From: Alphaproteobacteria bacterium | GTDB lineage: Bacteria > Pseudomonadota > Alphaproteobacteria > SPJN01 | Reading direction: 5' to 3' | Assembly: GCA_049609145.1 (NCBI GenBank) | Contig: JBMYYF010000007.1 | Span: 9,823-73,822, forward strand | Length of the DNA: 64,000 nucleotides | Shown: in pieces, positions 1 through 64,000 of the stretch | How positions within the stretch are numbered: position 1 is the first letter of the stretch | How the letters are laid out: every line of letters starts with the position of its first letter | Notes under the pieces: generated by a model | Databases searched by the model: none | The model's input: only the letters and a program-made list of their open reading frames with translations | Told to the model about the DNA's origin: nothing | Program-made: the position numbers and the translations under genes

Positions 1-950
1 ACGGGTGCCCAAATCAAATCGTGTGCATCCAGCCGCGGGCCAACTTCCGCCAATGTCATCTTCGTGTAGGCCTCATCGAAAATATCCACCAGTTCTTTTG
101 AATATTTGCGGCGACCCTTCAAGGTTTGAAAACGCTCATCCTCCGCCACTTCGGGAATGTTGAGCGCATCGGTCATCGCGGGCAAATCATTTTGCCCTTG
201 GCGGGTTAATTGCATCACCCAATGGCCATCGCCTGTTTGATAGATATTGGTCAGTGGCTCCATCGCTTCATGGCGCGATTTGGTGGAGCCGACGCGCCCC
301 AAGCGTTGCTGGATAGACATGTCGGACGCCATGGAATAAATCCCTGTGCGCAACAGGGAAGTTTCGACCAACCGACCCTTGCCTGTGTTGCCGCGTTCAA
401 TCACAGCCGCCAAAATGCCTGAAAGCATCGCCATGGCGGTGGTGTGATCGCCCACTGCAACCCGCATGGGCAAAGGCGGCTCTCCCTTGCGCTGGGTCAG
501 CAGCGATTGGCCGGATCGTGCCCAAAAGGCTGCCATGTCAAAGCCGGGGCGATCTTTCTCAGGCCCTTCAAGGCCGTACCCGGTGACAGACGCATAGATC
601 AGCTTTGGGTTCACCTTGTGCACGCTCTCAAAATCCAGCCCGGCGCGTTCAAGTGCGCTGGGGCGTACATTGGTGAGAAACACATCTGCATCCAGCAGCA
701 GCTTGCGCAACACTTCTGCGCCGCGTTCATCCTTGATGTCGATGGCCAGGGCGCGCTTGCCGCGATTGTCCACATCAAAAACCGGATTACCCAGATGTTC
801 TGCGTTGGACCCGGCGAAGAAGTGACGGATCGGATCGCCCTTCGGGGCCTCAATCTTGATAACGTCTGCGCCCCAATCGGCCAACATGCCACCGGCAGCA
901 GGTGCCGCAATATAGGTCGCCATTTCAACGACTTTCAGACCTTCCAACAT
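1..950 (-). CDS. CoA-transferase family III (CaiB/BaiF-like); N-terminal ~316 aa, gene runs off the window start
   Basis: Reverse translation from ATG at 950..948 gives MLEGLKVVEMATYIAAPAAGGMLADWGADVIKIEAPKGDPIRHFF...VFLTNVRPSALERAGLDFESVHKVNPKLIYASVTGYG, the canonical N-terminus of family III CoA-transferases. Absent from the ORF track only because no stop lies inside the window. Confidence 0.8.
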   Translation of the reverse strand, partial: MLEGLKVVEMATYIAAPAAGGMLADWGADVIKIEAPKGDPIRHFFAGSNAEHLGNPVFDVDNRGKRALAIDIKDERGAEVLRKLLLDADVFLTNVRPSALERAGLDFESVHKVNPKLIYASVTGYGLEGPEKDRPGFDMAAFWARSGQSLLTQRKGEPPLPMRVAVGDHTTAMAMLSGILAAVIERGNTGKGRLVETSLLRTGIYSMASDMSIQQRLGRVGSTKSRHEAMEPLTNIYQTGDGHWVMQLTRQGQNDLPAMTDALNIPEVAEDERFQTLKGRRKYSKELVDIFDEAYTKMTLAEVGPRLDAHDLIWAP

Positions 951-1140
951 GGATAATTCCCCAACTTAAATTCAAATTTCGATTGGCTGCATTAAGCGCA
1001 GGGAAGGGGGGCAGGTCAAGCGGGCGCAGGCGGAACACAACTGACCCCGACCGGGGTCCGGCGCGCCTGCGGTTATGCCGCAGGAGGAATGCGCCGCCCC
1101 GCGGAGGCGTAGAGCGCAGCTTTACTGCCGTGAGCGAAAA

Positions 1141-1488
1141 CTAAGTCGAGAAATCGATATCGCCCCAGAACCGCTCTGAGGCATGAACATCCTTCAGCGC
1201 CTCAAGCTGTTGCCAAAAAGCATCGCGCGCGGGCGAGACGAGATAGGCGTCCAGCGCGGCGCGGCTTTCAAAGCCATAGATCAGCAGCACTTGCGGCCAA
1301 CCAGTTGGTTCGTGGGGTTGATCCAGCTTGACCTTGTGGCCCCACAAAATGCCCGGTTCTGCACAAATCTCGGCCATGTGCTTTTCTTCCAGCCACGTCA
1401 TATAGGCTTCGCCGCCTTCCGGGTTCATCCAGCTTTTAACGCAATAGATCAGCGGCGCACCTTCAACCTTGCGCGGTGGTGCCATCAA
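1141..1488 (-). CDS. hypothetical cytoplasmic protein (115 aa)
   Basis: Complete ORF whose start overlaps the stop of the upstream secreted-protein gene (ATGA at 1485-1488), implying an operon. No recognisable catalytic motif; possibly Dabb/ABM-like or DUF4286-like, but family not verified. Confidence 0.5.
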   Translation of the reverse strand: MMAPPRKVEGAPLIYCVKSWMNPEGGEAYMTWLEEKHMAEICAEPGILWGHKVKLDQPHEPTGWPQVLLIYGFESRAALDAYLVSPARDAFWQQLEALKDVHASERFWGDIDFST

Positions 1489-2213
1489 ACGGGGCTTTCT
1501 TCTTCGCCGCCATCGTCAAAGCTGCCTTCGGATTCGCGCTTGAAAATGGCCTTGCCCATGGGTGTATCAAATTCCATGCGGCAGAATTTGCTGTTTTCTT
1601 CATACCACACCACAAAGGCGGCATCCTTGCCTTCTTCGTTTAGGGTGTTGATGGCATAGGCTTCGCATTCAATCTCTTCGCCATTGGCTTCCACGGTTTC
1701 AAAGCCGCGCCGGGTAACGATGAAGGGCCGGGTTTCGCCGGTTGCCATATCGAACAGGTTTTCCCGCTTGATGATAGAGCGGTGCCAGAACATGATCGGC
1801 CACGCATTCGAAGGCAGCTCGTGCGTTTCGCCATTATTATTGCGGGCTTTTAGGGAACGGCCCTCGCGGGTCACGTCCAAGGAACGGTTTTGGCCACCAA
1901 CGGGTGATTGAATGTCCAGTCTGTTTTCAAGGCTTTCCAAGCCCTTCCGGCTAAACACCGCTTTCGCGCGCTGGTCCATGTTGAACACGGTCATATACAT
2001 GCGGGTGACAGACATATTTTGGCTGCGATGCACAATCAAATTGCCGTCCTCGCGCTCAAAGCGGGCGGCATAGGTGCCGAAGCGTTCGCCGCCTTCGGTA
2101 TAAATGCCAAAGTAAAGCGCATCGCCATCTTGCGGCTTCCATGTTTCGGCCAAGGCGGGGGCACTCAACCCCATCAGTGCTGTGGTGGCGGCTGCCATGA
2201 GTGTCTTTTTCAT
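1485..2213 (-). CDS. hypothetical secreted protein (242 aa) with N-terminal signal peptide
   Basis: MKKTLMAAATTALMGLSAPALA-ETW is a classical Sec signal with an AXA cleavage site. The rest is acidic and globular. Translationally coupled to the 1141-1488 gene. Confidence 0.6.
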   Translation of the reverse strand: MKKTLMAAATTALMGLSAPALAETWKPQDGDALYFGIYTEGGERFGTYAARFEREDGNLIVHRSQNMSVTRMYMTVFNMDQRAKAVFSRKGLESLENRLDIQSPVGGQNRSLDVTREGRSLKARNNNGETHELPSNAWPIMFWHRSIIKRENLFDMATGETRPFIVTRRGFETVEANGEEIECEAYAINTLNEEGKDAAFVVWYEENSKFCRMEFDTPMGKAIFKRESEGSFDDGGEEESPV

Positions 2214-2334
2214 GATCGGTTCCTCTGGTTACTAGGATTTCTTAAGGCCATTGCGTGCTATGATCAATTGTTGAACGCGAAATGTGCCCAAAATTGGGCC
2301 GAAAATGTGATGCAAATCAGGAGAGCCGGTTGTC

Positions 2335-2775
2335 ATGTCGTCCCCAAATTGTCCCCCAAGCCATGGCAGAGCTTTTACGCATATCGCGTTGCATATCAAG
2401 GCGTTGAAGCCTTCTATCGCATTTTATCGAGATTTGTGTGGGCTGGTGGTGGTGCATGAACGCACTGATAACGGCACAGGCGTGGCATGGATGGCAGATA
2501 AAGGCCACGAGGATCGCTTTGTGATTGTGTTGATAGAAGGCGGCGATCATCCAGCGCAGGAGGAGGATGATTTCAGCCATATCGGCATTGCCGTTGAAAG
2601 CCGGGCAGAGGTGGATGCCATCGCCGCTCATGGGCGCGATGCAGGCTGTCTGGCGTGGGAGCCAACCGATCTACCTTATCCCGTGGGTTATTTTTGTGGC
2701 TTGCGCGACCCCGATGGCAAAATTGTTGAGTTTTCCTACGGTCAGCCCCTTGGCCCCGGTGCGCCAAAGCATTAA
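2335..2775 (+). CDS. VOC family protein (glyoxalase/bleomycin-resistance/extradiol-dioxygenase fold)
   Basis: 146-aa product with 'FTHIALHIKALKPSIAFYRDLCGL...HIGIAVESRAEVDAI...DPDGKIVEF', a typical beta-alpha-beta-beta-beta VOC module pattern with His/Glu metal ligands. Confidence 0.7.
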   Translation: MSSPNCPPSHGRAFTHIALHIKALKPSIAFYRDLCGLVVVHERTDNGTGVAWMADKGHEDRFVIVLIEGGDHPAQEEDDFSHIGIAVESRAEVDAIAAHGRDAGCLAWEPTDLPYPVGYFCGLRDPDGKIVEFSYGQPLGPGAPKH

Positions 2776-2806
2776 CCTTTCCCCAAATTGGGAAAGGGGC
2801 TTCTCC

Positions 2807-5095
2807 ATGAAACGCGTGTTTTTGATTTTGGTGCTGTTGATCGGCGCCGGGGTGATTTTTCATTTTATGGGCACAAACGGGCTGGTGGGTGATCCCGGTG
2901 ATGCCGGCACAATAGAAGGGGCCGCCCTGCCGGCTGGGGTCACAACCGCGAAGGTTGAAACCCAGCAAAGCGCCATCGCGGCCATGGGCAAAAACCCGGA
3001 AAGCCAAATCCTGTTTGGCGATCTGCATGTTCACACAACATTCTCTGCTGATGCGTTCATGTTCTCGCTGCCCGTTGCCAGCGGGGTGGGGGCGCATCCG
3101 GTCGCAGATGCGTGTGATTTTGCACGTTATTGTTCCCAGCTTGATTTCTGGTCGATTAACGACCATGCCGAATATCTCACCTCCAGCCGCTGGGGCCAAA
3201 CGGTAGATACGATCCGTCAGTGCAATGCGGTGGCAGGGGATCAATCCAACCCTGACATGGTCAGCTATCTGGGTTGGGAATGGACACAGGTTGGCTTGGA
3301 TCGCCCCAGCCATTACGGCCACAAAAATGTCATTCTGGCAGATTTGGCAGATGATCGAATTCCAGATCGCCCCATCGCTTCAGCCGTTGGTATTGCGGGC
3401 ACCCGCGTGTCGCCTGCCATCGGTATGGCGGGTTACTGGTTTTCCTACGATAGCAGCTTTTTGGATTTTGCGGCCTATTTGCATGAAACCGCCAAGGAAG
3501 ATGGCTGCCCGCAGGGCTTGAATGTGCGGGATCTGCCGCAAGGCTGTATCGATGCAACGCCAACGCCGGATGTTCTTTATCGCAAATTGCGCGAATGGGG
3601 CCATCGTTCCATTGTTATCCCGCATGGCACCACATGGGGGCTGTACACGCCCCAAGGGTCAAGCTGGGACAAGCAATTGGCGGGCGACATGCACGACCCC
3701 AATATCCAAACCTTGATCGAAGTGTTTTCCGGTCATGGTAACTCAGAAGATTATCGCCCATGGCGCGAATATGAAGTGGCGGAAGATGGCACGCATATTT
3801 GCCCGGAACCATCGGAGGGCTATTTGCCTCTGTGCTGGCAGGCAGGCGAAATTACGGAAAAACGCTGCAATGATATTGGCACGGAAAGCCCTGAAGCCTG
3901 CGCCCAACACGCCGCCAATGCGCGCAAATTTGGCGCGAATGTCGATGGGTCCAATCCATGGCGTGTACTCAAAGGCACGGAGCTGACAGATTGGCTGGAT
4001 GCGGGCCAATGCGCCGATTGCTTCCAGCCCGCCTTCAACTATGTGCCCACAAGTTCCGTGCAGTACATTCTGGCACTCACCAATTTTGACGAACCGGGCG
4101 AGCCCAAGCGTTTTCGGTTTGGCATGATGGGGTCGTCTGATATTCACACCGCGAAGCCCGGCACGGGCTACAAGGAATATTGGCGCACAGAAATGACAGA
4201 GGCCGTGGGCGCAGATAAAGATGCGCCGTTTTGGGCCACCGCATCTGTGTTCCCAACAGATGAAGCCCGTAGGAATTATGTCCCGGTAGAGGTGGCGTCT
4301 GGCACGCAAGGCGGGCTGACATCTGTCGTCAATCAAGCGTCGGTGGGGCAATTGGATGGCACGGGGTCATCCCTTTATACAGGCGGCTTGATTGCCGTTC
4401 ACGCCGATGGGCGCGATCGCGATTCGATCTGGCAAGGAATGCAACAAAAGAACGTCTATTCCACCTCCGGCCCGCGCATGTTGCTGTGGTTTGATGCGGT
4501 GCACGAAGATGGCACGCGCGATCCAATGGGCACCCAGATTGTGTCAGACAGCTCCCCCGTTTTTGAGGTAAAAGCCCTTGGCTCTTTTGAACAAAAGCCC
4601 GGCTGCCCCGATCACGTGACCGATGGTTTAACCGGCCAGCGGATTGAGGCACTGTGCGGGGGCGAATGTTACAACCCCTCAGATGTCCGTCGGCCCATCT
4701 CGCGGATCGAGATTGTGCGGATCAGGCCGCAAGCCACACCGGGCGAAAGCATGGATCAATTGATTGATGATCCATGGAAAGTGTTTGAGTGCCCGGCAGA
4801 TGGCACAGGCTGTTCTGCCACCTTCACGGATGAGGCGTTTGCCGGGTCCGGGCGGGATGCGGTCTACTACGCCAAGGCGTTCGAGGTACCTTCCATGGCA
4901 GTGAACGGCAAGCAATTGCGCTGCACCTATGATGAGGAAGGCAATTGCATCGCGACCAATCCCTGCTATGGCTCCAATATCCGCACACCGGAAGATGATG
5001 ATTGCTTGGGCGAAGTGGAAGAACGCGCTTGGTCTTCTCCCATCTTTGTCGATCACAAGGCGGGCGTCATGGCTACTGCAACGCTGGCGGATTAG
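2807..5095 (+). CDS. DUF3604 family protein with N-terminal membrane anchor/signal
   Basis: Start chosen at ATG 2807 (GGAAAGGGG SD upstream; MKRVFLILVLLIGAGVIF hydrophobic N-terminus). Contains 'GDLHVHTTFSADAF...DFWSINDHAEY' PHP-like metal-binding motifs characteristic of DUF3604. The long ORF-track version starting at 2567 overlaps the VOC gene and is probably not the real start. Confidence 0.75.
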   Translation: MKRVFLILVLLIGAGVIFHFMGTNGLVGDPGDAGTIEGAALPAGVTTAKVETQQSAIAAMGKNPESQILFGDLHVHTTFSADAFMFSLPVASGVGAHPVADACDFARYCSQLDFWSINDHAEYLTSSRWGQTVDTIRQCNAVAGDQSNPDMVSYLGWEWTQVGLDRPSHYGHKNVILADLADDRIPDRPIASAVGIAGTRVSPAIGMAGYWFSYDSSFLDFAAYLHETAKEDGCPQGLNVRDLPQGCIDATPTPDVLYRKLREWGHRSIVIPHGTTWGLYTPQGSSWDKQLAGDMHDPNIQTLIEVFSGHGNSEDYRPWREYEVAEDGTHICPEPSEGYLPLCWQAGEITEKRCNDIGTESPEACAQHAANARKFGANVDGSNPWRVLKGTELTDWLDAGQCADCFQPAFNYVPTSSVQYILALTNFDEPGEPKRFRFGMMGSSDIHTAKPGTGYKEYWRTEMTEAVGADKDAPFWATASVFPTDEARRNYVPVEVASGTQGGLTSVVNQASVGQLDGTGSSLYTGGLIAVHADGRDRDSIWQGMQQKNVYSTSGPRMLLWFDAVHEDGTRDPMGTQIVSDSSPVFEVKALGSFEQKPGCPDHVTDGLTGQRIEALCGGECYNPSDVRRPISRIEIVRIRPQATPGESMDQLIDDPWKVFECPADGTGCSATFTDEAFAGSGRDAVYYAKAFEVPSMAVNGKQLRCTYDEEGNCIATNPCYGSNIRTPEDDDCLGEVEERAWSSPIFVDHKAGVMATATLAD

Positions 5096-5203
5096 CATGC
5101 CCAAGCCCGCGACCTTGGTCCACAATGGGGTGGCCTTGCGTGGGGTCGCGGGGCCTTGTAGGGTCCGCTCCAAATTCCATATCCACTGATAGACCGACCG
5201 CAA

Positions 5204-6208
5204 ATGACAGTTCGCTCCGATTTGATTGATGCCATTGGCAACACCCCTTTGATCAAGCTCAATGCCGCTTCCAAGGCAACGGGCTGCACCATTTTGGGCA
5301 AAGCCGAATTTATGAACCCCGGCCAATCGGTAAAGGACCGGGCGGCGAAGTTCATTATTGAGGACGCGATTGCCAAGGGCCAATTGCGTGAAGGTGGCAC
5401 AATCGTGGAAGGCACGGCAGGCAATACAGGCATTGGTATCGGGCTGGTGGCGAACGCTATGGGCTTCAAAACCGTGATCGTCATGCCTGAAACCCAGTCT
5501 CAGGAAAAGAAGGATATGCTGCGCCTGATCGGCTGCGATCTGCGCCTTGTGCCCGCGGTGCCCTATAAAGACCCGATGAATTATGTCAAATATTCCGGTA
5601 GGTTAGCGGAAGAACTTGCACAAACAAATGAAGGCGGTGCGGTATGGGCCAACCAATTTGACAACGTCGCCAACCGCCAAGCCCATATCGAAGGCACCGG
5701 GCCAGAGATCTATGACGCGCTGAATGGCAAGATTGATGGCTTTGTGGCTGCTGTTGGCACGGGCGGCACGGTTGCGGGCATTTCCATGGCGTTGAAGGAC
5801 CGGGATCAAAACATCGTCACCGCGGTGGCAGATCCGATGGGCTCTGCCATTTATGGTCACTATGCCCATGGGGAACTAAAGGCCGAAGGCACGTCCATCA
5901 CCGAAGGCATCGGCCAAGGCCGCATTACCGCCAATCTGGAAGGGGCGCCGATCGATCGGGCCTATCAGATCAGCGACGACGAGGCGCTGCCCATCATCTT
6001 CGATCTATTGATGGAAGAAGGGCTGTGCATTGGCGGTTCCAGCGGCATTAACGTGGCAGGCGCGATCGCTCTTGCCAAAGAGCTTGGGCCGGGCCATACC
6101 ATCGTGACGATCTTGGCCGATTACGGAACACGCTATCAATCCAAGCTGTTCAACCCGGCCTTTCTGCGGGAAAAAAACCTGCCCATACCCGGCTGGTTAG
6201 AGGATTAA
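5204..6208 (+). CDS. PLP-dependent cysteine synthase / cystathionine beta-synthase family enzyme (CysK-like)
   Basis: 'NPGQSVKDRAAKFII' (PLP-lysine), 'GTAGNTGIGIGLVA', 'VGTGGTVAGIS' glycine loops: fold-type II PLP enzyme of the CysK/CBS family. Confidence 0.8.
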   Translation: MTVRSDLIDAIGNTPLIKLNAASKATGCTILGKAEFMNPGQSVKDRAAKFIIEDAIAKGQLREGGTIVEGTAGNTGIGIGLVANAMGFKTVIVMPETQSQEKKDMLRLIGCDLRLVPAVPYKDPMNYVKYSGRLAEELAQTNEGGAVWANQFDNVANRQAHIEGTGPEIYDALNGKIDGFVAAVGTGGTVAGISMALKDRDQNIVTAVADPMGSAIYGHYAHGELKAEGTSITEGIGQGRITANLEGAPIDRAYQISDDEALPIIFDLLMEEGLCIGGSSGINVAGAIALAKELGPGHTIVTILADYGTRYQSKLFNPAFLREKNLPIPGWLED

Positions 6209-6211
6209 GCC

Positions 6212-7072
6212 ATGACGCAAACGCCCATGCCGAACATTGTCACGACAGAGTGGCTGCACGAAAATATCAGCGCGCCGGATGTGCGCGCGGTAGATGCATC
6301 ATGGTATTTGCCTGGCACCCATCGTGATGCGCGGGCTGAATATAAAAAGACCCATATTCCCGGGGCCGTCTATTTCGATATTGATGAAATCGCAGATTTG
6401 TCGACCGATCTTCCCCATATGCTGCCGCGGCCTGAAAAGTTTTCCAGCCGGGTGCGCCGCTTGGGATTGGGTGATGGCCAACGCATCGTGATTTATGACA
6501 GCGCCGGGTGCTATTCCGCCCCGCGCGTGTGGTGGATGTTCAAGGTTTACGGCCATGATCGTGTCGCCGTGCTGGATGGCGGCTTGCCCAAATGGCGCGC
6601 CGAAGGTCGTCCGCTGGAAAACCTGCCCCCCATGCCGCGCGAACGGCATTTCACGGCGCGCCTCAACCCCGCCTTGTTGCGTACCGTCGAACAGATGGAA
6701 GTCAATTTGAGCAATGGCTTGGAACAAGTGGTAGATGCCCGCGCCCGCGGGCGCTTTTTGGGCACAGAGCCTGAGCCGCGGGAAGGTTTGCGCGGTGGGC
6801 ATATTCCCGGCTCTTTGAATATCCCCTATGATCGTCTGCTGCATTCCAATGGCACCTTCAAAGGCCCGATGGAGATTAAGGCAATGGCGAAGGAAGTCGG
6901 GGTCGATTTCGATAAGCCGGTTGTCACTACCTGCGGATCAGGCGTGACAGCCACCTTGCTGGCACTGGCATTGCAAGATGCCGGGCATAAGGATGTCTCT
7001 GTCTATGATGGGTCTTGGGCCGAATGGGGCTCTAAGGAAGAACTGCCCGTCGCGACAGAATCGGAAGACTAG
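6212..7072 (+). CDS. sseA: 3-mercaptopyruvate sulfurtransferase (tandem rhodanese domains)
   Basis: 286 aa, two rhodanese modules. N-terminal 'DASWYLP...HIPGAVYFDIDEI', C-terminal catalytic 'TTCGSGVTAT' cysteine loop (CG[ST]GVTA is the MST signature). 3 nt after the CysK-like gene. Confidence 0.8.
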   Translation: MTQTPMPNIVTTEWLHENISAPDVRAVDASWYLPGTHRDARAEYKKTHIPGAVYFDIDEIADLSTDLPHMLPRPEKFSSRVRRLGLGDGQRIVIYDSAGCYSAPRVWWMFKVYGHDRVAVLDGGLPKWRAEGRPLENLPPMPRERHFTARLNPALLRTVEQMEVNLSNGLEQVVDARARGRFLGTEPEPREGLRGGHIPGSLNIPYDRLLHSNGTFKGPMEIKAMAKEVGVDFDKPVVTTCGSGVTATLLALALQDAGHKDVSVYDGSWAEWGSKEELPVATESED

Positions 7073-7293
7073 GCTTCTTCCATAACGGCGACGACCTGCC
7101 CTTCTTCTACCGTATCGCCCTCAGCGACGAGGATTTCTACCAGTGTGCCGTCTTCGGGTGCCGCGACGGGAATTTCCATCTTCATGCTTTCAAGGATCAG
7201 GATGTCGTCATCCTCGTCCAACGCATCACCTGCCTTGGTCACAATCTGCCAGACTTTACCGGTAATCTCCGACTTCACCTCGATCTTGCTCAT
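7069..7293 (-). CDS. small biotin/lipoyl-attachment domain protein (biotin carboxyl carrier-like, 74 aa)
   Basis: Contains the biotinylation motif 'LESMKMEIPV' (xMKM) in a ~70-aa hybrid-barrel domain. Stop overlaps the sseA stop convergently; start overlaps the metC-like stop (operon). Confidence 0.75.
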   Translation of the reverse strand: MSKIEVKSEITGKVWQIVTKAGDALDEDDDILILESMKMEIPVAAPEDGTLVEILVAEGDTVEEGQVVAVMEEA

Positions 7294-8480
7294 CAGCCCT
7301 TCCCCCTTAATCGCTCAAAACCAGCATCCAGATCTGTGATCAGATCGTCAATATTTTCCAGCCCGGCATGAATGCGCAGCAATGGGCCAAAGCCCTCCCA
7401 TGGGGTTGCGCTGCGATCAGGCGCGGGCTTGGCATACATGATCAGGCTTTCAAAGCCGCCCCATGAAAAGCCCATGCCGAACAGGCCCATGCCATCCAGC
7501 ATGGCGTGAACGGCGGCATCGCTGTAATCGTTGAGCTCAATTGCAAACAGGCCGCAAGCCCCGGTGAAGTCCCGTTTCCATAATTCATGGCCGGGTGCGC
7601 CGGGCAAGGCGGGATGGCGCACTTGCTTTACCTCTGGCCGCGTCGCCAGCCATTTTGCCAGCGCAACGCCGGTCGCTTCATGTTGCTTGAGCCGCGTGGC
7701 CAATGTGCGCAGGCCACGTGCTGCCAAAAAGGCATCATCCGGTGCCGTGTGCAGGCCAACCGCGGCATGGGTTTTGAACAGCCGCGTCCAGTGCTTTTGC
7801 TGGCAGGAAATCGTGCCCACCATCGCGTCCGCATGGCCAACAATATATTTGGTGGCTGCCTGCACGCATATGTCCACGCCCAGCCCAAACACATCAAGGT
7901 AAAGCGGGGTGGCCCATGTATTGTCGATAATGGTGACAATGCCCTTGGCGCGCGCCACTTTTGTAATGGCGGGTACATCTTGCACCTCAAAGGTCAGCGA
8001 GCCGGGGCTTTCCAGAAAGATCACTGCCGTATTATCTCGCACCAGTTCCTCAATGCCCGCGCCAATCAACGGATCGTAATAGGTAGTTTCCACCCCCATC
8101 CGTTTCAGCACTTGATCGCAATATTTGCGTGTGGGGCCATAAACGCTGTCTGTCACCAAAATGTGATCGCCGGTTTTCACGAAGGCCAGCAAGGCCGTTG
8201 TACAGGCCGCAAGGCCGGAAGGGGCCAGCAGGCAGTGATCTGCGCCTTCCAGTTCGGCAATGGCGGCTTGCAGTTGAAACTGCGTAGGCGTGCCGCGCCT
8301 GCCATAATAAGGATTGCCATAGGGCTTGGTGCCTGCGGCCTCCATTTCATCCACCGTTTCAAACAAAATAGTCGAGGCGTGGTAGACAGGCGGGCTCACT
8401 GCCCCGAACTGCTTGGCAGGGTCACGCCCCAAATGCGCCACCTTTGTTTCTTTGGCTATGTTCTTCTTCTGCTTGCTCAT
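7293..8480 (-). CDS. metC: cystathionine beta-lyase-like PLP-dependent C-S lyase (Cys/Met metabolism family)
   Basis: 'AATKYIVGHADAMVG' (PLP-lysine in ATKY), 'YGNPYYGRRGTPT', 'IFLESPGSLTFEVQD': trans-sulfuration enzyme family. Start placed at ATG 8480 (MSKQKK...); an upstream in-frame ATG at 8540 is possible. Confidence 0.7.
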   Translation of the reverse strand: MSKQKKNIAKETKVAHLGRDPAKQFGAVSPPVYHASTILFETVDEMEAAGTKPYGNPYYGRRGTPTQFQLQAAIAELEGADHCLLAPSGLAACTTALLAFVKTGDHILVTDSVYGPTRKYCDQVLKRMGVETTYYDPLIGAGIEELVRDNTAVIFLESPGSLTFEVQDVPAITKVARAKGIVTIIDNTWATPLYLDVFGLGVDICVQAATKYIVGHADAMVGTISCQQKHWTRLFKTHAAVGLHTAPDDAFLAARGLRTLATRLKQHEATGVALAKWLATRPEVKQVRHPALPGAPGHELWKRDFTGACGLFAIELNDYSDAAVHAMLDGMGLFGMGFSWGGFESLIMYAKPAPDRSATPWEGFGPLLRIHAGLENIDDLITDLDAGFERLRGKG

Positions 8481-8566
8481 GCCCGGCTTGGCCTTTTTTT
8501 TGACATCTTGTGTGATAGGGTGCGCGGCAACATCTATCAAGCCTTCAATATAACGGAGTTACCGAT

Positions 8567-9577
8567 ATGCGGCGTGCACTATTTCTGGGTCTTGCGACTG
8601 CGATGATCTCCACCGGGGCTTTTGCCCAAACGCTGGAACACACCAAAAAGATCGACAATGTCGCCTGCGGCGTTAGCCAAGGGTTGCCCGGTTTTTCCAG
8701 CCCGGATGATCAAGGCAACTGGACCGGGATTGATGTGGATGTGTGTCGTGCCGTCGCTGCCGCTATTTTTGGCGATGCCGACAAAGTGAAATATCGGCCC
8801 ACTTCGGCGAAGGAACGGTTCACCGCCCTGCATTCTGGGGAGTTCGATATTCTGTCGCGTAACACCACTTGGTCACTGACCCGCGACACCGCCCAATCAC
8901 TCGATTTCGTGACCGTGAACTATTACGACGGGCAGGGCTTTATGGTGCGCAAGGATTTGGGCGTAACCTCCGCTAAGGAGCTTGATGGCGCTACCTTGTG
9001 CATTAATGCAGGAACCACGACAGAGCTGAACGCGGCAGATTATTTCCGTACCAACGGCATGACGTTTGAGGCAGTTACGTTCGAGAAATCTGATGAGGTT
9101 GTCGCCGCCTATGATGCGGGCCGCTGCGATGTATGGACGACGGATCAATCCGGCCTTTATGCCAATCGGGTAAAGCTGGCAAACCCGACTGAACATACTG
9201 TGTTGCCGGAAGTCATTTCCAAAGAGCCGCTTGGCCCGGCAGTGCGCCAAGGCGATACGCAATGGGCCGATATCGTGCGGTGGAGTGTGTTTGCCATGGT
9301 CGCCGCGGAAGAATTCGGCATCACCGCCGCAAATGTAGATCAAATGCGCGATACGTCTAAAAATCCAGAGGTGCGTCGTCTGTTGGGTGTTGAAGGCAAA
9401 ATGGGTCGCAAGCTCGCGCTGCCGGATGATTGGGCCTATCAGATCATCAAGCAGGTTGGCAATTATGGGGAAAGCTTTGAACGCAATGTTGGCAAAGGCT
9501 CCCCGCTGGAAATTTCCCGCGGCTTGAATGCTCAATGGAACAAAGGCGGCTTAATGTATGCGCCGCCCGTTCGGTAA
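8567..9577 (+). CDS. aapJ: general L-amino acid ABC transporter substrate-binding protein
   Basis: Signal peptide MRRALFLGLATAMISTGAFA-QT, then a periplasmic binding protein fold with 'GFSSPDDQGNWTGIDVDVCRAVAAA', typical of AapJ/BztA. Confidence 0.8.
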   Translation: MRRALFLGLATAMISTGAFAQTLEHTKKIDNVACGVSQGLPGFSSPDDQGNWTGIDVDVCRAVAAAIFGDADKVKYRPTSAKERFTALHSGEFDILSRNTTWSLTRDTAQSLDFVTVNYYDGQGFMVRKDLGVTSAKELDGATLCINAGTTTELNAADYFRTNGMTFEAVTFEKSDEVVAAYDAGRCDVWTTDQSGLYANRVKLANPTEHTVLPEVISKEPLGPAVRQGDTQWADIVRWSVFAMVAAEEFGITAANVDQMRDTSKNPEVRRLLGVEGKMGRKLALPDDWAYQIIKQVGNYGESFERNVGKGSPLEISRGLNAQWNKGGLMYAPPVR

Positions 9578-9617
9578 GGCATTAAGGCATTAAGGCATTA
9601 AGGCATTAAGGCGGTAA
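9570..9617. repeat. 8-bp tandem repeat: GGCATTAA x4, flanked by degenerate copies (TTCGGTAA, GGCGGTAA)
   Basis: Read directly: tcggTAA ggcattaa ggcattaa ggcattaa ggcattaa ggcggtaa. The first copy contains the aapJ TAA stop codon. Confidence 0.85.
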
Positions 9618-9715
9618 GTTAACACCTAATTCCGTCTCTACGGGGCTTGTGTTCATCAGCTAATGCGCACACCTTTTTGCGATCAACGCTTGTGATCAAT
9701 TAAGGGAGTGCTGCA

Positions 9716-10489
9716 ATGAGTGATCAAAAACCTGTCTGTTTGGTAGTGGGCGCAGGCGCCGGTATTGGCGGCCATGTGGGCAAGCGCTTTGCCGATGGCG
9801 GCTATCATGTGGTGCTGTGCCGCCGTTCGGATGAAGACGGGCTGAATAAGCTGGTTTCTGATATTGAGCAAGCAGGCGGCACTGCCACAGGCCGATTGGT
9901 CAATGCTGTTGAAGACCATGTGCTGGAAGATTTGGTGGCAGAGGTTGAACGCGACATCGGCTCGATTGAGGTGGTGGTGTTTAATCTCGGCGCACAGATC
10001 GGCGACAGGTCATTGGCCGACACTTCCTATAAGGCGTTTGAGCAGGGGTGGCGTATGGCGACCTTTGGGCTGTTTCGTATTGCACACGCCGTTACCCCCA
10101 AGATGGAGGCGCGTGGCCGCGGCACAATTCTTGTCACCTCTGCCACCGCGGCTGTGCGCGGCAACGCCGGGCAGCATTCCCATGCGGCGGCGGTTGGCGG
10201 GCGGCGCATGCTGTGCCAATCCCTCAATGCCGAATTTGGGCCAAAGAACATTCATGTGGCGCATATCGTGGTCGATGGGCCGGTAGAAGCACCCGATACG
10301 CTGGGCCGATTGCTGGGGCCAGAACTTTTCGAAAAACTGCTGGATGAGAAAAGCCGCGGCAAGGACGAGCTTTTGTTGCCGGCCCATATGGCTGAAACCT
10401 ATTTCCATCTGGCCCACCAGCATCGCTCCGCCTGGACGCATGAGATCGACCTACGGCCCTTCACCGATCAACCGTGGTGGAACAATTAG
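9716..10489 (+). CDS. SDR family NAD(P)-dependent oxidoreductase
   Basis: N-terminal Rossmann 'CLVVGAGAGIGGHVGKRFADGGYHVVLCRR'; 257 aa; sits between aapJ and aapQ. Confidence 0.8.
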   Translation: MSDQKPVCLVVGAGAGIGGHVGKRFADGGYHVVLCRRSDEDGLNKLVSDIEQAGGTATGRLVNAVEDHVLEDLVAEVERDIGSIEVVVFNLGAQIGDRSLADTSYKAFEQGWRMATFGLFRIAHAVTPKMEARGRGTILVTSATAAVRGNAGQHSHAAAVGGRRMLCQSLNAEFGPKNIHVAHIVVDGPVEAPDTLGRLLGPELFEKLLDEKSRGKDELLLPAHMAETYFHLAHQHRSAWTHEIDLRPFTDQPWWNN

Positions 10490-10559
10490 GGCACCAACAT
10501 TGCGCACACCGCGCGCGCCCAGCCTTGCCCAGAAGGGTGGGGTGCGCTAGGAAAAGCCC

Positions 10560-11723
10560 ATGGGGAGCCTTCTTTCACTTTGGCAGGATGAAAAGCGCCG
10601 CGCCGTGCTGCTACAGGCATTGGCGGTGGTGGCTGTTATGGGCTTTATCGGCTGGGTGGCGTCCAACACCATCAGCAATCTTGAAAAGCAAAATTTGGCC
10701 TCCGGCTTTGATTTCATGGACGAGGTGGCAGGCTTCGGCGTCACCCAAAGCCTGATCGATTATTCAGAAACCTCTACCTATGGCCGGGCCTTTTGGGTGG
10801 GGCTGCTCAACACACTACTGGTCGCAGTGGTGGGCGTGATTTTGGCCACCGTTCTGGGTTTTGTGATCGGCGTAGGGCGCTTGTCCAGCAATTGGCTGGT
10901 ACGCAATCTGTCGGCTACTTATGTGGAGCTGATCCGCAACGTGCCGCTGCTGCTGCAAATCTTCTTCTGGTATTTCGGGGTGTTGAAGCAACTGCCCAGC
11001 CCCAAGGAAAGCATTGCCCCGCTTGAAGGCGTGTTCTTGAACATACGCGGGCTTTATATGCCCCGCCCGGTGGGGGAAGAAGGCTTCGCCGTGGTGCTGA
11101 TCGTTGGCCTGTTAGCCATTATCGGCACCTTCTTTTTAATTCGGTGGGCGCGTTTGCGGCAACAGGCAACAGGGCAAACCTTTCCGGCTTTTGCCGTGGG
11201 GCTGGCCGGGGGCGCGCTGCTCGTTGGCGTCACCTATATGATCATGGGGGCACCGCTTAGCTCTGAAATGCCGCAAGCCTCACGCTTTAATGTGCGCGGG
11301 GGTATGCGCGTTGTGCCAGAATTCGTGGCGCTGGTGCTGGCGCTTTCTATCTATACTGCCAGCTTCATTGCAGAGATTGTGCGCAGCGGCATTGAAGCCG
11401 TGCCCAAAGGCCAGTGGGAAGCTGCCCAAGCCTTGGGCCTGTCGCGCGGGCGCACCTTGCGCCTTGTGGTAATCCCGCAGGCTTTGCGCGTGATCGTGCC
11501 ACCTTTAACCAGCCAGTATTTGAACCTGACCAAGAACTCATCCTTGGCGGTGGCCATTGCCTATCCCGATCTCGTGTCGGTATTTGCGGGCACCACGCTT
11601 AATCAAACCGGGCAGGCGGTTGAAATTATTGCCGTTACCATGGCGGTATATCTCACCATCTCCATTTCCACCTCGCTGGCGATGAACCGCTTTAACAGCG
11701 CCATCGCCTTGAAGGAGCGTTGA
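10560..11723 (+). CDS. aapQ: general L-amino acid ABC transporter permease
   Basis: 387-aa polytopic permease with the ABC permease EAA-like region 'EIVRSGIEAVPKGQWEAAQALGLSRGRTLRLVVIPQALRVIVPPLTSQYLNLTKNSSLAVAIAYPDL'. Confidence 0.8.
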   Translation: MGSLLSLWQDEKRRAVLLQALAVVAVMGFIGWVASNTISNLEKQNLASGFDFMDEVAGFGVTQSLIDYSETSTYGRAFWVGLLNTLLVAVVGVILATVLGFVIGVGRLSSNWLVRNLSATYVELIRNVPLLLQIFFWYFGVLKQLPSPKESIAPLEGVFLNIRGLYMPRPVGEEGFAVVLIVGLLAIIGTFFLIRWARLRQQATGQTFPAFAVGLAGGALLVGVTYMIMGAPLSSEMPQASRFNVRGGMRVVPEFVALVLALSIYTASFIAEIVRSGIEAVPKGQWEAAQALGLSRGRTLRLVVIPQALRVIVPPLTSQYLNLTKNSSLAVAIAYPDLVSVFAGTTLNQTGQAVEIIAVTMAVYLTISISTSLAMNRFNSAIALKER

Positions 11724-11725
11724 GG

Positions 11726-12796
11726 ATGACTGCGCTGAAATGGAGCCGTGAAAACCTGTTCTCAACGCCGTTCAACAGTGCGTTGACCCTGTTTGCGTTG
11801 TGGGTTGTGTGGCTGATCGTGCCCCCCGTGTTGGATTGGATGATTTTCTCCGCCATTTTTGAGGGCGATAACCGCGATGCCTGCTTGGTGCCCGGTGCCG
11901 GGGCTTGTTGGCCCTTTGTAGAGGCCAAATGGGGCCAGTTTATTTACGGGCGCTATCCCGCGGCGGAAATTTGGCGTGTTGATCTTGCCATGGGGCTGGG
12001 CGCTTTCCTGCTGCTGTGGGCCGCATGGGAACGCTTACCCCTGCTTAACAAATATCGGCGCTTCGCTGTCGTCAGCCTGTTGCTGCCTTATCCAATCCTT
12101 ACCTTCTGGCTGCTGTCCGGCGGCATGGGGCTGGAACCCGTATCAACCGATTTGTGGGGCGGTTTGCTGGTGACACTGGTGGTCGCAATCACCGGCATTG
12201 CCGCCAGCCTGCCACTGGGCATTTTGCTGGCATTGGCGCGGCGCTCTCACCTGCCGGTACTGCGCTGGATGTCTATTGCCTTTATCGAATTTTGGCGCGG
12301 CGTGCCGTTGATCACGGTGTTGTTTATGGCGTCTGTCATGCTGCCGCTGTTTTTGCCCGAAGGTGTCACCTTCGATAAATTGCTGCGCTGCCTGATCGGC
12401 GTGGCCTTGTTTGCCAGCGCCTATATGGCAGAGGTGATCCGTGGCGGCCTGCAAGCGATACCCAAAGGCCAGTTCGAGGCGGCAGAGGCTATGGGCCTGA
12501 CCTATACCCAATCCATGCGGTTGATTGTGCTGCCCCAAGCTCTGCGGATGGTTATTCCCGGTATCGTCAACACCTTTATCGGCCTGTTCAAGGATACCAC
12601 GCTGGTGCTGATCATCGGCCTGTTTGATTTGCTGGGGATTATTCAGCTTCACTTTACCGATGCCGGATGGGCCACGCCCCAAACCCATAATACAGGCTAT
12701 GCGGTGGCCGCGATGATCTTCTGGATTTTCTGCTTCGGCATGTCGCGCTATTCGCAAAATATTGAAAACCGCCTTAAAGAAGCGCAAGAGAGATAG
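11726..12796 (+). CDS. aapM: general L-amino acid ABC transporter permease
   Basis: ATG at 11726 follows the aapQ TGA by 2 nt, with GAAGGAG SD at 11711-11717. Permease motif '[58 protein letters not shown]'. The ORF-track start at 11720 is a TTG. Confidence 0.8.
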
Positions 12797-12797
12797 A

Positions 12798-13538
12798 ATG
12801 ACAAACACAGCTATCCACATTGAAGGCTTGAACAAATGGTTCGGCGACTTTCATGTGCTGAAGGATATTGATCTGGATGTGACGCGCGGCGAACGGATTG
12901 TGATTTGCGGGCCATCCGGCTCTGGCAAGTCTACCTTGATCCGCTGCATCAATCGGCTGGAAGTGCATCAAAAAGGCAAGATCGTTGTTGATGGGACAGA
13001 ACTTACCGGCAATCTCAAAAACATTGAGGAAGTGCGCCGCGATGTTGGCATGGTGTTTCAGCACTTCAACCTGTTTCCCCACCTCACTATTTTGGAAAAT
13101 CTGACACTCGCGCCACTATGGGTGAAGAAGCAACCAAAGGCAGAGGCCGAGCAGATTGCCCGGCATTATCTGGAACGCGTGCGCATTCCCGATCAGGCCG
13201 ATAAATATCCCGGCCAGCTTTCCGGCGGCCAGCAGCAACGCGTGGCGATTGCGCGGTCTCTTTGCATGTCGCCGCGCATCATGTTGTTTGATGAACCCAC
13301 CTCCGCCCTTGATCCCGAAATGATCAAGGAGGTGCTGGATGTGATGATAGAGCTAGCCGATGAAGACGGCATGACCATGCTATGCGTGACCCATGAAATG
13401 GCCTTTGCGCGGCAGGTGGCAGATCGCGTTATCTTCATGGATGAAGGGCGCATCGTAGAACAAGCCCCGCCAGAGCAATTTTTTGCCCATCCGGAACACC
13501 CACGCACGCAGGAATTCCTCAGCCAGATTATGGATTAG
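12798..13538 (+). CDS. aapP: general L-amino acid ABC transporter ATP-binding protein
   Basis: ATG at 12798, 1 nt after the aapM TAG. Walker A 'GPSGSGKST', signature '[15 protein letters not shown]', Walker B '[12 protein letters not shown]'. Confidence 0.85.
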
Positions 13539-13578
13539 CGCGTGAGCGCAGTCGCGCTATACTGTTTTCGCTCACGCC
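13538..13578. terminator. GC-rich hairpin downstream of aapP (stem GCGTGAGCG ... CGCTCACGC)
   Basis: Inverted repeat seen directly, 0-2 nt after the aapP stop. Followed by TTTTCG within the loop/3' arm but no clean U-tract, so intrinsic-terminator status is uncertain. Confidence 0.35.
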
Positions 13579-13683
13579 AGTTTGCTTGTGCAAACGGCTC
13601 CGCGAGGGCGGCGCATTCACCCCGCTCACCTCAGTTCGCGGGCGCGCCGGCCCGCTTTGCGGGCGTTAAATAGGGAGACTGTC

Positions 13684-14187
13684 ATGAAAGATCCAATCAT
13701 TCCAGAACGCATGGCCCCGGTGACGGATAAGGAATTTGTCATCTTCTTGATTGGTATGCGTTTCAATCGGTTGATGCAGTTTAAGAAATGGTGGTTTACG
13801 GCGCGCGCCATGCCGCGGATGATTAAAGAGCTTGAGGCAGATAAATCGCTGGGCATGATGCACGCTTACGGCGCACGATCAGGCCGTGTGGCTTTCGTGG
13901 TGCAATATTGGGAAAGCTTCGAAAAGCTCACCGCCTATGCCAGCAATCCTGATTTGGAACACAAACCTGCTTGGAACAAATTCTACAAGCTGGTGGGCCT
14001 GAACGGCGATGTTGGCATTTGGCATGAAACCTATGTGGTGAAGCCCGGCCATTCAGAAGCCATTTATGGCAATATGCCGAAGTTTGGTCTGGGCCAGTGC
14101 TTCCCGCTTGAAAAGGCCACAGGCCGTTATGGTGATGCCATCAGCCGTGTGGCTGCCAGCGGGGGTGAGGCGCAGGCGGCGGAGTAG
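13684..14187 (+). CDS. hypothetical protein (167 aa; possibly DUF4188-like)
   Basis: Start placed at ATG 13684 (MKDPIIPER...). The 34-codon upstream extension is Arg/Pro-rich and runs through the aapP terminator hairpin. No catalytic motif recognised. Confidence 0.5.
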   Translation: MKDPIIPERMAPVTDKEFVIFLIGMRFNRLMQFKKWWFTARAMPRMIKELEADKSLGMMHAYGARSGRVAFVVQYWESFEKLTAYASNPDLEHKPAWNKFYKLVGLNGDVGIWHETYVVKPGHSEAIYGNMPKFGLGQCFPLEKATGRYGDAISRVAASGGEAQAAE

Positions 14188-14235
14188 GCGTGCCGCAGTC
14201 GGTCGCGTCTCGCCGCTGAAGAATTGCTTTCTATG

Positions 14236-14622
14236 CTACTGCCCCAAGCCAATGGACACTACGCGATTGGTCTTCGGATCTACCAATACAACAAAATGAG
14301 CCGCACCTCCTATGGCGCCGGCCGCGCTGTTTTCTGCAGCAGAGATGTGGCTCAAAACAAATTGCAGATGGTCAGAGTTGCGCAGCCAATAACTTACTTT
14401 GAATTCATGATCTTCCCAGCCGATACTTTCATGCACTTGGCGCACAATCTCGCATTGGGCGGTGTAGTGATGATTGGCAAATTCCTCGCGCACTTCATTA
14501 ATGCGGGCTTGTTTCTCCGCCTCAGTAGTCGGATAGCCTTGCGCGAAGGCAATTTGCACACCGAAGATTGCAACCAGTATTGTCAAAGCGAAATGATGTA
14601 TTGCCGACATATTGCCTCTCAT
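14236..14622 (-). CDS. small secreted hypothetical protein (~125 aa)
   Basis: Minus-strand ORF has a signal peptide (ILVAIFGVQIAFA-QG) and a protein-like composition. The overlapping plus-strand ORF (14224-14643) is compositionally implausible. The region is visibly lower in GC than its flanks. Confidence 0.45.
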   Translation of the reverse strand: MRGNMSAIHHFALTILVAIFGVQIAFAQGYPTTEAEKQARINEVREEFANHHYTAQCEIVRQVHESIGWEDHEFKVSYWLRNSDHLQFVLSHISAAENSAAGAIGGAAHFVVLVDPKTNRVVSIGLGQ

Positions 14623-14881
14623 GTTTTAGGCCATACGACATGATATCCCAGATGGGACCTTACAACACCCGGAACTGTATATTTTGTTGAAAGCACTTTT
14701 TTACCTCTTTCACTTGGGCCAAGCCTGTCGTGCTCCCTTCAATCTGCGCCGCCTGCTTGAGGGTGCCGAGCGAAGTTGGATTGTTGCTCCGGGGTGGGGC
14801 GGCCAGCAGTTCAATTTCTGAATCTTCTGTTGCCGGTAGGGCGGGTTGCACCCTGCCGTTCAGTTCATAGAGCGGCGGGCC

Positions 14882-15889
14882 CTAACCCCTCGCATCCACA
14901 ACGCCGCCAACCAAATTCTGCGCCAGCAGGGCTTCACTCGTTAGGCCTTCGCCACTTATCTTCGCGACCAAAATTTGTGGCAGCGCCGCCAACCACGCTT
15001 GCTGGGTTTTTAGGGCGTCGACCGCCTTCGCCATGGTGGTTGCTTCAAATCGCAACGTCGCTCCCGGCAAAGATTGCGCGGCGAAGGGAATATCAGCCGT
15101 CGCCATTACGGCAATTTTGGGATAGCCGCCCGTCGTTTGCCGATCTGCCATGAGCAAGATTGGTGCGCCGTTCGGCGGCACCTGAATGGCGCCGGTTACA
15201 ATCCCGTCAGACACCATGTCGCCTTCAATGGCGCGCGCAAGCTCAGGCCCATTCAGTCGATAGCCCATGCGGTCAGACCGGGGGGAGATTTCATAGGGCG
15301 TTTGTGTCAGCGCGGCCCATGCCGCATCCGTAAACCAGTCTTGCTGGGGGCCGGGCAGCAGGCGCAATCGTGCAGGCGGTGTGGGCCATGCGTTTGCAGG
15401 TAATACAAAGCATTTGGGGCGGCTTGGTTGGTTGGCGACCTTCAGGTGATCTCCCGCTTTGATCGGCGGCGCTCCCAATTTGGAGCGCACATGGCTGGCG
15501 CGACTGCCCAAATGCGCGGCTGTTTGCAAGCCGCCTGCTATGGCGATGTAGCAAAAGGCAGCGGGGGCGGTGGGATGCACGTTAAGCTGTTCTCCCGCTT
15601 CCAGCACAAGGCTTTGGCTATCGCTCATTTCAACGCCGCTTGCGGTGGCTTTCAGGGCAGGTCCGGCAATGGCAATATGGGTCGGGGTCGTCGCTTCGAT
15701 GGTTAGGCCCCCTAACCCCACCTCAAGGCTTGCCATCGGCCCTTGCCCCAACAGGTGATTGGCGATGGTGAAGCTCAGCCGATCCATTGGCCCGGCGGGA
15801 GTTACGCCATAGCGCTGGTAGCCGAAGCGCCCTGCATCTTGCACGCTGACCAGCGGCCCGGCTTTTGCGATGTGCAGCAGACCGCTCAT
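14882..15889 (-). CDS. pxpC: 5-oxoprolinase subunit C (allophanate hydrolase subunit 2 / KipA family)
   Basis: 335 aa, cyclophilin-like AHS2 domain ('GAIQVPPNGAPILLMADRQTTGGYPKIAVM'). Start overlaps the pxpB stop. Confidence 0.8.
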   Translation of the reverse strand: MSGLLHIAKAGPLVSVQDAGRFGYQRYGVTPAGPMDRLSFTIANHLLGQGPMASLEVGLGGLTIEATTPTHIAIAGPALKATASGVEMSDSQSLVLEAGEQLNVHPTAPAAFCYIAIAGGLQTAAHLGSRASHVRSKLGAPPIKAGDHLKVANQPSRPKCFVLPANAWPTPPARLRLLPGPQQDWFTDAAWAALTQTPYEISPRSDRMGYRLNGPELARAIEGDMVSDGIVTGAIQVPPNGAPILLMADRQTTGGYPKIAVMATADIPFAAQSLPGATLRFEATTMAKAVDALKTQQAWLAALPQILVAKISGEGLTSEALLAQNLVGGVVDARG

Positions 15890-16569
15890 GATCTTTCCAT
15901 GTCGTGAAAGGTAGCAAGGTCTATTTCTTCAAAGCAAATGGTGTCGCCGGGCTGTGGGTATTCATGCTCTCCCATGGTGGGGGCCCAGATGGGGCTGGGG
16001 GTGCGGCCCAACACATACCAACCGCTCGGCATCTCGACGGTGGAGATTAGGCCTTGCGCGCCGCCCACCATCACGCTGTTGGCGGGCACTTTCAACCGCG
16101 GTTCCTGTCGGCGGGGAATGGCAAGGGCAGGGGGTAGCCCACCCAGATAGGCGCAGCCGGGCATGAAGCCATACATATAGAGTCGATAAGTTGCGCTGCT
16201 ATGTTCGGTGATAATGTCGGCGGGATCGCGGGTTTTGAGTTTTGCGTATTCTTCCAGATCAGTTTCCAGCGCAGAACTATAACAAATAGGTATCTTCCAG
16301 TTTTTAACGTCAGTTTTTGCTTGCTGATTATTCTGCAAAAGCGGGGATATATGTGCAGATAATTGCGCAATGTCGGTGACAAGGGGATCGAAATGAACAA
16401 GCAATGCCCGGTAGGTCGGCACGGTTTCTGTCATGCCAGCGGGCGGGCTTGCGGCAAGCGTGGCGTCCAGTGCCAACACAGCGTCATGGGTGTTGGGCGA
16501 AATTTCGTTGTGAAATTCGATACTTAGCGCCGAATCACCCAGCGGGACTATGCGGGGAGAGGAGCTCAT
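15886..16569 (-). CDS. pxpB: 5-oxoprolinase subunit B (allophanate hydrolase subunit 1 / KipI family)
   Basis: 227 aa with AHS1 motifs ('YRALLVHFDP', 'GFMPGCAYLGGLPPAL'). Overlaps pxpA and pxpC by 4 nt each. Confidence 0.8.
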   Translation of the reverse strand: MSSSPRIVPLGDSALSIEFHNEISPNTHDAVLALDATLAASPPAGMTETVPTYRALLVHFDPLVTDIAQLSAHISPLLQNNQQAKTDVKNWKIPICYSSALETDLEEYAKLKTRDPADIITEHSSATYRLYMYGFMPGCAYLGGLPPALAIPRRQEPRLKVPANSVMVGGAQGLISTVEMPSGWYVLGRTPSPIWAPTMGEHEYPQPGDTICFEEIDLATFHDMERS

Positions 16570-17336
16570 GCAAATGCCCGTATTGAAACGCCATTGTTTT
16601 CAAGGGTTTGGCGAATTTTCCGGGCCATCTCCACCGCGACTTCTGTGTCGCCATGCACACAGATCGAGTCGAATTTAACGGCAAGCGGGTTTCCATAAAT
16701 ATCTGATATTGTTGAACTATTTACAGCTTCTAAAACACGTTGGGCGATCTTTGCCGGGTCATGCAGAACCGCACCGGGCGTGCTGCGCGGGGCGAGTGTG
16801 CCATTGGGTAGGTAGGCGCGGTCGGCGAAGAATTCTCTTTTAAATTCAATACCTTGTGAGTTCGCGACAGCCTCTGCCGCACGGCCCGGCAGGCCCAGCC
16901 ACGTCAAGGCCGGGTTCACGGCTTTGATGGCCGCTGCCACAACTTGCGCAAGCTCTTGATTTTCCTCAAGAAAATTGTATAGCGCCCCATGTGCCTTCAC
17001 GTGGGTGAGGGGGTGGCTTTGTGCCTCTGCAACCCGCACCGCCAGTGCGATTTGATCTGTCAGGCTTTGCTGAAGATCGTCTGCGCTTATGGTCATTTGG
17101 TGGCGCCCAAAATTTTCCCGATCGGGATAGGAGGGGTGAGCGCCAATTCTAACCTGTTGTTTTTTAGAGGTTTTCACGACTTCCGTAAGGGTGCTTTCGT
17201 CTCCTGCATGGCCGCCACAAGCCAGATTCGCGGTGCTGACGAGGCCGAGCATGGCGGTGTCATCACCACAGCCCTCGCCTAAGTCGCAATTCAGATCTAT
17301 TGCCCGGCCTATTATTAAGTTTGTGTTGGGTTTCAT
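16566..17336 (-). CDS. pxpA: 5-oxoprolinase subunit A (LamB/YcsF family)
   Basis: 'IDLNCDLGEGCG...ANLACGGHAGD' is the LamB/YcsF signature. First gene of the pxpABC operon on the minus strand. Confidence 0.8.
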   Translation of the reverse strand: MKPNTNLIIGRAIDLNCDLGEGCGDDTAMLGLVSTANLACGGHAGDESTLTEVVKTSKKQQVRIGAHPSYPDRENFGRHQMTISADDLQQSLTDQIALAVRVAEAQSHPLTHVKAHGALYNFLEENQELAQVVAAAIKAVNPALTWLGLPGRAAEAVANSQGIEFKREFFADRAYLPNGTLAPRSTPGAVLHDPAKIAQRVLEAVNSSTISDIYGNPLAVKFDSICVHGDTEVAVEMARKIRQTLENNGVSIRAFA

Positions 17337-17421
17337 GGCGGAAAACTTGCGTTATTTTCAGGTAAAGTGCAATTTCAGCGCGAAAACCCACATAATTATG
17401 ACGTTTTGTTCACGTTTTAAC

Positions 17422-17449
17422 TTGACAAACTGACAAGAACAATATAGCA
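17422..17449 (+). promoter_or_regulatory. candidate sigma70-like promoter in the AT-rich leader of the 17.5-22.4 kb operon (TTGACA ... TATAGC) with a TGACAA direct repeat
   Basis: Perfect -35 hexamer TTGACA at 17422-17427. Best -10-like hexamer is TATAGC at 17443-17448, giving a suboptimal 15-nt spacer. TGACAA occurs twice, 9 nt apart. Confidence 0.3.
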
Positions 17450-17500
17450 ACATACAAGCACACCAAAACCCGCCCGCTTCACCCTTGCGTGGAGCCGACG

Positions 17501-17899
17501 ATGAACGACAGAATTGACCTTTGGCAGGGCCGGGATATGGCCCTCTCTTTTTCCTTGAAAGACAGCAGTGGCAATCCGGTTGATTTGACCGATGGCGGGC
17601 TTGTCTTTCGCGCCGCTGATGGCCTTGGAAATGCCCCGGTTTTTGCGCTTTCATCGGTCGATCCCTCAGAAATTTTGATGGATGCGCCTGCCGGTTCTGC
17701 GGTGGTGAATGTACCTGCCTTGGCCACGCGTGATCTGATTATTCCGGCCTCTCAATCGGGGCCGTTCGGGCCGGGGCATGGTCCGGCCCATTTGGCGCTG
17801 GATTGGGAGTTTTTGGTACATTGGGCCGATGGCCGGATGGAGCAATTGGCGCAGGATGTGCTGTTCGTCAATGCCACCGTTAATCCGGGCCAAAGCTGA
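17501..17899 (+). CDS. hypothetical protein A of a 5-gene operon (132 aa, no signal peptide)
   Basis: ATG 17501 preceded by GGAG SD at 17491-17494. Stop overlaps the next start (TGATG). No recognisable motifs. Confidence 0.55.
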   Translation: MNDRIDLWQGRDMALSFSLKDSSGNPVDLTDGGLVFRAADGLGNAPVFALSSVDPSEILMDAPAGSAVVNVPALATRDLIIPASQSGPFGPGHGPAHLALDWEFLVHWADGRMEQLAQDVLFVNATVNPGQS

Positions 17900-18453
17900 T
17901 GGGCGATACAGCCAGTATTGCGGTTACGGTGACACGGCCCCGCATTTTGGTAGCAGCTCGTTCCAGCCATCATGCGTTGCGCCTTGAAACGCCCCGACAA
18001 GTTGTGGTGGATGCAAACCGTTTAATGACTATCACGGGCGCGGAAACCAAGTGCCATATTACGCTGGGCGGCACGCAAGGCCCGGCGGGTGTTGCCATAC
18101 GTGTCCGGCTGCTGGAATTGGGCGAAGATATAGAAGCTCACCGGGCAGTGTATGTTGGAAGCGATGGCAAGGCTTACGCGGCTGATGCACAGGCGGGTGA
18201 AGGTATTCGCGCGCTTGTTGGCATTTTGATGCGTGCCGGTTTGGCCGGTGATGTGCGCGCAGTTCAGCAGCGTGACGAGATCGAAATTCCATCAGCGACT
18301 TTTCTACCCGATCGGTGTGTTGTGGTGGCCGAAAACGGCGGTTTGACACAGGGCAAACCGGCGGGTCTGCAATGGCATGCGCCGATAGGGCGGGCGTTGT
18401 CTCCAACACGAATAGAGATTGATATCGATACTCCCATCGAAAGGATTTTGTGA
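17899..18453 (+). CDS. hypothetical protein B of the 5-gene operon (184 aa)
   Basis: Translationally coupled on both sides. Gly/Ala-rich, no TM segment or signal peptide. Confidence 0.55.
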   Translation: MGDTASIAVTVTRPRILVAARSSHHALRLETPRQVVVDANRLMTITGAETKCHITLGGTQGPAGVAIRVRLLELGEDIEAHRAVYVGSDGKAYAADAQAGEGIRALVGILMRAGLAGDVRAVQQRDEIEIPSATFLPDRCVVVAENGGLTQGKPAGLQWHAPIGRALSPTRIEIDIDTPIERIL

Positions 18454-18800
18454 TGAGTGAACAAGAAGCGATTGATGCGTTGCGCCCTTTCGCGGAACTG
18501 GCGCGGGTTTTTCCTGAAAGTCAATCTGGCGAGACATGGCTATATAACGCCAATGCGGTGGACCCGGTAACAGGCGCGCGTCAAAGCGAGATTGTGAACG
18601 TGACCTTGCAACAGGCGCGTGATGCGCGTGAGGTGATCCGCCAATATGAGGTGGAGCAGGGCCTTGACCCGACCCTACCGACCTTGCCGGATATCCCCCC
18701 CGTGCCAGAGCCCCAATCTTTAGATGAGGCGCTGGAGGACAAGGTATCGGATGTGGTGAGCGGATTGACAGGAGGCCGCCTTGGGAACCGCAGCCGATAA
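18453..18800 (+). CDS. hypothetical protein C of the 5-gene operon (~115 aa, acidic, Pro-rich C-terminal half)
   Basis: ATG 18453 overlaps the B stop (TGATG); the ORF track's 18450 start is a GTG. Its 3' end carries the AGGAGG SD of the next gene. Confidence 0.5.
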   Translation: MSEQEAIDALRPFAELARVFPESQSGETWLYNANAVDPVTGARQSEIVNVTLQQARDAREVIRQYEVEQGLDPTLPTLPDIPPVPEPQSLDEALEDKVSDVVSGLTGGRLGNRSR

Positions 18801-21800
18801 TCTGGACGTTCTGCAATCGTGGCGAGGGACCGCGCCGCCTGCGCTTAATCAGGCCGTAACCCCTGTTGTGTCTAACCGCACGACGGATGTGGTGGCGGAG
18901 TGCCAGTTTGCCAACACCATTGCGCTGGCAGCGCCCCCTTCAGCCATTGCCGAGATCAGCCCCGATGGGGTGGCGTGGCAGGAAGTTGACCGATCAAGTT
19001 TTGATGTAGGCACTGTAACGCTAAGTCTGTTGGGCTTGCGCATTTTGGATGTATTGGGCACCGGCAATCGCAAGCTGGTTTTTAAGGTGCCTGCCGGTTG
19101 GCAATATCGGTTCATTGTGGCGCAGCCTTTGGGCGCTGGCACCTTGACGATACAGCGGGTTCAAGAATGGACCTTTGAAGTCAGTTCACATCGCACCACG
19201 CTTTGGGAATTTATCGCGGGTGCCCCGGCTTATCCTGATAATTCGCATGTTCAACCTTGTGACGCGCAGTGCTTTTCACCCAACCTGTTTATCGACCAGT
19301 ACAAGCGCGACACCAGCGAAGGCTACCGGGCTTTTGATGGGGCGGTTGAGCCGCCCAAGGGCTATGTGCGTGCGCCTGAAAATGGCGGCGGCAGCGGCAC
19401 CGGTGGCGGGCCATTTAGCGTCGACTTTGATGTGGTCAACGAAGGGGCCGATGATGGGGTGAACGGCTGGACCGCAGAGAATGGCAGCACATGGGGCGTT
19501 ACCAGCGCAGCGGGCGGCAATAACGCGCCCCTGCAACGCAACCAGCCCGTTTTCTTCCAAACCTCAACCGTGGCGAATGCGGTGTTGGGGCAAGAAATAT
19601 CGCTGGCCCCTTATGCGGCGACAATTGCTGCCAATGGGGGGACACTTGATGTAAGTGCGTGGCACGCGCCCTCGGCCACAAGCCCTGCCGTTTTCGGTGA
19701 TGACGGTCAGATCGGCATTCGCTTTTTGGATAGCGGCGGCGGCACGATCTCGGAAAGCTATGGCGCGTCCTCCGCCCATGGAAATAATGGTAACTGGATA
19801 CAAATTACCCACAGCGCCGCGGTGCCTGCAAATGCCGCTGATTTTGTGGTGCTGCTAAAAGACCTAAGCCCCGCCGGGCAAGTGGCAAACAGCTATTTCG
19901 ATGACATTCGGGTCATTGGCAATTTCGACAATACGGGCTTGGTGGGATCAACCAGCCAAATTTATAGCTTCTCACCCACAAACGGCGATGCGGAAACCGG
20001 CGATATTACGGGCTGGACCAGCTCGGACGGTTTGCACACGGTTTTAGCGGGCGGCAATGGGGGCAGCGATTGGGCCTTTCATTGGAACGGTAGCGCCCCA
20101 CTTAATCCGGTGCCGCAAGACTTATCACAAGCGGTGGATGTGAGCGCGCGCGCGACCGAGATTGATCAAGGCTATGCCTCGGCCACTTGTGGGGTTTACG
20201 CGAAACTGCCAGCGGATTTGCAGGAATTTGCGGAACTGTATTTTGAGTTTCGCGATGGCGCGGGCAACTACATCGGGCGTACCGATGGGGTGGCGATCAA
20301 TCAGGCGCTTATCGGCGTTGAAACATGGACGCTAGTAACGGAACAAGCGCCGGTGCCTGTTGGCGCGCGCCAGATCGTGCCGCATTTGGTTTGGGCAGGC
20401 GTCGCTGGTGCCTCGCAAGTGTTTTTCGATGATGTGCAAGATGTGGATATTATCGTGCCCGATGCTGCCGGGGGTGGTGCCCCGGTCGATAATTTGCACG
20501 TCAAAGGCCGCTTTGATGAAAACGATCCCGCGAGCTTTACGCTCAATTGGCGCAACACGGATTACACCTTTGGCGATCCTGAATTGACCAATCTTGGCGG
20601 CGGCGAATGGGAGTTCAAAGGCGATGTGGGGGCAGAAACGGCCCTCAACGATCCAGAAGAATTGACGATCAGCCAAACCGGGCAGCCCGACGATGTGGTG
20701 GAAATTTGCATTGATCGCAGCCCCCCAACAGCCGCGCTTGTCTTTACTGGCATGACGGAAGGTTTAAGCGGTGGTGCCCCGATGCTTAGGGGCGAATATG
20801 CCAAATTGTTGCCGACCTATAGCGATGACAATACGGGCATTGAAAGCGCGACAATCGGCTATCAACACCCCGCCTATTGGACGGGGGAACCGACAAGCGC
20901 CCCGGCCAGCGGGGTGGCAACGGCCTATTTCAGATCAAGCGCCAATGCCCCAACAAGCGGCGACACCGATATGATGTTGACGGTAAAGGACAAGGCCGGG
21001 AACATTGCAACGGATCAAGTCACCGCGTTCTTTGGGGCCTTGCCTGCCGTGCCCGCCGTGTCGCTCTCTGACTTAAGCACCAATATTCGCCCGGCGCATT
21101 TGAACCAAACCGAATATGCTGAAACCGCTTATGATGACAACACAATTGGCGCGCGTGTGAATATCGACCCGCCGGTCATTCGCTGCCGCAATCAGAACAC
21201 AACCGCAGGCGATGACACGCGCAGCCAGCTAATCAGCGGCGGCCTGTCAATCAACACCTCAACCATTAACAATATTCACGGGGTGGGCTTTGCCACGCAT
21301 TCCACCAATGTGCCCAGCCAATCATCAAAGTTGGGCGTTGGCTTCAAAGGCCGGGTGCTGGATCAACACTATCGCCCAACCGATAGCGCGGAAGCGGGCG
21401 ATTATGCGTTCAATGCCAGTCGTGATGATGACTTTGGACAGGATCAAACCGTGGGCATTGGCGCGCCGCCCTTCACCGGCAAAGGGGTGGAGCCTTTCAC
21501 CGATGAGAGCGCAGGCGACAGTCTCACAGATGCGCGCGTGTTTGACGGGGCCGTGGAATGGCTGGTCGATGGCGCGGTGCTGGAAGTGACCGTGGCGCTT
21601 GCCGGCAATACGGGCCAGCTCTACCAGCCGCGCCTGTTCGACAAATCAGGCAATGAGATTTTGCACGCTACCTGGGGTGATGACATCACGGTCACGCTGC
21701 ATGACGGCACCCAGTTTGTGGCCCCGACCGCCGGGGATGATTTCGGGCCGGATGCGAGCTTTGATATCGCGGCTTTGAATGGGGCTGCAAGTGTGACGGC

Positions 21801-21867
21801 GCGCGTCACGGTAAGCGATCACACCGTGCCGGATCTGGGCGTGTTCATTTTGAACTACAAGGCGTAA
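18781..21867 (+). CDS. large multidomain protein (1028 aa): N-terminal domain, Gly-rich linker, two tandem jelly-roll/CBM-like repeats, Ig-like domain, C-terminal domain; no signal peptide
   Basis: TTG start at 18781 preceded by a perfect AGGAGG (18770-18775, 5-nt spacer). No in-frame ATG for >600 codons. Internal repeats share 'GDITGWT/VNGWT ... G..W ... YFDDIRV/FFDDVQDV'. 'MMLTVKDKAGNIATDQVTAFF' resembles bacterial Ig-like (Big) domain strands. Confidence 0.65.
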   Translation: MGTAADNLDVLQSWRGTAPPALNQAVTPVVSNRTTDVVAECQFANTIALAAPPSAIAEISPDGVAWQEVDRSSFDVGTVTLSLLGLRILDVLGTGNRKLVFKVPAGWQYRFIVAQPLGAGTLTIQRVQEWTFEVSSHRTTLWEFIAGAPAYPDNSHVQPCDAQCFSPNLFIDQYKRDTSEGYRAFDGAVEPPKGYVRAPENGGGSGTGGGPFSVDFDVVNEGADDGVNGWTAENGSTWGVTSAAGGNNAPLQRNQPVFFQTSTVANAVLGQEISLAPYAATIAANGGTLDVSAWHAPSATSPAVFGDDGQIGIRFLDSGGGTISESYGASSAHGNNGNWIQITHSAAVPANAADFVVLLKDLSPAGQVANSYFDDIRVIGNFDNTGLVGSTSQIYSFSPTNGDAETGDITGWTSSDGLHTVLAGGNGGSDWAFHWNGSAPLNPVPQDLSQAVDVSARATEIDQGYASATCGVYAKLPADLQEFAELYFEFRDGAGNYIGRTDGVAINQALIGVETWTLVTEQAPVPVGARQIVPHLVWAGVAGASQVFFDDVQDVDIIVPDAAGGGAPVDNLHVKGRFDENDPASFTLNWRNTDYTFGDPELTNLGGGEWEFKGDVGAETALNDPEELTISQTGQPDDVVEICIDRSPPTAALVFTGMTEGLSGGAPMLRGEYAKLLPTYSDDNTGIESATIGYQHPAYWTGEPTSAPASGVATAYFRSSANAPTSGDTDMMLTVKDKAGNIATDQVTAFFGALPAVPAVSLSDLSTNIRPAHLNQTEYAETAYDDNTIGARVNIDPPVIRCRNQNTTAGDDTRSQLISGGLSINTSTINNIHGVGFATHSTNVPSQSSKLGVGFKGRVLDQHYRPTDSAEAGDYAFNASRDDDFGQDQTVGIGAPPFTGKGVEPFTDESAGDSLTDARVFDGAVEWLVDGAVLEVTVALAGNTGQLYQPRLFDKSGNEILHATWGDDITVTLHDGTQFVAPTAGDDFGPDASFDIAALNGAASVTARVTVSDHTVPDLGVFILNYKA

Positions 21868-21873
21868 ACGACG

Positions 21874-22404
21874 ATGGCTCTGACAAATCAGGAAGTGGTG
21901 CAAGCTGCCCCGTCTATCATCGATACTGATGGTACCTTCACGCAATTTTCCAAAGCCGCGATCATCGACTTCGCGGATCGGTTGATCCATGTGGAGTTAG
22001 GACGGTTTTTCAATAACGTGATCATTCGGCTGTATGAAAACAATGACCTCCAAAATGGCGATGGTTTTGTCGCCATCAACCTAGATATTGCCCAAAGCGC
22101 TGTTGATGTTGAGGGTGAAGGCGGTGCTATCTATGAGCTGATGTTGTCGGATTTCAGCAACACATCAACGGGTTTATATGTGTTTTCGCCTGCTATGCCG
22201 CTGCCACCCCACCTTGCGGTGCGATTGACATTGGCAGGATCATTTCAGAACCCCGCAACAGCAAACAACCCGGCAGCAACGATAAACTTTAGTTTGGTTT
22301 ATTATGCCAGTACCAATGCCCACGACGCCGGACATACACACACACTGGGCGCGCGGGTGCTGACCTTGGCGGAGGAAGGCTGGGTGAGGGAGGTTGATAT
22401 CTGA
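21874..22404 (+). CDS. hypothetical protein E of the 5-gene operon (176 aa)
   Basis: ATG 7 nt after the D stop; no signal peptide. Last gene before a 65-nt gap to the NUDIX gene. Confidence 0.55.
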   Translation: MALTNQEVVQAAPSIIDTDGTFTQFSKAAIIDFADRLIHVELGRFFNNVIIRLYENNDLQNGDGFVAINLDIAQSAVDVEGEGGAIYELMLSDFSNTSTGLYVFSPAMPLPPHLAVRLTLAGSFQNPATANNPAATINFSLVYYASTNAHDAGHTHTLGARVLTLAEEGWVREVDI

Positions 22405-22469
22405 CGCTTGACTTTCCCTTGCCTGCTTGAAACCGTGGGGCATCTGATATTTCAAATGTAAGGTGCCCC

Positions 22470-23276
22470 ATGGCTGACAAAAAAGAACCCGTGCCGATCA
22501 AACCCGCCTCTACCATTTTGCTGTTGCGCGATGGCGCAGACGATATGGAAGTGCTGATGGTGGAGCGGCATCATCAAATCGATTTTGCGTCGGGCGCACT
22601 GGTGTTTCCCGGCGGTAAGGTTGATCCGGCAGATGGGATAGACAATCCGGCCGATATTCGCCCCCTTTGTGATTGTGCAGATGATTTTGATGATCTTGAG
22701 CTTGCCTTTCGCGTGGCGGCTATTCGCGAAAGCTTTGAAGAAAGCGGCATGCTATTGGCCCGCAAGGATGGTGCCTTGGCAGGGCCGGATCATGTTGCGG
22801 CACTCAGCGATGCACGTGATGCGTTGAATGCGCGAGAAACAACTATGGGCGAAATAGCAGCGACACACAGTCTGACACTGGCGCTGGATTTGCTGCAACC
22901 CTTTGCCCGCTGGGTAACGCCCGCCTTCATGCATAAACGCTTTGATACCATGTTTTATCTGGCTCGCGTGCCTGAGGGGCAAATTGAGGCACATGATGGA
23001 TCAGAAGCGGTGGATACGGTGTGGATCAGCCCACAAGCGGCGTTGACGGCGGCGGAAGCAGGCGAGCGCACAATCATTTTTCCTACCCGCAAGAATGTTG
23101 AAAAACTGGGCCGCACAAGCAATGTGGAAGAGGCTTTTGCCGCGGCAGTGGCCGACGATATTGTGACCGTTGAGCCATGGATGGAAAAAAACGGCGACAA
23201 GCATTTGCTGAAATTGCCACCTGAAGCAGGCTATGGCGATGGCGACGAGCCGCTGGATGCCATTATGGGCGGCTAG
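22470..23276 (+). CDS. NUDIX hydrolase family protein
   Basis: Nudix-box-like 'GGKVDP...[12 protein letters not shown]' (REx2EE). 268 aa. Confidence 0.7.
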
Positions 23277-24043
23277 CCAGAGATAAATTGCTCTGTCATC
23301 ATGCGTTCTTGCAGGTCGTGGCCTGCATCAAACAACATGGGGATCGTGATTGAGCGATCCTCAGACACTTCAACAGTATGCACATCACGTATTTCGGTTT
23401 GGTCTGCTACGCCGCTGACGGGGCGCTTGTTCTGTTCAAGCACCTCGAATTTCAGTTTTGATTCGTGTGGCAGCAAGGCGCCTTTCCATTGCCGGGGCCG
23501 AAACGGGCTTATGGAGGTGAGTGCCAGCACGCCCGCGCCAATTGGAATGATCGGGCCGTGCGCCGATAGGTTATAGGCGGTGGAGCCAACAGGTGTTGCC
23601 ACAATCACGCCATCACAGATCATTTCTTCCAGCCGTACTTTACCATCGATGGAGATGCGAATTTTGGCGGCTTGCCGTGTTTCGCGCAGCAGCGAAACTT
23701 CATTGATCGCGAGGGCTTCGTGTTTTTCACCCGATGTTTGTTCAACCTTCATGCGCAAGGGGTGCAGTTCAACACGTTCCGCCTTGTCCAGCCGCTCTGC
23801 CAACCCTTCGACATGATATTCGTTCATCAAGAAGCCAACTGATCCGCGATTTAGGCCATAAATGGGTGTGCCACTGGACATATAGGTATGCATGGATTGC
23901 AACATGAAACCATCACCGCCCAAAGCGATGATCACGTCTGCTTCTTCCGGCGCCACCCAATCATAGGCAGCGCGCAGATCTTCCGCACCTAATTCTGCGC
24001 TATCGCTCTCTGAGGCGATGAGCGCCATTTTTTTAAAAGCCAT
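23273..24043 (-). CDS. nadK: NAD kinase
   Basis: '[12 protein letters not shown]' (GGDG motif) and '[22 protein letters not shown]' (NE/D short motif region) are typical of NadK/PpnK. Start could be either ATG at 24043 or 24028. Confidence 0.8.
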
Positions 24044-24053
24044 GAATGTCCCT

Positions 24054-25091
24054 TTAACCGCCTGTCACCGACATGTGTCGTGCAGTAGAAGGTACCGTTA
24101 CGTCGCCATCTTTGGCAATCTCAAAGAAGTGGCGTTCCGGTTTGGCACCAAGGGCTCGGACCAGAGCTTCGTTCAATGCCGTATTCGTTTGATCGGCGCG
24201 GAGGGGCGCGCGCAGATCAAGGTGGTCATCGTGGCCAAGGCACATATAGATTTGCCCGGTACAGGTAACGCGCATTCGGTTGCACCCGGCGCAAAAATTT
24301 TCACTCATCGGTGTGATGAGGCCAATCTTGCCGCCTGTTTCTTCCGCGCGCCAGTAACGCGCCGGGCCGCCGGTTTTGTCGTCCAGCGGGGTAAGGGTCA
24401 AGCTTTGTGACAAGCGAGCTTTTACATCTTGCAGGGATAGATAGGTATCAGCCCGTTCATGATCGACGGCGCCAAGCGGCATGGTCTCGATGAAGGTGAT
24501 GTCTGCACCGCGCGCATGGGCATATGCCACAAGATCTTCAACCTCATCCTCATTTTCGCCGCGCATGGCGACGCAATTTACTTTTACCTTCAGGCCTGCC
24601 GCCAAGGCAGCCTCTATCCCGTTGAGGGGCTGTTCGATTTTTCCCCAGCGGGTGAGGCGGGCGAAGCGATCAGCATTCAGGGTATCGAGCGAGACGTTTA
24701 CGCGGCGCACACCGGCTGCATAAAGCGCATCGGCGTATTTGGGTAGTTGGCTGCCATTGGTGGTGAGGGTGAGTTCATCCAGCACGCCAGTTTCAAGATG
24801 GCGCCCCAGACTTTCAAACAGGCCAATTATGCCTTTGCGCACCAAGGGCTCCCCGCCGGTAATGCGTAGTTTACGCACGCCGCGCGCAACAAAGGCGCTG
24901 CACAAGCGGTCGAGTTCTTCCAGCGTGAGAAGGTCGGCCCGTGGCAGAAAGGTCATATTTTCTGCCATGCAGTAGGTGCAGCGAAAATCACAGCGATCGG
25001 TAACGGACAGACGTAAATAGGTGATGTGTCGACCGAAAGGGTCGATCAGGGCCGGTGCAGCCTGCAAACTATCTGTCGTCATCTTGTTCAT
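24054..25091 (-). CDS. moaA: GTP 3',8-cyclase (molybdenum cofactor biosynthesis protein A, radical SAM)
   Basis: '[15 protein letters not shown]' radical-SAM CxxxCxxC; C-terminal auxiliary cluster cysteines '[18 protein letters not shown]'. Confidence 0.85.
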
Positions 25092-25185
25092 GGGGGGCTA
25101 ATAGCACGAATGACGGCGAAGCAAAATCCTGCCTTGTGCCGCTCGCGCGAATGTGAAAACTGGCAATCACAAAGCAGGAGATATC

Positions 25186-26685
25186 ATGGCTGAGCACATT
25201 TTGAGCATTGATCAGGGCACCACGTCGTCACGGGCGATCGTTTTTACCGGCGATGGACGGGTGGTGGCCGATGCCCAGCAGGAATTTGGACAGATATTTC
25301 CGGCTGATGGGTGGGTAGAGCATGATCCGCAGGAAATCTGGCGAACGGTGGAAGAAACCAGCCGGGCGGCGCTTGAAAAGGCAGGGCTTCAGGCCGCTGA
25401 CATTGCAGGGATTGGCATTACCAATCAACGGGAAACAACGGTGGTTTGGGACCGAGCGTCCGGTACGCCGATTTACAATGCGATTGTCTGGCAGGATCGG
25501 CGCACAGCGCCTTTATGCGACCAATTGCGCGCCGAAGGTCGGGAAAAAGATGTGGAGGCCTGCACCGGCCTGCTGCTTGATCCCTATTTTTCTGGCACCA
25601 AAGTCAAATGGATACTGGACAATGTTGAAGGCGCGCGCACCAAGGCCGATGCTGGCGCGCTGGCCTTTGGCACCATAGATTGCTGGTTGTTGTGGAGGCT
25701 GACGGGTGGGGCCGTTCATGCCACTGACGCCACCAATGCCTCACGCACCATGTTGTTCAACATTGATACCCAACACTGGGACCAAAACATGCTGCAAATG
25801 TTGTCGGTTCCTGACAGCCTGATGCCGGATGTGAAGGATAACGCCGCGATTTATGGCGAAACGACAGAAAATTTTCTGGGTGCGCCAATCCCCATTTTGG
25901 GCATTGCCGGTGATCAACAGGCGGCCAGCATAGGCCAAGCCTGTTTTGAGCCGGGCATGATGAAATCGACCTATGGCACAGGCTGTTTTGCGCTGGTGAA
26001 TACTGGCACCGTGCGCGCGCGGTCTAGCACACGCCTGTTGGGTACGGTGGCCTATCGCCTTGGGGGTGAAACTTACTACGCACTGGAGGGGTCTATCTTC
26101 ATGGCAGGCGCGACCATTCAGTGGCTACGTGATGGCTTGCAGATTATCAAATCTGCGCCTGAAAGTGAGGCACTGGCGCAACAGGCAGACCCGAGTTCCG
26201 GGGTCTATATGGTGCCAGCCTTCACCGGGCTGGGCGCACCCCAATGGGATGCAGAAGCGCGCGGGGCCATATATGGCATGACGCGCGATACAGGCCGGGC
26301 AGAGATTGCGCGCGCCGCGCTGGATGCGGTTTGCTACCAAACGCAGGATTTGATGAGTGCGATGGCGCAGGATATGGCGGAACCACCTGCGGCCCTACGT
26401 GTGGATGGGGGTATGGTGAACAATGATTGGCTTTGTCAGCGCCTGTCCGACATCACCGGGTTGGTGGTGGAACGCCCCCATGTTACCGAAACAACCGCTT
26501 TAGGGGCGGCATATCTTGCCGCGATGCAGGCGGGATTGATAACGGGGACGGATGATTTGGCGGCAAAATGGGCGTGTGAGCGCCGATTTGAGCCGCAAAT
26601 GAAGGCAGATGAACGCGAAAGCCTGCTGCAAGGTTGGCGCGATGCTGTTTCCCGCACCTTGAGCGCGCGACCGAACGCCAATTGA
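25186..26685 (+). CDS. glpK: glycerol kinase
   Basis: Start at ATG 25186 ([20 protein letters not shown], the FGGY N-terminal motif). ~500 aa with 'GTGCF' and '[12 protein letters not shown]' C-terminal FGGY motifs. Divergent from moaA. Confidence 0.85.
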
Positions 26686-26740
26686 CGAAGCGCGCCGCAC
26701 TTGTCAGAATTTGCAAAATTCCAACATAGGGGAGGCCAAA

Positions 26741-27526
26741 ATGGCAGCCGTTGAAAAACTCGAAATCCAATCCGTGCAAAATCAGGTGTCACCGGAAGAA
26801 TGGGAACAGCGGGTAAATCTGGCTGCGCTTTATCGTCTGGTCGCCCTGCATGGTTGGGATGACATGATTTTCACCCATATTTCCGCCCGCGTGCCGGGGC
26901 CGGAACACCACTTCCTGATTAATCCATATGGGATGATGTTTGAGGAAATTACCGCTTCATCACTGGTGAAAATTGACGTGGATGGCAACATTATCGGCGA
27001 AAGCCCCTTTTTCGTTAATCCGGCGGGCTTCACTATTCACTCTGCCATTCATATGGCGCGGGAAGACGCCCATGCGGTGATCCATCTGCACACCTATGAT
27101 GGTGTTGCGGTTTCCGCGCAAAAGCACGGCCTGTTGCCTGCCACGCAGACCGCGCTAACGGTCTATAGCGATTTGGCCTATCACGACTATGAAGGCATTG
27201 CGACCGATCTGGACGAACGCGAGCGCTTGGTTGCCGATATTGGGGACAAAAGCTTTATGTTGTTGCGCAATCACGGCACTTTGACCGTTGGTAATAGCTG
27301 TGCGGATGCGTGGCTGCGCATGTTCTTCCTTGAGAGGGCTTGTACCATGCAGATCCGCGCGCTGACTGCCGGTGGGGCCGACGCGATCAATCCGCTGCCC
27401 ACGCAAGATTTGATTGCCAAAGTAGATGAACAAGGGTCAGCCGCCTTTAATGGCGGCGGTGGCTTCCTGGCGTGGCCGGGCTTGCTGCGTTGGCTTGATC
27501 GCCGCGATCCAAGCTATCGCGATTAG
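26741..27526 (+). CDS. class II aldolase/adducin family protein
   Basis: ATG 26741 with GGGGAGG SD. 'IHLHTYDGVAVS' and 'LLRNHGTLTVGNS' are conserved His metal ligands of class II aldolases (FucA/AraD-like). Confidence 0.75.
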   Translation: MAAVEKLEIQSVQNQVSPEEWEQRVNLAALYRLVALHGWDDMIFTHISARVPGPEHHFLINPYGMMFEEITASSLVKIDVDGNIIGESPFFVNPAGFTIHSAIHMAREDAHAVIHLHTYDGVAVSAQKHGLLPATQTALTVYSDLAYHDYEGIATDLDERERLVADIGDKSFMLLRNHGTLTVGNSCADAWLRMFFLERACTMQIRALTAGGADAINPLPTQDLIAKVDEQGSAAFNGGGGFLAWPGLLRWLDRRDPSYRD

Positions 27527-27544
27527 AGGCAAACAATCTATTTT

Positions 27545-30500
27545 TTAAAAGGCGCTGTCGGCGGCAACTTCATCTTGCGCGTCGGCGGCCAGCCCTTTGT
27601 TGGTCACGCCGAAATCATCCAAGATGGTGAAGAAGGCGGGCACTACAAACAGCACCAAAATTGTTGCGGCAGTTAAACCGAAGGCGATGGATGTCACCAG
27701 CGGGATAATGATCTGCGCCTGCAAGCTGGTTTCCGTCAAAATTGGTAACAATCCTGCCACTGTGGTGGCAGATGTTAGCAGCACAGCGCGGAAACGATCA
27801 CGGCTGGCCTGCGCGGCGGCTTCGGCCACAGGCAATCCCTCTGCGCGGCGAATGCGGATGAACGTTACCAGCAGGATCGAGTTGTTCACCACCACACCCG
27901 CCAAACTGGTAAAGCCGACAAAGCTTGGCATGGTCAGGTTCATGCCCAATACCAAATGGCCGATCATGACCCCGATAAAGCTGAACGGGATGATAAACAT
28001 CACCACAATCGGTTCCAGATAGTTGCGGAACTGGAAGGCCAGTAGAAGGTAAACGGCAAACAGGCCCAGTAGAAAACCCTGCCCGATAGAGGCACCGGTT
28101 TCGGCGGCTTCTTCTGACGCCCCCGCAGATTGGATGGAAAGGCCGGGATAGCGCTCCAACAAGGCAGGCACCATTTTTTCGAAGCTGTCGCCTGTGACTT
28201 CTGCGGCATTTGTCTTGCCGGAAACATAGGCGGTAACGGTAATGGAGCGATTGCCATCAATCCGGCGGATCATGGCGTCCCCCCTGCGCTCCGTCACATT
28301 GGCCACGGCACTAAGCGGTATTTGCGCGCCCGTTGGTGCATTGATCAAAAAGCCATCAAGGTTGCCAAAGCCGCTGCGATCATCATCGGACAAACGCACA
28401 TCGATTTCATAGCTTTCATTGCCCGATTGAAATTGCAAAGCGGTAGAGCCGTAATAGGCCCCGCGCAATTGGCGCGCGATATCTGATGCGCTAAGGCCAA
28501 GACTGGTGGCCCCTTCCTTCAAGGTTAGGGCATATTCCGGCTTGCCGGGACGAATATTATCCCCCACATCTACCACGCCATCATAGCCGCGCAACCATTC
28601 CTGCAACTCGTCAGAGGCGGCGTTCAAAATGGCAGTTGAATTGGCGCCTGTGGCGGTTAGGCGAAACCCGATATCCGCGCCACCGGGGCCTGGTTCCATG
28701 CTGCGGAAGGTGAGGGATTCAATGCCGGGCATATCCGGCAGTTCTTCGCGGAAAGCAGCCTCAAACGCTTTCATGGTAACGGTGCGTTCTTCTGCGGAAA
28801 CCAAATCGACAATAATGCCCGACGCATGGTTGCCGCGTTCAGACGCTGTGCGCAGGCCACCGCGCAGGCGCGCAGCATTCACAATAACATTCTCACCATT
28901 GGGTTGCGGCGAGAAGCGATCATTGGCGCGCCAAAGGGCCGCCTCGATTTGATCCATCACATATTCTGTTTCTTCAAACGGTGTGCCGCGCGGCATAATG
29001 AGATTGATCTCTGAGGTGTCGCCATCAAGCTGCGGGAACGGGGTAAACTTTACAATGCCCATCGGGATCAAGCCGATGCAGAAAATAAACAGCGCCAGCA
29101 CCGATCCCAAAAAGCCATAGCGATGGCGAATGGCAAACCGAACCATTGGCAGCAAGACATTTTCACGGAAACGGTCAATCGCATCTTCAAACTTCTGCTT
29201 GAATTCGCCCCGTTCGTTTTCGTCGTGATGTTCAAGTGAGGTTTTAAGGTGGTGGGGCAAAATCAGGAAGGCTTCTGTCAGTGAAACCGTCAGCGTCATA
29301 ATGAGGATGATTGGCACCAGCTTCAACACTTCACCGAATTCGCCCGTTAGCAAGGTGAGGGGGGCGAAGATGCACATGGTGGTCAGGTAAGACATGGCAA
29401 CACCGGGCAGCACCTGTTTGGTGCCATCAATCGCGGCATCTACAGGGGTTTTGCCTTTGGCGTGGTGGGTGGCGATATTTTCAGCAATGACAATCGCATC
29501 ATCCATCAGCAGGCCAATCCCGATAAGCAGGCCGATGACAGAGATAAGGTCGAAGCTGTAGCCAAACCAGTTCATGAAAAAGAAGGTGCCGGCAAAGCTG
29601 ACCGGCAACCCCATGGCTACCCACACTGAATAGCGCAGTGAGAAAAACAGCCACATGGTGAGGAATACCAGCAACAAGCCCTGCATCCCGTTTTTGGTGA
29701 GCATGGTTAGACGATCGTCTATCAGCGATGCGGCGTTAAAGGTCGTGCGTAGCTGCATACCGTCTGGTAACTGCGCGCGTTCTTGATCCAAAAACCCATA
29801 GACACTTTCGAGGACAGTAAGTGAATCATCCTCACGGGACTTGTTGACGAACAGGATAGCTCCGCGTTCGCCGTTGATTGTCATATTTGTGTTGGATGAC
29901 GAAAAACCATCGGAAATTTCGGCAATATCCCCTAAACGCACCTCGCCACCCATCGTATCGGATTTCAGTATCACGTCTTCCAAGGGACGCGCGCCATGGC
30001 GTTCATCGGAGAAGCGCAGCAGAATTTCCTTGTCGCGGGTTTCCATCAAACCGGCGGGAATTTCAATATTTTGCGCTTCAATCGCGCGGGACACCTGATC
30101 GGCTGAAAGGCCCAGCGCCTGCATGGCGCGGCGGTCTATCGCTACGCGAATTTGCCGTTCCGAAAAGCCTGCCATATCCACCTTGGCGATGGTTGGCATT
30201 AGCGTCATACGCTCGCGCAAATCTTCCACATAGGCTTTCAGACCTGTGCTTTCGGGAATGCCGGTCACCAAAATGGCAACCACATGGGTGGCGCGGTCTG
30301 ATTGATAAATACGGGGACGTTCAACGATTTCGGGAAAATCTGTGATGCTATCGACTGCGGATTGCACATCATTGGTGAAGCGATCAATATCGGTGCGGGG
30401 CTGGGTGCGCACGATAATGAAGGCGCTGCCTTCCTGTGCTTCGCAAATGGTTTGTTTGCGATCCATGACGCTGGCGACGGCCTGTTCCACCCGCAGGCAA

Positions 30501-30682
30501 ACGGCAGTTTCCACCTCCTCGGCTGCAGCGCCGGGATAGGGAATGCCCATATATACACTATCAATGGCAACATCAGGGAAGGTGGCGCGGCCAATTTCCG
30601 GCAAGGCCGTAAGCCCCAAGGCCAGCCACATCAACATCATGATGTTGGCGGCTGTGGGATGACGAGCAAAAAAGCCGATCAC
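27545..30682 (-). CDS. efflux RND transporter permease subunit (AcrB/HAE family, 1045 aa)
   Basis: 12-TM RND architecture with two large periplasmic loops; typical size and composition of AcrB-like proteins. Confidence 0.85.
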   Translation of the reverse strand: MIGFFARHPTAANIMMLMWLALGLTALPEIGRATFPDVAIDSVYMGIPYPGAAAEEVETAVCLRVEQAVASVMDRKQTICEAQEGSAFIIVRTQPRTDIDRFTNDVQSAVDSITDFPEIVERPRIYQSDRATHVVAILVTGIPESTGLKAYVEDLRERMTLMPTIAKVDMAGFSERQIRVAIDRRAMQALGLSADQVSRAIEAQNIEIPAGLMETRDKEILLRFSDERHGARPLEDVILKSDTMGGEVRLGDIAEISDGFSSSNTNMTINGERGAILFVNKSREDDSLTVLESVYGFLDQERAQLPDGMQLRTTFNAASLIDDRLTMLTKNGMQGLLLVFLTMWLFFSLRYSVWVAMGLPVSFAGTFFFMNWFGYSFDLISVIGLLIGIGLLMDDAIVIAENIATHHAKGKTPVDAAIDGTKQVLPGVAMSYLTTMCIFAPLTLLTGEFGEVLKLVPIILIMTLTVSLTEAFLILPHHLKTSLEHHDENERGEFKQKFEDAIDRFRENVLLPMVRFAIRHRYGFLGSVLALFIFCIGLIPMGIVKFTPFPQLDGDTSEINLIMPRGTPFEETEYVMDQIEAALWRANDRFSPQPNGENVIVNAARLRGGLRTASERGNHASGIIVDLVSAEERTVTMKAFEAAFREELPDMPGIESLTFRSMEPGPGGADIGFRLTATGANSTAILNAASDELQEWLRGYDGVVDVGDNIRPGKPEYALTLKEGATSLGLSASDIARQLRGAYYGSTALQFQSGNESYEIDVRLSDDDRSGFGNLDGFLINAPTGAQIPLSAVANVTERRGDAMIRRIDGNRSITVTAYVSGKTNAAEVTGDSFEKMVPALLERYPGLSIQSAGASEEAAETGASIGQGFLLGLFAVYLLLAFQFRNYLEPIVVMFIIPFSFIGVMIGHLVLGMNLTMPSFVGFTSLAGVVVNNSILLVTFIRIRRAEGLPVAEAAAQASRDRFRAVLLTSATTVAGLLPILTETSLQAQIIIPLVTSIAFGLTAATILVLFVVPAFFTILDDFGVTNKGLAADAQDEVAADSAF

Positions 30683-32145
30683 GGCGTGGCACCTGTGTTG
30701 GCACTAATGGTGTTTGGCGCTTCGGCTACGGGCAAGGGCGCACTTATGCCGGTTGCTTCCGCCTTGAGGCGGAACAGCAAGGCCGGATCTGTTTCAACCC
30801 GCAGCCGCAATCCGTCAATCGGTGGTTGGGGCGGTGCTACGACAACGCGTTCACCTTCGTTCAAGCCACTTTGGATGGTGGCGAAGGCCCCTTGTTGGCG
30901 TTTGGGTAGCACAGCGCGGCGGCGTAGACGATCTTCACTATCTGCCACAAAAATATCGAACCCTGTCGAAGTGCGCGTTAGCGCTCCGCGGGGTACAACC
31001 AGTTCGTCGGTGGCGGTGCCGCCTGCAATCTCTATTGTGGCGTAGGCGTTTTTCTGAACGGGTACATGCGCACATGTATCTGTCGCCGATAGGCTGATGA
31101 CAATGCCAGCCATGCGGCTTTGGGCATCCAGCCCTTCTGCAAGGCGTTCGGCCTTGCCCGTGCGGCACGGTGCGCTGTCGCCCAGGCCAACGCGTACCTC
31201 AAACCCGGTAACGCCGTCACTCCCTGCATTTGCCAATAGCTGGTCAAGTTGGGAGACTGAAAGCCGTGCAATGGCCTCGAAACGATCTCGACTATCTGCA
31301 ACCAACAAGGGTTCGCCTGCGCGCACGACCTCATCCAGCTCTGCATTGACGGCGGCGATGCGAGCGTCGAACGGCAGGGTGATGTGCGTGCGCTCAAGCT
31401 CCAGCGCCGCTTTTTGGGCTTGTGCATCTGCCAAGGATAACCGCGCTTCAAGCGCTTTATGTTGCGCGGGCAGGGCGTCATATTGCGCCTCGATCTGGCG
31501 AAGGGCTTGTTCAGCCTGCAATAAGGCGCGCTCGGCCTGTTCGATGGCGGCGGCGGAAATGGTCCCATCCCGCTTTAATTTGCGTTTGCGTACCAAATCT
31601 TTTTTTGCCAGCGCGTAGGAGCGTGTTTCGATTTTGTGACTGGCGGTGATGCTTTTTTCACGCGCCTTCAATTCCAGCCGTTCGGCTTCTGCCGCCTGTT
31701 TGTCAGCGTTTGCGCGTTGAGCCGCAATTTCATAATCCTGCGGGTCGATCCGCAGCAGGGTCGTGCCCGCAGGCACCAGGGCACCAATTTCCAGATTGGG
31801 GTGGCGTTCAACTACGCGCCCTGAAACCTGTGCTACCGCCCGCCAGGAGCGTGCTGGGCGCAGTGTGCCATAGGCGGTGATGCGTGGCTGAACAGCCATG
31901 ATTGTGGCCGGTACAATTCTGACATGGGCGGTGCGTTCTTCGGGGGCGGCGCGTTCGGGCGGCGTGCGCAGCGCGGATGCGGCGATGACCGCAGCAATAG
32001 CCAACCCCACAGGCACAATAAAGGTCGCCCGGCGAAACAATCCGGCGGGTTTTTCATCACTGAGCGCCGCGCGGTTTTTGTTGGATTTCTTGCCCAAAAC
32101 ATCTGCCCCAATCTGTTGAAACACCAGCCCCGCTGTGGTGTTCAC
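30679..32145 (-). CDS. efflux RND transporter periplasmic adaptor (membrane fusion protein, HlyD family)
   Basis: N-terminal TM anchor, a very long Ala/Gln/Glu-rich coiled-coil hairpin, C-terminal beta domains. Stop overlaps the RND permease start. Confidence 0.8.
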   Translation of the reverse strand: MNTTAGLVFQQIGADVLGKKSNKNRAALSDEKPAGLFRRATFIVPVGLAIAAVIAASALRTPPERAAPEERTAHVRIVPATIMAVQPRITAYGTLRPARSWRAVAQVSGRVVERHPNLEIGALVPAGTTLLRIDPQDYEIAAQRANADKQAAEAERLELKAREKSITASHKIETRSYALAKKDLVRKRKLKRDGTISAAAIEQAERALLQAEQALRQIEAQYDALPAQHKALEARLSLADAQAQKAALELERTHITLPFDARIAAVNAELDEVVRAGEPLLVADSRDRFEAIARLSVSQLDQLLANAGSDGVTGFEVRVGLGDSAPCRTGKAERLAEGLDAQSRMAGIVISLSATDTCAHVPVQKNAYATIEIAGGTATDELVVPRGALTRTSTGFDIFVADSEDRLRRRAVLPKRQQGAFATIQSGLNEGERVVVAPPQPPIDGLRLRVETDPALLFRLKAEATGISAPLPVAEAPNTISANTGATP

Positions 32146-32213
32146 CCTTTAACGGTTATCATTGCCTGATCCGTCGTTTGGTCAATGGGCAATATGCGCA
32201 CGGCGTTGCTGTT

Positions 32214-33341
32214 TTAGGGCATTTCGTTCGGCCAAACGGCTGAAAACCCGGTCAGGGCGCGGTTGACGACCTCGAAAGTGCGATCCGTGACGGCCTGTGT
32301 CCAACTTATCTCATCGGGTCTGAAAGCTGCTCTGATTTGTTGTTTGATGGCAGGGGCGGCCCGCCCTTGCAGATCGCCGTGCATGTGCAGCCAATTGTCG
32401 GCCTGCAAGGCAGCAAAAACATGTTTCTGTGGCACAGTGCCAAATTCTAGCGCTGTAAAAAGCACTTTGTCGGCCCCCAAAGCCGCATGAACAGCAAAGT
32501 CCATCGGGCCTTGTAAGGCAGCAGACACGCTGTCACCACTTGTCGTACTGGCAACACCCTTGCCGAATATGGCGCGTGCCAGCGCAGCCATGGGGGCGGT
32601 GTCGGGTATTTCGAGGATGAGCTCCCCAATGCCAAATGGCCCAAGGCCGGTGTGAATATCAATGAAGATGGTTTTTTGAAGGGAAGCAGGCAGATCGTCC
32701 AAAATGTTGCGCAGGGTGCGGTTCGACCATTCAGGTGCGGTGCCGCCATAGAAGACCCCCATGGGTTCAACATATTGACCGCTGGATAAGGCAGCTTGCA
32801 GGGCGGCGGGGCCATGTTTTTTTGCATAGGCGCGCATGGCGGCGCGCGCGGCGGCCTGTGTTTCATCCGTCCAGTGTGGGGGGCACACCATATCGTGCAA
32901 ATGCAGATAGTGTGGGTTTTTCGGCGGGTTTTGGAAGCTGGGCAGAAAGTTGCGGTTCAGGTCCACATTGTTTTCATTTACCCGGCGATCATGGGCAAAC
33001 CCCCAAGGATTTACTGCGTGGATCATGAGGGTGGCGGTGTTGGCTGGCAGTAAATCGGGCAATTGATCCAGCAAGGCTGTTTGCCCCAGCGAGCCTGCAC
33101 CTCCCTCTACCCCATGGGTGCCGCTGGAGATGATGAGCAAGTGCGCAGGATTTGGCGGGCCGATCCACGCGCAATCTGTTGCCAGAACCTCTCCGGCGGG
33201 ACCGAAAAGTGTATGCGGATGTGCTTTAAGGGTGGCACCTGCTGCCTTGGCGGTATTTAGAAACGTGTCGCGTGCTGTTGCGTAATCGGCAGGCAGCCTT
33301 GTTGATTTCGGAGTTTTCAGTTTGGGCATGGAAACCCCCAA
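32214..33341 (-). CDS. M14-like zinc carboxypeptidase-fold protein (DUF2817 / MpaA-like gamma-D-Glu-DAP amidase family)
   Basis: 'IISSGTHGVEGGAG' and 'IDIHTGLGPFG' resemble the zinc-ligand HxxE and downstream H motifs of succinylglutamate-desuccinylase/MpaA-like enzymes. Start overlaps the epimerase gene. Confidence 0.6.
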   Translation of the reverse strand: MGVSMPKLKTPKSTRLPADYATARDTFLNTAKAAGATLKAHPHTLFGPAGEVLATDCAWIGPPNPAHLLIISSGTHGVEGGAGSLGQTALLDQLPDLLPANTATLMIHAVNPWGFAHDRRVNENNVDLNRNFLPSFQNPPKNPHYLHLHDMVCPPHWTDETQAAARAAMRAYAKKHGPAALQAALSSGQYVEPMGVFYGGTAPEWSNRTLRNILDDLPASLQKTIFIDIHTGLGPFGIGELILEIPDTAPMAALARAIFGKGVASTTSGDSVSAALQGPMDFAVHAALGADKVLFTALEFGTVPQKHVFAALQADNWLHMHGDLQGRAAPAIKQQIRAAFRPDEISWTQAVTDRTFEVVNRALTGFSAVWPNEMP

Positions 33342-34282
33342 AGATTGGGTGACGCAGGGGGGATCATCGCGCCGTTATATGTCAGCCCATGGGGGCAATC
33401 TTCGACCAAAAAAAGCGGGCCATCAAGATCGACGAAATCTGCGAAAGATGCCAGGAGAAGCGCGGGGGCCATGGCCCGGGATGATGCCACCATGCAGCCA
33501 ATCATGATGCTAAAGCCATCGGCCTTGGCAGCCTTTGCCAGCGATAGGGCAGGTGATAGTCCGCCAGCCTTGTCCAGCTTGATGTTTACGGCGTCATATA
33601 ATGGTTTTAGGCGTGGCAAGTCATCAACAGTGTGCACGCTTTCATCGGCGCAAAAGGGAATGGTGCCCCGTAAACTTGCCAGGGTGTCATCTTTGCCTGC
33701 GGGCAATGGCTGCTCAACGAGGGCGATATTTGCCTGTACCAAATCAGGCAATAGCTTTTCCAACGATGAGATTGTGAACCCCTCATTGCCATCAAGAATA
33801 AGCTGTGGTGCCGGGGCTTGATCCCGCACAGCTTTTAAACGATCGCCATCCATACCGTCTCCGGCCAGCTTGAGTTTAAGCAGGGGAAATTTCGCCAGAC
33901 GTTTTGCTTCAACCGCCATTTCTGTGGGGGCGGCTAGAGAAAGGGTCACAGCCGTTTGAACAGGTGTTGGCTCTGGTAGGTTCAGTTGCTGCCAAACGGG
34001 TTTGTTATTGAGCTTGGCTTGCAAATCCCATTTTGCGCAGTCTACCGCATTGGCAGCGGCCCCGGTAAGGAGGGGCGCGCCGTTGTTGATAGCGTTCAGA
34101 ACACTGGCGACATTTTCACCATAGCGCGCATAGGGCGTTGCCTCGCCATAGCCGCTGTAACCGGTGGCAGGGTCTGTGACGTTGGCGATTATGCTGTGCG
34201 CGTGCGTTTTTGCCCCGCGGGCAATGCGGAACGCGCTCTTAAGGGGAAACTTGTGATCTGTGGCGGTAATGTCCCAGACCAT
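33317..34282 (-). CDS. dipeptide epimerase (L-Ala-D/L-Glu epimerase-like), enolase superfamily MR/MLE subgroup
   Basis: 'LKLKLAG', 'LILDGNEGF' and 'VEQPLP' around the KxK ... D ... E ... D metal ligands; 'KLDKAGG' catalytic lysine region. Confidence 0.7.
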   Translation of the reverse strand: MVWDITATDHKFPLKSAFRIARGAKTHAHSIIANVTDPATGYSGYGEATPYARYGENVASVLNAINNGAPLLTGAAANAVDCAKWDLQAKLNNKPVWQQLNLPEPTPVQTAVTLSLAAPTEMAVEAKRLAKFPLLKLKLAGDGMDGDRLKAVRDQAPAPQLILDGNEGFTISSLEKLLPDLVQANIALVEQPLPAGKDDTLASLRGTIPFCADESVHTVDDLPRLKPLYDAVNIKLDKAGGLSPALSLAKAAKADGFSIMIGCMVASSRAMAPALLLASFADFVDLDGPLFLVEDCPHGLTYNGAMIPPASPNLWGFPCPN

Positions 34283-34305
34283 TCGGTCCCCCTTTTCGCT
34301 TTGGC

Positions 34306-34701
34306 CTATTGTGCCTCAAATTGTTTGAGATAGGCAATCACCGCGGCGCGATCTTTTTCTTTCTTCAAGCCCACGAACGACATTTTGTTCTTGGGAATGA
34401 ACTTTTTAGGCTGAGCCAAATAGCCGTCCAGATTGGCATCATCCCAAACCAGCCCGCCTTCGCCCGCTGCGATCATGGCTTTAGAATACTTATAGCCTTC
34501 GACAGCACCGGCTTTGCGACCGGCAACGCCATTTAGAACAGGGCCGACGGTGTTTTTCGCCTTTTCGCCAACTTGGTGGCAGGCTTTGCATTTCTTGAAC
34601 ACTTTCTCACCCTTTTTCAGCAGCGCATCGTCCGCTTGGGCTATAACTGGCTGACCAAAGGTCATGAGGCCGATGACGAGGCTGGAAAAGACAATACGCA
34701 T
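34306..34701 (-). CDS. cytochrome c family protein (c2/c550-like)
   Basis: Start at ATG 34701-34699 (AAGGAG SD 7 nt upstream). Signal peptide MRIVFSSLVIGLMTFGQPVIAQA; heme-binding 'CKACH'; distal Met in 'PKNKMSFVGL'. Confidence 0.75.
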   Translation of the reverse strand: MRIVFSSLVIGLMTFGQPVIAQADDALLKKGEKVFKKCKACHQVGEKAKNTVGPVLNGVAGRKAGAVEGYKYSKAMIAAGEGGLVWDDANLDGYLAQPKKFIPKNKMSFVGLKKEKDRAAVIAYLKQFEAQ

Positions 34702-34855
34702 GAGAAAGCTCCTTGAACGGGTGCGATGTAAGTGGGCGCAGCTTGTGGGCATTGCCGTGTCTCTCACAGATCGCGATTTGCCGCATTTGCTGTGCAAAGG
34801 GTCGCGTTTCGGTGATCACGAAGGTTGAGCCGTTGCTGCGAACCCGATATAGATT

Positions 34856-36028
34856 ATGGCTTATCGCACGACTTTGGCACAAAAGGGGCAATCATCCGTG
34901 TCGGACCACATTTGGCAGGACTACGACGGGGATGATGATGTGCCCAACCTTGCTGATGGGGTTGTGGTAAACGGTGTTGCACAGGGCGGGTGGACCGTTG
35001 GTCGTGCTGCCGCTTTGGAAGCCGCCCTTGGCCAGCACCAAGGCTCACTTAATTTGTCCGAGGTTCAGGCTCTGGACACCACCGGAGCTTATCTGTTGCT
35101 CAAAGCGAAAGCTGCCGGCATTGAATTGACAGGTGTGCAGCCAGCCCATAGCAAGTTGATAGAGGCTGTGGCGGAACGCACGGCCTCTATGTCTGACACG
35201 CCGATAGTCCCCCCCAAAGAACGTCGCGGTGTTGTTGAATTTGTTGAAGATACGGGTGTCTGGGCGCTGGAAAATTTGCAGCAGGGCGCTGCAATCCTTG
35301 GATTTTTGGGGTTTGTGATCGAGCGTTTCGGGCGCCTGGCGTTGAACCCGGCCCGGTTTCGTCTGACCAGTACGGTGCATCACATGCAGCAGATTGGCTT
35401 GAATGCGGTGCCGATCATTTTGTTGATGTCGTTTCTGATTGGCATTGTGCTGGCCTATCAGGGCGCGTTTCAGCTTCGGCAATTCGGGGCCGAGATTTTT
35501 GTGGTCGATTTGCTGACCCTGTCGGTATTGCGAGAGCTGGGCGTTTTGCTAACGGCGATCATGGTGGCGGGGCGTTCTGGCAGCGCCTTTACTGCCGAGA
35601 TCGGCTCCATGAAGGTGCGCGAAGAGATTGACGCCATGCGCACAATGGGGATTGAGCCGGTGGATGTGCTGGTGCTACCGCGCCTTGTGGCATTGCTCAT
35701 CATGTTGCCGATACTGGGTTTTTTGGCTGATCTGGCCGGGCTGGTGGGCGGTGCCTTGATGGCATGGAATGTGCTGGACATTACACCCGGTGCGTTTATT
35801 GCGCGCTTTCAGGATGCCGCAACGGCAGCGCATTTTTGGACAGGTATTGCCAAGGCACCGTTCTTTGCGCTGATCATCGCCTTGGTCGGTTGTTATGAAG
35901 GTTTGCAAGTTGAAGGAAGTGCCGAAAGCGTGGGCCGTCAAACTACGCGCTCGGTGGTCGAGTCTATCTTTCTTGTGATTGTGGCCGATGGCGTGTTCTC
36001 TGTCTTCTTTGCGTTGATGGGGCTTTGA
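34856..36028 (+). CDS. MlaE-family ABC permease with a fused N-terminal STAS (MlaB-like) domain
   Basis: Residues ~40-110 ('GWTVGRAAALEAALGQHQGSLNLSEVQALDTTGAYLLLKAKAAGIEL') look like an anti-sigma-antagonist/STAS domain. The C-terminal 260 aa carry the MlaE/YrbE permease TM pattern. Confidence 0.75.
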   Translation: MAYRTTLAQKGQSSVSDHIWQDYDGDDDVPNLADGVVVNGVAQGGWTVGRAAALEAALGQHQGSLNLSEVQALDTTGAYLLLKAKAAGIELTGVQPAHSKLIEAVAERTASMSDTPIVPPKERRGVVEFVEDTGVWALENLQQGAAILGFLGFVIERFGRLALNPARFRLTSTVHHMQQIGLNAVPIILLMSFLIGIVLAYQGAFQLRQFGAEIFVVDLLTLSVLRELGVLLTAIMVAGRSGSAFTAEIGSMKVREEIDAMRTMGIEPVDVLVLPRLVALLIMLPILGFLADLAGLVGGALMAWNVLDITPGAFIARFQDAATAAHFWTGIAKAPFFALIIALVGCYEGLQVEGSAESVGRQTTRSVVESIFLVIVADGVFSVFFALMGL

Positions 36029-36819
36029 GGATGGAAAGTGTAAACGACAACACCATCATTGAAGTTAGGGGCCTGAAAACTGCCTTTGGGCCGCAAGTCA
36101 TTCATGACGACCTGAACCTTGATGTATATCGTAGTGAAATTTTGGGGATTGTTGGCGGGTCCGGCACAGGTAAATCCGTGTTGCTGCGCACCATATTGGG
36201 GCTCAATAATGCCGTTGCCGGGGGTATCTCATTGTTTGGAAAGCAGCTTAATCTGCATGAAAATGCCAAGCATGACGGTACGCTGGAACGGCGCACGGGG
36301 GTACTGTTTCAAGATGGTGCCCTGTTCTCATCACTAACAGTTGCCGAAAATATTGAAGTGCCGCTTAAGCAGCATCTGGATTTGCCGCCCAAATTGCGGC
36401 GCGAAATTGCTGAATTGAAAATTGCACTGGTGGGGTTAGCCCCGGAAGCGGCCGACAAATATCCCTCGGAGCTGTCGGGCGGTATGCGCAAACGTGCAGG
36501 TCTGGCACGGGCGTTGGTGCTGGACCCTGAGATCGTTTTTTTGGATGAGCCAACGGCGGGTCTTGACCCCATTGGCGCAGCCGCTTTTGATAATTTGATC
36601 AAAAGCTTGAAAGACGCTTTGGGGCTGACGGTCTTTATGGTGACCCATGATCTGGACTCGCTGCACGCCATTTGCGATCGCATTGCGGTGTTGGCCGAAA
36701 AAAGAGTAATCATTGATGGTGACATGGCGGCCATGATGGAATGTGATCACCCTTGGGTGGCAGAATATTTTCGCGGGCCACGTGCGCGGGCAGCGGTAAG
36801 CGCGCAGGAAAGCGCCTAA
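36025..36819 (+). CDS. MlaF-like ABC transporter ATP-binding protein
   Basis: Walker A 'GGSGTGKS', signature 'LSGGMRKRAGLARAL', Walker B 'IVFLDEPTAGLD'. Overlaps the permease gene by 4 nt. Confidence 0.8.
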   Translation: MRMESVNDNTIIEVRGLKTAFGPQVIHDDLNLDVYRSEILGIVGGSGTGKSVLLRTILGLNNAVAGGISLFGKQLNLHENAKHDGTLERRTGVLFQDGALFSSLTVAENIEVPLKQHLDLPPKLRREIAELKIALVGLAPEAADKYPSELSGGMRKRAGLARALVLDPEIVFLDEPTAGLDPIGAAAFDNLIKSLKDALGLTVFMVTHDLDSLHAICDRIAVLAEKRVIIDGDMAAMMECDHPWVAEYFRGPRARAAVSAQESA

Positions 36820-36840
36820 GCGCGCAACGGGAGAGAAAGC

Positions 36841-37773
36841 ATGGAAACAAAAGCAAATCATGTGGTGATCGGTGCTTTCACATTGGCAACAATGTTTGGC
36901 CTGTTTGCTTTTGCGCTATGGATTGTGAAAAGCGAGATCGATCAGGAATTTGCTGAATATGATGTTTTGTTTGAAGGCGCAGTGAACGGATTGGGCAAGG
37001 CCGGGGCTGTTTCCTACAAAGGTGTGAAAGTTGGCGAGGTTGCCAGGATCGGGATCAATGCCGCGAACCCCAACCAAATCAGGGTACATTTGAAGGTGGA
37101 TGCTGCCACGCCGATCTATCGGGATTCCATCGCCAAAATTGAATATCAAGGCGTAACCGGCGTGGGGTTTGTGCAAATTTCAGGCGGCACGGCGCAAGCT
37201 GGAGAGCTGCCGCTGGACCCCGAAACCGGTTATCCTGTTATCCCGTCTGAGGATTCTGATCTGCAAGCGATCTTCGCGACCGCCCCTGAAATCATGACAC
37301 AGGTGACGGTGCTGTTGGACAAAATATCCGCGGCGGTCAGTGATGAAAACGTGGCTGCCATTGGGGAAACCATTAATAATATCAACACCATTACAGGGTC
37401 ATTCGCCAATCGCGGCCCTGAGATCGAGGCGTTGATTGCGAATGTATCGGCCATCAGCGGCGACCTGAAGGAAACCACCGCCGGTCTGTCACGGGTGATG
37501 GCCTCCATCGAAAAAGCGGCAGAAGGAGCAGATGAAACAATCAACAAGGAACTGCGCGCAACCATCACATCTGTCGGCAAATTGTCGGATGAGGTGGCGC
37601 TGGCGGTTGAGGCAGCCCGGCCTGCCATTGAAGGCTTTTCAGCTGGTGGTGCACAAGATTTGAGCCGCTTGCTGGTTGAGCTTCGCTCTGTCTCGCGCAG
37701 TCTGGACCGATTGGTCGGGCGGCTGGAAAGTGATGCGGCACAAACACTTCTAGGGGATGGGGAGACAAGATGA
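36841..37773 (+). CDS. MCE-family (MlaD-like) substrate-binding protein
   Basis: N-terminal TM helix, then MCE domain 'VLFEGAVNGLGKAGAVSYKGVKVGEVARI...IEYQGVTGVGFVQI', then a long Ala-rich helical tail. Confidence 0.75.
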   Translation: METKANHVVIGAFTLATMFGLFAFALWIVKSEIDQEFAEYDVLFEGAVNGLGKAGAVSYKGVKVGEVARIGINAANPNQIRVHLKVDAATPIYRDSIAKIEYQGVTGVGFVQISGGTAQAGELPLDPETGYPVIPSEDSDLQAIFATAPEIMTQVTVLLDKISAAVSDENVAAIGETINNINTITGSFANRGPEIEALIANVSAISGDLKETTAGLSRVMASIEKAAEGADETINKELRATITSVGKLSDEVALAVEAARPAIEGFSAGGAQDLSRLLVELRSVSRSLDRLVGRLESDAAQTLLGDGETR

Positions 37774-38375
37774 TGACTCGATTAACAGCATTTGCGGTCG
37801 CGATGGCCGGCGTTTTTCTGTTGGCTGGATGTGGCAGCATCTTATCGGCCGGGCCGCAACCTGTGATCTATGGGGTAAACCCTGATATTGATGTGGCCAA
37901 GGCCAAGCGGGCCATGCCTCACCAACTCACGATTGAACAACCCATGGCCCCGCGCGCGCTGGACACAGATCGCGTGCCGATAGGCCTGAGTGATAACGCC
38001 ATTCAATTTGTGCCGAATGCACGCTTTACCGACCGCATTCCAACATTGGTGCAACGGGCCTTGGCAGCAGGCACAGAGCGTTCCGGCGCTTTTAATGCCG
38101 TTGCCCGGGAAGAATTGGGCCTGCGAACAACATTTGCGGTGGCAGGGGATCTGCGCCGCTTTGGCGTTGAAAACGGTGAGGCGATAATAGAAGTCTCAGT
38201 TGCAGTTATCGAACGACGCAAAGCAAAAATTGTGGGGCGCGAAACCTTTATCGGCAAGGCAACCATCAGCGGGCAAGACGCTGCCATGCTGGCGCGTGCC
38301 TATGAACGGGCCTTGGCAAAAGTTGTGGGGGAAGCCACGCCCTTTATTGTGCGCACAGTTCGCAATGGTGATTGA
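37770..38375 (+). CDS. ABC-transport auxiliary lipoprotein (DUF330/PqiC-like)
   Basis: Lipobox 'LLAGC'; ~200 aa; immediately follows the MCE protein with a 4-nt overlap. Confidence 0.65.
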   Translation: MMTRLTAFAVAMAGVFLLAGCGSILSAGPQPVIYGVNPDIDVAKAKRAMPHQLTIEQPMAPRALDTDRVPIGLSDNAIQFVPNARFTDRIPTLVQRALAAGTERSGAFNAVAREELGLRTTFAVAGDLRRFGVENGEAIIEVSVAVIERRKAKIVGRETFIGKATISGQDAAMLARAYERALAKVVGEATPFIVRTVRNGD

Positions 38376-38384
38376 TTTATTTAT

Positions 38385-38852
38385 TTATAGCGTCTGCGCC
38401 GCTTCCAGCACTTTTTCTACATGGCCTTTGACGCGTACCTTGCGCCAAATTTGAACAATCTTGCCTTTGCTGTCGATCAAAAAGGTTGAACGTTCAATGC
38501 CCATATAGGTGCGGCCATAGTTCTTCTTTTCAACCCACACACCATATTTTTCGCACAGGCTGCCCTCTTCATCTGAAATGAGCGTAATGCCAAGACCGTG
38601 CTTGGCTTTGAACTTATCGTGCTTGGCGACTGTGTCTTTTGAGGCACCGACAACCGTCACGCCGCATTTTTCAAATGCCGGTAAAGCGGCTGTAAACTCA
38701 ATGCCTTCGGTGGTGCAACCGGGCGTGTCATCTTTGGGATAGAAGTAGAGGACAACCGGGCCTTCCGCTTTGCGCAAGGCAAACTTTCCGTCGCCATCGG
38801 TAGGTAGGGTGAAGGCTGGGGCTTTGTCGCCAACCGAAAGTTCTTTTGCCAT
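38385..38852 (-). CDS. bcp: thiol peroxidase Bcp (peroxiredoxin Q)
   Basis: Start at ATG 38852-38850 (GGGAGA SD). 'VVLYFYPKDDTPGCTTE' peroxidatic Cys motif; 155 aa. The longer ORF-track version (to 39083) is an upstream non-coding extension. Confidence 0.8.
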   Translation of the reverse strand: MAKELSVGDKAPAFTLPTDGDGKFALRKAEGPVVLYFYPKDDTPGCTTEGIEFTAALPAFEKCGVTVVGASKDTVAKHDKFKAKHGLGITLISDEEGSLCEKYGVWVEKKNYGRTYMGIERSTFLIDSKGKIVQIWRKVRVKGHVEKVLEAAQTL

Positions 38853-38898
38853 TGTTGTCTCCCAATTAGATTTGCGGATGCATAGCATGGGCAGCCGA

Positions 38899-41814
38899 CT
38901 AGTCAAAGGATAGGTCGGGTGGCACGGCATCTTTGGAAGCGCTTGAGGGAAGTTCTCGATGAAACACGGATTGGACCCTATGTTGATAATCCAACAAGCG
39001 TTGTTCCAGCGTTTCCAATGTGTCGGCTCGGGTTGCCTTAAGCAGTAAGGTTGCGAAAGCTGGCGGTAGGCTGGCGACGTCAAACTTGCCTGTTAGGCAT
39101 AAGCGTTTCAAGCTTTGTACGGTAGTATAGAGGTCTTGCGCAGCCGCAAGGAGATCTGCATCTTCCTGCGTGAGTATACCCTGTGTTGCAAGTTGGGTAA
39201 TGGCAGTTTGGCTGTTTCGTAAATCAATTGTACCGTCTTCGTCGTGGATGAGGACTAAGGCTTGCAGCAGAAATTCGATATCGACCATGCCGCCACGCAC
39301 ATGCTTTAAGGCCCAAGGGTCGCGGGTTTTGAAATGACCATCCATACGCGCGCGCATGGCCGCCACATCACAGCGCACCTCTTTTTCGTCTCGTTGTTGG
39401 CGGTGGTTCGCGTCAATCGTTGCTGTGATGCGCGCTTCCAGCAGCGGCGCGGCGGTAATTACCCGTGCTTTCAGCAGTGCTTGCTTTTCGTATGTCCATG
39501 CCTTGCCGCCTTCACCGAAATAGGCTTCAAAGCTGTCTACGCGCGTGCATAGCGGTCCGCTATTACCTTGCGGGCGCATTCGCATATCAATTTCCACAAT
39601 ACTGCCTTCTGCAGTCGGGGCGGACATGGCCGTTACCATGCGTTGCCCAAGCCGTTGAAAATATTGGCCAGGTGACAGTGGGCGCGGGCCATCTGATTGC
39701 TTTGCGGATGTATCAAAATCATAGATAAAGATAAGATCGGCATCACTTGTGGCCGTGAGATCGCGGGTGCCGAATTTGCCCAGCGCCACAATGCCGAAAC
39801 TACCTCCCGGCAATCTGCCATGTTGTTTGGTGAAGGTGTCTTCCACATACACTTTGAGGCAACGCATGGTCGCTTCCAGGCAATTGGCCAGCGCGGCTCC
39901 GGCGCTCTGCGCGTTCATCCGCCCGGCGATTTGGCGTACACCAATCAGAAACTTGTGATCGCGATACCAGCGGCGTGCGTAGTCCAGCACTTCTTCGTAG
40001 GACCGGGCAGATGCAAGCAGGAAGGAAAGGTCGGCTTCCGCCAGTTGTTTGTTTTGCACACGTTCATCGGAATCGCTGTCTAACAGAATATCAAGTAATA
40101 CGGGCTTTCGTTCCAGCATCAGCGCCAGTTCAGGTGCAGTTGATAGTACGGCCAACAGTTCATCCAACAGCCAATCGTGGGCACGCAATAGGGTGAACAA
40201 TTGAACACCGGCGGGCAGTTGGCTCAAAAAGCCGTCAAAACGGGTAAGCGCTTTGTCACCGGCACCATGCACGGAAAACCTTTGCAATATCGTTTCGGTC
40301 ATATCTCGTGCCACAGAACGTGCCCGTTCTGAACGGAAGGCGCGATATGTGCCGGATTGCCAGCGTTCCACCATTTCCTTTACGGCGACCGGATTGGTAT
40401 AGCCCAAGCTTTCTGCAACCGCATCTGGCGCGGTTGAGACGTCGGATTTTGGTTCTGTATTTGCAAGCCCGGCATTGTCGAAAAGGGCGTCGAATGCACT
40501 GGCAATGGCTTGGCGGTGCGTTTCAAGTGTGGTTGCAAATTCTTCAATCGTGTTGAAACCCAAAAAACGGACAAGCTGCGCCAGTTGCGGTTGTTGTCCC
40601 GGTAGAGTTTGGGTTTGCTCGTCTTGCACCATTTGCAGGCGATGTTCGACTTGGCGCAGGAAAACATAGGCTGCTGCCAGTGCTTCGGCTGTGGTGTGTT
40701 CGACAAATCCGTGATCTTGCAGTGCATTTAGGCCGTCCAGCGTTGCAGCGCGCCGTAAATGACGTTCACGCCCACCATGGATCAGTTGCTGTGCCTGTAC
40801 AAAAAATTCGGCTTCACGAATGCCCCCACGTCCCAGTTTCACGTTAACTCCGGCAGGCGGTGTTGCGGGCTCGCGCCGCGCTGAACGGATTTGTCTGGTT
40901 ACATTCATCACGTCATCCAAAGCGGCGAAATCAAGATTGCCGCGCCAGACAAAGGGGCGAATTTCTTTTAGAAAAGCAGCGCCAAGGCCAATATCCCCGG
41001 CAACGGGGCGCGCTTTGATCATGGCGGATCGTTCCCATGTTTCCCCGGTGCTTTCATAGTAAGCCGTTGCGGCAGCAAGAGGCAGTGCGGGAGCCGTCAT
41101 CGAAGCGTCCGGCCGCAACCGAAGGTCGACGCGGAATACATATCCATCGCCGGTGCGTTCTTGCAACAAATGCGACAGGTCTTTCGCGAAGCGGACAAAA
41201 AACTGTTGGGCATCTTTTCGGCCTAGATAGGGCGCGCCTTTGTGATCAAACAGAATAATCAGGTCGATATCGCTGGAATAATTAAGTTCATGCGCGCCAA
41301 ATTTTCCCATTGCGAGTATTACCAACCCAGACCCCTGCGCTGGGGTGGTTATGTCGGGTAGGGCCAGTTCGTCTTTTAGGGCCGCACGGCGCAGCAGGAA
41401 ATTGGTAGCGGCCTGAACCGCTTTGTCTGCAAAGCTGCTGAGATACCCTGCCGCCTCCATAACCGACCAGTGGCCGCTAATATCTTGCAGCGCACAAAGC
41501 AGGGCAAAGCGTGTGCGGGCCTCACGCAACTTGGAGGATACGGTTGTCATATCTTCTGCGCCATCAACTTGGGCCAGAAGGTTTTGAATATGCGCGTGCG
41601 CCTGATCCCCCTGCCCAGCGGTAATTTGGTATGCAAAATCGGGCCATTTCTCTATCAGCGTTGCCAAGAAGGGGCTGGCAATCATTGTAGAGGCAATGAG
41701 GTGCTGGCTGCGCTCATCCATCTTTTTGCCGTGATTGCCCATCCAATCCATAACCCGTGGGGGAAGATCGCCTAATTCGGGCCGAACTGGTATAAATGAT
41801 AGCTTGCTAGCCAT
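38899..41814 (-). CDS. glnE: bifunctional glutamine synthetase adenylyltransferase/adenylyl-removing enzyme
   Basis: 971 aa with two nucleotidyltransferase modules ('SDIDLIILFD' and 'SDADLIFIYD' GS-ATase signatures). Confidence 0.85.
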   Translation of the reverse strand: MASKLSFIPVRPELGDLPPRVMDWMGNHGKKMDERSQHLIASTMIASPFLATLIEKWPDFAYQITAGQGDQAHAHIQNLLAQVDGAEDMTTVSSKLREARTRFALLCALQDISGHWSVMEAAGYLSSFADKAVQAATNFLLRRAALKDELALPDITTPAQGSGLVILAMGKFGAHELNYSSDIDLIILFDHKGAPYLGRKDAQQFFVRFAKDLSHLLQERTGDGYVFRVDLRLRPDASMTAPALPLAAATAYYESTGETWERSAMIKARPVAGDIGLGAAFLKEIRPFVWRGNLDFAALDDVMNVTRQIRSARREPATPPAGVNVKLGRGGIREAEFFVQAQQLIHGGRERHLRRAATLDGLNALQDHGFVEHTTAEALAAAYVFLRQVEHRLQMVQDEQTQTLPGQQPQLAQLVRFLGFNTIEEFATTLETHRQAIASAFDALFDNAGLANTEPKSDVSTAPDAVAESLGYTNPVAVKEMVERWQSGTYRAFRSERARSVARDMTETILQRFSVHGAGDKALTRFDGFLSQLPAGVQLFTLLRAHDWLLDELLAVLSTAPELALMLERKPVLLDILLDSDSDERVQNKQLAEADLSFLLASARSYEEVLDYARRWYRDHKFLIGVRQIAGRMNAQSAGAALANCLEATMRCLKVYVEDTFTKQHGRLPGGSFGIVALGKFGTRDLTATSDADLIFIYDFDTSAKQSDGPRPLSPGQYFQRLGQRMVTAMSAPTAEGSIVEIDMRMRPQGNSGPLCTRVDSFEAYFGEGGKAWTYEKQALLKARVITAAPLLEARITATIDANHRQQRDEKEVRCDVAAMRARMDGHFKTRDPWALKHVRGGMVDIEFLLQALVLIHDEDGTIDLRNSQTAITQLATQGILTQEDADLLAAAQDLYTTVQSLKRLCLTGKFDVASLPPAFATLLLKATRADTLETLEQRLLDYQHRVQSVFHRELPSSASKDAVPPDLSFD

Positions 41815-41857
41815 AGAATTTTTTAACCATAAGAGACATAATGGATACTAAACAGGG

Positions 41858-44800
41858 ATGCAGCTTAGCGTCTCCCAACCAATGGTAAAGAGTTCAGGCT
41901 TGCTCAAGCGCATTTTTCGATTTGTGATCGGTTTTGTGGCCGCAACCGTCGCCGCCATCGCGTTTGGCGTGATGTGGTTGGCGTTTGAGGTGTCGTCTGG
42001 CCCGGTCCGGCTCGGGCCGCTTACGCCCATTTTGGCAGATCAGCTTTCGCGAGGCCTTAAGCCCTATGATCTGCAGATCGAGAATGCGGAAATTATTTGG
42101 GACACAACGCAAAGGGAGATTGATCTCACGCTCAATGCGTTGAGTGTTCAGGATGATGCGGGACAAACGGTGCTTTCATTGCCGCGGGCATCGCTTGGTT
42201 TCGATTTGACGGAAGCCATTGCAGGCCGAGTTGCCCCCACATATTTAATTGTGCCAGACGCCTCGCTACGGGTGATCCGCGACAGAGAAGGCCGGTTTGC
42301 GACTGGTTTTGCAGGCGTTGAGGTTGATACAGCACCCGATCAAGACAGTGACGGTGATCCCCTTGCAGGCTTGCTTGGGCCGCTTGGTGGCGGAGGTGTA
42401 GCAGGCTGGCTGCGCCGGATAGATTTGGAACGCGCCGTCGTCACCTACGAAGATCAGCTTAATGGCAAGACGCTGAAAACGCGCTCCACGACGATACGCC
42501 TACAGCGCGCAGTGGACGGCACCATCAATCTAGCGGCTGATACGGTTATTGAAACCGCAGAAGGGGCGGCATGGCCCATCTCTGCACAGGTCTCCAGGGC
42601 GACAGGCGCCGATAATCTGACGGCAAACCTCAACGTATCTGGGGCATCTTTGGCCGTGCTGGCCACACATATTCCCGAACTGTCCTTTATGGAAGTAGTG
42701 GACATGCCGCTTGAGGGGCAGGTGGTGATGGAACTTGATCGCAATGGCTTGCCCACCTTTGCCGGTATTGCTGCGCAGCTTGGGGCCGGGCAAATGGTTT
42801 TGCCGGATTTTTACGACAAGCCACTAAAGGTAGATCGCGCGCGCATAGCTGTGGAGGTTGATGTTGCCGCCCAGAAGGTTGAAATCCAAACACTGCTCAT
42901 TAACCGCGGGCCGTTTCGTTTTGGGTTTAAGGGGGCGGTTCACAATGACAGTGCCGGGATTGGCGTGAAGGGGTTTGGAGGCTTCGAGGGATTGAATATT
43001 GATACCCTAAAGCAGCTTTGGCCACGCGGTGCAGCAGAAGGTGCGCGGACATGGGTTCAACAAAATATGCTGGGTGGCGACATCTCCAATGCGCGCTTAC
43101 GTCTTGATATTCCACCCGGTGCGCTGGAGGGGCGTGTGCCGCTTGCCGCCGATGCGATTGACCTGACGTTTGATCTTTCGCAAACAGAGGCGTTTTATGT
43201 CCGATCGATGCCGCCTATGCGTGAAGGGCAGGCCAAGGCGCATCTCACGGGGCAGAAATTTACGATCAAGATAGATAGCGCGAACATCGACACACTCAAA
43301 ATATCAGACGCGCGTTTTACAATTCCTGATTTGGCGGCCAAACCCACATTGGGCGATGCCGAGCTGGTACTACGTGGATCGGTGGCGGATATACTCTGGC
43401 TTATTGATCATGAACCGCTGGGCTACCCCACAAAACTTGGATTGCTGCCAGAAAGCTTTTCAGGGCGCGGGGCCGCTCGTGTGCGCATTTCGCTGCCCTT
43501 GGTCAAAGACTTATTGATGGATGACTTGTCTTTGGGCGTTGCCGCCAAGGTAGAGGGGGTGGACCTGCCCCCTTTGGTGAATGGGTTTGATCTGACCGAT
43601 GCAGATATGACCCTTTCTGTCACCGGGCAAGGGCTGCACGGGCAGGGCACCATCAATGTAAACGGCATCGAGGTGGCCGCGCAATGGCAGGAGCGCTTCA
43701 CGGAGCAGCCGGAAGCGAAAACGCCCCCCAGCCTATTCCAGGGCCATGTAATAACCTCAATGGCAGATCGTTCGGCATTGTTAAAGAACCTGAATGTTGA
43801 TTTTTCGCCCTATTTGAACGGAAGCGTGCCGCTGGATGTGAGTATTGGGCTGCGCGGCGGGAAGCTCGCTTTCATTGATTTGGATATGCAGCTTGCGCAG
43901 GCCAGCCTGTCAATTCCCCAACTGGCCCACGAATTTGGGGTGGGGGCCGCTTTGCAGGGGCAGGCCCGCCTGCGTTTGCCGGAGGTAGGGGGCATGGTGA
44001 TTGAGGGATTTGAACTGGAAGGCGAAGGTCTATCAGCCCGCGCTGATCTTACTTTGAATGACAAATACCAAATCAGCCAGTTGGTGTTAGAAGCCAAACA
44101 ACTGCCGGAGCTTGCGCAAAATATCGTTTTGACAATCAAGCCGGATGTAGAAGGCTCCCAGATTTCGCTGATCGGGCAGGCAGCTTGGTTGAATGGCTTG
44201 GGCGAAGGTGAAGAAGGCTCGGAACAGGAAGAAGAAGGAGATGGGTTGCTGATTGCACCCTTGGCCCTGAATGCAGAGCTATCAACCTTCACCCTTTTCA
44301 AGAAACTGGTGCTGAATGAATTTTCAGCCGCTCTCAAAATTGATGATGGCGACCTGATCCAGCAACTGGATATGAGCGGTAGTCACGCAGGGTCTGCAAA
44401 ACCGGTTAAGGCGCGTATGGCAGAACGTGGCGCAAGCCTTGCCAGCGTGCGCGAGGTGCGGATATTATCAGAAGATGCCGGGGCCTTCATGCCGTTGACG
44501 GGCATTGTCGATCAGGCAGAAGGTGGTACGCTGGCTGCGCAAATATATCTTAGTGATGATGATAAGCCAATCAGCGGCGAAATTGTTGTGCGTGATGTTC
44601 GCCTCAAAAAAGCGCCGCCTGTTGTTAGTGTTCTGAACTTTGGTTCCTTTGTCGGCATTGCTGATAGTTTTGCTGATAGGGGCATGTTGTTCACCAACAT
44701 TACCGCCCCGTTTACGATGCACGAAGGCGAAATCACCTTGCGAAATGCTGTGGCGGTTGGCCCGTCATTGGGGGTACATAGTTCGGGCGTAGTCGATTTG

Positions 44801-45082
44801 GGGCAAGACCGCCTCAACCTTGCTGGCACAATCACACCGGCTTACTCGCTAAACTCTTTCCTCGGGCTGATCCCCGGAATCGGTGAAATGATCGTTGGTG
44901 GCGAAGGGCAGGGCCTGTTCGCCGCACGGTTTGAAGTAAGCGGCGAGTTTTCCGAACCCAAAGTCTCGGTCAACGCGCTATCGGCGCTTACACCCGGCTT
45001 TTTGCGCAATTTGTTTGTGCCGGAAAAAGACCCCGTATCCGAAGCACCATCAGGGAACAAGGCAGCTAAGCCAAACGAATAA
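41858..45082 (+). CDS. AsmA-family / YhdP-like large envelope protein (N-terminal TM anchor, DUF3971-like repeats)
   Basis: 1074 aa, single N-terminal TM helix ([22 protein letters not shown]), long beta-rich periplasmic region, C-terminal 'AsmA-like C-terminal' style segment. Alternative start at ATG 41882. Confidence 0.6.
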
Positions 45083-46331
45083 GTGCGTGACGCTTCTTCC
45101 CGGCGGAAATTTTTGCTGCGCCGTCATTTACCAAATCGGCTTCGGTAATTTTTTGGGTGTCATCCGCAACGGGTTTGTCATTCAGCTTTGCGCCGTTTTG
45201 TTTCAACAGGCGACGGAATTCTCCGTTGGAGGCAGCAAGACCAGCTTCCTTAAAGGCGTCAAGAACGGGCAGGCCCTCGGCCAACACGCTTGCTGAAACT
45301 TCAATCGTTGGCAAATCACCGCCGGCACCACCTTGCTCAAATGTCTTTTTGGCCGTAGCAGCGGCTGCTTGTGCGGCCTCGCGCCCATGGCACAGCGCCG
45401 TTGTTTCATTGGCTAGGACGATTTTGGCGTTGTTGATTTCAGCACCTTCAAGGGCTTCCAGCTTGGCGATTTCATCCAATGGTAAATCGGTGAACAGCTT
45501 TAGGAAACGGCCAACATCGGCATCTTCTGTATTGCGCCAAAACTGCCAATAGTCGTAGGGGCTTAGCATGTCTGCGTTCAGCCACATGGCACCATCTGCT
45601 GTCTTGCCCATTTTTGCGCCAGAGGCTGTTGTGATCAGCGGCGTGGTCAGACCGTATGTTTGCGCGCCATCCATCCGGCGGGAAAGTTCTACGCCGTTAA
45701 CGATATTGCCCCATTGGTCCGATCCGCCCATTTGTAAGGTGCAATTGTTGCGACGATTCAATTCTACAAAATCGTAGCCTTGAAAGATCATGTAGTTGAA
45801 CTCAAGGAATGTGAGCGGCTGCTCGCGGTCCAAACGCAATTTGACGGAGTCAAAACTCAACATACGGTTGATCGTGAAATGACGCCCCACATCGCGTAGA
45901 AAATCGACATAGTTCAAATCCAGCAACCAATCGGCGTTGTCCACCATGATGGCGTCGGTCGGGCCGTCACCAAACGTCAGATAGCGGTCGAACACTTTGC
46001 GAATGCTGGCTTTGTTGGCCTCGATCTGTTCGTCGTTCAATAGCTGGCGTTGTTCATCCTTGCCGGAAGGGTCGCCAATGCGGGTGGTCGCGCCACCCAA
46101 CAAAACGATCGGCTTGTGGCCCGCCTGCTGTAAGCGGCGTAGCATCATGATTGTTGCCATGTTGCCAATATGCAGGGAAGGGGCGGTCAGGTCATAGCCC
46201 GCATATGCCGTAATCACGCCTTCGGTTGCGGCCTTATCCAATGCTTCCATATCGGTGCATTGGTGAATATGGCCACGCTGTTCCATCACGGTCAAAAACT
46301 CTGATTTGTGAGCGGATGATTGCGCTGACAT
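45066..46331 (-). CDS. tyrS: tyrosine--tRNA ligase
   Basis: 'HIGN' (HIGH motif), 'KMGKT' (KMSKS motif), C-terminal S4-like domain. 421 aa. Confidence 0.85.
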
Positions 46332-46397
46332 GGCTTGCTCTTTCTTTGGCTTTCAGTAAGTGTGAACGCTGTATCATGTCGGTGGCAAGAGGCAAGC

Positions 46398-47531
46398 GTG
46401 ACCCAAGGGCACAGTAAAGAAATAGTTCTGGGGTTTATGAGTGGCACATCGCTGGATGGCGTGGATGCGGCGCTGATCGAAACCGATGGTGTGGCCCATG
46501 TGAAAATCGGGCCAAGTGCCAGCCAACCCTACAGTGATGAAGCGCGGAAGGTATTGCGTACCGCTGTTGATGCCGCATTGGCGGATCCCGCAGCTTGTTT
46601 GGGGGCAAAGGCGCGTGAAGCCGCGAATGTGGTGACCCAGGCGCATATCGTGCTCGGTAATCAGCTAATCAACTCTGCTGGGCAAGAATGGCAGCCCAGC
46701 CTTGTAGGCTTTCATGGGCAGACTGTTTTGCACCGCCCGGCAGAGCGCTTTACCTGTCAGATTGGGGATGGTGCAGCACTGGCTGCCGGGCTTGATCTGC
46801 CCGTCGTTTTCGATTTTCGCAGCGCCGATGTGGCGGCAGGCGGGCAGGGCGCGCCGCTGGCGCCGCTTTATCATGCAGCTTTAGTGGCGTCCGCAGGTTT
46901 GGGCGATGGGTCAATCGGCATACTCAATCTGGGTGGGGTGGCGAATATCACCATATTACAATCGGCTGATGTAATATCGTCCCAGCGATGGGAAGATATT
47001 TGTGCCTTCGACACGGGGCCAGCCAACGGTTTGTTGGATGACTGGATTGAGCGCCACGGCGCTGGGCGGTTCGACGAGGGAGGCAAAATCGCCGCAAACG
47101 GGCAGGTAAATCATGCGGCGCTGGAGGCAATGATGGAGCACAGCTATTTCTCAACACCAGCGCCTAAGTCATTGGATAGGTTTGATTTTTCGATCTCACC
47201 AGTTGAGCAACTTTCACTTGCAGATGGCGCGGCAACCTTGACTGCCTTTACCGCCAAATCAATCGCGGCCGGGTTTGAATTGGTGGGTGCGCGGCCCAAG
47301 CAGATCATCGCCACGGGCGGCGGTCGATTGAACGACACGATGGGCCAAATGATTGAACAGATGACGGGCTGTCCGGTTGTGCGGGCAGAGGTGTTGGGCT
47401 GGGACGGGGATGCGTTGGAAGCACAGGCATTTGCCTATTTGGCTAAACGCGCCAAAGAAAAAATGCCGTTGTCGGTGCCCGGCACAACGGGTGCGCCGGA
47501 GCCGATTTGTGGTGGAATTACAGTCGCTTAG
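46398..47531 (+). CDS. anmK: anhydro-N-acetylmuramic acid kinase
   Basis: 'LGFMSGTSLDGVDAALIETDG' N-terminal signature. Start is either GTG 46398 or ATG 46437. The ORF-track start at 46335 is unlikely. Confidence 0.8.
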   Translation: MTQGHSKEIVLGFMSGTSLDGVDAALIETDGVAHVKIGPSASQPYSDEARKVLRTAVDAALADPAACLGAKAREAANVVTQAHIVLGNQLINSAGQEWQPSLVGFHGQTVLHRPAERFTCQIGDGAALAAGLDLPVVFDFRSADVAAGGQGAPLAPLYHAALVASAGLGDGSIGILNLGGVANITILQSADVISSQRWEDICAFDTGPANGLLDDWIERHGAGRFDEGGKIAANGQVNHAALEAMMEHSYFSTPAPKSLDRFDFSISPVEQLSLADGAATLTAFTAKSIAAGFELVGARPKQIIATGGGRLNDTMGQMIEQMTGCPVVRAEVLGWDGDALEAQAFAYLAKRAKEKMPLSVPGTTGAPEPICGGITVA

Positions 47532-48190
47532 CGGCCTGCTTCTTCATCAACTCGCTTCATGTGAATGTCCAGATAATTATTCAGCACCTCGGTCAATTCA
47601 TCCAGCTTGCCTTCAAAGAAGTGATTGGTGCCATCAATCAACGCATGGTCGATCACGATATCCTTTTGGGCGGTGAGCCGATCGGCCAAGGCGCGTGCAT
47701 CCTCATGCGGCACCACCTTGTCTTCAGTGCCTGAAACGAACAGACCGGAGGACGGGCAGGGGGCGAGGAAGGTAAAGTCATACAAATTGGCAGGCGGCGC
47801 GATGGACAAAAAACCGCTGATTTCCGGGCGTCTCATCAAGAGTTGCATACCAATCCACGCGCCGAAGGAAAATCCGGTGATCCAGCATTGGCGCGCATTT
47901 GGGTTTTCGCCTTGCAGCCAATCAAGCGCGGAGGCGGCATCGGAAAGCTCGCCGACGCCTTCATCAAACTCGGCTTGAGATCGCCCTACACCCCTGAAAT
48001 TAAAGCGTAAAACGGAAAAGCCGCGCTTTACGAACATTTGATAAGCTTGGAAAACCACCTTGTTGTTCATGGTGCCGCCAAGGGCCGGATGGGGATGAAG
48101 CACCATGGCGATCGGCGGATTTTCGCCCTTTCCGCGCTGATAACGACCTTCTAGGCGCCCATCAGGACCGGGAAAAATGATCTCAGGCAT
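47528..48190 (-). CDS. alpha/beta hydrolase fold protein (dienelactone-hydrolase/YqiA-like, ~220 aa)
   Basis: Start at ATG 48190-48188 (MPEIIFPGPDG...). 'ITGFSFGAWIG' nucleophile elbow (GxSxG), downstream Asp/His candidates. Confidence 0.65.
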   Translation of the reverse strand: MPEIIFPGPDGRLEGRYQRGKGENPPIAMVLHPHPALGGTMNNKVVFQAYQMFVKRGFSVLRFNFRGVGRSQAEFDEGVGELSDAASALDWLQGENPNARQCWITGFSFGAWIGMQLLMRRPEISGFLSIAPPANLYDFTFLAPCPSSGLFVSGTEDKVVPHEDARALADRLTAQKDIVIDHALIDGTNHFFEGKLDELTEVLNNYLDIHMKRVDEEAGR

Positions 48191-48301
48191 GGCAAAACTC
48201 CGGCGATTTAAACTCACCCAAAAAGGTAAGTTGTTCAGGTTTTCCAGTTGAAAAACCCACAAAATATGAGGTTTCAGGTGCGTTGTTCCTTAAACTTGAC
48301 T

Positions 48302-48316
48302 AAACTAGTCTAGTTT
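48302..48316. promoter_or_regulatory. near-perfect 15-bp palindrome AAACTAG-T-CTAGTTT embedded in cttGACTAAACTAGTCtag (IscR type-1-like GACT-N5-AGTC core); candidate Rrf2/IscR operator
   Basis: Seen directly, ~120 nt upstream of the Rrf2 regulator gene that heads the suf operon and ~110 nt upstream of the divergent hydrolase gene. Confidence 0.4.
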
Positions 48317-48438
48317 AATATGACCCAACATGAATTGAGCCGGATATATACCCAACGGCTCACCCAAAACCCAAGAGGCGAAAAGGCGCAGGCCCCGTAC
48401 AGCGGGCCACCATTTTTGCCGCCAGCAGGACGGATGCA

Positions 48439-48909
48439 ATGAAGCTCTCGGCGAGAGGCAGATATGCAGTGATGGCGATGGCAGATCTGGCGCAGGCAAC
48501 AGCCGCGCTGGAAAACGCCACGCCCGTGCCTATCGGCGAAATTGCGCAGCGGCAGGATATTCCCCAACCTTATCTGGAACAGCTTTTTGCCAAACTGCGC
48601 AAAGCCGGATTGGTGGTATCTCATCGCGGTGCGTATGGCGGCTATGCCTTGGCGCACCCGGCCCATGAAATGAAAGTGGCAGATGTGATTTTGGCGGTGG
48701 ATGAGCCGATCAAAACCACTCGTTGTTCCGACACATCAACAGGGGGCTGCATGAGCGATCAAGGCCGCTGCCTGACCCATGATTTGTGGGATGAACTTTC
48801 GCGCCAAATCTACACGTTCCTGGCCTCGGTTACGTTGGAAGATGTGATTGAGAAACGGTTGGCGGGTCGTGGCTTTTTGAGTGTGGATGAGTGGGAGGCC
48901 GCGCAATGA
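48439..48909 (+). CDS. Rrf2 family transcriptional regulator (IscR/SufR-like, three-Cys cluster ligands)
   Basis: N-terminal wHTH 'MKLSARGRYAVMAMADLA...IGEIAQRQDIPQPYLEQLFAKLRKAGLVVSHRG' and a 'CSDTSTGGCMSDQGRC' Cys triad. Confidence 0.8.
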   Translation: MKLSARGRYAVMAMADLAQATAALENATPVPIGEIAQRQDIPQPYLEQLFAKLRKAGLVVSHRGAYGGYALAHPAHEMKVADVILAVDEPIKTTRCSDTSTGGCMSDQGRCLTHDLWDELSRQIYTFLASVTLEDVIEKRLAGRGFLSVDEWEAAQ

Positions 48910-50012
48910 TCTATCTTGATTACAACGCCACCAGCCCGCTGCGTGGCGGGGCCAGAGTGGCCATGAGCGCCGCCATGGAAGTATACGGCAACCCATCTTC
49001 CGTGCATGGGGCAGGGCGCAAGGCGTTGGCTTTGATAGAAGATGCGCGCCAAGACGTGATCGATTTGATCGGCGGCTGCGGTGGACGCTTGACGTTTACG
49101 AGCGGCGGCACAGAAGCGATCAACACCGCGATACGCGGCACGGATATGGCCCGCATTGCGGTGAGCGCAATTGAGCATGATGCGGTACTGGCCGCGGCTG
49201 AGGCTGCTAGAGATTCTGGGGGCAAAACGCTGGAGGTATTACCCGTGACGCCAGAAGGCGCGCTGGACCTGAACGCGATCACCTTGCACGATGTACCCAC
49301 GCTGTATTGCGTGCAGGCAGTGAACAATGAAACAGGCGTGATCCAACCGGTAGAAGAACTGGCCGCCCTGTTGCAAGACACACCGCACAGGCTGTTTGTG
49401 GATGCGGTGCAAGGTGCCGGCAAAATTTCGCTCGGGGCTGCAATCTTGAACGCTGATATGGCCGCGCTGAGCGCGCACAAAATTGGTGGCCCCAAAGGCG
49501 TGGGCGCGTTGTGGCTGGCTGACGGGCTGGACGTGCCGCCCTTAATGGTGGGCGGCGGGCAGGAACGGCGCCGCCGTGCGGGTACAGAAAATGTGATGGG
49601 CATTGCAGGGTTTGGTGCTGCTGCCAAAGCGGCTTTGGTTGATTTGGAAGCAGATCGGTTGCCAGCCTTGCAACAAAAGCTGGAAGCAGGCGTGAGGGGC
49701 ATCACGCCGGATGCGCGGATTATTGGCAGCAACAGAGTGGCTAATACAAGCTGTATCGTGCTGCCCGGCGTAAAGGCCGAAACACAGGTAATGACATTGG
49801 ATTTGGATGGCATAGCAGTTTCAGCCGGGTCGGCCTGTTCATCGGGCAAGGTAAAGCCAAGCCATGTATTAACCGCGATGGGGGAAAGCGCGTTGAACGC
49901 GGCTTGTGCCATTCGCGTTTCAACCGGCTTTGCCACCACCACAGAAGATATTGATGGCTTTTTGGAAGCCTATAAAAAATTGGTTAGTCGGCTCACGACA
50001 CGGGCCGCGTAA
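48906..50012 (+). CDS. cysteine desulfurase (NifS/IscS-like class V aminotransferase)
   Basis: Start at ATG 48906, overlapping the regulator stop. '[15 protein letters not shown]' PLP-lysine motif; catalytic Cys in '[11 protein letters not shown]'. Confidence 0.8.
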
Positions 50013-50026
50013 GGAGTTTTGATCGC

Positions 50027-51508
50027 ATGGTTGCGACGACAGAAACAGTAGAAACAGTTGAAGCGCTGGAAGGCGGCGACAAGTATAAATATGGCTGGTC
50101 GTCCGATGTGGAATCTGATTTCGCGCCTAAGGGCCTGAACGAAGATATTGTGCGCTTTATCTCCGAAGCCAAGGGCGAGCCGGAATGGCTGCTTGAATGG
50201 CGGCTGGAGGCCTTTGCCCGTTGGCTGCAAATGGAAGAGCCTGAATGGGCGAACGTAAAATTTCCGCCGATTGATTATCAAGACGCTTATTATTTTGCGC
50301 GCCCCAAGAGCATGAAGGTGCAGCCCAAAAGCATTGATGATGTCGATCCCGCCTTGATTGATACCTACAACAAATTGGGTATCCCGCTGGAAGAACAGAA
50401 AATTCTGGCGGGTGTGGAAGGCTATGAACGCAAAGTGGCAGTGGATGCTGTGTTTGACAGTGTCTCTGTTGGCACCACGTTTAAAGAAGAGCTGGAGCGG
50501 GCGGGGGTCATTTTTTGCCCGATCTCAGAGGCCGTGCAAACGCACCCTGAATTGGTGAAGAAATATCTGGGCTCCGTCGTGCCGATGACGGATAATTTCC
50601 ACGCCACGCTGAACAGCGCTGTCTTCTCCGATGGCTCCTTCGTTTACATTCCGCCCGGCGTGCGGTGCCCGATGGAACTTTCCACCTATTTCCGTATCAA
50701 TGCGGAAAATACGGGGCAGTTTGAACGCACGCTGATCATTGCCGATAAAGGCAGTTATGTTTCCTACCTTGAAGGGTGCACGGCCCCCATGCGCGATGAA
50801 AACCAACTGCATGCGGCGGTGGTGGAACTGATTGCGCTGGATGATGCAGAGATTAAATATTCCACAGTGCAAAACTGGTATCCCGGTGATGCGGACGGTA
50901 AGGGTGGCATTTATAATTTTGTGACCAAGCGCGGCCTGTGTGCGGGGGATCGTTCCCGCATTTCATGGACGCAGGTTGAAACAGGTTCTGCGGTAACGTG
51001 GAAATATCCAAGCTGTGTGCTGCGCGGGGAAGATAGCGTGGGGGAGTTTTATTCCATCGCCATCACCAATAATTTGCAGCAGGCCGATACCGGCACCAAG
51101 ATGATCCATCTGGGCAAAGGCACACGCTCACGCATTATCTCTAAGGGTATTTCGGCGGGCCGGTCTGATCAAACCTATCGGGGCTTGGTGTCTATCCACC
51201 CCAAGGCGGTGGGCGCACGAAACTTTACCCAGTGTGACAGCCTGTTGATTGGCGGTGATTGTGGGGCGCACACCGTGCCTTACATTGAAAGCCGCAATGA
51301 AAGCGCGGTGGTGGAGCATGAGGCTTCAACCTCCACGATCTCAGAGGATGAACTGTTTTACTGCCGCGCGCGCGGCATACCCGAAGAAGAGGCGGTGACG
51401 CTGATCGTCAACGGGTTCTGTAAAGATGTATTGCAACAATTGCCGATGGAGTTTGCCGTAGAAGCGCAAAAATTGGTTGGCATTTCGCTGGAAGGAGCCG
51501 TGGGATGA
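50027..51508 (+). CDS. sufB: Fe-S cluster assembly protein SufB
   Basis: 493 aa with the characteristic '[36 protein letters not shown]' beta-helix region. Confidence 0.9.
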
Positions 51509-52269
51509 GTACTGATTATTTGGGGCCTCTGCTTGAGATTGATAACGTGTACGCCACTGTTGGCGGCAAGGAAATTTTGAAGGGACTTTCCCTTACGATT
51601 GAACCGGGCACCGTGCACGCCATTATGGGGCCGAACGGGGCGGGTAAATCCACCTTGTCTTACGTGATTGCCGGGCGTGATGGCTATGAGGTAACGCAAG
51701 GCAGCATCAAAATGGGTGGTGTTGATTTGGCCGATCTTGCGCCGGAAGAACGCGCTGCTGCAGGCTTGTTCTTGGCTATGCAATATCCCGTTGCGGTGCC
51801 GGGCGTGACCATGGCAACTTTTTTGAAAACGGCCATGAATGCACAGCGCCGCGCCCGCGGCGAAGAAGAATTGGATGCGATCCAGTTTTTGAAAGCCATG
51901 CGGGCCGCTGCCACGCCGTTATCCATCAAAGATGAAATGTTGAAGCGCCCGGTGAATGTGGGCTTCTCCGGCGGGGAAAAGAAGCGCGCCGAGATTTTGC
52001 AAATGGCGATGCTTGAACCAACGCTTGCGGTGTTGGATGAAACTGATTCCGGGTTGGATATTGATGCGCTGAAAATCGTGGCCGAAGGGGTGAATGCGCT
52101 GCGCGGGCCAGATAAAGGCTTTTTGGTGATCACCCATTACCAGCGTTTGCTTGATCACATCGTGCCCGATTTTGTGCATGTGTTGGCCGATGGCCGCATT
52201 GTGAAATCAGGCGGTAAGGAACTGGCGCTGGAGCTTGAGAAATCAGGCTATGACGGGATCGCGGCTTAA
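51505..52269 (+). CDS. sufC: Fe-S cluster assembly ATPase SufC
   Basis: Walker A 'GPNGAGKST', '[14 protein letters not shown]', Walker B '[12 protein letters not shown]'. Confidence 0.9.
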
Positions 52270-53393
52270 TGGTTCTGGCACGTCATAATACGGATTGGGC
52301 GGCCACCTATTTGGCGGCATTGCCCGCGCCCGCCGATGGGCAGGCTGAGTTGCGCGCGGCTTTGGCTGATCAAGGCTTGCCCTCACGCCGGGTGGAAAGC
52401 TGGCGTTATACGGATTTGGGGAAGGTTCTTGGGGTTCCGGCGGGCTCTACTGCCTATGCGATAGAAGGTGAGGGGGCGGAGATTTCTCGCGATCTTTCTG
52501 CCGTGATAGCTGCGGCAGGGGACGCGCTGCCCGACAGTGTTTCCCTTGATTTGCTCAACCGCGCGGCGGCGCAGAATGGGGCGGTGGTGAGGGTCGCGAA
52601 AAGTGCATCGCTGGAATTGGCGCTGGGGGCAGGCCATTCACGCACGTTGATCCAAGTCGCCAAAGGCGCAGAATTGACGCTTATCGAGAAACACGGTGCT
52701 GCTGAGGGTTTGGCGCAACATGCGGTGAAGATCGAATTGGCCGAAGGCGCTGTTATGCGCCATCTGCGGGTGAGTGCTGATAAGGGCGCGGCGACGCGCT
52801 TGCTGGACCTTTCGGTCAGTGTGGGGCGCGATGCGGCCTATCGGCATTTCACGGCTGTGACGGGTGGCGCGACCACGCGCACAGACACACGGGTGCGGTT
52901 GCTGGGCAAGGGGGCTGATGTGGCCATGCATGGCGTTGCGAACCTGAGCGGTGCGCAGCACCTGGATACGCTGACCCATGTCACCCACGCGGTGCCTGAT
53001 GCCCATTCCAACCAAGCATTTTACAATGTGCTGGGTGATAAGGCGCGCGCCATCTATCAAGGTAAGGTGCGGGTGGAAAAAGGGGCGATTGGCACAGAAG
53101 CACACCAGCTTTCCAAAGCTCTGCTGCTGAATGCAGGCGCAGAAGCCGACCACAAGCCGGAGCTGGAAATTTTTGCCGATGCGGTGGAATGTTCCCACGG
53201 GGCCACCACCGGCGCGATCGATGCGGATCAGCTTTTCTATTTGAAGGCGCGCGGCGTGCCGGAAGCGGAGGCACGCGCGTTGCTGATCTCCGCCTTCTTG
53301 ATCGCTGCGGTTGAGGCGGCGGATGGAGTGATCCCGGCGGGGGAACTGGATGGCGTCAAAGCCTTGTTTGGAGGCGCAGATGACCTCTTTTAA
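52269..53393 (+). CDS. sufD: Fe-S cluster assembly protein SufD
   Basis: 374 aa, SufB/SufD beta-helix family, lacking the SufB N-terminal region. ATG overlaps the sufC stop (TAATG). Confidence 0.8.
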   Translation: MVLARHNTDWAATYLAALPAPADGQAELRAALADQGLPSRRVESWRYTDLGKVLGVPAGSTAYAIEGEGAEISRDLSAVIAAAGDALPDSVSLDLLNRAAAQNGAVVRVAKSASLELALGAGHSRTLIQVAKGAELTLIEKHGAAEGLAQHAVKIELAEGAVMRHLRVSADKGAATRLLDLSVSVGRDAAYRHFTAVTGGATTRTDTRVRLLGKGADVAMHGVANLSGAQHLDTLTHVTHAVPDAHSNQAFYNVLGDKARAIYQGKVRVEKGAIGTEAHQLSKALLLNAGAEADHKPELEIFADAVECSHGATTGAIDADQLFYLKARGVPEAEARALLISAFLIAAVEAADGVIPAGELDGVKALFGGADDLF

Positions 53394-54603
53394 CGTAGAA
53401 CAAGTGCGCGCAGATTTCCCGATCCTTAGTCGCAAAATCGGCCAGCGGGATTTGGTTTATTTGGATAATGCCGCCAGCGCGCAAAAGCCGAATGCGGTGA
53501 TTGATGGCATGGCGGAGATGATGCGGACTTCCTACGCCAATGTGCATCGCGGGCTGCACACGCTGTCGTCCGAGGCGACAGATGCATTTGAGAGGGCGCG
53601 CACCACCATCGCTGCTGCTATTGGTGCGCCTGATGAAAATGAAGTGATCTTTACGCGCGGCGCGACAGAAGCCATCAACCTTGTGGCGCATAGCTGGGCA
53701 GCACCAAGGCTGGGTGCGGGCGATGAGATCTTGATCACGCAGTTGGAGCATCATTCCAATATCGTGCCCTGGCACTTTCTACGCGAACGCCAAGGCGTGA
53801 CGCTGAAATTCTGCCCGGTGGCGGAAGATGGCTCGATCAATCTTGATACCTTCAAGGGCATGATCACGAGCAAGACCAAGCTGGTGGCGTTTCCCCATGT
53901 CTCCAACGCATTGGGGGTGATTAACCCGGTGCGCGAGATGGTGCAGGCGGCGAAAGCCCAAGGGGCCGTTGTGCTGATTGATGGCTGTCAGGCCGTGCCG
54001 CATATGAAGGTGGATGTCGCTGCGCTGGGCGCGGATTTCTATGCGTTTTCCGGCCACAAGGTTTATGGGCCCACCGGTATCGGCGCCCTTTGGGGTCGGA
54101 TGGACTTGCTGAAAGACATGCGCCCCTATCAAGGCGGCGGCGAGATGATAAAAGACGTGTTTGAAGACACCATCACCTATGGCGGCGTGCCCCACAAGTT
54201 TGAGGCAGGTACCCCTGCGATTGTTGAGGCGGTAGGTTTGGGCCTTGCTTTTGATTACCTCAATCAATTCAATATTGCCGATCTGCAAGCCCATGAAGAC
54301 AAGCTGCTGAAGCGGGCCATGGACCAACTTGGCGGCTTCAACTGGCTGAAAGTGCATGGCGACGTAGCTGACAAACTCGCCATCATTTCCTTCACCATGG
54401 AAGGCGCCCACCCGCAAGACGTGGCAACGCTTTTGGACAATCAAGGCATCGCCGTGCGCGCCGGCCACCATTGCGCCCAACCGTTGATGAAGGCCATGGG
54501 TGTGAGCGCCACTTGCCGCGCCTCCTTCGCGTTTTACAACACAGAAGCGGAGGTAGATGCCTTTGTGGCGGGTCTGCAAAAAACACGGGAGATGTTGGCA
54601 TGA
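53380..54603 (+). CDS. sufS: cysteine desulfurase SufS (group II)
   Basis: Start at ATG 53380 (MTSFNVEQVRADFPIL...LVYLDNAASAQKP). 'SGHKVYGPTGIGALWG' and 'RAGHHCAQP' SufS signatures. Confidence 0.85.
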   Translation: MTSFNVEQVRADFPILSRKIGQRDLVYLDNAASAQKPNAVIDGMAEMMRTSYANVHRGLHTLSSEATDAFERARTTIAAAIGAPDENEVIFTRGATEAINLVAHSWAAPRLGAGDEILITQLEHHSNIVPWHFLRERQGVTLKFCPVAEDGSINLDTFKGMITSKTKLVAFPHVSNALGVINPVREMVQAAKAQGAVVLIDGCQAVPHMKVDVAALGADFYAFSGHKVYGPTGIGALWGRMDLLKDMRPYQGGGEMIKDVFEDTITYGGVPHKFEAGTPAIVEAVGLGLAFDYLNQFNIADLQAHEDKLLKRAMDQLGGFNWLKVHGDVADKLAIISFTMEGAHPQDVATLLDNQGIAVRAGHHCAQPLMKAMGVSATCRASFAFYNTEAEVDAFVAGLQKTREMLA

Positions 54604-54968
54604 GTGGTCCCGACCTTCTGAACCTTGTGGAGGCTGCCAAGCAGGGAGAATCCCTCACCGATAAGGATGCGCTGTATGACGCCGCCAAGGCGGCGATCAA
54701 AACCGTGTATGACCCTGAAATCCCGGTGGATGTGTGGGAGTTGGGGCTGATCTATCGCCTTGAAGCAAAGGACAATGGCCGGGTGGAAGTGGATATGACG
54801 CTGACAGCCCCTAATTGCCCGGTGGCAGACCTTATTCCGCGTAATGTGGCAGAGGCAGTTGAACAGGTGGATGGTGTGTCGGAAGTGGCGGTAGAGCTTG
54901 TGTGGCACCCGCCTTGGGATAAATCCCGCATGTCAGAGGCCGCGCGTCTTGATTTGGATATGTTCTAG
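54600..54968 (+). CDS. SUF-system Fe-S assembly protein, DUF59/MIP18 family (SufT-like)
   Basis: Start at ATG 54600, overlapping the sufS stop (ATGA). 'VYDPEIPVDVWELGLIY...LTAPNCPVADLIP' is the DUF59 signature with the conserved Cys. Confidence 0.75.
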   Translation: MSGPDLLNLVEAAKQGESLTDKDALYDAAKAAIKTVYDPEIPVDVWELGLIYRLEAKDNGRVEVDMTLTAPNCPVADLIPRNVAEAVEQVDGVSEVAVELVWHPPWDKSRMSEAARLDLDMF

Positions 54969-55009
54969 AAATTGAAATATGGCCCTATAAGGCTTACATT
55001 AGGAATATT

Positions 55010-55405
55010 ATGAGACAGAAACCGCAAGCCATCAAAATGACAGACCGCGCCGCCGCGCGTGTGAAGCACCTTGTTGCCAACGCGAAGGAGCCGGTTGCCG
55101 GCTTGCGGCTGGGCGTCAAGTCCGGCGGTTGTGCGGGCTTCACCTATGATCTGGGCTATGCCAAAGCGCCCGAGCCGTTGGACGAGGTGGTGGAGCTGGA
55201 AGGCGCCACGGTTTATATCGATTCCAAGGCGATCCTATATTTGCTCGGCACAGAGCTTGATTGGGAAGAAAGCAAGTTCAGCACCGGCTTTGTGTTCAAC
55301 AACCCGAATGAGACGGATCGTTGTGGTTGCGGCGAAAGCTTCTCCTTTGCGGGTGATGGGCCCGATGGCCTGCCTGCCGGATTGAACCTGCCGGATGCGG
55401 GGTAA
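55010..55405 (+). CDS. sufA: iron-sulfur cluster insertion protein, A-type carrier (SufA/IscA, HesB family)
   Basis: 'GGCAGF' and C-terminal 'CGCGESF' are the three conserved HesB cysteines. Alternative start at 55037. Confidence 0.8.
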   Translation: MRQKPQAIKMTDRAAARVKHLVANAKEPVAGLRLGVKSGGCAGFTYDLGYAKAPEPLDEVVELEGATVYIDSKAILYLLGTELDWEESKFSTGFVFNNPNETDRCGCGESFSFAGDGPDGLPAGLNLPDAG

Positions 55406-55426
55406 GGCCTTAGGGGCCTGAAACCC

Positions 55427-55792
55427 ATGGCGGTCACTCCCCAATACACGGAATATTTGCGAGAGTTGTTCGAGCCCATCGGCGCGGTGGAGGTCAAACG
55501 CATGTTTGGCGGTGCAGGGGTGTTCTTTCATGGGGTGATGATCGCCCTATGTGCGGATGAACAGATTTACCTGAAAAGCGATGCCGAAAGTGACCCGCAA
55601 TTTGAAGAGGCGGGGGCAGAGCCGTTCGTTTTTGAAGGCAAGAACGGTAAGCGTGGCGTGATGAGTTACCGGCTGATGCCGGATGAATGCTACGATGACC
55701 CCGATGCTTTCAAAGACTGGGCGCGCATCGCCATTGATGCTGCCTTTCGTGAAGACGCCAAAAAACCGCCGAGTAAGCGAAAGCGGAAATAG
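55427..55792 (+). CDS. TfoX/Sxy N-terminal-domain protein (121 aa)
   Basis: 'VKRMFGGAGVFFHGVMIALCADEQIYLKSD' matches the TfoX N-terminal domain pattern. Lys-rich C-terminus. No C-terminal TfoX domain. Confidence 0.6.
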   Translation: MAVTPQYTEYLRELFEPIGAVEVKRMFGGAGVFFHGVMIALCADEQIYLKSDAESDPQFEEAGAEPFVFEGKNGKRGVMSYRLMPDECYDDPDAFKDWARIAIDAAFREDAKKPPSKRKRK

Positions 55793-55793
55793 G

Positions 55794-55807
55794 TTGTCAC
55801 TTGACAA
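55794..55807. promoter_or_regulatory. perfect inverted repeat TTGTCA-ct-TGACAA immediately upstream of the hicA-like gene
   Basis: Seen directly. It contains a TTGACA -35-like hexamer and could be the autoregulatory operator of the TA pair. Confidence 0.3.
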
Positions 55808-55824
55808 CTTTACAGGGATTTGGT

Positions 55825-56121
55825 ATGAAAAAGCGCGCTAAACACTCGAACAAGGATATTGAGACGACTCTAAGGGAGTTAGAGGCACTTGGGTGGATTG
55901 TTGAAAAGGCCAAGGGTAAGAGCTCCCATAGTTGGGGGTTCATACTTTGCCCTTGGAATGCGGAAGATTGTCGGGATAGGCAGTTTTGTCGAATGTCTGT
56001 TTGGTCAACACCGAGGAACCCGGCGCAGCATGCCGCCGCTTTGCTAAGTAAAGCCGCGCATTGTGTGAAGGAGTCACAAGATGAAGACGAAGATGAAGAT
56101 GAAGACGCAAACACAGAATAA
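55825..56121 (+). CDS. HicA-like (YcfA family) toxin with a Cys-rich insertion and poly-acidic C-terminal tail (98 aa)
   Basis: 'KDIETTLRELEALGWIVEKAKGKSSHSWGF ... RMSVWSTPRNPAQHAAALLSKA' aligns by eye with the HicA pattern (GW ... GSH ... R.SV.P.HP ... ilkq). Extra 'CPWNAEDCRDRQFC' and a DEDEDEDED tail. Region visibly lower in GC. Confidence 0.5.
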   Translation: MKKRAKHSNKDIETTLRELEALGWIVEKAKGKSSHSWGFILCPWNAEDCRDRQFCRMSVWSTPRNPAQHAAALLSKAAHCVKESQDEDEDEDEDANTE

Positions 56122-56590
56122 GGTATTTGAGTTTGATCTCATTTTTACACGTCCATCAGATATGGACGATTTAGGTTTGTCTGATGCGCTATTTGAGGCC
56201 GGGCTTGATGATGGTGTCATTGGACTGGGAGAAGCGGGGTTGTTCGCCGTTTCGTTGGAACGCAGCGGAGAGGAAGCCGAGGCAGTGATTGAAGTAGCGA
56301 TTAGGCAGATTGTTAAGGCTGTGCCTAACGCGATATTACGCGAAGTAAAACCTGATTTGGCAAGTCAGGCAGAAATTGCTGGGCGATTGGGAGTGACCCG
56401 TCAAGCATTGCAAAAGCGCAAAATGCCCGCACCGTCGCTCGGGGGGCTTTATCGCGTCAAAGAAGTTGAAAGCGCGCTAGGCGCAAGCAGTGGCAAAATT
56501 GCTGAGCGTCTTGCAGCGGCGGAGCCATGGTTTCGTGCAGCAGAAGGGGCGCAACGCCTGAACGCCAAACTAGCTTTGGAAGAGTCGTGA
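56081..56590 (+). CDS. HicB-like antitoxin with C-terminal helix-turn-helix (169 aa)
   Basis: ATG 56081 preceded by GAAGGAG SD. Central 'SLERSGEEAEAVIEVAIRQIVKAV' resembles the HicB 'G.tleEA..nA.eAi' region. C-terminal 'SQAEIAGRLGVTRQALQKRK' is a textbook XRE-type HTH. 5' end overlaps hicA by 41 nt in another frame. Confidence 0.5.
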   Translation: MKTKMKMKTQTQNKVFEFDLIFTRPSDMDDLGLSDALFEAGLDDGVIGLGEAGLFAVSLERSGEEAEAVIEVAIRQIVKAVPNAILREVKPDLASQAEIAGRLGVTRQALQKRKMPAPSLGGLYRVKEVESALGASSGKIAERLAAAEPWFRAAEGAQRLNAKLALEES

Positions 56591-56599
56591 ACCTGTAAA

Positions 56600-57451
56600 T
56601 CACCCAACGGGCCAATTATCAATCAGGCGGGCTTTACCGATTTTGGCGGCGACATAGGCGCGGGCGGGTGCTGCAACCTTGCCCTCTACCAACGCCATGG
56701 TTTCCATATCGCGAATTTCAAGATAGTCGATCTGGGTGATGCCAGCGTCTTCAAGTTTGCTGCGGCCTTGGGCTGTCGCGTCTGCTGCCGTTGCGCCTTT
56801 TGCAATGGCCTCCGCCATTGTCTGCAAGGTTCGGTGAAGATGCAGGCCTTGGGCGCGGTCATCATCGGTGAGATATTTGTTGCGCGATGAGGTGGCAAGG
56901 CCATCTGCATCACGAATAAGGGGTGCGCCCAAAATTTCCACCGGGATATCAAGATCGCGGACAAAGCGGCGAATAACTTGCAGTTGCTGAAAATCCTTTT
57001 CGCCAAACACGGCGACATCCGGCCCGCATTGCAGCAGCAGCTTGGTAACGATCAGCGCCACGCCATCAAAATGACCGGGGCGCGCCGCGCCGCACAACAC
57101 ATCGCTCACGCCGCCAACGGTAACTTTGGTGGCAAAGCCGTTGGGGTACATTTCGTTCACCGTGGGGGCATAGACCATATTGCCCCCTTGCGCGGCCACC
57201 ATGGCGCAATCTTCCGTCTCTGTGCGGGGATAGGCATCAAAGTCTTCATTAGGGCCAAACTGGGTCGGGTTCACAAAAACGGAGACGACGACTTTATCCG
57301 CATATTTTTTGGCGTGATCGATCAAGGTCATATGACCGTGATGCAATGCGCCCATGGTTGGCACCAAGGCTACGCGATGGCCCTCTGCACGCCAATCGGC
57401 GACGGTGGCGCGTAGATCATTGACGGTGCGGGTAATCGGCAAATCAGCCAT
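56600..57451 (-). CDS. panC: pantoate--beta-alanine ligase
   Basis: Start at ATG 57451-57449 (GGGAGAGG SD). 'ALVPTMGALHHGHMTLI' (HxGH motif), 'VSVFVNPTQFGPNED'. Confidence 0.85.
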   Translation of the reverse strand: MADLPITRTVNDLRATVADWRAEGHRVALVPTMGALHHGHMTLIDHAKKYADKVVVSVFVNPTQFGPNEDFDAYPRTETEDCAMVAAQGGNMVYAPTVNEMYPNGFATKVTVGGVSDVLCGAARPGHFDGVALIVTKLLLQCGPDVAVFGEKDFQQLQVIRRFVRDLDIPVEILGAPLIRDADGLATSSRNKYLTDDDRAQGLHLHRTLQTMAEAIAKGATAADATAQGRSKLEDAGITQIDYLEIRDMETMALVEGKVAAPARAYVAAKIGKARLIDNWPVG

Positions 57452-57477
57452 ATGAACCTCTCCCAAAGTTGGGGCTG

Positions 57478-58554
57478 CTATAACCCAGCTCGCACCTGTT
57501 GGGCAACATGCTCACCAATGGCAAGGGCGGCGGTGAGGCCGGGGCTTTCAATGCCGAACAGATTGGTCAGCCAATCAAGGCCATGGGTTTCGCCGCCATC
57601 AATGCGGAAATCGGCAAAGGCTTGGCCCGGCCCGGCCAAGCGGGGGCGGATACCGGCTTGATCAATGGTAAGTTGCTTGAGGTCTAGCGCGGGCCACCAA
57701 TCCTGCACGGCGGCCGCGAACCGGGCCGTGGCATTTGTTGGTGCCGAATATTCCGGTGCCTCTACCCATGTGCTGTCTGGCCCAAGGCGGGCGGTGCCAT
57801 CGGTGTCCAGGGTCAGATGCACACCCAACCCGGTTTCGGGCGGCAGGGGGTAAATAAGGTGCGAGAAGGGCACATGCCCGCTCACCCGGCACCAAACGCC
57901 TTTGGCATAATGAACTTGCGGAATGTGTTGCGGCTTTAAGTGTTGGGTGGCGCGGGCCAATAAATGCGCATGGAGGCCAGCGGCGTTGATGATGTGGCGG
58001 GCCGTTACTTTGTCTTGCGCGGTGGTGATAAGCGCGCCCGGTGTGATGGATTGAATGGCGGTGTTGAGTGCCAGCGTGCCGCCTGCGGTCTCAAAGTCTG
58101 CCAACAGGCTGTAGGCAACGGCATGGGTATCGATAACGCCGCTATGGGGACTGTAGAGGGCTGTGTGGTTTTTTAGGGCAGGCTCTTTTTCTGCCGCATC
58201 GATAAGGGTGAGACCGTCAACGCCGTTCGCGGTGCCTTGGGCTTTTAAGGCTTCAAGCCGCTTAGTGTCGCCTCCCACTATCAGTTTGCCGCATTTGTTG
58301 TGGGGAATGTTGCGGGCGTGCGCATAGGTATAAAGCTGGCGGGCACCGGCAACGCAAAGCTGTGCCTTCAAGCTGCCGGGGGGATAATATAGCCCTGCGT
58401 GGATCACGCCCGAATTGCGCGCACTGGTTTCTGTCGCAATGGCTTTGTGTTTTTCTGCGATCAGGACGGACATGCCTTGCAATGCTGCCGCGCGGCCTAT
58501 GGCAAGGCCAATAAGGCCCGCGCCTACAATCGCAATGTCAAAATCCGGCGGCAT
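57478..58554 (-). CDS. FAD-dependent oxidoreductase (L-2-hydroxyglutarate oxidase/dehydrogenase LhgO-like)
   Basis: 'FDIAIVGAGLIGLAIGRAAALQGMSVLIAEK' dinucleotide-binding fold; ~358 aa; DAO family architecture. Confidence 0.7.
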   Translation of the reverse strand: MPPDFDIAIVGAGLIGLAIGRAAALQGMSVLIAEKHKAIATETSARNSGVIHAGLYYPPGSLKAQLCVAGARQLYTYAHARNIPHNKCGKLIVGGDTKRLEALKAQGTANGVDGLTLIDAAEKEPALKNHTALYSPHSGVIDTHAVAYSLLADFETAGGTLALNTAIQSITPGALITTAQDKVTARHIINAAGLHAHLLARATQHLKPQHIPQVHYAKGVWCRVSGHVPFSHLIYPLPPETGLGVHLTLDTDGTARLGPDSTWVEAPEYSAPTNATARFAAAVQDWWPALDLKQLTIDQAGIRPRLAGPGQAFADFRIDGGETHGLDWLTNLFGIESPGLTAALAIGEHVAQQVRAGL

Positions 58555-58629
58555 GGGCTTGTTGTCTCATCCTTGTGGGGGTGCGCCAGAATCATTGACG
58601 CGATAAGGGTTTCGGCCCAAACATGAGGC

Positions 58630-59562
58630 ATGTCAGACGGTGATTCAAATAAAGAAACCGGGCCCAATGTCCGCAAGGCGGGCCAAGCGTTCAATTTTGC
58701 GGCGCAGATGAACCCCAAGGGGCGCAAAGCTGCAATTGCGGGCAAGCCGCATGTTATTGTGTTGGGCAATGAAAAAGGCGGTTCCGGCAAATCAACTACG
58801 GCGATGCACATTACCGCGGCTTTGATGAAACTTGGCTTTTCGGTTGGGCTGCTGGATTTGGATGGGCGGCAGCGCTCACTTAGTCGTTATGTCGAAAATC
58901 GGGGTGAATATGCGCAGCGCCATGGGTTGAAGCTGCCAATGCCCCGGCACCATGTGTTGATGCGCTCCGAGCTTGATTCCATGGAAGACCGCGCCGCGGC
59001 AGAGCTGGCGGCGGTGCAAGCCGCCTTGGATGATTTTGCCGACTGCCAATTCATAGTGATTGATTGCCCCGGCTCCGACACGCATTTGTCACGCCTTGGG
59101 CATTCACTGGCCGATACGTTGGTGACGCCAATCAATGACAGCTTTGTAGACTTTGATTTGATTGGCAAGGTCGATCCTGAAACTTATGAAGTGAAAAGCC
59201 CCAGCCTATACGCAGAACTGGTATGGGACAGTCGCAAGCAACGTATGATGCGCGATCGCACAACGGTGGATTGGGTTGTGATGCGCAATCGCTTGCAACA
59301 GCTAGACGCCAAAAACAAACGCCGGGTGGGCGAGGCGCTGACCGTACTGGCAGACCGTATCGGCTTTCGGGTCGCGCCGGGCTTTGGCGAACGGGTGATA
59401 TACCGCGAGCTGTTCCTGAACGGCTTGACCCTGATTGATCTGGTGGGGGCCGATACGGGTGTGAACCTGACCATGTCCCACGTTGCGGCACGCAATGAAG
59501 TGCGGGGGCTGATCGAATCCCTCAACCTGCCGGGGCTTGAGGGACGACTGGCAGAGCTTTAG
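58630..59562 (+). CDS. mipZ: division-plane positioning ATPase MipZ (ParA/MinD-like)
   Basis: Deviant Walker A 'GNEKGGSGKSTTAMHI', size ~310 aa, and the conserved alphaproteobacterial adjacency to panC. Confidence 0.8.
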   Translation: MSDGDSNKETGPNVRKAGQAFNFAAQMNPKGRKAAIAGKPHVIVLGNEKGGSGKSTTAMHITAALMKLGFSVGLLDLDGRQRSLSRYVENRGEYAQRHGLKLPMPRHHVLMRSELDSMEDRAAAELAAVQAALDDFADCQFIVIDCPGSDTHLSRLGHSLADTLVTPINDSFVDFDLIGKVDPETYEVKSPSLYAELVWDSRKQRMMRDRTTVDWVVMRNRLQQLDAKNKRRVGEALTVLADRIGFRVAPGFGERVIYRELFLNGLTLIDLVGADTGVNLTMSHVAARNEVRGLIESLNLPGLEGRLAEL

Positions 59563-59594
59563 GCTGCTACTTCATTCATTGGAGGAAATTTTGC

Positions 59595-60053
59595 ATGCCG
59601 TGGCTGATGGCTGGAATTGTCGTTTTGGGCACTGTTCTTTATATGGCGTGGCGCGCGAAAGAGGCTGAGCCAACGGCCTTGGCGCGCAATGTGCGCATTG
59701 CAGGTATCGGCGTGTTGGGTGTTGCCACCGTTGCCTTGGCGCTGACCGGGCGCATTGGGCTGGCCGCGATGACAGGCATGGGCGCGGCGGGATTATGGCG
59801 CACGGTTTTTCCCACAAAACACAAAGTCACCGATCAATCAGCGGATGAGGGGGAGGCCCAAAATGCCCCCCGCAGCAAAAGCAATATGGCCCGCGATGAA
59901 GCGTTGGAAGTGCTGGGGCTGGATGAAGGCGCCAGCGCGGATGAGATCAAAGCCGCGCATCGTCGTCTCATTAGCCAAATGCATCCTGATAAGGGTGGCA
60001 GCGATTGGCTGGCCGCCCGGTTGAATGAAGCCAAAGATCGTTTGTTGGATTAG
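59595..60053 (+). CDS. membrane protein with C-terminal J domain (DnaJ-like)
   Basis: Two hydrophobic segments then 'EALEVLGLDEGASADEIKAAHRRLISQMHPDKGGSDWLAARLNEAKDRL' (HPD motif). Stop overlaps the convergent dacC-like stop. Confidence 0.65.
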   Translation: MPWLMAGIVVLGTVLYMAWRAKEAEPTALARNVRIAGIGVLGVATVALALTGRIGLAAMTGMGAAGLWRTVFPTKHKVTDQSADEGEAQNAPRSKSNMARDEALEVLGLDEGASADEIKAAHRRLISQMHPDKGGSDWLAARLNEAKDRLLD

Positions 60054-61465
60054 CGGTTCAGTGCCGCCACGCTGCGGTTTTTCTTGGGCGCGATGGTCAG
60101 GCAATCAAAGCCTTTGCGGCTTAGGCCTTTACAGGCACCATAGGCCGTGGGCTTGCTAAGACCCGCAATGCGCGAACGATAAATTGTGCGTGACCCGCGG
60201 CGCAGAGCAGGGGTTACGATTTCTCCATCAGATAGCGTTTGGAGCTTGCCTTGCGCATCCTTGGCGCGGGCGTGGGCCTTTTCTTTGGAGTAATAGGCCC
60301 CAACCTGTACTTGCCAGTTTTCGGTATGGCTGCTTGTTGCGGCATGTGCCGGTGATGAAATGATGGCCGCTGCGATTGAGCGTGATTTTGGCATGGCGGG
60401 CGCTGCAGCAAAGCCCGGGCGGGCATTGGGCATTGGCGTATTGGCACGCACAGCCCTTGCGGCGATCTGTGTGTTTTGCTTGGCAGACCATTGCCCGGCT
60501 GCCATGGCAAGCCCACGGGCCTTCTCATATTCCCATGCGGTTTGAATGCGTTGGCCACCGCGCGGGGTGGGGCGGGGCAAAAAGTCGACCACATATTGCG
60601 GCTTGGTTTTGCCTTGGCGGACGGCTTTGAAGGCATCTGTCAGCAGGGCCTTCATGTGGTTGTTGCGCCGGGCAGGACTGCGCCCCCCAAACACAACACC
60701 AATCAAATGATGCGGCCCGCGCTTAACGGAGCTTACAAGGTTATAGCCAGAGGCATTGATATAGCCGGTCTTGATACCGTCCGTGCCGGAATAAGTGCCC
60801 AGCAATTTGTTGTGGGTTTTGTAGGTGCGCTTGCCGAACTTAAAGGCGCGCGTGGAAAAATAGTGATAGCGATCCGGGTAATGTTCAATCAAGGCGCGTG
60901 CCAACAACGCCATGTCATAGGCGGTGGTTTTTTGATGCCTGTTAGGCAGGCCGGAAGCGTTTTTGAATGTGGTGTCTTTCATGCCCAAGGCACGGGCGCG
61001 TTCCGTCATCAAAGAGGCAAAGCGGCTTTCGGTGCCGCCAATGGCTTCACCCAACACGGTGGCAACATCATTGGCAGAGCGTGTGACCAGCGCGAGAATG
61101 GCTTGTTCAACCGAAATGCGTTGACCGCGCCGCAAATGCAGCTTGGAAGCCGGTTGCCCTGCCGCCCGGCGCGAGGTTGTAAGCTGCTGATCGATGGACA
61201 ATTTGCCTTCGGCCAGAGCCTCAAACGTCATGTAAAGGGTCATCATCTTGGTCAGGCTGGCGGGATAGCGTTTGGCGAGTGAATGCCGATTGTGGATAAC
61301 TTCACCCGTTTTGGCATCTATCACGATGGAGGCATATTTGGTGGCAGCCGCAGCCTGCGAGGCGTTGGCGAGCACAAGCATGAGCCCAAGCAGCAATGCC
61401 GTGATCCCAGCCCAAAGAGCATGTGATTTTATAAGCCGTTGATTTGTAATGGCTTTCGCCTTCAT
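60050..61465 (-). CDS. D-alanyl-D-alanine carboxypeptidase (S11, PBP5/6-like) with C-terminal SPOR domain
   Basis: 'PASLTKMMT' (SxxK), 'SANDVA' (SxN), 'KTGYINASGYN' (KTG), and C-terminal 'WQVQVGAYYSKEKAHARAKDAQGKL ... YRSRIAGL' SPOR-like domain. Confidence 0.75.
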   Translation of the reverse strand: MKAKAITNQRLIKSHALWAGITALLLGLMLVLANASQAAAATKYASIVIDAKTGEVIHNRHSLAKRYPASLTKMMTLYMTFEALAEGKLSIDQQLTTSRRAAGQPASKLHLRRGQRISVEQAILALVTRSANDVATVLGEAIGGTESRFASLMTERARALGMKDTTFKNASGLPNRHQKTTAYDMALLARALIEHYPDRYHYFSTRAFKFGKRTYKTHNKLLGTYSGTDGIKTGYINASGYNLVSSVKRGPHHLIGVVFGGRSPARRNNHMKALLTDAFKAVRQGKTKPQYVVDFLPRPTPRGGQRIQTAWEYEKARGLAMAAGQWSAKQNTQIAARAVRANTPMPNARPGFAAAPAMPKSRSIAAAIISSPAHAATSSHTENWQVQVGAYYSKEKAHARAKDAQGKLQTLSDGEIVTPALRRGSRTIYRSRIAGLSKPTAYGACKGLSRKGFDCLTIAPKKNRSVAALNR

Positions 61466-61723
61466 CTGCCTCGCCTCGGCTGTTCATTTTTCTGCCGAAT
61501 CACCCTGCGGTTAGCATAAGGGACGGAGAGTCAAGGGAGCAAGGGAATTCTCGCCCAAAATTGGTTAATTTCTTCCTGATTCCAGCCACTTAGCCTGTGG
61601 ATAAATTGTGAATGAGTACTCTGGCCTCAAACTCGATATGCATTGGCAAAGATGCCTCTTTCACCTTCAGCAAGAATAAGGATAATGCGCCCAACATGAA
61701 TTTTGCGTAAACGGGGGTTAATC

Positions 61724-63220
61724 ATGAGTAATGGGGGCAATGTGAGTGCTTCGGCGGCTTTGCCGACTGGGCTGCAAACGGCGATCATTGTGGGGGCCGG
61801 GGCATCTGGTCTGTGTACGGCGATCAAGCTGAAACAGCAGGGGATCGACAAATTTGTGATCCTTGAATTGTCCGATGGCGTGGGCGGCACATGGCGCGAT
61901 AATTCCTATCCCGGTTCGGGCTGCGATGTGCCAAGCCACCTTTATTCATTCTCATTTGAACCTAATCCCAATTGGACCCGGCGCTTTTCCCGCCAGCCGG
62001 AGATTTTGGATTACTTTGAATTTGTGGCGGATAAATACAAGCTGCGGCCTCATATCGTTACCAATACGCGGGTGGATGAGGCGCGTTACGACGCGGAAAA
62101 TTCCACATGGAAAGTTACCACCGATAAGGGCGATGTGGTTGAAGGACGGTTCCTGATATCGGGCACCGGGCAACTTAACCGTCCCTTCGTGCCGGAGATT
62201 GAAGGGACAGACAGTTTTGCGGGCACCGCCTTTCATTCTGCGCGGTGGAACCACGACCATGATTTAACGGGCAAAAACATTGCGGTGATCGGTAATGGGG
62301 CCTCTGCCATTCAATTCGTGCCGGAGATCGTGCCGAAAGCAGCGAATGTGACCATCTTCCAACGCAGCGCAAACTGGATTGTTGAGAAGCCGGATCGGTC
62401 TTATCCCGCCTGGGAACGCGCGCTTTATAAATATGTGAAGCCATTATTGTGGCTTTCCCGCCAGCGCATCTTCTATGCGTTTGAAATGCGCTTCAGCTCG
62501 TTCAAGCAAGGCACATGGTTGAACAAGGTGGCGGACAAAGCTGCGCGTGAGCACATGGAAGAAGAATTGAAAACGGACGAAGCGCGCGCGCTGCATATTC
62601 CTGATTATCCAATCGGGTGTAAGCGGGTGCTGATCTCCAATGATTATTTGGCCGCGGTGCAAGAACCGCATGTGAAGGTGAACACCAGTGGTGTGGCAAA
62701 GATAGAGGCCGATGCGATCATTGGAAATGATGGGCAGCGGCACGAGATTGATACGCTGATTTATTCAACAGGTTTCAAAACGTCTGAGTTCATTTCGCCG
62801 ATGAAAGTGGTGGGCGTTGATGGCATTGATCTGAATGCGGCATGGAAAGAAGGGGCCGAGGCGCACCAAGGCATTACGGTTGCGGGCTTTCCCAATTTCT
62901 TTATGGCTTATGGTCCCAATACCAATCTGGGTCACAATTCCATTATCTTTATGGTGGAATGCCAAGTGCGCTACATCATGAATTGTTTGAACATGGTGTT
63001 GGCGCGCGACTTGAAGGCGCTTGATGTAAAGCGTGAGGCAATGTCGGCTTACAATACCCGGTTGCAGAACGCACTTGGTGATACCATTTGGGCCGCCGGT
63101 TGCGATAGCTGGTATAAAAACGATGCTGGCAAGATCGTCAATAATTGGTCGGGCTATGCGTTGGGCTATCGCAAGGAAACGCGCAAGCTTAGCTGGGATG
63201 ACTACCAGTTGATCGCCTGA
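61724..63220 (+). CDS. flavin-containing / Baeyer-Villiger-type monooxygenase (FAD and NADPH binding)
   Basis: Start at ATG 61724. 'AIIVGAGASGLCTA' (FAD GxGxxG), 'VIGNGASAIQ' (NADPH GxGxxG), FMO-like linker motifs. Confidence 0.75.
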   Translation: MSNGGNVSASAALPTGLQTAIIVGAGASGLCTAIKLKQQGIDKFVILELSDGVGGTWRDNSYPGSGCDVPSHLYSFSFEPNPNWTRRFSRQPEILDYFEFVADKYKLRPHIVTNTRVDEARYDAENSTWKVTTDKGDVVEGRFLISGTGQLNRPFVPEIEGTDSFAGTAFHSARWNHDHDLTGKNIAVIGNGASAIQFVPEIVPKAANVTIFQRSANWIVEKPDRSYPAWERALYKYVKPLLWLSRQRIFYAFEMRFSSFKQGTWLNKVADKAAREHMEEELKTDEARALHIPDYPIGCKRVLISNDYLAAVQEPHVKVNTSGVAKIEADAIIGNDGQRHEIDTLIYSTGFKTSEFISPMKVVGVDGIDLNAAWKEGAEAHQGITVAGFPNFFMAYGPNTNLGHNSIIFMVECQVRYIMNCLNMVLARDLKALDVKREAMSAYNTRLQNALGDTIWAAGCDSWYKNDAGKIVNNWSGYALGYRKETRKLSWDDYQLIA

Positions 63221-64000
63221 AGAATATAGGGGATCGCGGCGGGGCCAATGGTGCTGTGCCGCGCGCCTTCTACCTCAATAAAAGTGCCCTGCGCCTGATG
63301 TGCAAAGCGTTGAATGACGTGCGCCGGAACGGTTTTGTCGTTTTGCCCGGCAATGTGCAATTGGGGTGTGCCCGTGAGGAGCGGGGCTTTTTCCAATGGG
63401 TCATCAGTGGGTAAGAAGGTTGAAACCTGATGGTGGCGCGCCCACTCATTCAAGGCCAGTGGCGCGGCCAGTGTGATGAGCAGGCGGGTGTTCGTTTCTG
63501 TGGCCAGATGCGCGGCGATAACGCCGCCACCTGAAATGCCGATCAGGATTGTGGGGCGCGCGGACAGGGCGTTCAGGCTTTGCTTTAAGCGATTTTGCGC
63601 CTCTGCCCCAAAGCGATCAAGCAGCCACAAATTCGATGGGCATTTTGCCAGTTCTGCCGCGGAGAGATATTGGCAAGGGCGCGCCATATAGGCGACGGCA
63701 TGATCAGGCAGGGCATTTGCCAGACGGTTCGCCAGAAGAAATCCATCCGGCGTTAAAGGGGTCGGGTCGGGGGAGGGCGTATAACGATTGATGAAGGCCA
63801 GCCCGTCGCCCTCTATTACCACCAGCATTGGGTGTTGGGGGCTGCCTTTGCGCAAAAGAGCAAGGGGGTGTTTCGCACTGCCTGTATCGACAAGCTGGAA
63901 GCCCTGCCCGGCGGCGTGTTCAAGCAGCCCGGCACGATTGTCAAGCGAGGTGCCTGCGCAGCCGACCAACATAAAAAGGCCGCACAGAAAAATGACTGCG
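63202..64000 (-). CDS. alpha/beta hydrolase, probable lipoprotein; N-terminus runs off the window end
   Basis: In-frame upstream codons to 64000 read ...AVIFLCGLFMLVGCAG (signal peptide plus lipobox LVGC), so the true start lies beyond the window. 'ILIGISGGGVIAAHLA' nucleophile elbow. Confidence 0.65.
   Translation of the reverse strand, partial: AVIFLCGLFMLVGCAGTSLDNRAGLLEHAAGQGFQLVDTGSAKHPLALLRKGSPQHPMLVVIEGDGLAFINRYTPSPDPTPLTPDGFLLANRLANALPDHAVAYMARPCQYLSAAELAKCPSNLWLLDRFGAEAQNRLKQSLNALSARPTILIGISGGGVIAAHLATETNTRLLITLAAPLALNEWARHHQVSTFLPTDDPLEKAPLLTGTPQLHIAGQNDKTVPAHVIQRFAHQAQGTFIEVEGARHSTIGPAAIPYILQAINW

What the first reader, a model, noticed from the sequence alone, without database searches (positions are those of the whole stretch)
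17337..22469. Compact five-gene operon of unknown function with a 1028-aa multidomain protein: an orphan phage-tail-fibre / GTA-accessory-like module or a novel system
Genes run from 17501 to 22404 on the plus strand with 1-nt, 1-nt, 20-nt and 6-nt junctions, behind a 150-nt AT-rich leader in a GC-rich genome. None of the five products has a signal peptide, a TM segment or any motif I can assign to a housekeeping family. The big protein (18781-21867) uses a TTG start with a perfect AGGAGG 5 nt upstream. It combines jelly-roll/CBM-like repeats, an Ig-like domain and Gly-rich linkers. That is the domain grammar of phage receptor-binding and tail-fibre proteins and of GTA head-spike/tail-fibre loci in alphaproteobacteria, which are known to sit away from the main structural cluster. 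No integrase, terminase, capsid or tRNA lies anywhere in the 64 kb. Flanking genes (pxpABC, NUDIX, nadK) are core, and GC looks native. So this is neither a prophage nor a recent island.
Basis: partly seen in the sequence, partly recalled or inferred. Interest (0 to 1): 0.8.

Follow-up and report, generated by a model that had tools for sequence, protein, structure and literature searches.

The report
Orphan phage-derived fibre operon in chromosome
Five tightly packed genes in an uncultured marine-type alphaproteobacterium are a complete phage fibre (attachment-protein) module that has sat alone in the chromosome, without any other phage gene, long enough to be inherited by different species and kept intact by selection, so the cell seems to use a borrowed piece of virus, though which particle it decorates is unknown.

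Summary
Five co-directional ORFs (17501-22404) have 1/1/20-nt overlaps and a 6-nt gap, sit behind a 164-nt, 44.5% GC leader, and g4 starts AGGAGG-5 nt-TTG. There is no signal peptide or TM segment, no Pfam hit, and only housekeeping genes elsewhere in the 64 kb.

The block is a phage-derived fibre operon.
- g2 carries the 'bead' domain of the neck-fibre protein gp82 of cyanophage A-1(L) (profile E 9e-10).
- g1 falls in phrog_1084.
- The g4 core and the g5 domain form a gene pair adjacent in five of five uncultured phage contigs.
- One phage contig (L005) has the whole order g1-like, g2-like, small ORF, g4-like, g5-domain tailspike.
- g4 residues 561-1028 model (pLDDT 85) as four beta-sandwich/CBM-like domains with no enzyme fold.

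The block occupies the same pxpA|NUDIX slot in three genomes of two deeply diverged lineages (dS saturated). Its composition is native. dN/dS is 0.11-0.25 for g1, g2, g4 and g5.

So it is not a prophage or a recent island, and it is under selection. The GTA link is untested and has no positive support: no similarity to RcGTA spike or fibre proteins, no DUF2793, no CtrA box. I rate it a new variant of a known kind, of moderate interest.

The parts
17337..17500 (.). Intergenic leader shared with the divergent pxpA gene. It presumably holds the promoter of the operon.
   Evidence: 164 nt at 44.5% GC. Several blocks are conserved with L001, including GCAATTTC, GTTTTGTTCAC, TAGCAA and GCACAC. No sigma-70 consensus hit, no CtrA box with up to 1 mismatch, no Rfam family.
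17501..17899 (+). g1: a 132-aa small acidic protein of the phrog_1084 family. Inferred to be the adaptor that fixes the fibre to a virion.
   Evidence: phrog_1084 at E 1.5e-4. The gene at the same position in phage contig L005 hits the same PHROG at 1.1e-10 and matches the gene upstream of the g2 homolog in Acidovorax phage AP1 (5.6e-16). The family profile hits PDB 26dk_M 'Structural protein' at 1.6e-5 and the T5 collar protein p132 only at 0.76. It is the most conserved gene of the block: 76% aa identity to L001, dN/dS 0.11-0.14.
17899..18453 (+). g2: a 184-aa 'bead' protein. It has a short N-terminal part, a GGTQGPAG collagen-like motif and a C-terminal globular bead domain (about residues 69-184).
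   Evidence: phrog_4368 at 2.8e-12. tblastn finds the Acidovorax phage AP1 'structural protein' in its distal tail/fibre module (8e-5). The family profile hits PDB 8keg_a, neck fibre gp82 of cyanophage A-1(L), residues 129-241, at E 8.8e-10. Pairwise phmmer gives the same relation. dN/dS 0.25-0.29.
18453..18800 (+). g3: a 115-aa acidic, fast-evolving small protein with no homolog outside the three genomes. Guessed to be an assembly factor or linker.
   Evidence: The ORF and its length are conserved in L001 and L092, but identity is only 31-38% and dN/dS is 0.56-0.75. Nothing in Pfam, PHROGs, NCBIfam or PADLOC. A 112-aa unrelated ORF holds the same position in L005.
18781..21867 (+). g4: a 1028-aa multidomain fibre arm. 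Its parts are an N-domain (residues 1-200; nt 18781-19380), a Gly linker (201-211), jelly roll 1 (216-385; nt 19426-19935), jelly roll 2 (395-560; nt 19963-20460) and four beta-sandwich domains (569-1028; nt 20485-21864).
21874..22404 (+). g5: a 176-aa protein equal to the N-terminal (anchor) domain of the tailspike/fibre proteins that follow g4-like genes in phages.
   Evidence: phmmer matches the N-terminus of the L005 861-aa protein at 1.5e-21, and that protein's C-terminal part hits tail spike and tail fibre PHROGs. It also matches the L008 182-aa protein (3.9e-6) and the N-terminus of the L007 473-aa protein. The same domain starts the downstream genes in L094 and L095. No PDB or GenBank-phage hit. 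dN/dS 0.16-0.19.

Best explanation
The five genes are a phage-derived fibre operon that became fixed in the chromosome of an uncultured alphaproteobacterial lineage and is kept by selection, while every other gene of the ancestral phage is gone from the neighbourhood.

Shown:
- g1, g2, g4 and g5 are homologous to phage fibre-module genes and follow the same gene order.
- The position between pxpA and the NUDIX gene is conserved in three genomes of two deeply diverged lineages.
- Composition is native.
- g1, g2, g4 and g5 are under purifying selection.
- No product has a secretion signal.
- The modelled C-terminal half of g4 consists of beta-sandwich domains with no enzyme fold; the two jelly rolls are assigned from weak sequence signals.

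Inferred mechanism. The proteins assemble in the cytoplasm into a fibre.
- g2 trimerises through its short collagen-like stretch and its gp82C-type bead.
- g1, a phrog_1084 small protein, serves as the adaptor to a virion surface.
- g4 is the long arm. Its two CBM4/9-like jelly rolls are the most variable part and show domain gain or loss, so they probably bind a surface glycan.
- g5, the anchor domain that begins the protein encoded after every g4-like gene in phages, docks on or caps g4.
- g3 may help assembly.

By analogy with A-1(L), whose neck fibre is encoded apart from the other structural genes and self-assembles before docking, the finished fibre would be mounted on a phage-like particle encoded elsewhere in the genome and leave the cell by lysis. 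That particle could be a gene transfer agent, a tailocin or a resident prophage. It was not identified.
For: Homology and collinearity with phage modules:
- g2 matches the AP1 structural protein in the distal tail module, just before a tail-fibre assembly gene and the lysis genes.
- The g2 family profile matches A-1(L) gp82 C-domain at 8.8e-10.
- In L005 the order is a 129-aa phrog_1084 protein, a 168-aa g2-like protein (1e-12), a 171-aa gp81-like bead, a 112-aa ORF, an 823-aa g4-like protein (1.8e-111) and an 861-aa g5-domain tailspike (1.5e-21).
- The g4-like and g5-like genes are adjacent in L005, L007, L008, L094 and L095. Those contigs carry portal, capsid, tape measure, Prophage_tail or PolB genes.

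Orphan state:
- Only housekeeping genes in the 64 kb, no tRNA and no att-like repeats.

Age and selection:
- The synteny is the same in L001 and L092.
- Flanks are 63-94% aa identical with dS above 1 between the window and L001.
- dN/dS between L001 and L092 is 0.11 (g1), 0.25 (g2), 0.18 (g4) and 0.16 (g5), against 0.03-0.19 for flanks.
- GC, GC3 and tetranucleotide usage are native.

Folds:
- AF2 pLDDT 84.8; Ig/PKD/CBM sandwiches only.

Precedent:
- A-1(L) neck-fibre genes lie far from the other structural genes, and the fibre self-assembles on its own (PMC10966104).
Against: - No particle genes were found, and the rest of the genome could not be examined, so the 'mounted on a particle encoded elsewhere' step rests on nothing direct.
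- The block lacks the gp81-like polymerising bead that A-1(L), AP1 and L005 have.
- g2 lacks the neck-binding gp82N domain.
- g3 is barely constrained.
- The dN/dS values for g1, g3 and g5 rest on very few substitutions.
- The roles given to g1 (adaptor) and g5 (anchor or cap) come from gene position and weak similarity only; T5 p132 scores E 0.76.
- The g4 N-terminal 200 residues could not be modelled, so a catalytic or other function there is not excluded.
- No expression data exist.
Confidence: 0.6

Rival explanations
1. This is specifically an accessory locus of an RcGTA-type gene transfer agent, with a head spike or tail fibre encoded away from the head-tail cluster.
For: RcGTA does keep its head-spike (rcc01079/01080) and tail-fibre (rcc00171) genes at separate loci. 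Those loci evolve fast, have phage homologs and conserve synteny only among close relatives (PMC5026251). The block here behaves the same way: it is orphan, it evolves faster than its flanks, and it is selected. The host is an alphaproteobacterium with MipZ.
Against: g1, g2, g4, g5 and their family profiles hit no RcGTA chain in the PDB. No product has DUF2793. The leader has no CtrA box. The GenBank phages matched by g2 (Acidovorax AP1, Pseudomonas KPP25/phiR18, Stenotrophomonas and Xanthomonas phages) and cyanophage A-1(L) are not RcGTA-like; the uncultured contigs carrying g4/g5 relatives were not compared with RcGTA. Whether the genome has a GTA cluster is unknown, because the genome is not in the searchable collections.
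Confidence: 0.25
2. It is an inert leftover of a decayed prophage, a cryptic tail-fibre remnant with no present function.
For: Cryptic prophage remnants that retain fibre genes are common (established knowledge, for example in E. coli K-12). g5 is only the anchor domain of what is a long tailspike in L005. The gp81-like bead is missing. g3 is nearly neutral.
Against: All five ORFs are intact in three genomes, although synonymous sites are saturated between the two lineages. dN/dS is 0.11-0.25 for g1, g2, g4 and g5. Translational coupling and the strong RBS are kept. A short g5-only protein also occurs in bona fide phage contigs L008 and L094, so its shortness is not decay.
Confidence: 0.08
3. 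The cell uses a co-opted glycan-binding adhesin or fibre on its own surface or in its matrix, with no virus-like particle involved.
For: The g4 C-terminal half resembles rods of Ig-like domains in giant adhesins such as SiiE and MpIBP. Its jelly rolls resemble CBM/MAM domains found in PEP-CTERM and T9SS surface proteins.
Against: There is no signal peptide, TM segment, sortase, PEP-CTERM or T9SS tag, and no adjacent secretion genes. Four of the five genes have virion-module homologs in the same order.
Confidence: 0.07
4. It acts against or alongside infecting phages. Host-made fibres might be built into progeny of related phages as decoys or retargeting parts, or the locus might serve as a recombination reservoir for phage fibre genes.
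For: Fibre parts of this family appear modular and self-assembling: A-1(L) fibres assemble alone, and the g5-type N-domain is shared by several fibre proteins within one phage. Related phages exist in the environment.
Against: No PADLOC hit. There is no precedent I can cite. Purifying selection on the whole operon is not specifically predicted by this idea. No phage close enough to exchange DNA was found: the closest homolog, P0007, shares about 33% aa identity with g4, and IMG/VR scans found nothing.
Confidence: 0.07
5. It is an ordinary polysaccharide-degrading or metabolic operon functionally linked to pxpABC or the NUDIX gene.
For: CBM-like domains are typical of glycoside hydrolases. The position next to pxpABC is conserved.
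Against: No catalytic family appears in Pfam or NCBIfam. The g4 561-1028 model has no enzyme fold. No export signal. The homologs sit in phage structural modules. In other alphaproteobacteria the moaA-nadK neighbourhood lacks the block.
Confidence: 0.03

Closest known systems
Neck-fibre operon gp82-gp81-gp80 of Anabaena myophage A-1(L) (PDB 8KEG; PMC10966104)
   Same: The g2 C-terminal domain is homologous to the gp82 C-terminal 'bead' (profile E 8.8e-10). Both are small separate operons encoded away from the other structural genes. Both end in a component carrying carbohydrate-binding modules. The phage relatives AP1 and L005 also carry a close gp81 homolog (5e-42 and 2e-39).
   Different: Here the operon is in a bacterial chromosome with no phage around it. 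There is no gp81-like polymerising bead and no gp82N neck-binding domain. g4 is not homologous to gp80 and is five times larger. g1, g3 and g5 have no A-1(L) counterpart.
Fibre modules of Acidovorax phage AP1 and of uncultured phage contigs (L005, L007, L008, L094, L095)
   Same: The gene order is the same: a phrog_1084 small protein, a gp82C-like bead, a small ORF, a g4-like protein and a g5-domain protein. The g4 C-terminal core and the g5 N-domain form an adjacent pair in five of five contigs.
   Different: Those modules are embedded among capsid, portal, tape-measure, tail and lysis genes, whereas this one is alone. The window g4 has one or two extra jelly-roll domains. In L005, L007 and L095 the g5 domain is extended into a long tailspike or fibre.
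RcGTA accessory loci: head spike rcc01079/rcc01080 and tail fibre rcc00171 (PMC5026251, PMC7296036)
   Same: The concept is the same: phage-derived attachment genes at a chromosomal locus separate from any head-tail cluster, evolving faster than core genes but kept by selection, with synteny conserved only among close relatives.
   Different: There is no detectable sequence similarity to Rcc01079, Rcc01080 or Rcc00171-type proteins and no DUF2793. A GTA cluster has not been shown in this organism. There are five genes instead of one or two.
Phage T5 collar protein p132 with L-shaped fibre pb1 (PDB 7QG9)
   Same: g1 is similar in size to p132 (132 versus 140 aa). As I recall from the published T5 tail structures, p132 is a small Ig-like protein that forms the ring on which side fibres are anchored. 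That is the role I infer for g1.
   Different: The similarity is not significant (E 0.76), so this is an analogy only.

Membership tests
RcGTA head spike (Rcc01079 base / Rcc01080 fibre) | Sequence homology to Rcc01079 (jelly-roll penton base) or Rcc01080 | tested here: not met
   PDB sequence and profile searches with g1, g2, g4, g5 and the g1, g2 and g5 family profiles at E up to 10 returned no RcGTA chain. The head-spike base was modelled in the RcGTA structure paper, so I assume its chain is in the PDB copy searched.
RcGTA head spike / GTA accessory locus | Co-occurrence with an RcGTA-like head-tail cluster and GafA/CtrA in the same genome | not testable with these tools
   Only 64 kb of the source and 22 kb of the relative could be read. 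The genomes are not in the searchable genome collection.
RcGTA head spike / GTA accessory locus | CtrA/GafA-dependent promoter | tested here: inconclusive
   There is no TTAA-N7-TTAA with up to 1 mismatch in 17337-17500. However, RcGTA control runs through GafA, for which I have no motif, and no expression data exist.
RcGTA tail fibre Rcc00171 family | DUF2793 (PF10983) domain | tested here: not met
   A Pfam scan of all five products at E up to 1 found no DUF2793.
Bead-chain neck fibre (A-1(L) gp82/gp81/gp80) | gp82C-type bead domain | tested here: met
   The g2 family profile hits 8keg_a residues 129-241 at E 8.8e-10. Pairwise phmmer for g2 gives 3e-3 to 3e-4, and up to 7e-12 for the linking homologs.
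Bead-chain neck fibre (A-1(L) gp82/gp81/gp80) | gp81-type polymerising bead protein | tested here: not met
   gp81 matches AP1_8514 and L5_9104 strongly but matches no product of the window block.
Bead-chain neck fibre (A-1(L) gp82/gp81/gp80) | gp82N domain that binds the neck protein | tested here: not met
   All alignments of g2 and its relatives to gp82 start at residue 129-137. The g2 N-terminal part is only about 65 residues.
Bead-chain neck fibre (A-1(L) gp82/gp81/gp80) | Distal component with a carbohydrate-binding module | tested here: inconclusive
   g4 has CBM-like jelly rolls but is not homologous to gp80. Binding was not tested.
Prophage / integrated mobile element | Integrase, att repeats, tRNA target, terminase/capsid/tail genes nearby, foreign composition | tested here: not met
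   No tRNA. Neighbours are housekeeping genes. No flanking repeats beyond chance. Composition is native.
Known anti-phage defence systems (PADLOC) | Match to a defence protein model | tested here: not met
   No hit at E up to 0.1 except a chance-level GajA match (0.079) for g3.
Glycoside hydrolase / polysaccharide lyase operon | Catalytic domain | tested here: inconclusive
   None is found by Pfam or NCBIfam or in the modelled g4 561-1028. The g4 N-domain (1-200), g3 and g5 were not modelled with confidence.

The most novel reading that the evidence does not exclude
An uncultured alphaproteobacterial lineage has domesticated a complete, self-assembling phage fibre operon built from previously undescribed protein families (the g4 core and the g5 anchor domain). 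It uses the fibre to arm a phage-like particle whose other genes lie elsewhere. That would be a gene transfer agent, or another domesticated particle, with a 'multilocus genome' outside the Rhodobacterales and with a bead-type fibre unlike any known GTA fibre. A less likely variant is that the fibre is deployed without any particle, or is loaded onto infecting phages.
Probability: 0.3. Interest if true: 0.7.

Novelty: new variant of a known kind. Interest (0 to 1): 0.5.

Why it matters
Stand-alone, selected phage attachment genes are the hallmark of domesticated particles such as gene transfer agents. The dispersed loci of those particles are hard to find because they evolve fast and carry no annotation.

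This block gives three things:
- A clean example of a complete fibre operon kept alone in a chromosome across species.
- Two unannotated protein families (the g4 C-terminal core and the g5 N-terminal anchor domain) that mark a conserved fibre gene pair in uncultured phages.
- A chromosomal relative of the recently described bead-chain fibre of cyanophage A-1(L).

If the partner particle were found, it would extend the 'multilocus GTA genome' idea to a new lineage and a new fibre type. If no particle exists, it would be a case of a phage fibre put to another use by the cell.

Tried and rejected
- AF2 of whole g4 with a 2-sequence alignment gave pLDDT 32 and was useless.
g1, g2, g3, g5 and the g4 N-domain therefore remain unmodelled.
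- IMG/VR scans with the g4 family and the g5 family found nothing. The g2 family alignment was too divergent to scan.
- JGI metagenome scans with g1 and g4 found nothing.
- A scan of the GTDB species genomes with the NUDIX neighbour found nothing.
- The same collection scanned with MoaA returned only relatives at 58-65% identity, from Hyphomicrobiales, Rhodospirillaceae and Sphingomonadales MAGs. None carries the block. Neither the taxonomy nor the presence or absence of the block in sister lineages could be resolved.
- A literature search for the assembly and run accessions found nothing. The PDB entry 26dk could not be traced.
- The last fold search could not use afdb50 because that library is not installed.
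- SOS box: the leader has GTTC-N7-AACT in the window and GTTC-N7-GTCT in L001. This is not a conserved GTTC-N7-GTTC alphaproteobacterial LexA box, so I rejected it (by eye).
- The sigma-70 scan found no promoter in the leader, and the terminator scan found nothing above the shuffle expectation.
- Rfam found nothing.
- A prophage att search found only chance-level repeats.


Full report
**1. The observation**

| Gene | Coordinates | Length |
|---|---|---|
| g1 | 17501-17899 | 132 aa |
| g2 | 17899-18453 | 184 aa |
| g3 | 18453-18800 | 115 aa |
| g4 | 18781-21867 | 1028 aa |
| g5 | 21874-22404 | 176 aa |

- The junctions are 1-nt, 1-nt and 20-nt overlaps and a 6-nt gap.
- g4 begins with TTG, 5 nt after a perfect AGGAGG. 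The start is confirmed by an end-to-end N-terminal alignment with its ATG-started homolog.
- The leader (17337-17500) is 164 nt at 44.5% GC in a 55.5% GC window.
- No product has a hydrophobic segment or a signal-like N-terminus.
- Pfam and NCBIfam give nothing above threshold.
- The window has no tRNA.
- The neighbours I annotated are housekeeping genes: ABC transporter, pxpCBA, NUDIX, nadK, moaA, glpK, aldolase, RND pump, Mla, GlnE, YhdP, TyrRS, AnmK, IscR/IscS, SufBCDS, PanC, MipZ and DacC.
- Block GC, GC3 and tetranucleotide usage match the flanks.
- No att-like repeats flank the block.

**2. Rarity and conservation**

In a 5.8-billion-cluster protein database:
- g4 has one full-length relative, P0001 (826 aa, 53% identity).
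- g1 has two relatives.
- g2 finds only itself.

P0001 lies in assembly GCA_025450675.1, in exactly the same place: pxpA | g1-g5 | NUDIX-nadK-moaA-glpK (L001). A third genome (L092), close to L001, has the same arrangement.

Between the window and L001:
- Flanking proteins are 63-94% identical and synonymous sites are saturated (dS 0.9-1.8).
- g1 is 76% identical, g2 50%, g3 31-38%, g4 about 54% and g5 52%.

Between the close pair L001 and L092:
- dN/dS is 0.11 (g1), 0.25 (g2), 0.56 (g3), 0.18 (g4) and 0.16 (g5).
- The flanks give 0.03-0.19.

The block was therefore present before the two lineages split. It evolves faster than core genes. Except perhaps for g3, it is under purifying selection. 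The values for the short genes rest on few substitutions.

**3. What the genes are**

*g2*
- It hits phrog_4368 (2.8e-12).
- It also hits a 'structural protein' of Acidovorax phage AP1. That gene sits after the large tail proteins and before a tail-fibre assembly gene and the lysis genes.
- A profile of the g2 family hits one solved structure, the neck-fibre protein gp82 of Anabaena phage A-1(L). The match covers the C-terminal domain (residues 129-241) at E 8.8e-10.
- In A-1(L) the fibre is a chain of trimeric beads: gp82C, about 14 gp81 trimers, and a distal gp80 with a carbohydrate-binding module.
- That fibre is encoded in a small operon far from the other structural genes and self-assembles before docking (PMC10966104).
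- AP1 and the uncultured phage contig L005 carry both a gp82C-like and a close gp81-like gene (5e-42 and 2e-39). The window block has only the gp82C-like one.
- g2 also has a short collagen-like GGTQGPAG motif before the bead.

*g1*
- It weakly hits phrog_1084 (1.5e-4).
- The gene at the same position in L005 hits the same PHROG at 1.1e-10. It also matches the gene just upstream of the g2 homolog in AP1 (5.6e-16).
- A family profile hits an unnamed 'Structural protein' in PDB entry 26dk (1.6e-5). It hits the T5 collar protein p132 only at chance level (0.76).

*g4*
- An exhaustive HMMER search gave 203 hits.
- The C-terminal core (about residues 570-1028) occurs in ten proteins at E<1e-30.
- Those I could place are all in phage contigs:
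  - L005;
  - L007 (Prophage_tail, PolB);
  - L008 (portal, protease, capsid, tail tube, chaperone, tape measure);
  - L094 and L095.
- Two of them carry phage tail repeats (PF12789) or tail-fibre PHROGs at their N-termini.
- The two jelly rolls (residues 216-385 and 395-560) are paralogs (26% identity). They match about 190 small CBM_4_9/MAM-like proteins.
- L001 has only one jelly roll.
- AF2 of residues 561-1028 with a 15-sequence alignment gave pLDDT 84.8. The model has four beta-sandwich domains.
- Domain by domain, the jelly rolls and the first sandwich are the most divergent (39-44% identity). The last domains are the most conserved (66-67%).

*g5*
- It is homologous to the N-terminal domain of the protein encoded immediately after the g4-like gene in all five phage contexts.
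- In L005 that protein is an 861-aa tail spike/fibre (phrog_4636 at 1.8e-26).
- In L008 and L094 it is a short protein of 182-193 aa, like g5.

*g3*
- It has no relatives.

*Gene order*

L005 has the order phrog_1084 protein, gp82C-like bead, gp81-like bead, small ORF, g4-like protein, g5-domain spike. Apart from the gp81-like bead, this reproduces the order of the window block.

**4. Interpretation**

The block is a phage fibre operon that has lost its phage. The evidence rules out an intact prophage and a recent island. It makes an inert remnant unlikely, because the ORFs are intact across saturated divergence and dN/dS is well below 1.

The likely product is a self-assembling fibre made in the cytoplasm:
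- g1 is the adaptor.
- g2 is a trimeric bead.
- g4 is a long glycan-binding arm. Its variable jelly rolls, with domain gain or loss, are the probable ligand-binding part.
- g5 is the anchor-domain partner of g4.
- g3 is a possible assembly factor.

These role assignments are inferences from homology, gene order and fold.

The fibre would have to be mounted on a particle encoded elsewhere and released by lysis. Which particle is unknown.

**5. The GTA reading**

RcGTA is the precedent for dispersed, fast-evolving attachment loci (PMC5026251; PMC7296036). Here, however:
- No product resembles Rcc01079 or Rcc01080, or carries the DUF2793 domain of the Rcc00171 family.
- The leader has no CtrA box.
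- The genome could not be searched for a GTA cluster.
  - The lineage is absent from the GTDB species set: the NUDIX scan was empty, and the best MoaA relative is 65% identical.
  - It is also absent from JGI metagenomes.

I give this specific reading about 0.25.

**6. Other rivals**

- A cell-surface adhesin: no export signal.
- An anti-phage decoy or a recombination reservoir: no PADLOC hit and no close phage relative. The closest homolog, P0007, shares about 33% aa identity with g4, and IMG/VR scans found nothing.
- A glycan-degrading operon: no catalytic domain found, though the g4 N-domain is unmodelled.

Each stays below 0.1.

**7. Verdict**

The GTA link is open. The block is a new variant of a known kind, namely a domesticated or orphan phage structural locus. 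It is built partly from unannotated families and is related to the newly described bead-chain fibre. Interest is moderate (0.5). It would rise if a partner particle, or a particle-free function, were shown.

Noticed in passing
L001 18168-21305 versus L092 13993-17148 (RND pump gene; window homolog 27545-30682): Between the two otherwise very close genomes (dS 0.015-0.13 for most genes), the RND transporter gene has dS 1.27 and only 86% aa identity. pxpCBA shows dS 0.16-0.27. This suggests allelic replacement or mosaic recombination on both sides of the fibre block.
   Followed up: partly
window 19426-20460 (g4 residues 216-560): The window g4 has two paralogous CBM-like jelly rolls where L001 and L092 have one (1028 versus 826 aa). 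This is domain gain or loss inside the fibre gene.
   Followed up: yes
L008 5426-12492: In this 39-kb phage contig the g4-like/g5-like pair lies between the major capsid gene and the tail tube, chaperone and tape-measure genes, not at the tail-tip end. The family may therefore sit on the head or neck in some phages.
   Followed up: partly
L094 10001-12832: The g4-like protein of this phage contig itself begins with a g5-like N-terminal domain, and two upstream 236-243 aa proteins share other g4-family domains. The domains are shuffled among several fibre proteins of one phage.
   Followed up: no
window 17390-17399: A perfect 10-nt palindrome, CATAATTATG, lies in the leader between pxpA and g1. 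It is not conserved in L001.
   Followed up: partly
window 22405-22469: The 65-nt spacer between g5 and the NUDIX gene is 85% identical to L001 and starts with a conserved CTTGACTTT. No terminator follows g5. The NUDIX gene may have its own promoter and also receive read-through transcription.
   Followed up: no
window 14236-14622 (minus strand) versus L001 4419-5736: Between the af470-like monooxygenase gene and pxpC, the window has a 128-aa ORF with a hydrophobic N-terminus. L001 instead has a DUF2804 gene and an HTH gene, and L092 has the DUF2804 gene. This is a second variable spot next to pxpABC.
   Followed up: no
window 2567-5095 and 58630-59562: The window encodes an 842-aa DUF3604 protein and a MipZ division ATPase. 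MipZ fits an alphaproteobacterial host.
   Followed up: no

Follow-up and report, generated by a model that had tools for sequence, protein, structure and literature searches.

A candidate toxin-antitoxin-like cassette of the PDC-M06 family with a hexamer repeat read in two frames

HicA is a small (50-100 aa) single-domain protein with an α-β-β-β-α, dsRBD-like fold (Gerdes 2023; Butt 2014). Its β1-β2 loop contains a conserved Gly-Ser-His, the histidine of which is essential; G22 and H24 are the essential residues, and G14-W15 and P39/P41 are conserved as well (PMC3969222). The N-terminal domain of HicB has a partial RNase H fold, β-β-β-α-β-α (Gerdes 2023). PDC-M06, one of the 145 PDC candidate systems of Payne et al. 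2024, corresponds to cassette CAS_00046 (FAM_01986>>FAM_01364) and has 497 RefSeq instances (bioRxiv 10.1101/2024.01.29.577857). Its nomination rests on copies that sit within loci for BREX, DISARM or type I RM. In our literature search PDC-M06 was mentioned in no paper, and a fold, a function or an operator of the family was found to be published nowhere.

The window, which is the whole 64-kb stretch of DNA analysed here, carries two co-directional, overlapping genes, A and B, between tfoX and panC. The features of this cassette are the following.

55793..55808, no strand: perfect 16-bp palindrome GTTGTCACTTGACAAC, putative operator for B, its sole match in the 64 kb
55814..55818, + strand: AGGGA, purine-rich and Shine-Dalgarno-like, inferred for gene A from the sequence, 6 nt before the ATG
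55825-56121, + strand: gene A, ORF from ATG 55825 to TAA 56119-56121, 98 aa, C-terminal end QDEDEDEDEDANTE
55948..55989, + strand: Cys-rich β2-β3 loop CPWNAEDCRDRQFC of A, codons C42-C55, delimited by family conservation
56068..56073, + strand: AAGGAG, Shine-Dalgarno sequence of gene B, within the A tail (codons K-E), 7 nt before ATG 56081
56071..56118, + strand: acidic, predicted-disordered tail ESQDEDEDEDEDANTE of A, net charge -10, pLDDT 50-59
56078..56105, + strand: imperfect hexamer repeat GATGAA/GACGAA (Tandem Repeats Finder: period 6, 4.7 copies, 90% matches)
56081..56121, + strand: A/B overlap, 41 nt for a B start at ATG 56081, 29 nt for one at 56093 and 23 nt for one at 56099
56081-56590, + strand: gene B, ORF from ATG 56081, 169 aa, N-terminus MKTKMKMKTQTQNK
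56120..56350, + strand: acidic β-α-β-β-α-β domain, putatively A-binding and neutralising, B residues 14-90 in the AlphaFold2 (AF2) model
56366..56419, + strand: helix-turn-helix (HTH) QAEIAGRLGVTRQALQKR, B residues 96-113, AF2 helices 96-103 and 107-111

The cassette is surrounded by the housekeeping genes suf, tfoX, panC and mipZ, and no defence system adjoins it among the flanking genes. An earlier note on this DNA had described a low-GC islet at this place. When GC was recomputed in same-size windows the dip was indeed present, if modest, with 50.4% over the cassette region compared to a mean of 55.4% (sd 2.3; z = -2.1, lowest 1%). GC3 was lower too (A 0.49, B 0.47; tfoX, sufS and panC 0.60-0.66). 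The cassette was probably acquired horizontally. A search for integration signatures revealed no tRNA, Rfam family or bracketing direct repeats. A synteny check of the islet found no PanC relative above 56% identity, and tfoX, sufA, the DAO gene, A and B were all missing from the neighbourhood of the closest ones. Spurious ORFs were ruled out, since both protein families are deeply conserved.

According to its HMM matches, the cassette belongs to PDC-M06. Protein A matched six PDC-M06A models of PADLOC (best E = 7.4e-27, residues 3-88) and protein B matched the PDC-M06B model PDLC04388 (E = 2.3e-22, residues 16-113), with the gene order, strand and adjacency of the catalogued cassette. Unlike the copies inside BREX, DISARM or type I RM systems that led to the nomination of PDC-M06, the window copy is solo between housekeeping genes. 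At E ≤ 1e-3 we found at least 286 cluster representatives (50% identity) of A; for B, 202 homologues were found. Neither protein matched a Pfam or NCBIfam model at threshold. A matches phrog_5923 (E = 5e-11 over 77 residues), which carries no functional annotation, and for B there is a match to phrog_2620 ('excisionase and transcriptional regulator', E = 6e-7); relatives are thus present in (pro)phage genomes. In tblastn with A, none of the GenBank phage records matched at E ≤ 1e-3.

For the family comparison we used 80 A-B loci and 20 plasmid copies. In 80 of 85 loci gene A immediately precedes B in the same orientation, and two independent natural A-B fusions were found (L043 and P0197), of which P0197 matched B with an hhalign probability of 99.5%. 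The distribution is patchy and covers several phyla. Cassettes are found on conjugative plasmids, in islands with resolvase, integrase or transposase genes, beside a PIN/Phd pair and solo among housekeeping genes; solo copies with their own operator are those of the window and L169-L173. On conjugative plasmids of the Roseobacter group, the T4SS operon lies on one side of the pair and the coupling protein and relaxase on the other. Thus, the cassette combines a conserved pair of small, coupled genes, an upstream palindrome with an HTH partner and a patchy, mobile distribution, all generic traits of toxin-antitoxin (TA) modules of type II. This supports a mobile two-gene module with a probable operator, in the toxin-then-antitoxin-like order that the earlier note had proposed.

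The inverted repeat TTGTCA-ct-TGACAA of that note is the inner part of the perfect 16-mer GTTGTCACTTGACAAC, which abuts the tfoX stop codon and ends 16 nt 5′ of the A ATG. By chance, 0.08 matches would be expected in 64 kb, compared to the one observed. Of 67 distinct upstream regions in the family, 64 carry TTGTC-N4-GACAA around position −35 relative to the A start; with the domain as anchor, about 79 of 80 loci have it. The longer form GTTGTC-N4-GACAAC lies at a fixed distance in essentially all family loci. Because of this conservation in essentially all A-B loci, the palindrome is probably the operator for B. At the position of the AGGGA of the window, homologous loci harbour GGAG or AAGG. 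We searched for a σ70-like promoter of the cassette and found none. Reading the TTGACA of the palindrome as a −35 box was rejected, since the −10 box, spaced 17 nt downstream, would then run into the A ATG, leaving the transcript without the start codon of A. A leaderless transcript was rejected as well, because the conserved Shine-Dalgarno sequence separates the palindrome from the start of A.

The AF2 model of A (pLDDT 80.8) has helices at 10-21 and 66-80 and strands at 25-28, 36-41 and 56-60, a predicted α1-β1-β2-β3-α2 topology of the dsRBD/HicA type. With its 98 aa and this predicted topology, A agrees with HicA in size and fold order. By position, the HicA motifs have counterparts in the A family in G23-W24, [G/A/S]34-H35 and T62-P63...P66. 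H35, which is preceded by [G/A/S]34, lies in the β1-β2 loop or at the start of β2 in the model, was aligned to the HicA GSH by hhalign and occurs in 95% of 222 sequences. Among the top matches of the model in BFVD were HicA-annotated phage proteins (rank 3, probability 0.98, TM 0.50/0.72). For the profile comparison we used ten RefSeq-annotated plasmid HicAs verified by PF07927, which replaced an earlier narrow profile of E. coli HicA relatives because that profile was too shallow: it retrieved only 6HPB in the PDB, and its match to the A family was non-colinear over 16 columns. With the ten plasmid HicAs, hhalign gave 23 colinear columns spanning α1-GW-β1-SH (probability 35%, P = 4e-4), compared to a probability of at most 0.5% for the controls (reversed sequence, unrelated). 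Deletion of the Cys loop from the A alignment made this match neither longer nor stronger. Natural HicA genes were looked for in the fetched loci (1.1 Mb) as well, and there were none.

On the other hand, window A has no match to PF07927, and among 55 family members one reached E = 0.092 and 54 failed. The A family profile retrieved no HicA chain from the PDB at E ≤ 10, and Foldseek of the A model against the PDB gave no significant match. The earlier note had called A HicA-like. Topology, BFVD matches and hhalign lend this weak support; taking Pfam, the PDB profile search, Foldseek and the 35% of hhalign together, homology to HicA is not statistically established.

The same note had reported four cysteines in one inserted segment. 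The loop CPWNAEDCRDRQFC contains three (C42, C49 and C55), and the fourth cysteine of A is C80. Across the family, conservation was 0.98 for C42, 0.69 for C49, 0.95 for C55, 0.89 for C80, 0.91 for H7 and 0.95 for H35. Judged by these values, the Cys-rich segment is a hallmark of the family rather than an atypical insertion, and the C42-C55 loop could possibly form a metal site together with C80, H7 and H35. In our literature search we found no paper on a zinc- or Cys-bearing HicA. Beyond C80, the tail of window A comprises 18 aa compared to a family median of 11, and its net charge is the lowest in the family, making window A the most acidic member. The tail lowers the pI from 9.64 for the core to 5.57, where the family median is 9.0. 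A net acidic A could be blunted in nucleic-acid binding.

Protein B was modelled with a pLDDT of 92. Residues 14-90 are predicted to form an acidic ferredoxin-like domain with a pI of 4.07 (family range 4.05-4.46). The best Foldseek matches of this domain were ACT, PII and S6-type folds (E ~0.01-0.1), and none was HicB. The HicB Pfam models had no match in 37 members. Based on the predicted β-α-β-β-α-β order, which is not that of a partial RNase H fold, B is not the HicB that the earlier note had assumed. Among HicB antitoxins, the putative neutralising domain of B has no precedent. The XRE-type HTH of that note was not borne out either: window B does not match HTH_3 (PF01381, XRE), which 3 of 37 members match (best E = 0.0064), and the HTH gave sub-threshold matches to several different families (HTH_11, AsnC and HTH_24), with HTH_11 in 20 of 37 members. 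The recognition helix, [VI][TSK]RQALQ[KQ]R, hardly varies among family members. The basic C-terminal part extends to residue 168 with a pI of ~10-11. Together, the values for A (median pI 9.0), the N-terminal domain of B (4.07) and its C-terminal part (~10.9 in the family) form a charge pattern typical of toxin and antitoxin.

The 41-nt overlap from ATG 56081 and its Shine-Dalgarno sequence were described in the earlier note and are present. Two more in-frame ATGs for B lie within the repeat, at 56093 and 56099, so that the overlap may be 41, 29 or 23 nt. The Shine-Dalgarno sequence and its 7-nt spacing are shared by homologues (for instance AAGGAG-AATGATG-ATG in L015), and the A stop precedes the FEFDL codons by 4 nt as in most of them. 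Across the family, the modal value of the A/B overlap is 8 nt. In TA genes that overlap and are translationally coupled (ATGA-type, 4-8-nt overlaps), the downstream Shine-Dalgarno sequence and start likewise lie within the upstream 3′ end. In the window, however, the overlap is stretched to 41 nt by the tandem hexamer, which gives both proteins mirror-charged, low-complexity extensions. The acidic tail of A and the basic head of B are a single purine-rich repeat in two frames, as the earlier note had stated; it reads D-E-D-E in the A frame and M-K-T-K in the B frame, hence the opposite charges. Both extensions are predicted to be disordered and lie outside the conserved cores. Comparable repeats were found at the A-B junction of none of the 80 other loci. 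In this comparison the GAAGAY expansion is unique to the lineage of the window and the one local oddity of an otherwise ordinary member of a catalogued candidate family.

The cassette resembles hicAB in several respects. Like HicA, A is a small basic α-β-β-β-α protein with GW at α1/β1, a β1-β2 loop that bears a His, and prolines between β3 and α2. Both are bicistronic operons in which the toxin gene, putative in the case of A, comes first, with overlapping genes and a palindromic operator. In Gerdes class 3 the partner joins a neutralising domain at its N-terminus to a C-terminal HTH, as B may do, and fused variants exist in Gerdes class 11 as well as in PDC-M06. In contrast, HicA lacks the 12-14-residue Cys-rich β2-β3 loop, the conserved C-terminal Cys and the invariant N-terminal His of A, and the N-terminal domain of HicB is a partial RNase H fold where that of B is predicted to be ferredoxin-like. 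Our main reading, to which we assign a probability of roughly 55%, is that the cassette is an autonomous, mobile, autoregulated PDC-M06 pair organised like a toxin-first hicAB-type TA module. Toxicity, RNase chemistry, metal binding, A-B contact, repression and a role in defence are all steps that we infer. Weighing against this reading are the statistically weak case for HicA homology, the lack of a HicB precedent for the B domain, the negative promoter search, the housekeeping surroundings and the acidic pI of window A. A, small and basic, would be the putative toxin; its near-invariant H35 lies in the β1-β2 loop, the site of the essential His of HicA. C42, C55 and C80, with or without C49 and H7, would probably ligate a metal that braces the enlarged β2-β3 loop. 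By binding or cleaving RNA, A may cause growth arrest. Translation of B is coupled to that of A through the Shine-Dalgarno sequence and start inside the A tail. The acidic ferredoxin-like domain of B would bind and neutralise A, and its basic HTH part would dimerise on GTTGTC-N4-GACAAC upstream of A and repress the operon. The hexamer expansion between the B Shine-Dalgarno sequence/ATG and the A stop has added ~7-10 acidic residues to A and ~10 basic ones to B. More tentatively, PDC-M06 might possibly be an unrecognised branch of the HicA fold, with a dsRBD-like RNase braced by Cys/His (probably through zinc), a new antitoxin class and a family-wide operator, here with a polyacidic and possibly self-inhibiting tail added.

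Several features of the cassette could also be those of a non-toxic regulatory pair, in which B is a palindrome-binding HTH factor and A a metal-binding co-regulator or anti-repressor that steers neighbouring mobile-element genes in the style of a controller protein. The strong conservation of the operator, the position next to T4SS genes on the Roseobacter-group plasmids, the embedding of PDC-M06 within RM, BREX and DISARM operons and the similarity of B to the regulator family phrog_2620 are all consistent with this. However, since the cassette and its operator also occur solo among unrelated housekeeping genes, such a pair would have no constant target beyond itself. Moreover, a basic A with a very acidic B domain, translational coupling and A-B fusions are traits of TA modules, and we consider a purely regulatory pair rather unlikely. 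It is highly improbable that the polarity is reversed, with B or its ferredoxin-like domain as effector and A as inhibitor or sensor. ACT and PII-like folds can bind ligands, but it is the N-terminal domain of B that is strongly acidic and A that is basic, and the conserved His and Cys, as expected of a catalytic protein, are in A. In essentially all type II systems it is, to our knowledge, the antitoxin that binds DNA, which also counts against this polarity.

That the cassette is a bona fide, merely diverged hicAB, its A a canonical HicA RNase and its B a HicB antitoxin, would agree with the toxin-first order, the antitoxin with a C-terminal HTH (compare Gerdes class 3) and the HicA-type topology and motif positions of A. 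The fold order of B, its lack of HicB Pfam matches and the failure of PF07927 in 54 of 55 A members make this very unlikely. In addition, the plasmid copies in RefSeq are annotated as 'hypothetical protein' or have no call, and none of the 14 HicA contexts of Gerdes has a Cys-rich HicA or a B-type partner. Finally, the earlier note had suggested slippage in the repeat. As a contingency tract, the hexamer would set the toxin:antitoxin balance through 6-nt slippage that adjusts the tail of A and the head of B, or else which ATG starts B. It is a genuine tandem repeat, every GATGAA unit supplies an in-frame ATG for B, gain or loss of a unit keeps both frames, and the tail makes A the most acidic of its family. 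Nevertheless, 4.7 imperfect copies with 90% identity are short for efficient slippage, no other locus has a comparable repeat, and both extensions lie in predicted-disordered parts outside the cores. The cassette was 100% identical over 1301 nt in three assemblies (two sequencing runs plus the MAG), so we have no evidence of slippage. Logan contigs with an identical TfoX were 100% identical to the window, and when JGI metagenomes were scanned with the exact flanks for repeat-length variants there were 0 matches. A contingency function is thus scarcely to be expected.

If the TA-like reading holds, a widespread cassette would gain a testable mechanism, made up of a metal-braced toxin with the HicA fold, an antitoxin domain of a new type and an operator defined to 16 bp, and PDC-M06 could be tested as a TA-type abortive-infection module. 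A true HicA-fold branch would add a further HicA context to the 14 catalogued. The reach of the cassette extends from the 497 RefSeq instances and at least 286 clusters (50% identity) to conjugative plasmids of marine Roseobacter-group bacteria. There is also an annotation gap: the small gene A is frequently uncalled, both in the GenBank record of this MAG and elsewhere. On Logan contigs, gene callers likewise give B as 169 aa. As for the hexamer repeat, when a downstream ribosome-binding site and start codon are embedded in an upstream frame, the upstream protein has to take on acidic residues, and one duplication lengthens two proteins with opposite charges.

We propose, with a probability of about 0.55, that this locus is an autoregulated toxin-antitoxin (TA)-like module, in which the upstream gene A would encode a HicA-fold, probably metal-braced RNA-targeting toxin and the downstream gene B a neutralising repressor. 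A and B would be translationally coupled, the acidic ferredoxin-like domain of B would neutralise A, and the HTH of B would repress the operon at a palindrome upstream of A. The locus is arranged as follows:

55427-55792: tfoX, upstream neighbour of A, N-terminal domain only (PF04993, 8e-28)
55793-55808: perfect 16-bp palindrome GTTGTCACTTGACAAC, abutting the tfoX stop codon
55825-56121, + strand: gene A (ATG 55825, TAA 56119-56121), ORF of 98 aa, MKKRAKHS...HCVKESQDEDEDEDEDANTE
56068-56073, + strand: AAGGAG SD of B, 7 nt before the B ATG
56078-56105: period-6 array, 4.7 copies, 90% matches (Tandem Repeats Finder)
56081-56590, + strand: gene B, ORF from ATG 56081, 169 aa, N-terminus MKTKMKMKTQTQNKVFEFDL; by ORF coordinates it overlaps A by 41 nt on the + strand
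56600-57466: panC, convergent neighbour beyond B

The gap between tfoX and A is 32 nt, with the palindrome at its start, and the flanks in the window are all housekeeping (suf, tfoX, panC, FAD oxidase, mipZ). The GC content of the A-B region is 50.4%, compared to a mean of 55.4% (sd 2.3) in same-size windows (z = -2.1, lowest 1%), and GC3 is 0.49 in A and 0.47 in B versus 0.60-0.66 in flanking genes. The low-GC islet described in the earlier note is thus real, though modest. Elsewhere in the window, GC is lowest (≤50.4% over 797 nt) at about 29.1-29.9, 38.3-39.2 and 61.4-63.2 kb, the last of which includes a flavin-monooxygenase-like ORF (61703-63220).

Neither protein reached a Pfam or NCBIfam threshold; A had zero Pfam matches and B only sub-threshold HTH matches. 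In PADLOC-DB, A matched six PDC-M06A models (best 7.4e-27) and B matched PDC-M06B (2.3e-22), the two protein families of the phage defence candidate system PDC-M06. PDC systems were nominated from homologues embedded in BREX, DISARM or type I RM loci, and PDC-M06 is cassette CAS_00046, with 497 RefSeq instances, listed as a candidate only (10.1101/2024.01.29.577857). No mention of PDC-M06 was found in the literature searched. The window cassette is a further member of this already catalogued candidate family. An exhaustive HMMER search yielded 286 cluster representatives related to A, and a word-indexed search 202 homologues of B, mainly from Alphaproteobacteria. The family is systematically under-annotated: in RefSeq both genes are 'hypothetical protein', or A is uncalled. 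For the source MAG, NCBI annotates B as ACPG06_10660 but does not list gene A (55825-56121); the exact A protein is recorded only from Logan assemblies. A is also uncalled 5′ of B in Tistrella mobilis CP121034 and on several MAG contigs (homologous loci L169, 7451-8001, and L170-L173, 7655-8001).

Family-wide, the SD (AAGGAG or GAAGG) and ATG of B lie inside the C-terminal tail of A, with a modal overlap of 8 nt. The tails are often acidic (net-negative in 56%) or glycine-rich because the embedded GGAG, GAAGG, GATG and TGA are read as E, G and D in the A frame. The window retains the family-typical landmarks (SD-to-ATG 7 nt; 4 nt between the A stop and the FEFDL core that follows in B), and a GATGAA/GACGAA repeat between SD/ATG and A stop lengthens both proteins. 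Beyond C80, A has a tail of 18 aa (family median, 11) whose net charge, -10, is the most negative of the family; with this tail the pI of A falls from 9.64 for the core to 5.57, and no sequence in the alignment has a lower one. In B, 15 residues precede FEFDL versus 4-6 in homologues, and two extra in-frame ATGs (56093, 56099) lie within the repeat. Both extensions are predicted to be disordered and are outside the conserved cores. As the earlier note had proposed, acidic tail and basic head come from one repeat; their mirror charges follow from the genetic code, since GAY-GAR gives D-E in the A frame and, one base shifted, ATG-AAG-ACG-AAG gives M-K-T-K in the B frame.

Such a repeat might suggest a contingency locus, in which slippage would alter both proteins. 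This is unlikely: the window sequence, repeat included, recurred at 100% identity over 1301 nt in two Logan assemblies of one population, each from its own sequencing run, which gave no evidence of slippage. A similar repeat was present at the A-B junction in 0 of 80 other loci, and a flank-anchored scan of JGI metagenomes gave zero matches. We regard the dual-coding repeat as a curiosity of this lineage that is simply explained.

With regard to the HicA fold of A, PF07927 (HicA) did not match the window protein and matched one of 55 family members (E = 0.09), and the A-family profile did not recover HicA in the PDB. E. coli HicA itself recovers no other HicA in the PDB. Since HicA subfamilies are themselves very divergent, these failed sequence tests are weak evidence. 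The AlphaFold2 model of A (pLDDT 80.8) consists of α1(10-21)-β1(25-28)-β2(36-41)-loop-β3(56-60)-α2(66-80) and ends in a disordered tail; this predicted topology exactly matches the α-β-β-β-α dsRBD topology by which HicA is defined (Gerdes 2023; Butt 2014). Foldseek matches to the PDB were non-significant (best, the DGCR8 dsRBD, E = 1.3). In BFVD, HicA-annotated phage proteins ranked 3, 11, 26 and 27; the rank 3 match had a probability of 0.98 and TM of 0.50/0.72, but E = 0.12. Against a diverse HicA alignment of ten RefSeq-annotated plasmid genes (PF07927 was run on four of the ten, with E about 1e-20 to 1e-23), hhalign placed A 14-37 colinear with HicA 6-28 (helix 1, GW, β1, GSH) with a probability of 35% (P = 4e-4), whereas the controls, a reversed A-family alignment and the B family, gave 0.5% or less. 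The conserved or essential HicA residues G14-W15, G22-S23-H24 and P39/P41 (Butt et al. 2014) have positional counterparts in family A, namely G23-W24 (90%, 96%), [G/A/S]34-H35 (95%) and T62-P63...P66. The best hhalign match to E. coli HicA was non-colinear (probability 65%): R-H-P-x-K-E-I-E of A (residues 3-20, 55831-55884; invariant H7), which precedes helix 1, aligned with P-R-H-P-x-x-E-I of HicA, which precedes helix 2. T-P-R-N-P precedes helix 2 of A itself, a repeated helix-capping motif.

The cysteine-rich segment had been regarded as an insertion peculiar to this protein, but is a family hallmark: conservation across 222 sequences is 98% for C42, 95% for C55, 89% for C80, 69% for C49, 91% for H7 and 95% for H35. 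The segment CPWNAEDCRDRQFC is indeed Cys-rich, but holds three of the four Cys attributed to it, the fourth being C80. Compared to HicA, it forms an enlarged β2-β3 loop. In a cytoplasmic protein of 90 residues that has His and three or four Cys, a structural metal site would be a reasonable inference; no metal-binding HicA proteins were found in the literature searched.

The model of B (pLDDT 92) shows β-α-β-β-α-β at 14-90, an HTH at 96-111 and helices up to 168. Foldseek matched the N-terminal domain to ACT, PII and S6-type ferredoxin-like folds, with weak E-values (0.01-0.1), and HicB structures were absent from the matches. B is not a HicB: the defining N-terminal domain of HicB is a partial RNase H fold, β-β-β-α-β-α (Gerdes 2023). 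Nor is an XRE-HTH specifically indicated, as an HTH_3 match was absent for window B and present in 3 of 37 family members. A canonical hicAB is thus unlikely, even with the predicted HicA topology of A. The N-terminal domain of B has a pI of 4.07 (family range 4.05-4.46) and the C-terminal DNA-binding part about 10-11, while the median pI is 9.0 in the A family and 10.2 in the HicA set. With its very acidic N-terminal domain, very basic C-terminal part and basic partner, B is nonetheless analogous to an antitoxin in architecture. Reversed polarity of A and B is unlikely.

The palindrome occurs once in the 64-kb window, versus 0.08 expected by chance. TTGTC-N4-GACAA was located about 35-37 nt before the A start codon in 64 of 67 distinct loci, the three exceptions being artefacts of start-codon choice; with the protein domain as anchor, it was present in about 79 of 80 loci. 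The half-sites are invariant and the central four bases drift, in parallel with a near-invariant second HTH helix of B, [VI][TSK]RQALQ[KQ]R. The comparative evidence is strong that a dimeric HTH protein would use the palindrome as its operator, B being the simplest candidate. A purine-rich, SD-like AGGGA lies between palindrome and A start in the window (GGAG or AAGG in homologues), so the A mRNA would not be leaderless and the promoter would have to overlap the palindrome or sit within tfoX; no σ70-type promoter came out of a consensus scan. No + strand terminator was found between tfoX and A (55427-55824), and read-through co-transcription of A-B from tfoX is therefore possible. Inside the 5′ part of B, CGTCCATCAGATATGGACG and the T-rich run after it (56150-56168, + strand) resemble a terminator hairpin, probably by chance.

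The HicA-type topology of A with its motif positions, the antitoxin architecture of B, unlike that of HicB, and the operator shared across the family are predictions of moderate surprise, for which no counterpart was found in the literature searched.

An A homologue lies directly 5′ of B on the same strand in 80 of 85 B-carrying loci, and two independent natural A-B fusions were found: a single ORF in Sulfitobacter maritimus (L043, NZ_JABVBB010000032.1, 2754-3594) and the 261-aa protein P0197 (A domain 2-83, B domain 92-251; hhalign probability 99.5% versus the B family), which is more divergent. L043 looks as if the frame had shifted by 1 nt close to where the genes usually overlap, either a real fusion or an assembly error. 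The cassette occurs on conjugative plasmids between T4SS genes and coupling protein plus relaxase, within resolvase, integrase and transposase islands, solo among housekeeping genes, at times beside a PIN/Phd pair, and in cyanobacterial and Ralstonia replicons. Type II TA modules typically show such a patchy, mobile and self-contained distribution. In the main rival reading, A and B would be a regulator and its co-regulator, non-toxic and belonging to mobile elements, which would fit the plasmid setting and the match of B to phrog_2620 ('excisionase and transcriptional regulator', 6e-7); A matched phrog_5923 (unknown function, 5e-11). We consider this rival less likely than the TA-like module. 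The role of the module may be plasmid stabilisation, its own persistence only or, in line with its PADLOC status, abortive infection.

In Sulfitobacter alexandrii, the conjugative Roseobacter-group plasmid NZ_CP018081.1 carries the cassette (L174, 4995-5820) between T4SS and coupling protein/relaxase, and about 28 near-identical Rhodobacterales loci (L057-L084) probably share this backbone. In L170-L173, a PIN/PhdYeFM TA pair (8529-9196) lies convergent to A-B, 25 nt 3′ of B, an example of TA gene clustering.
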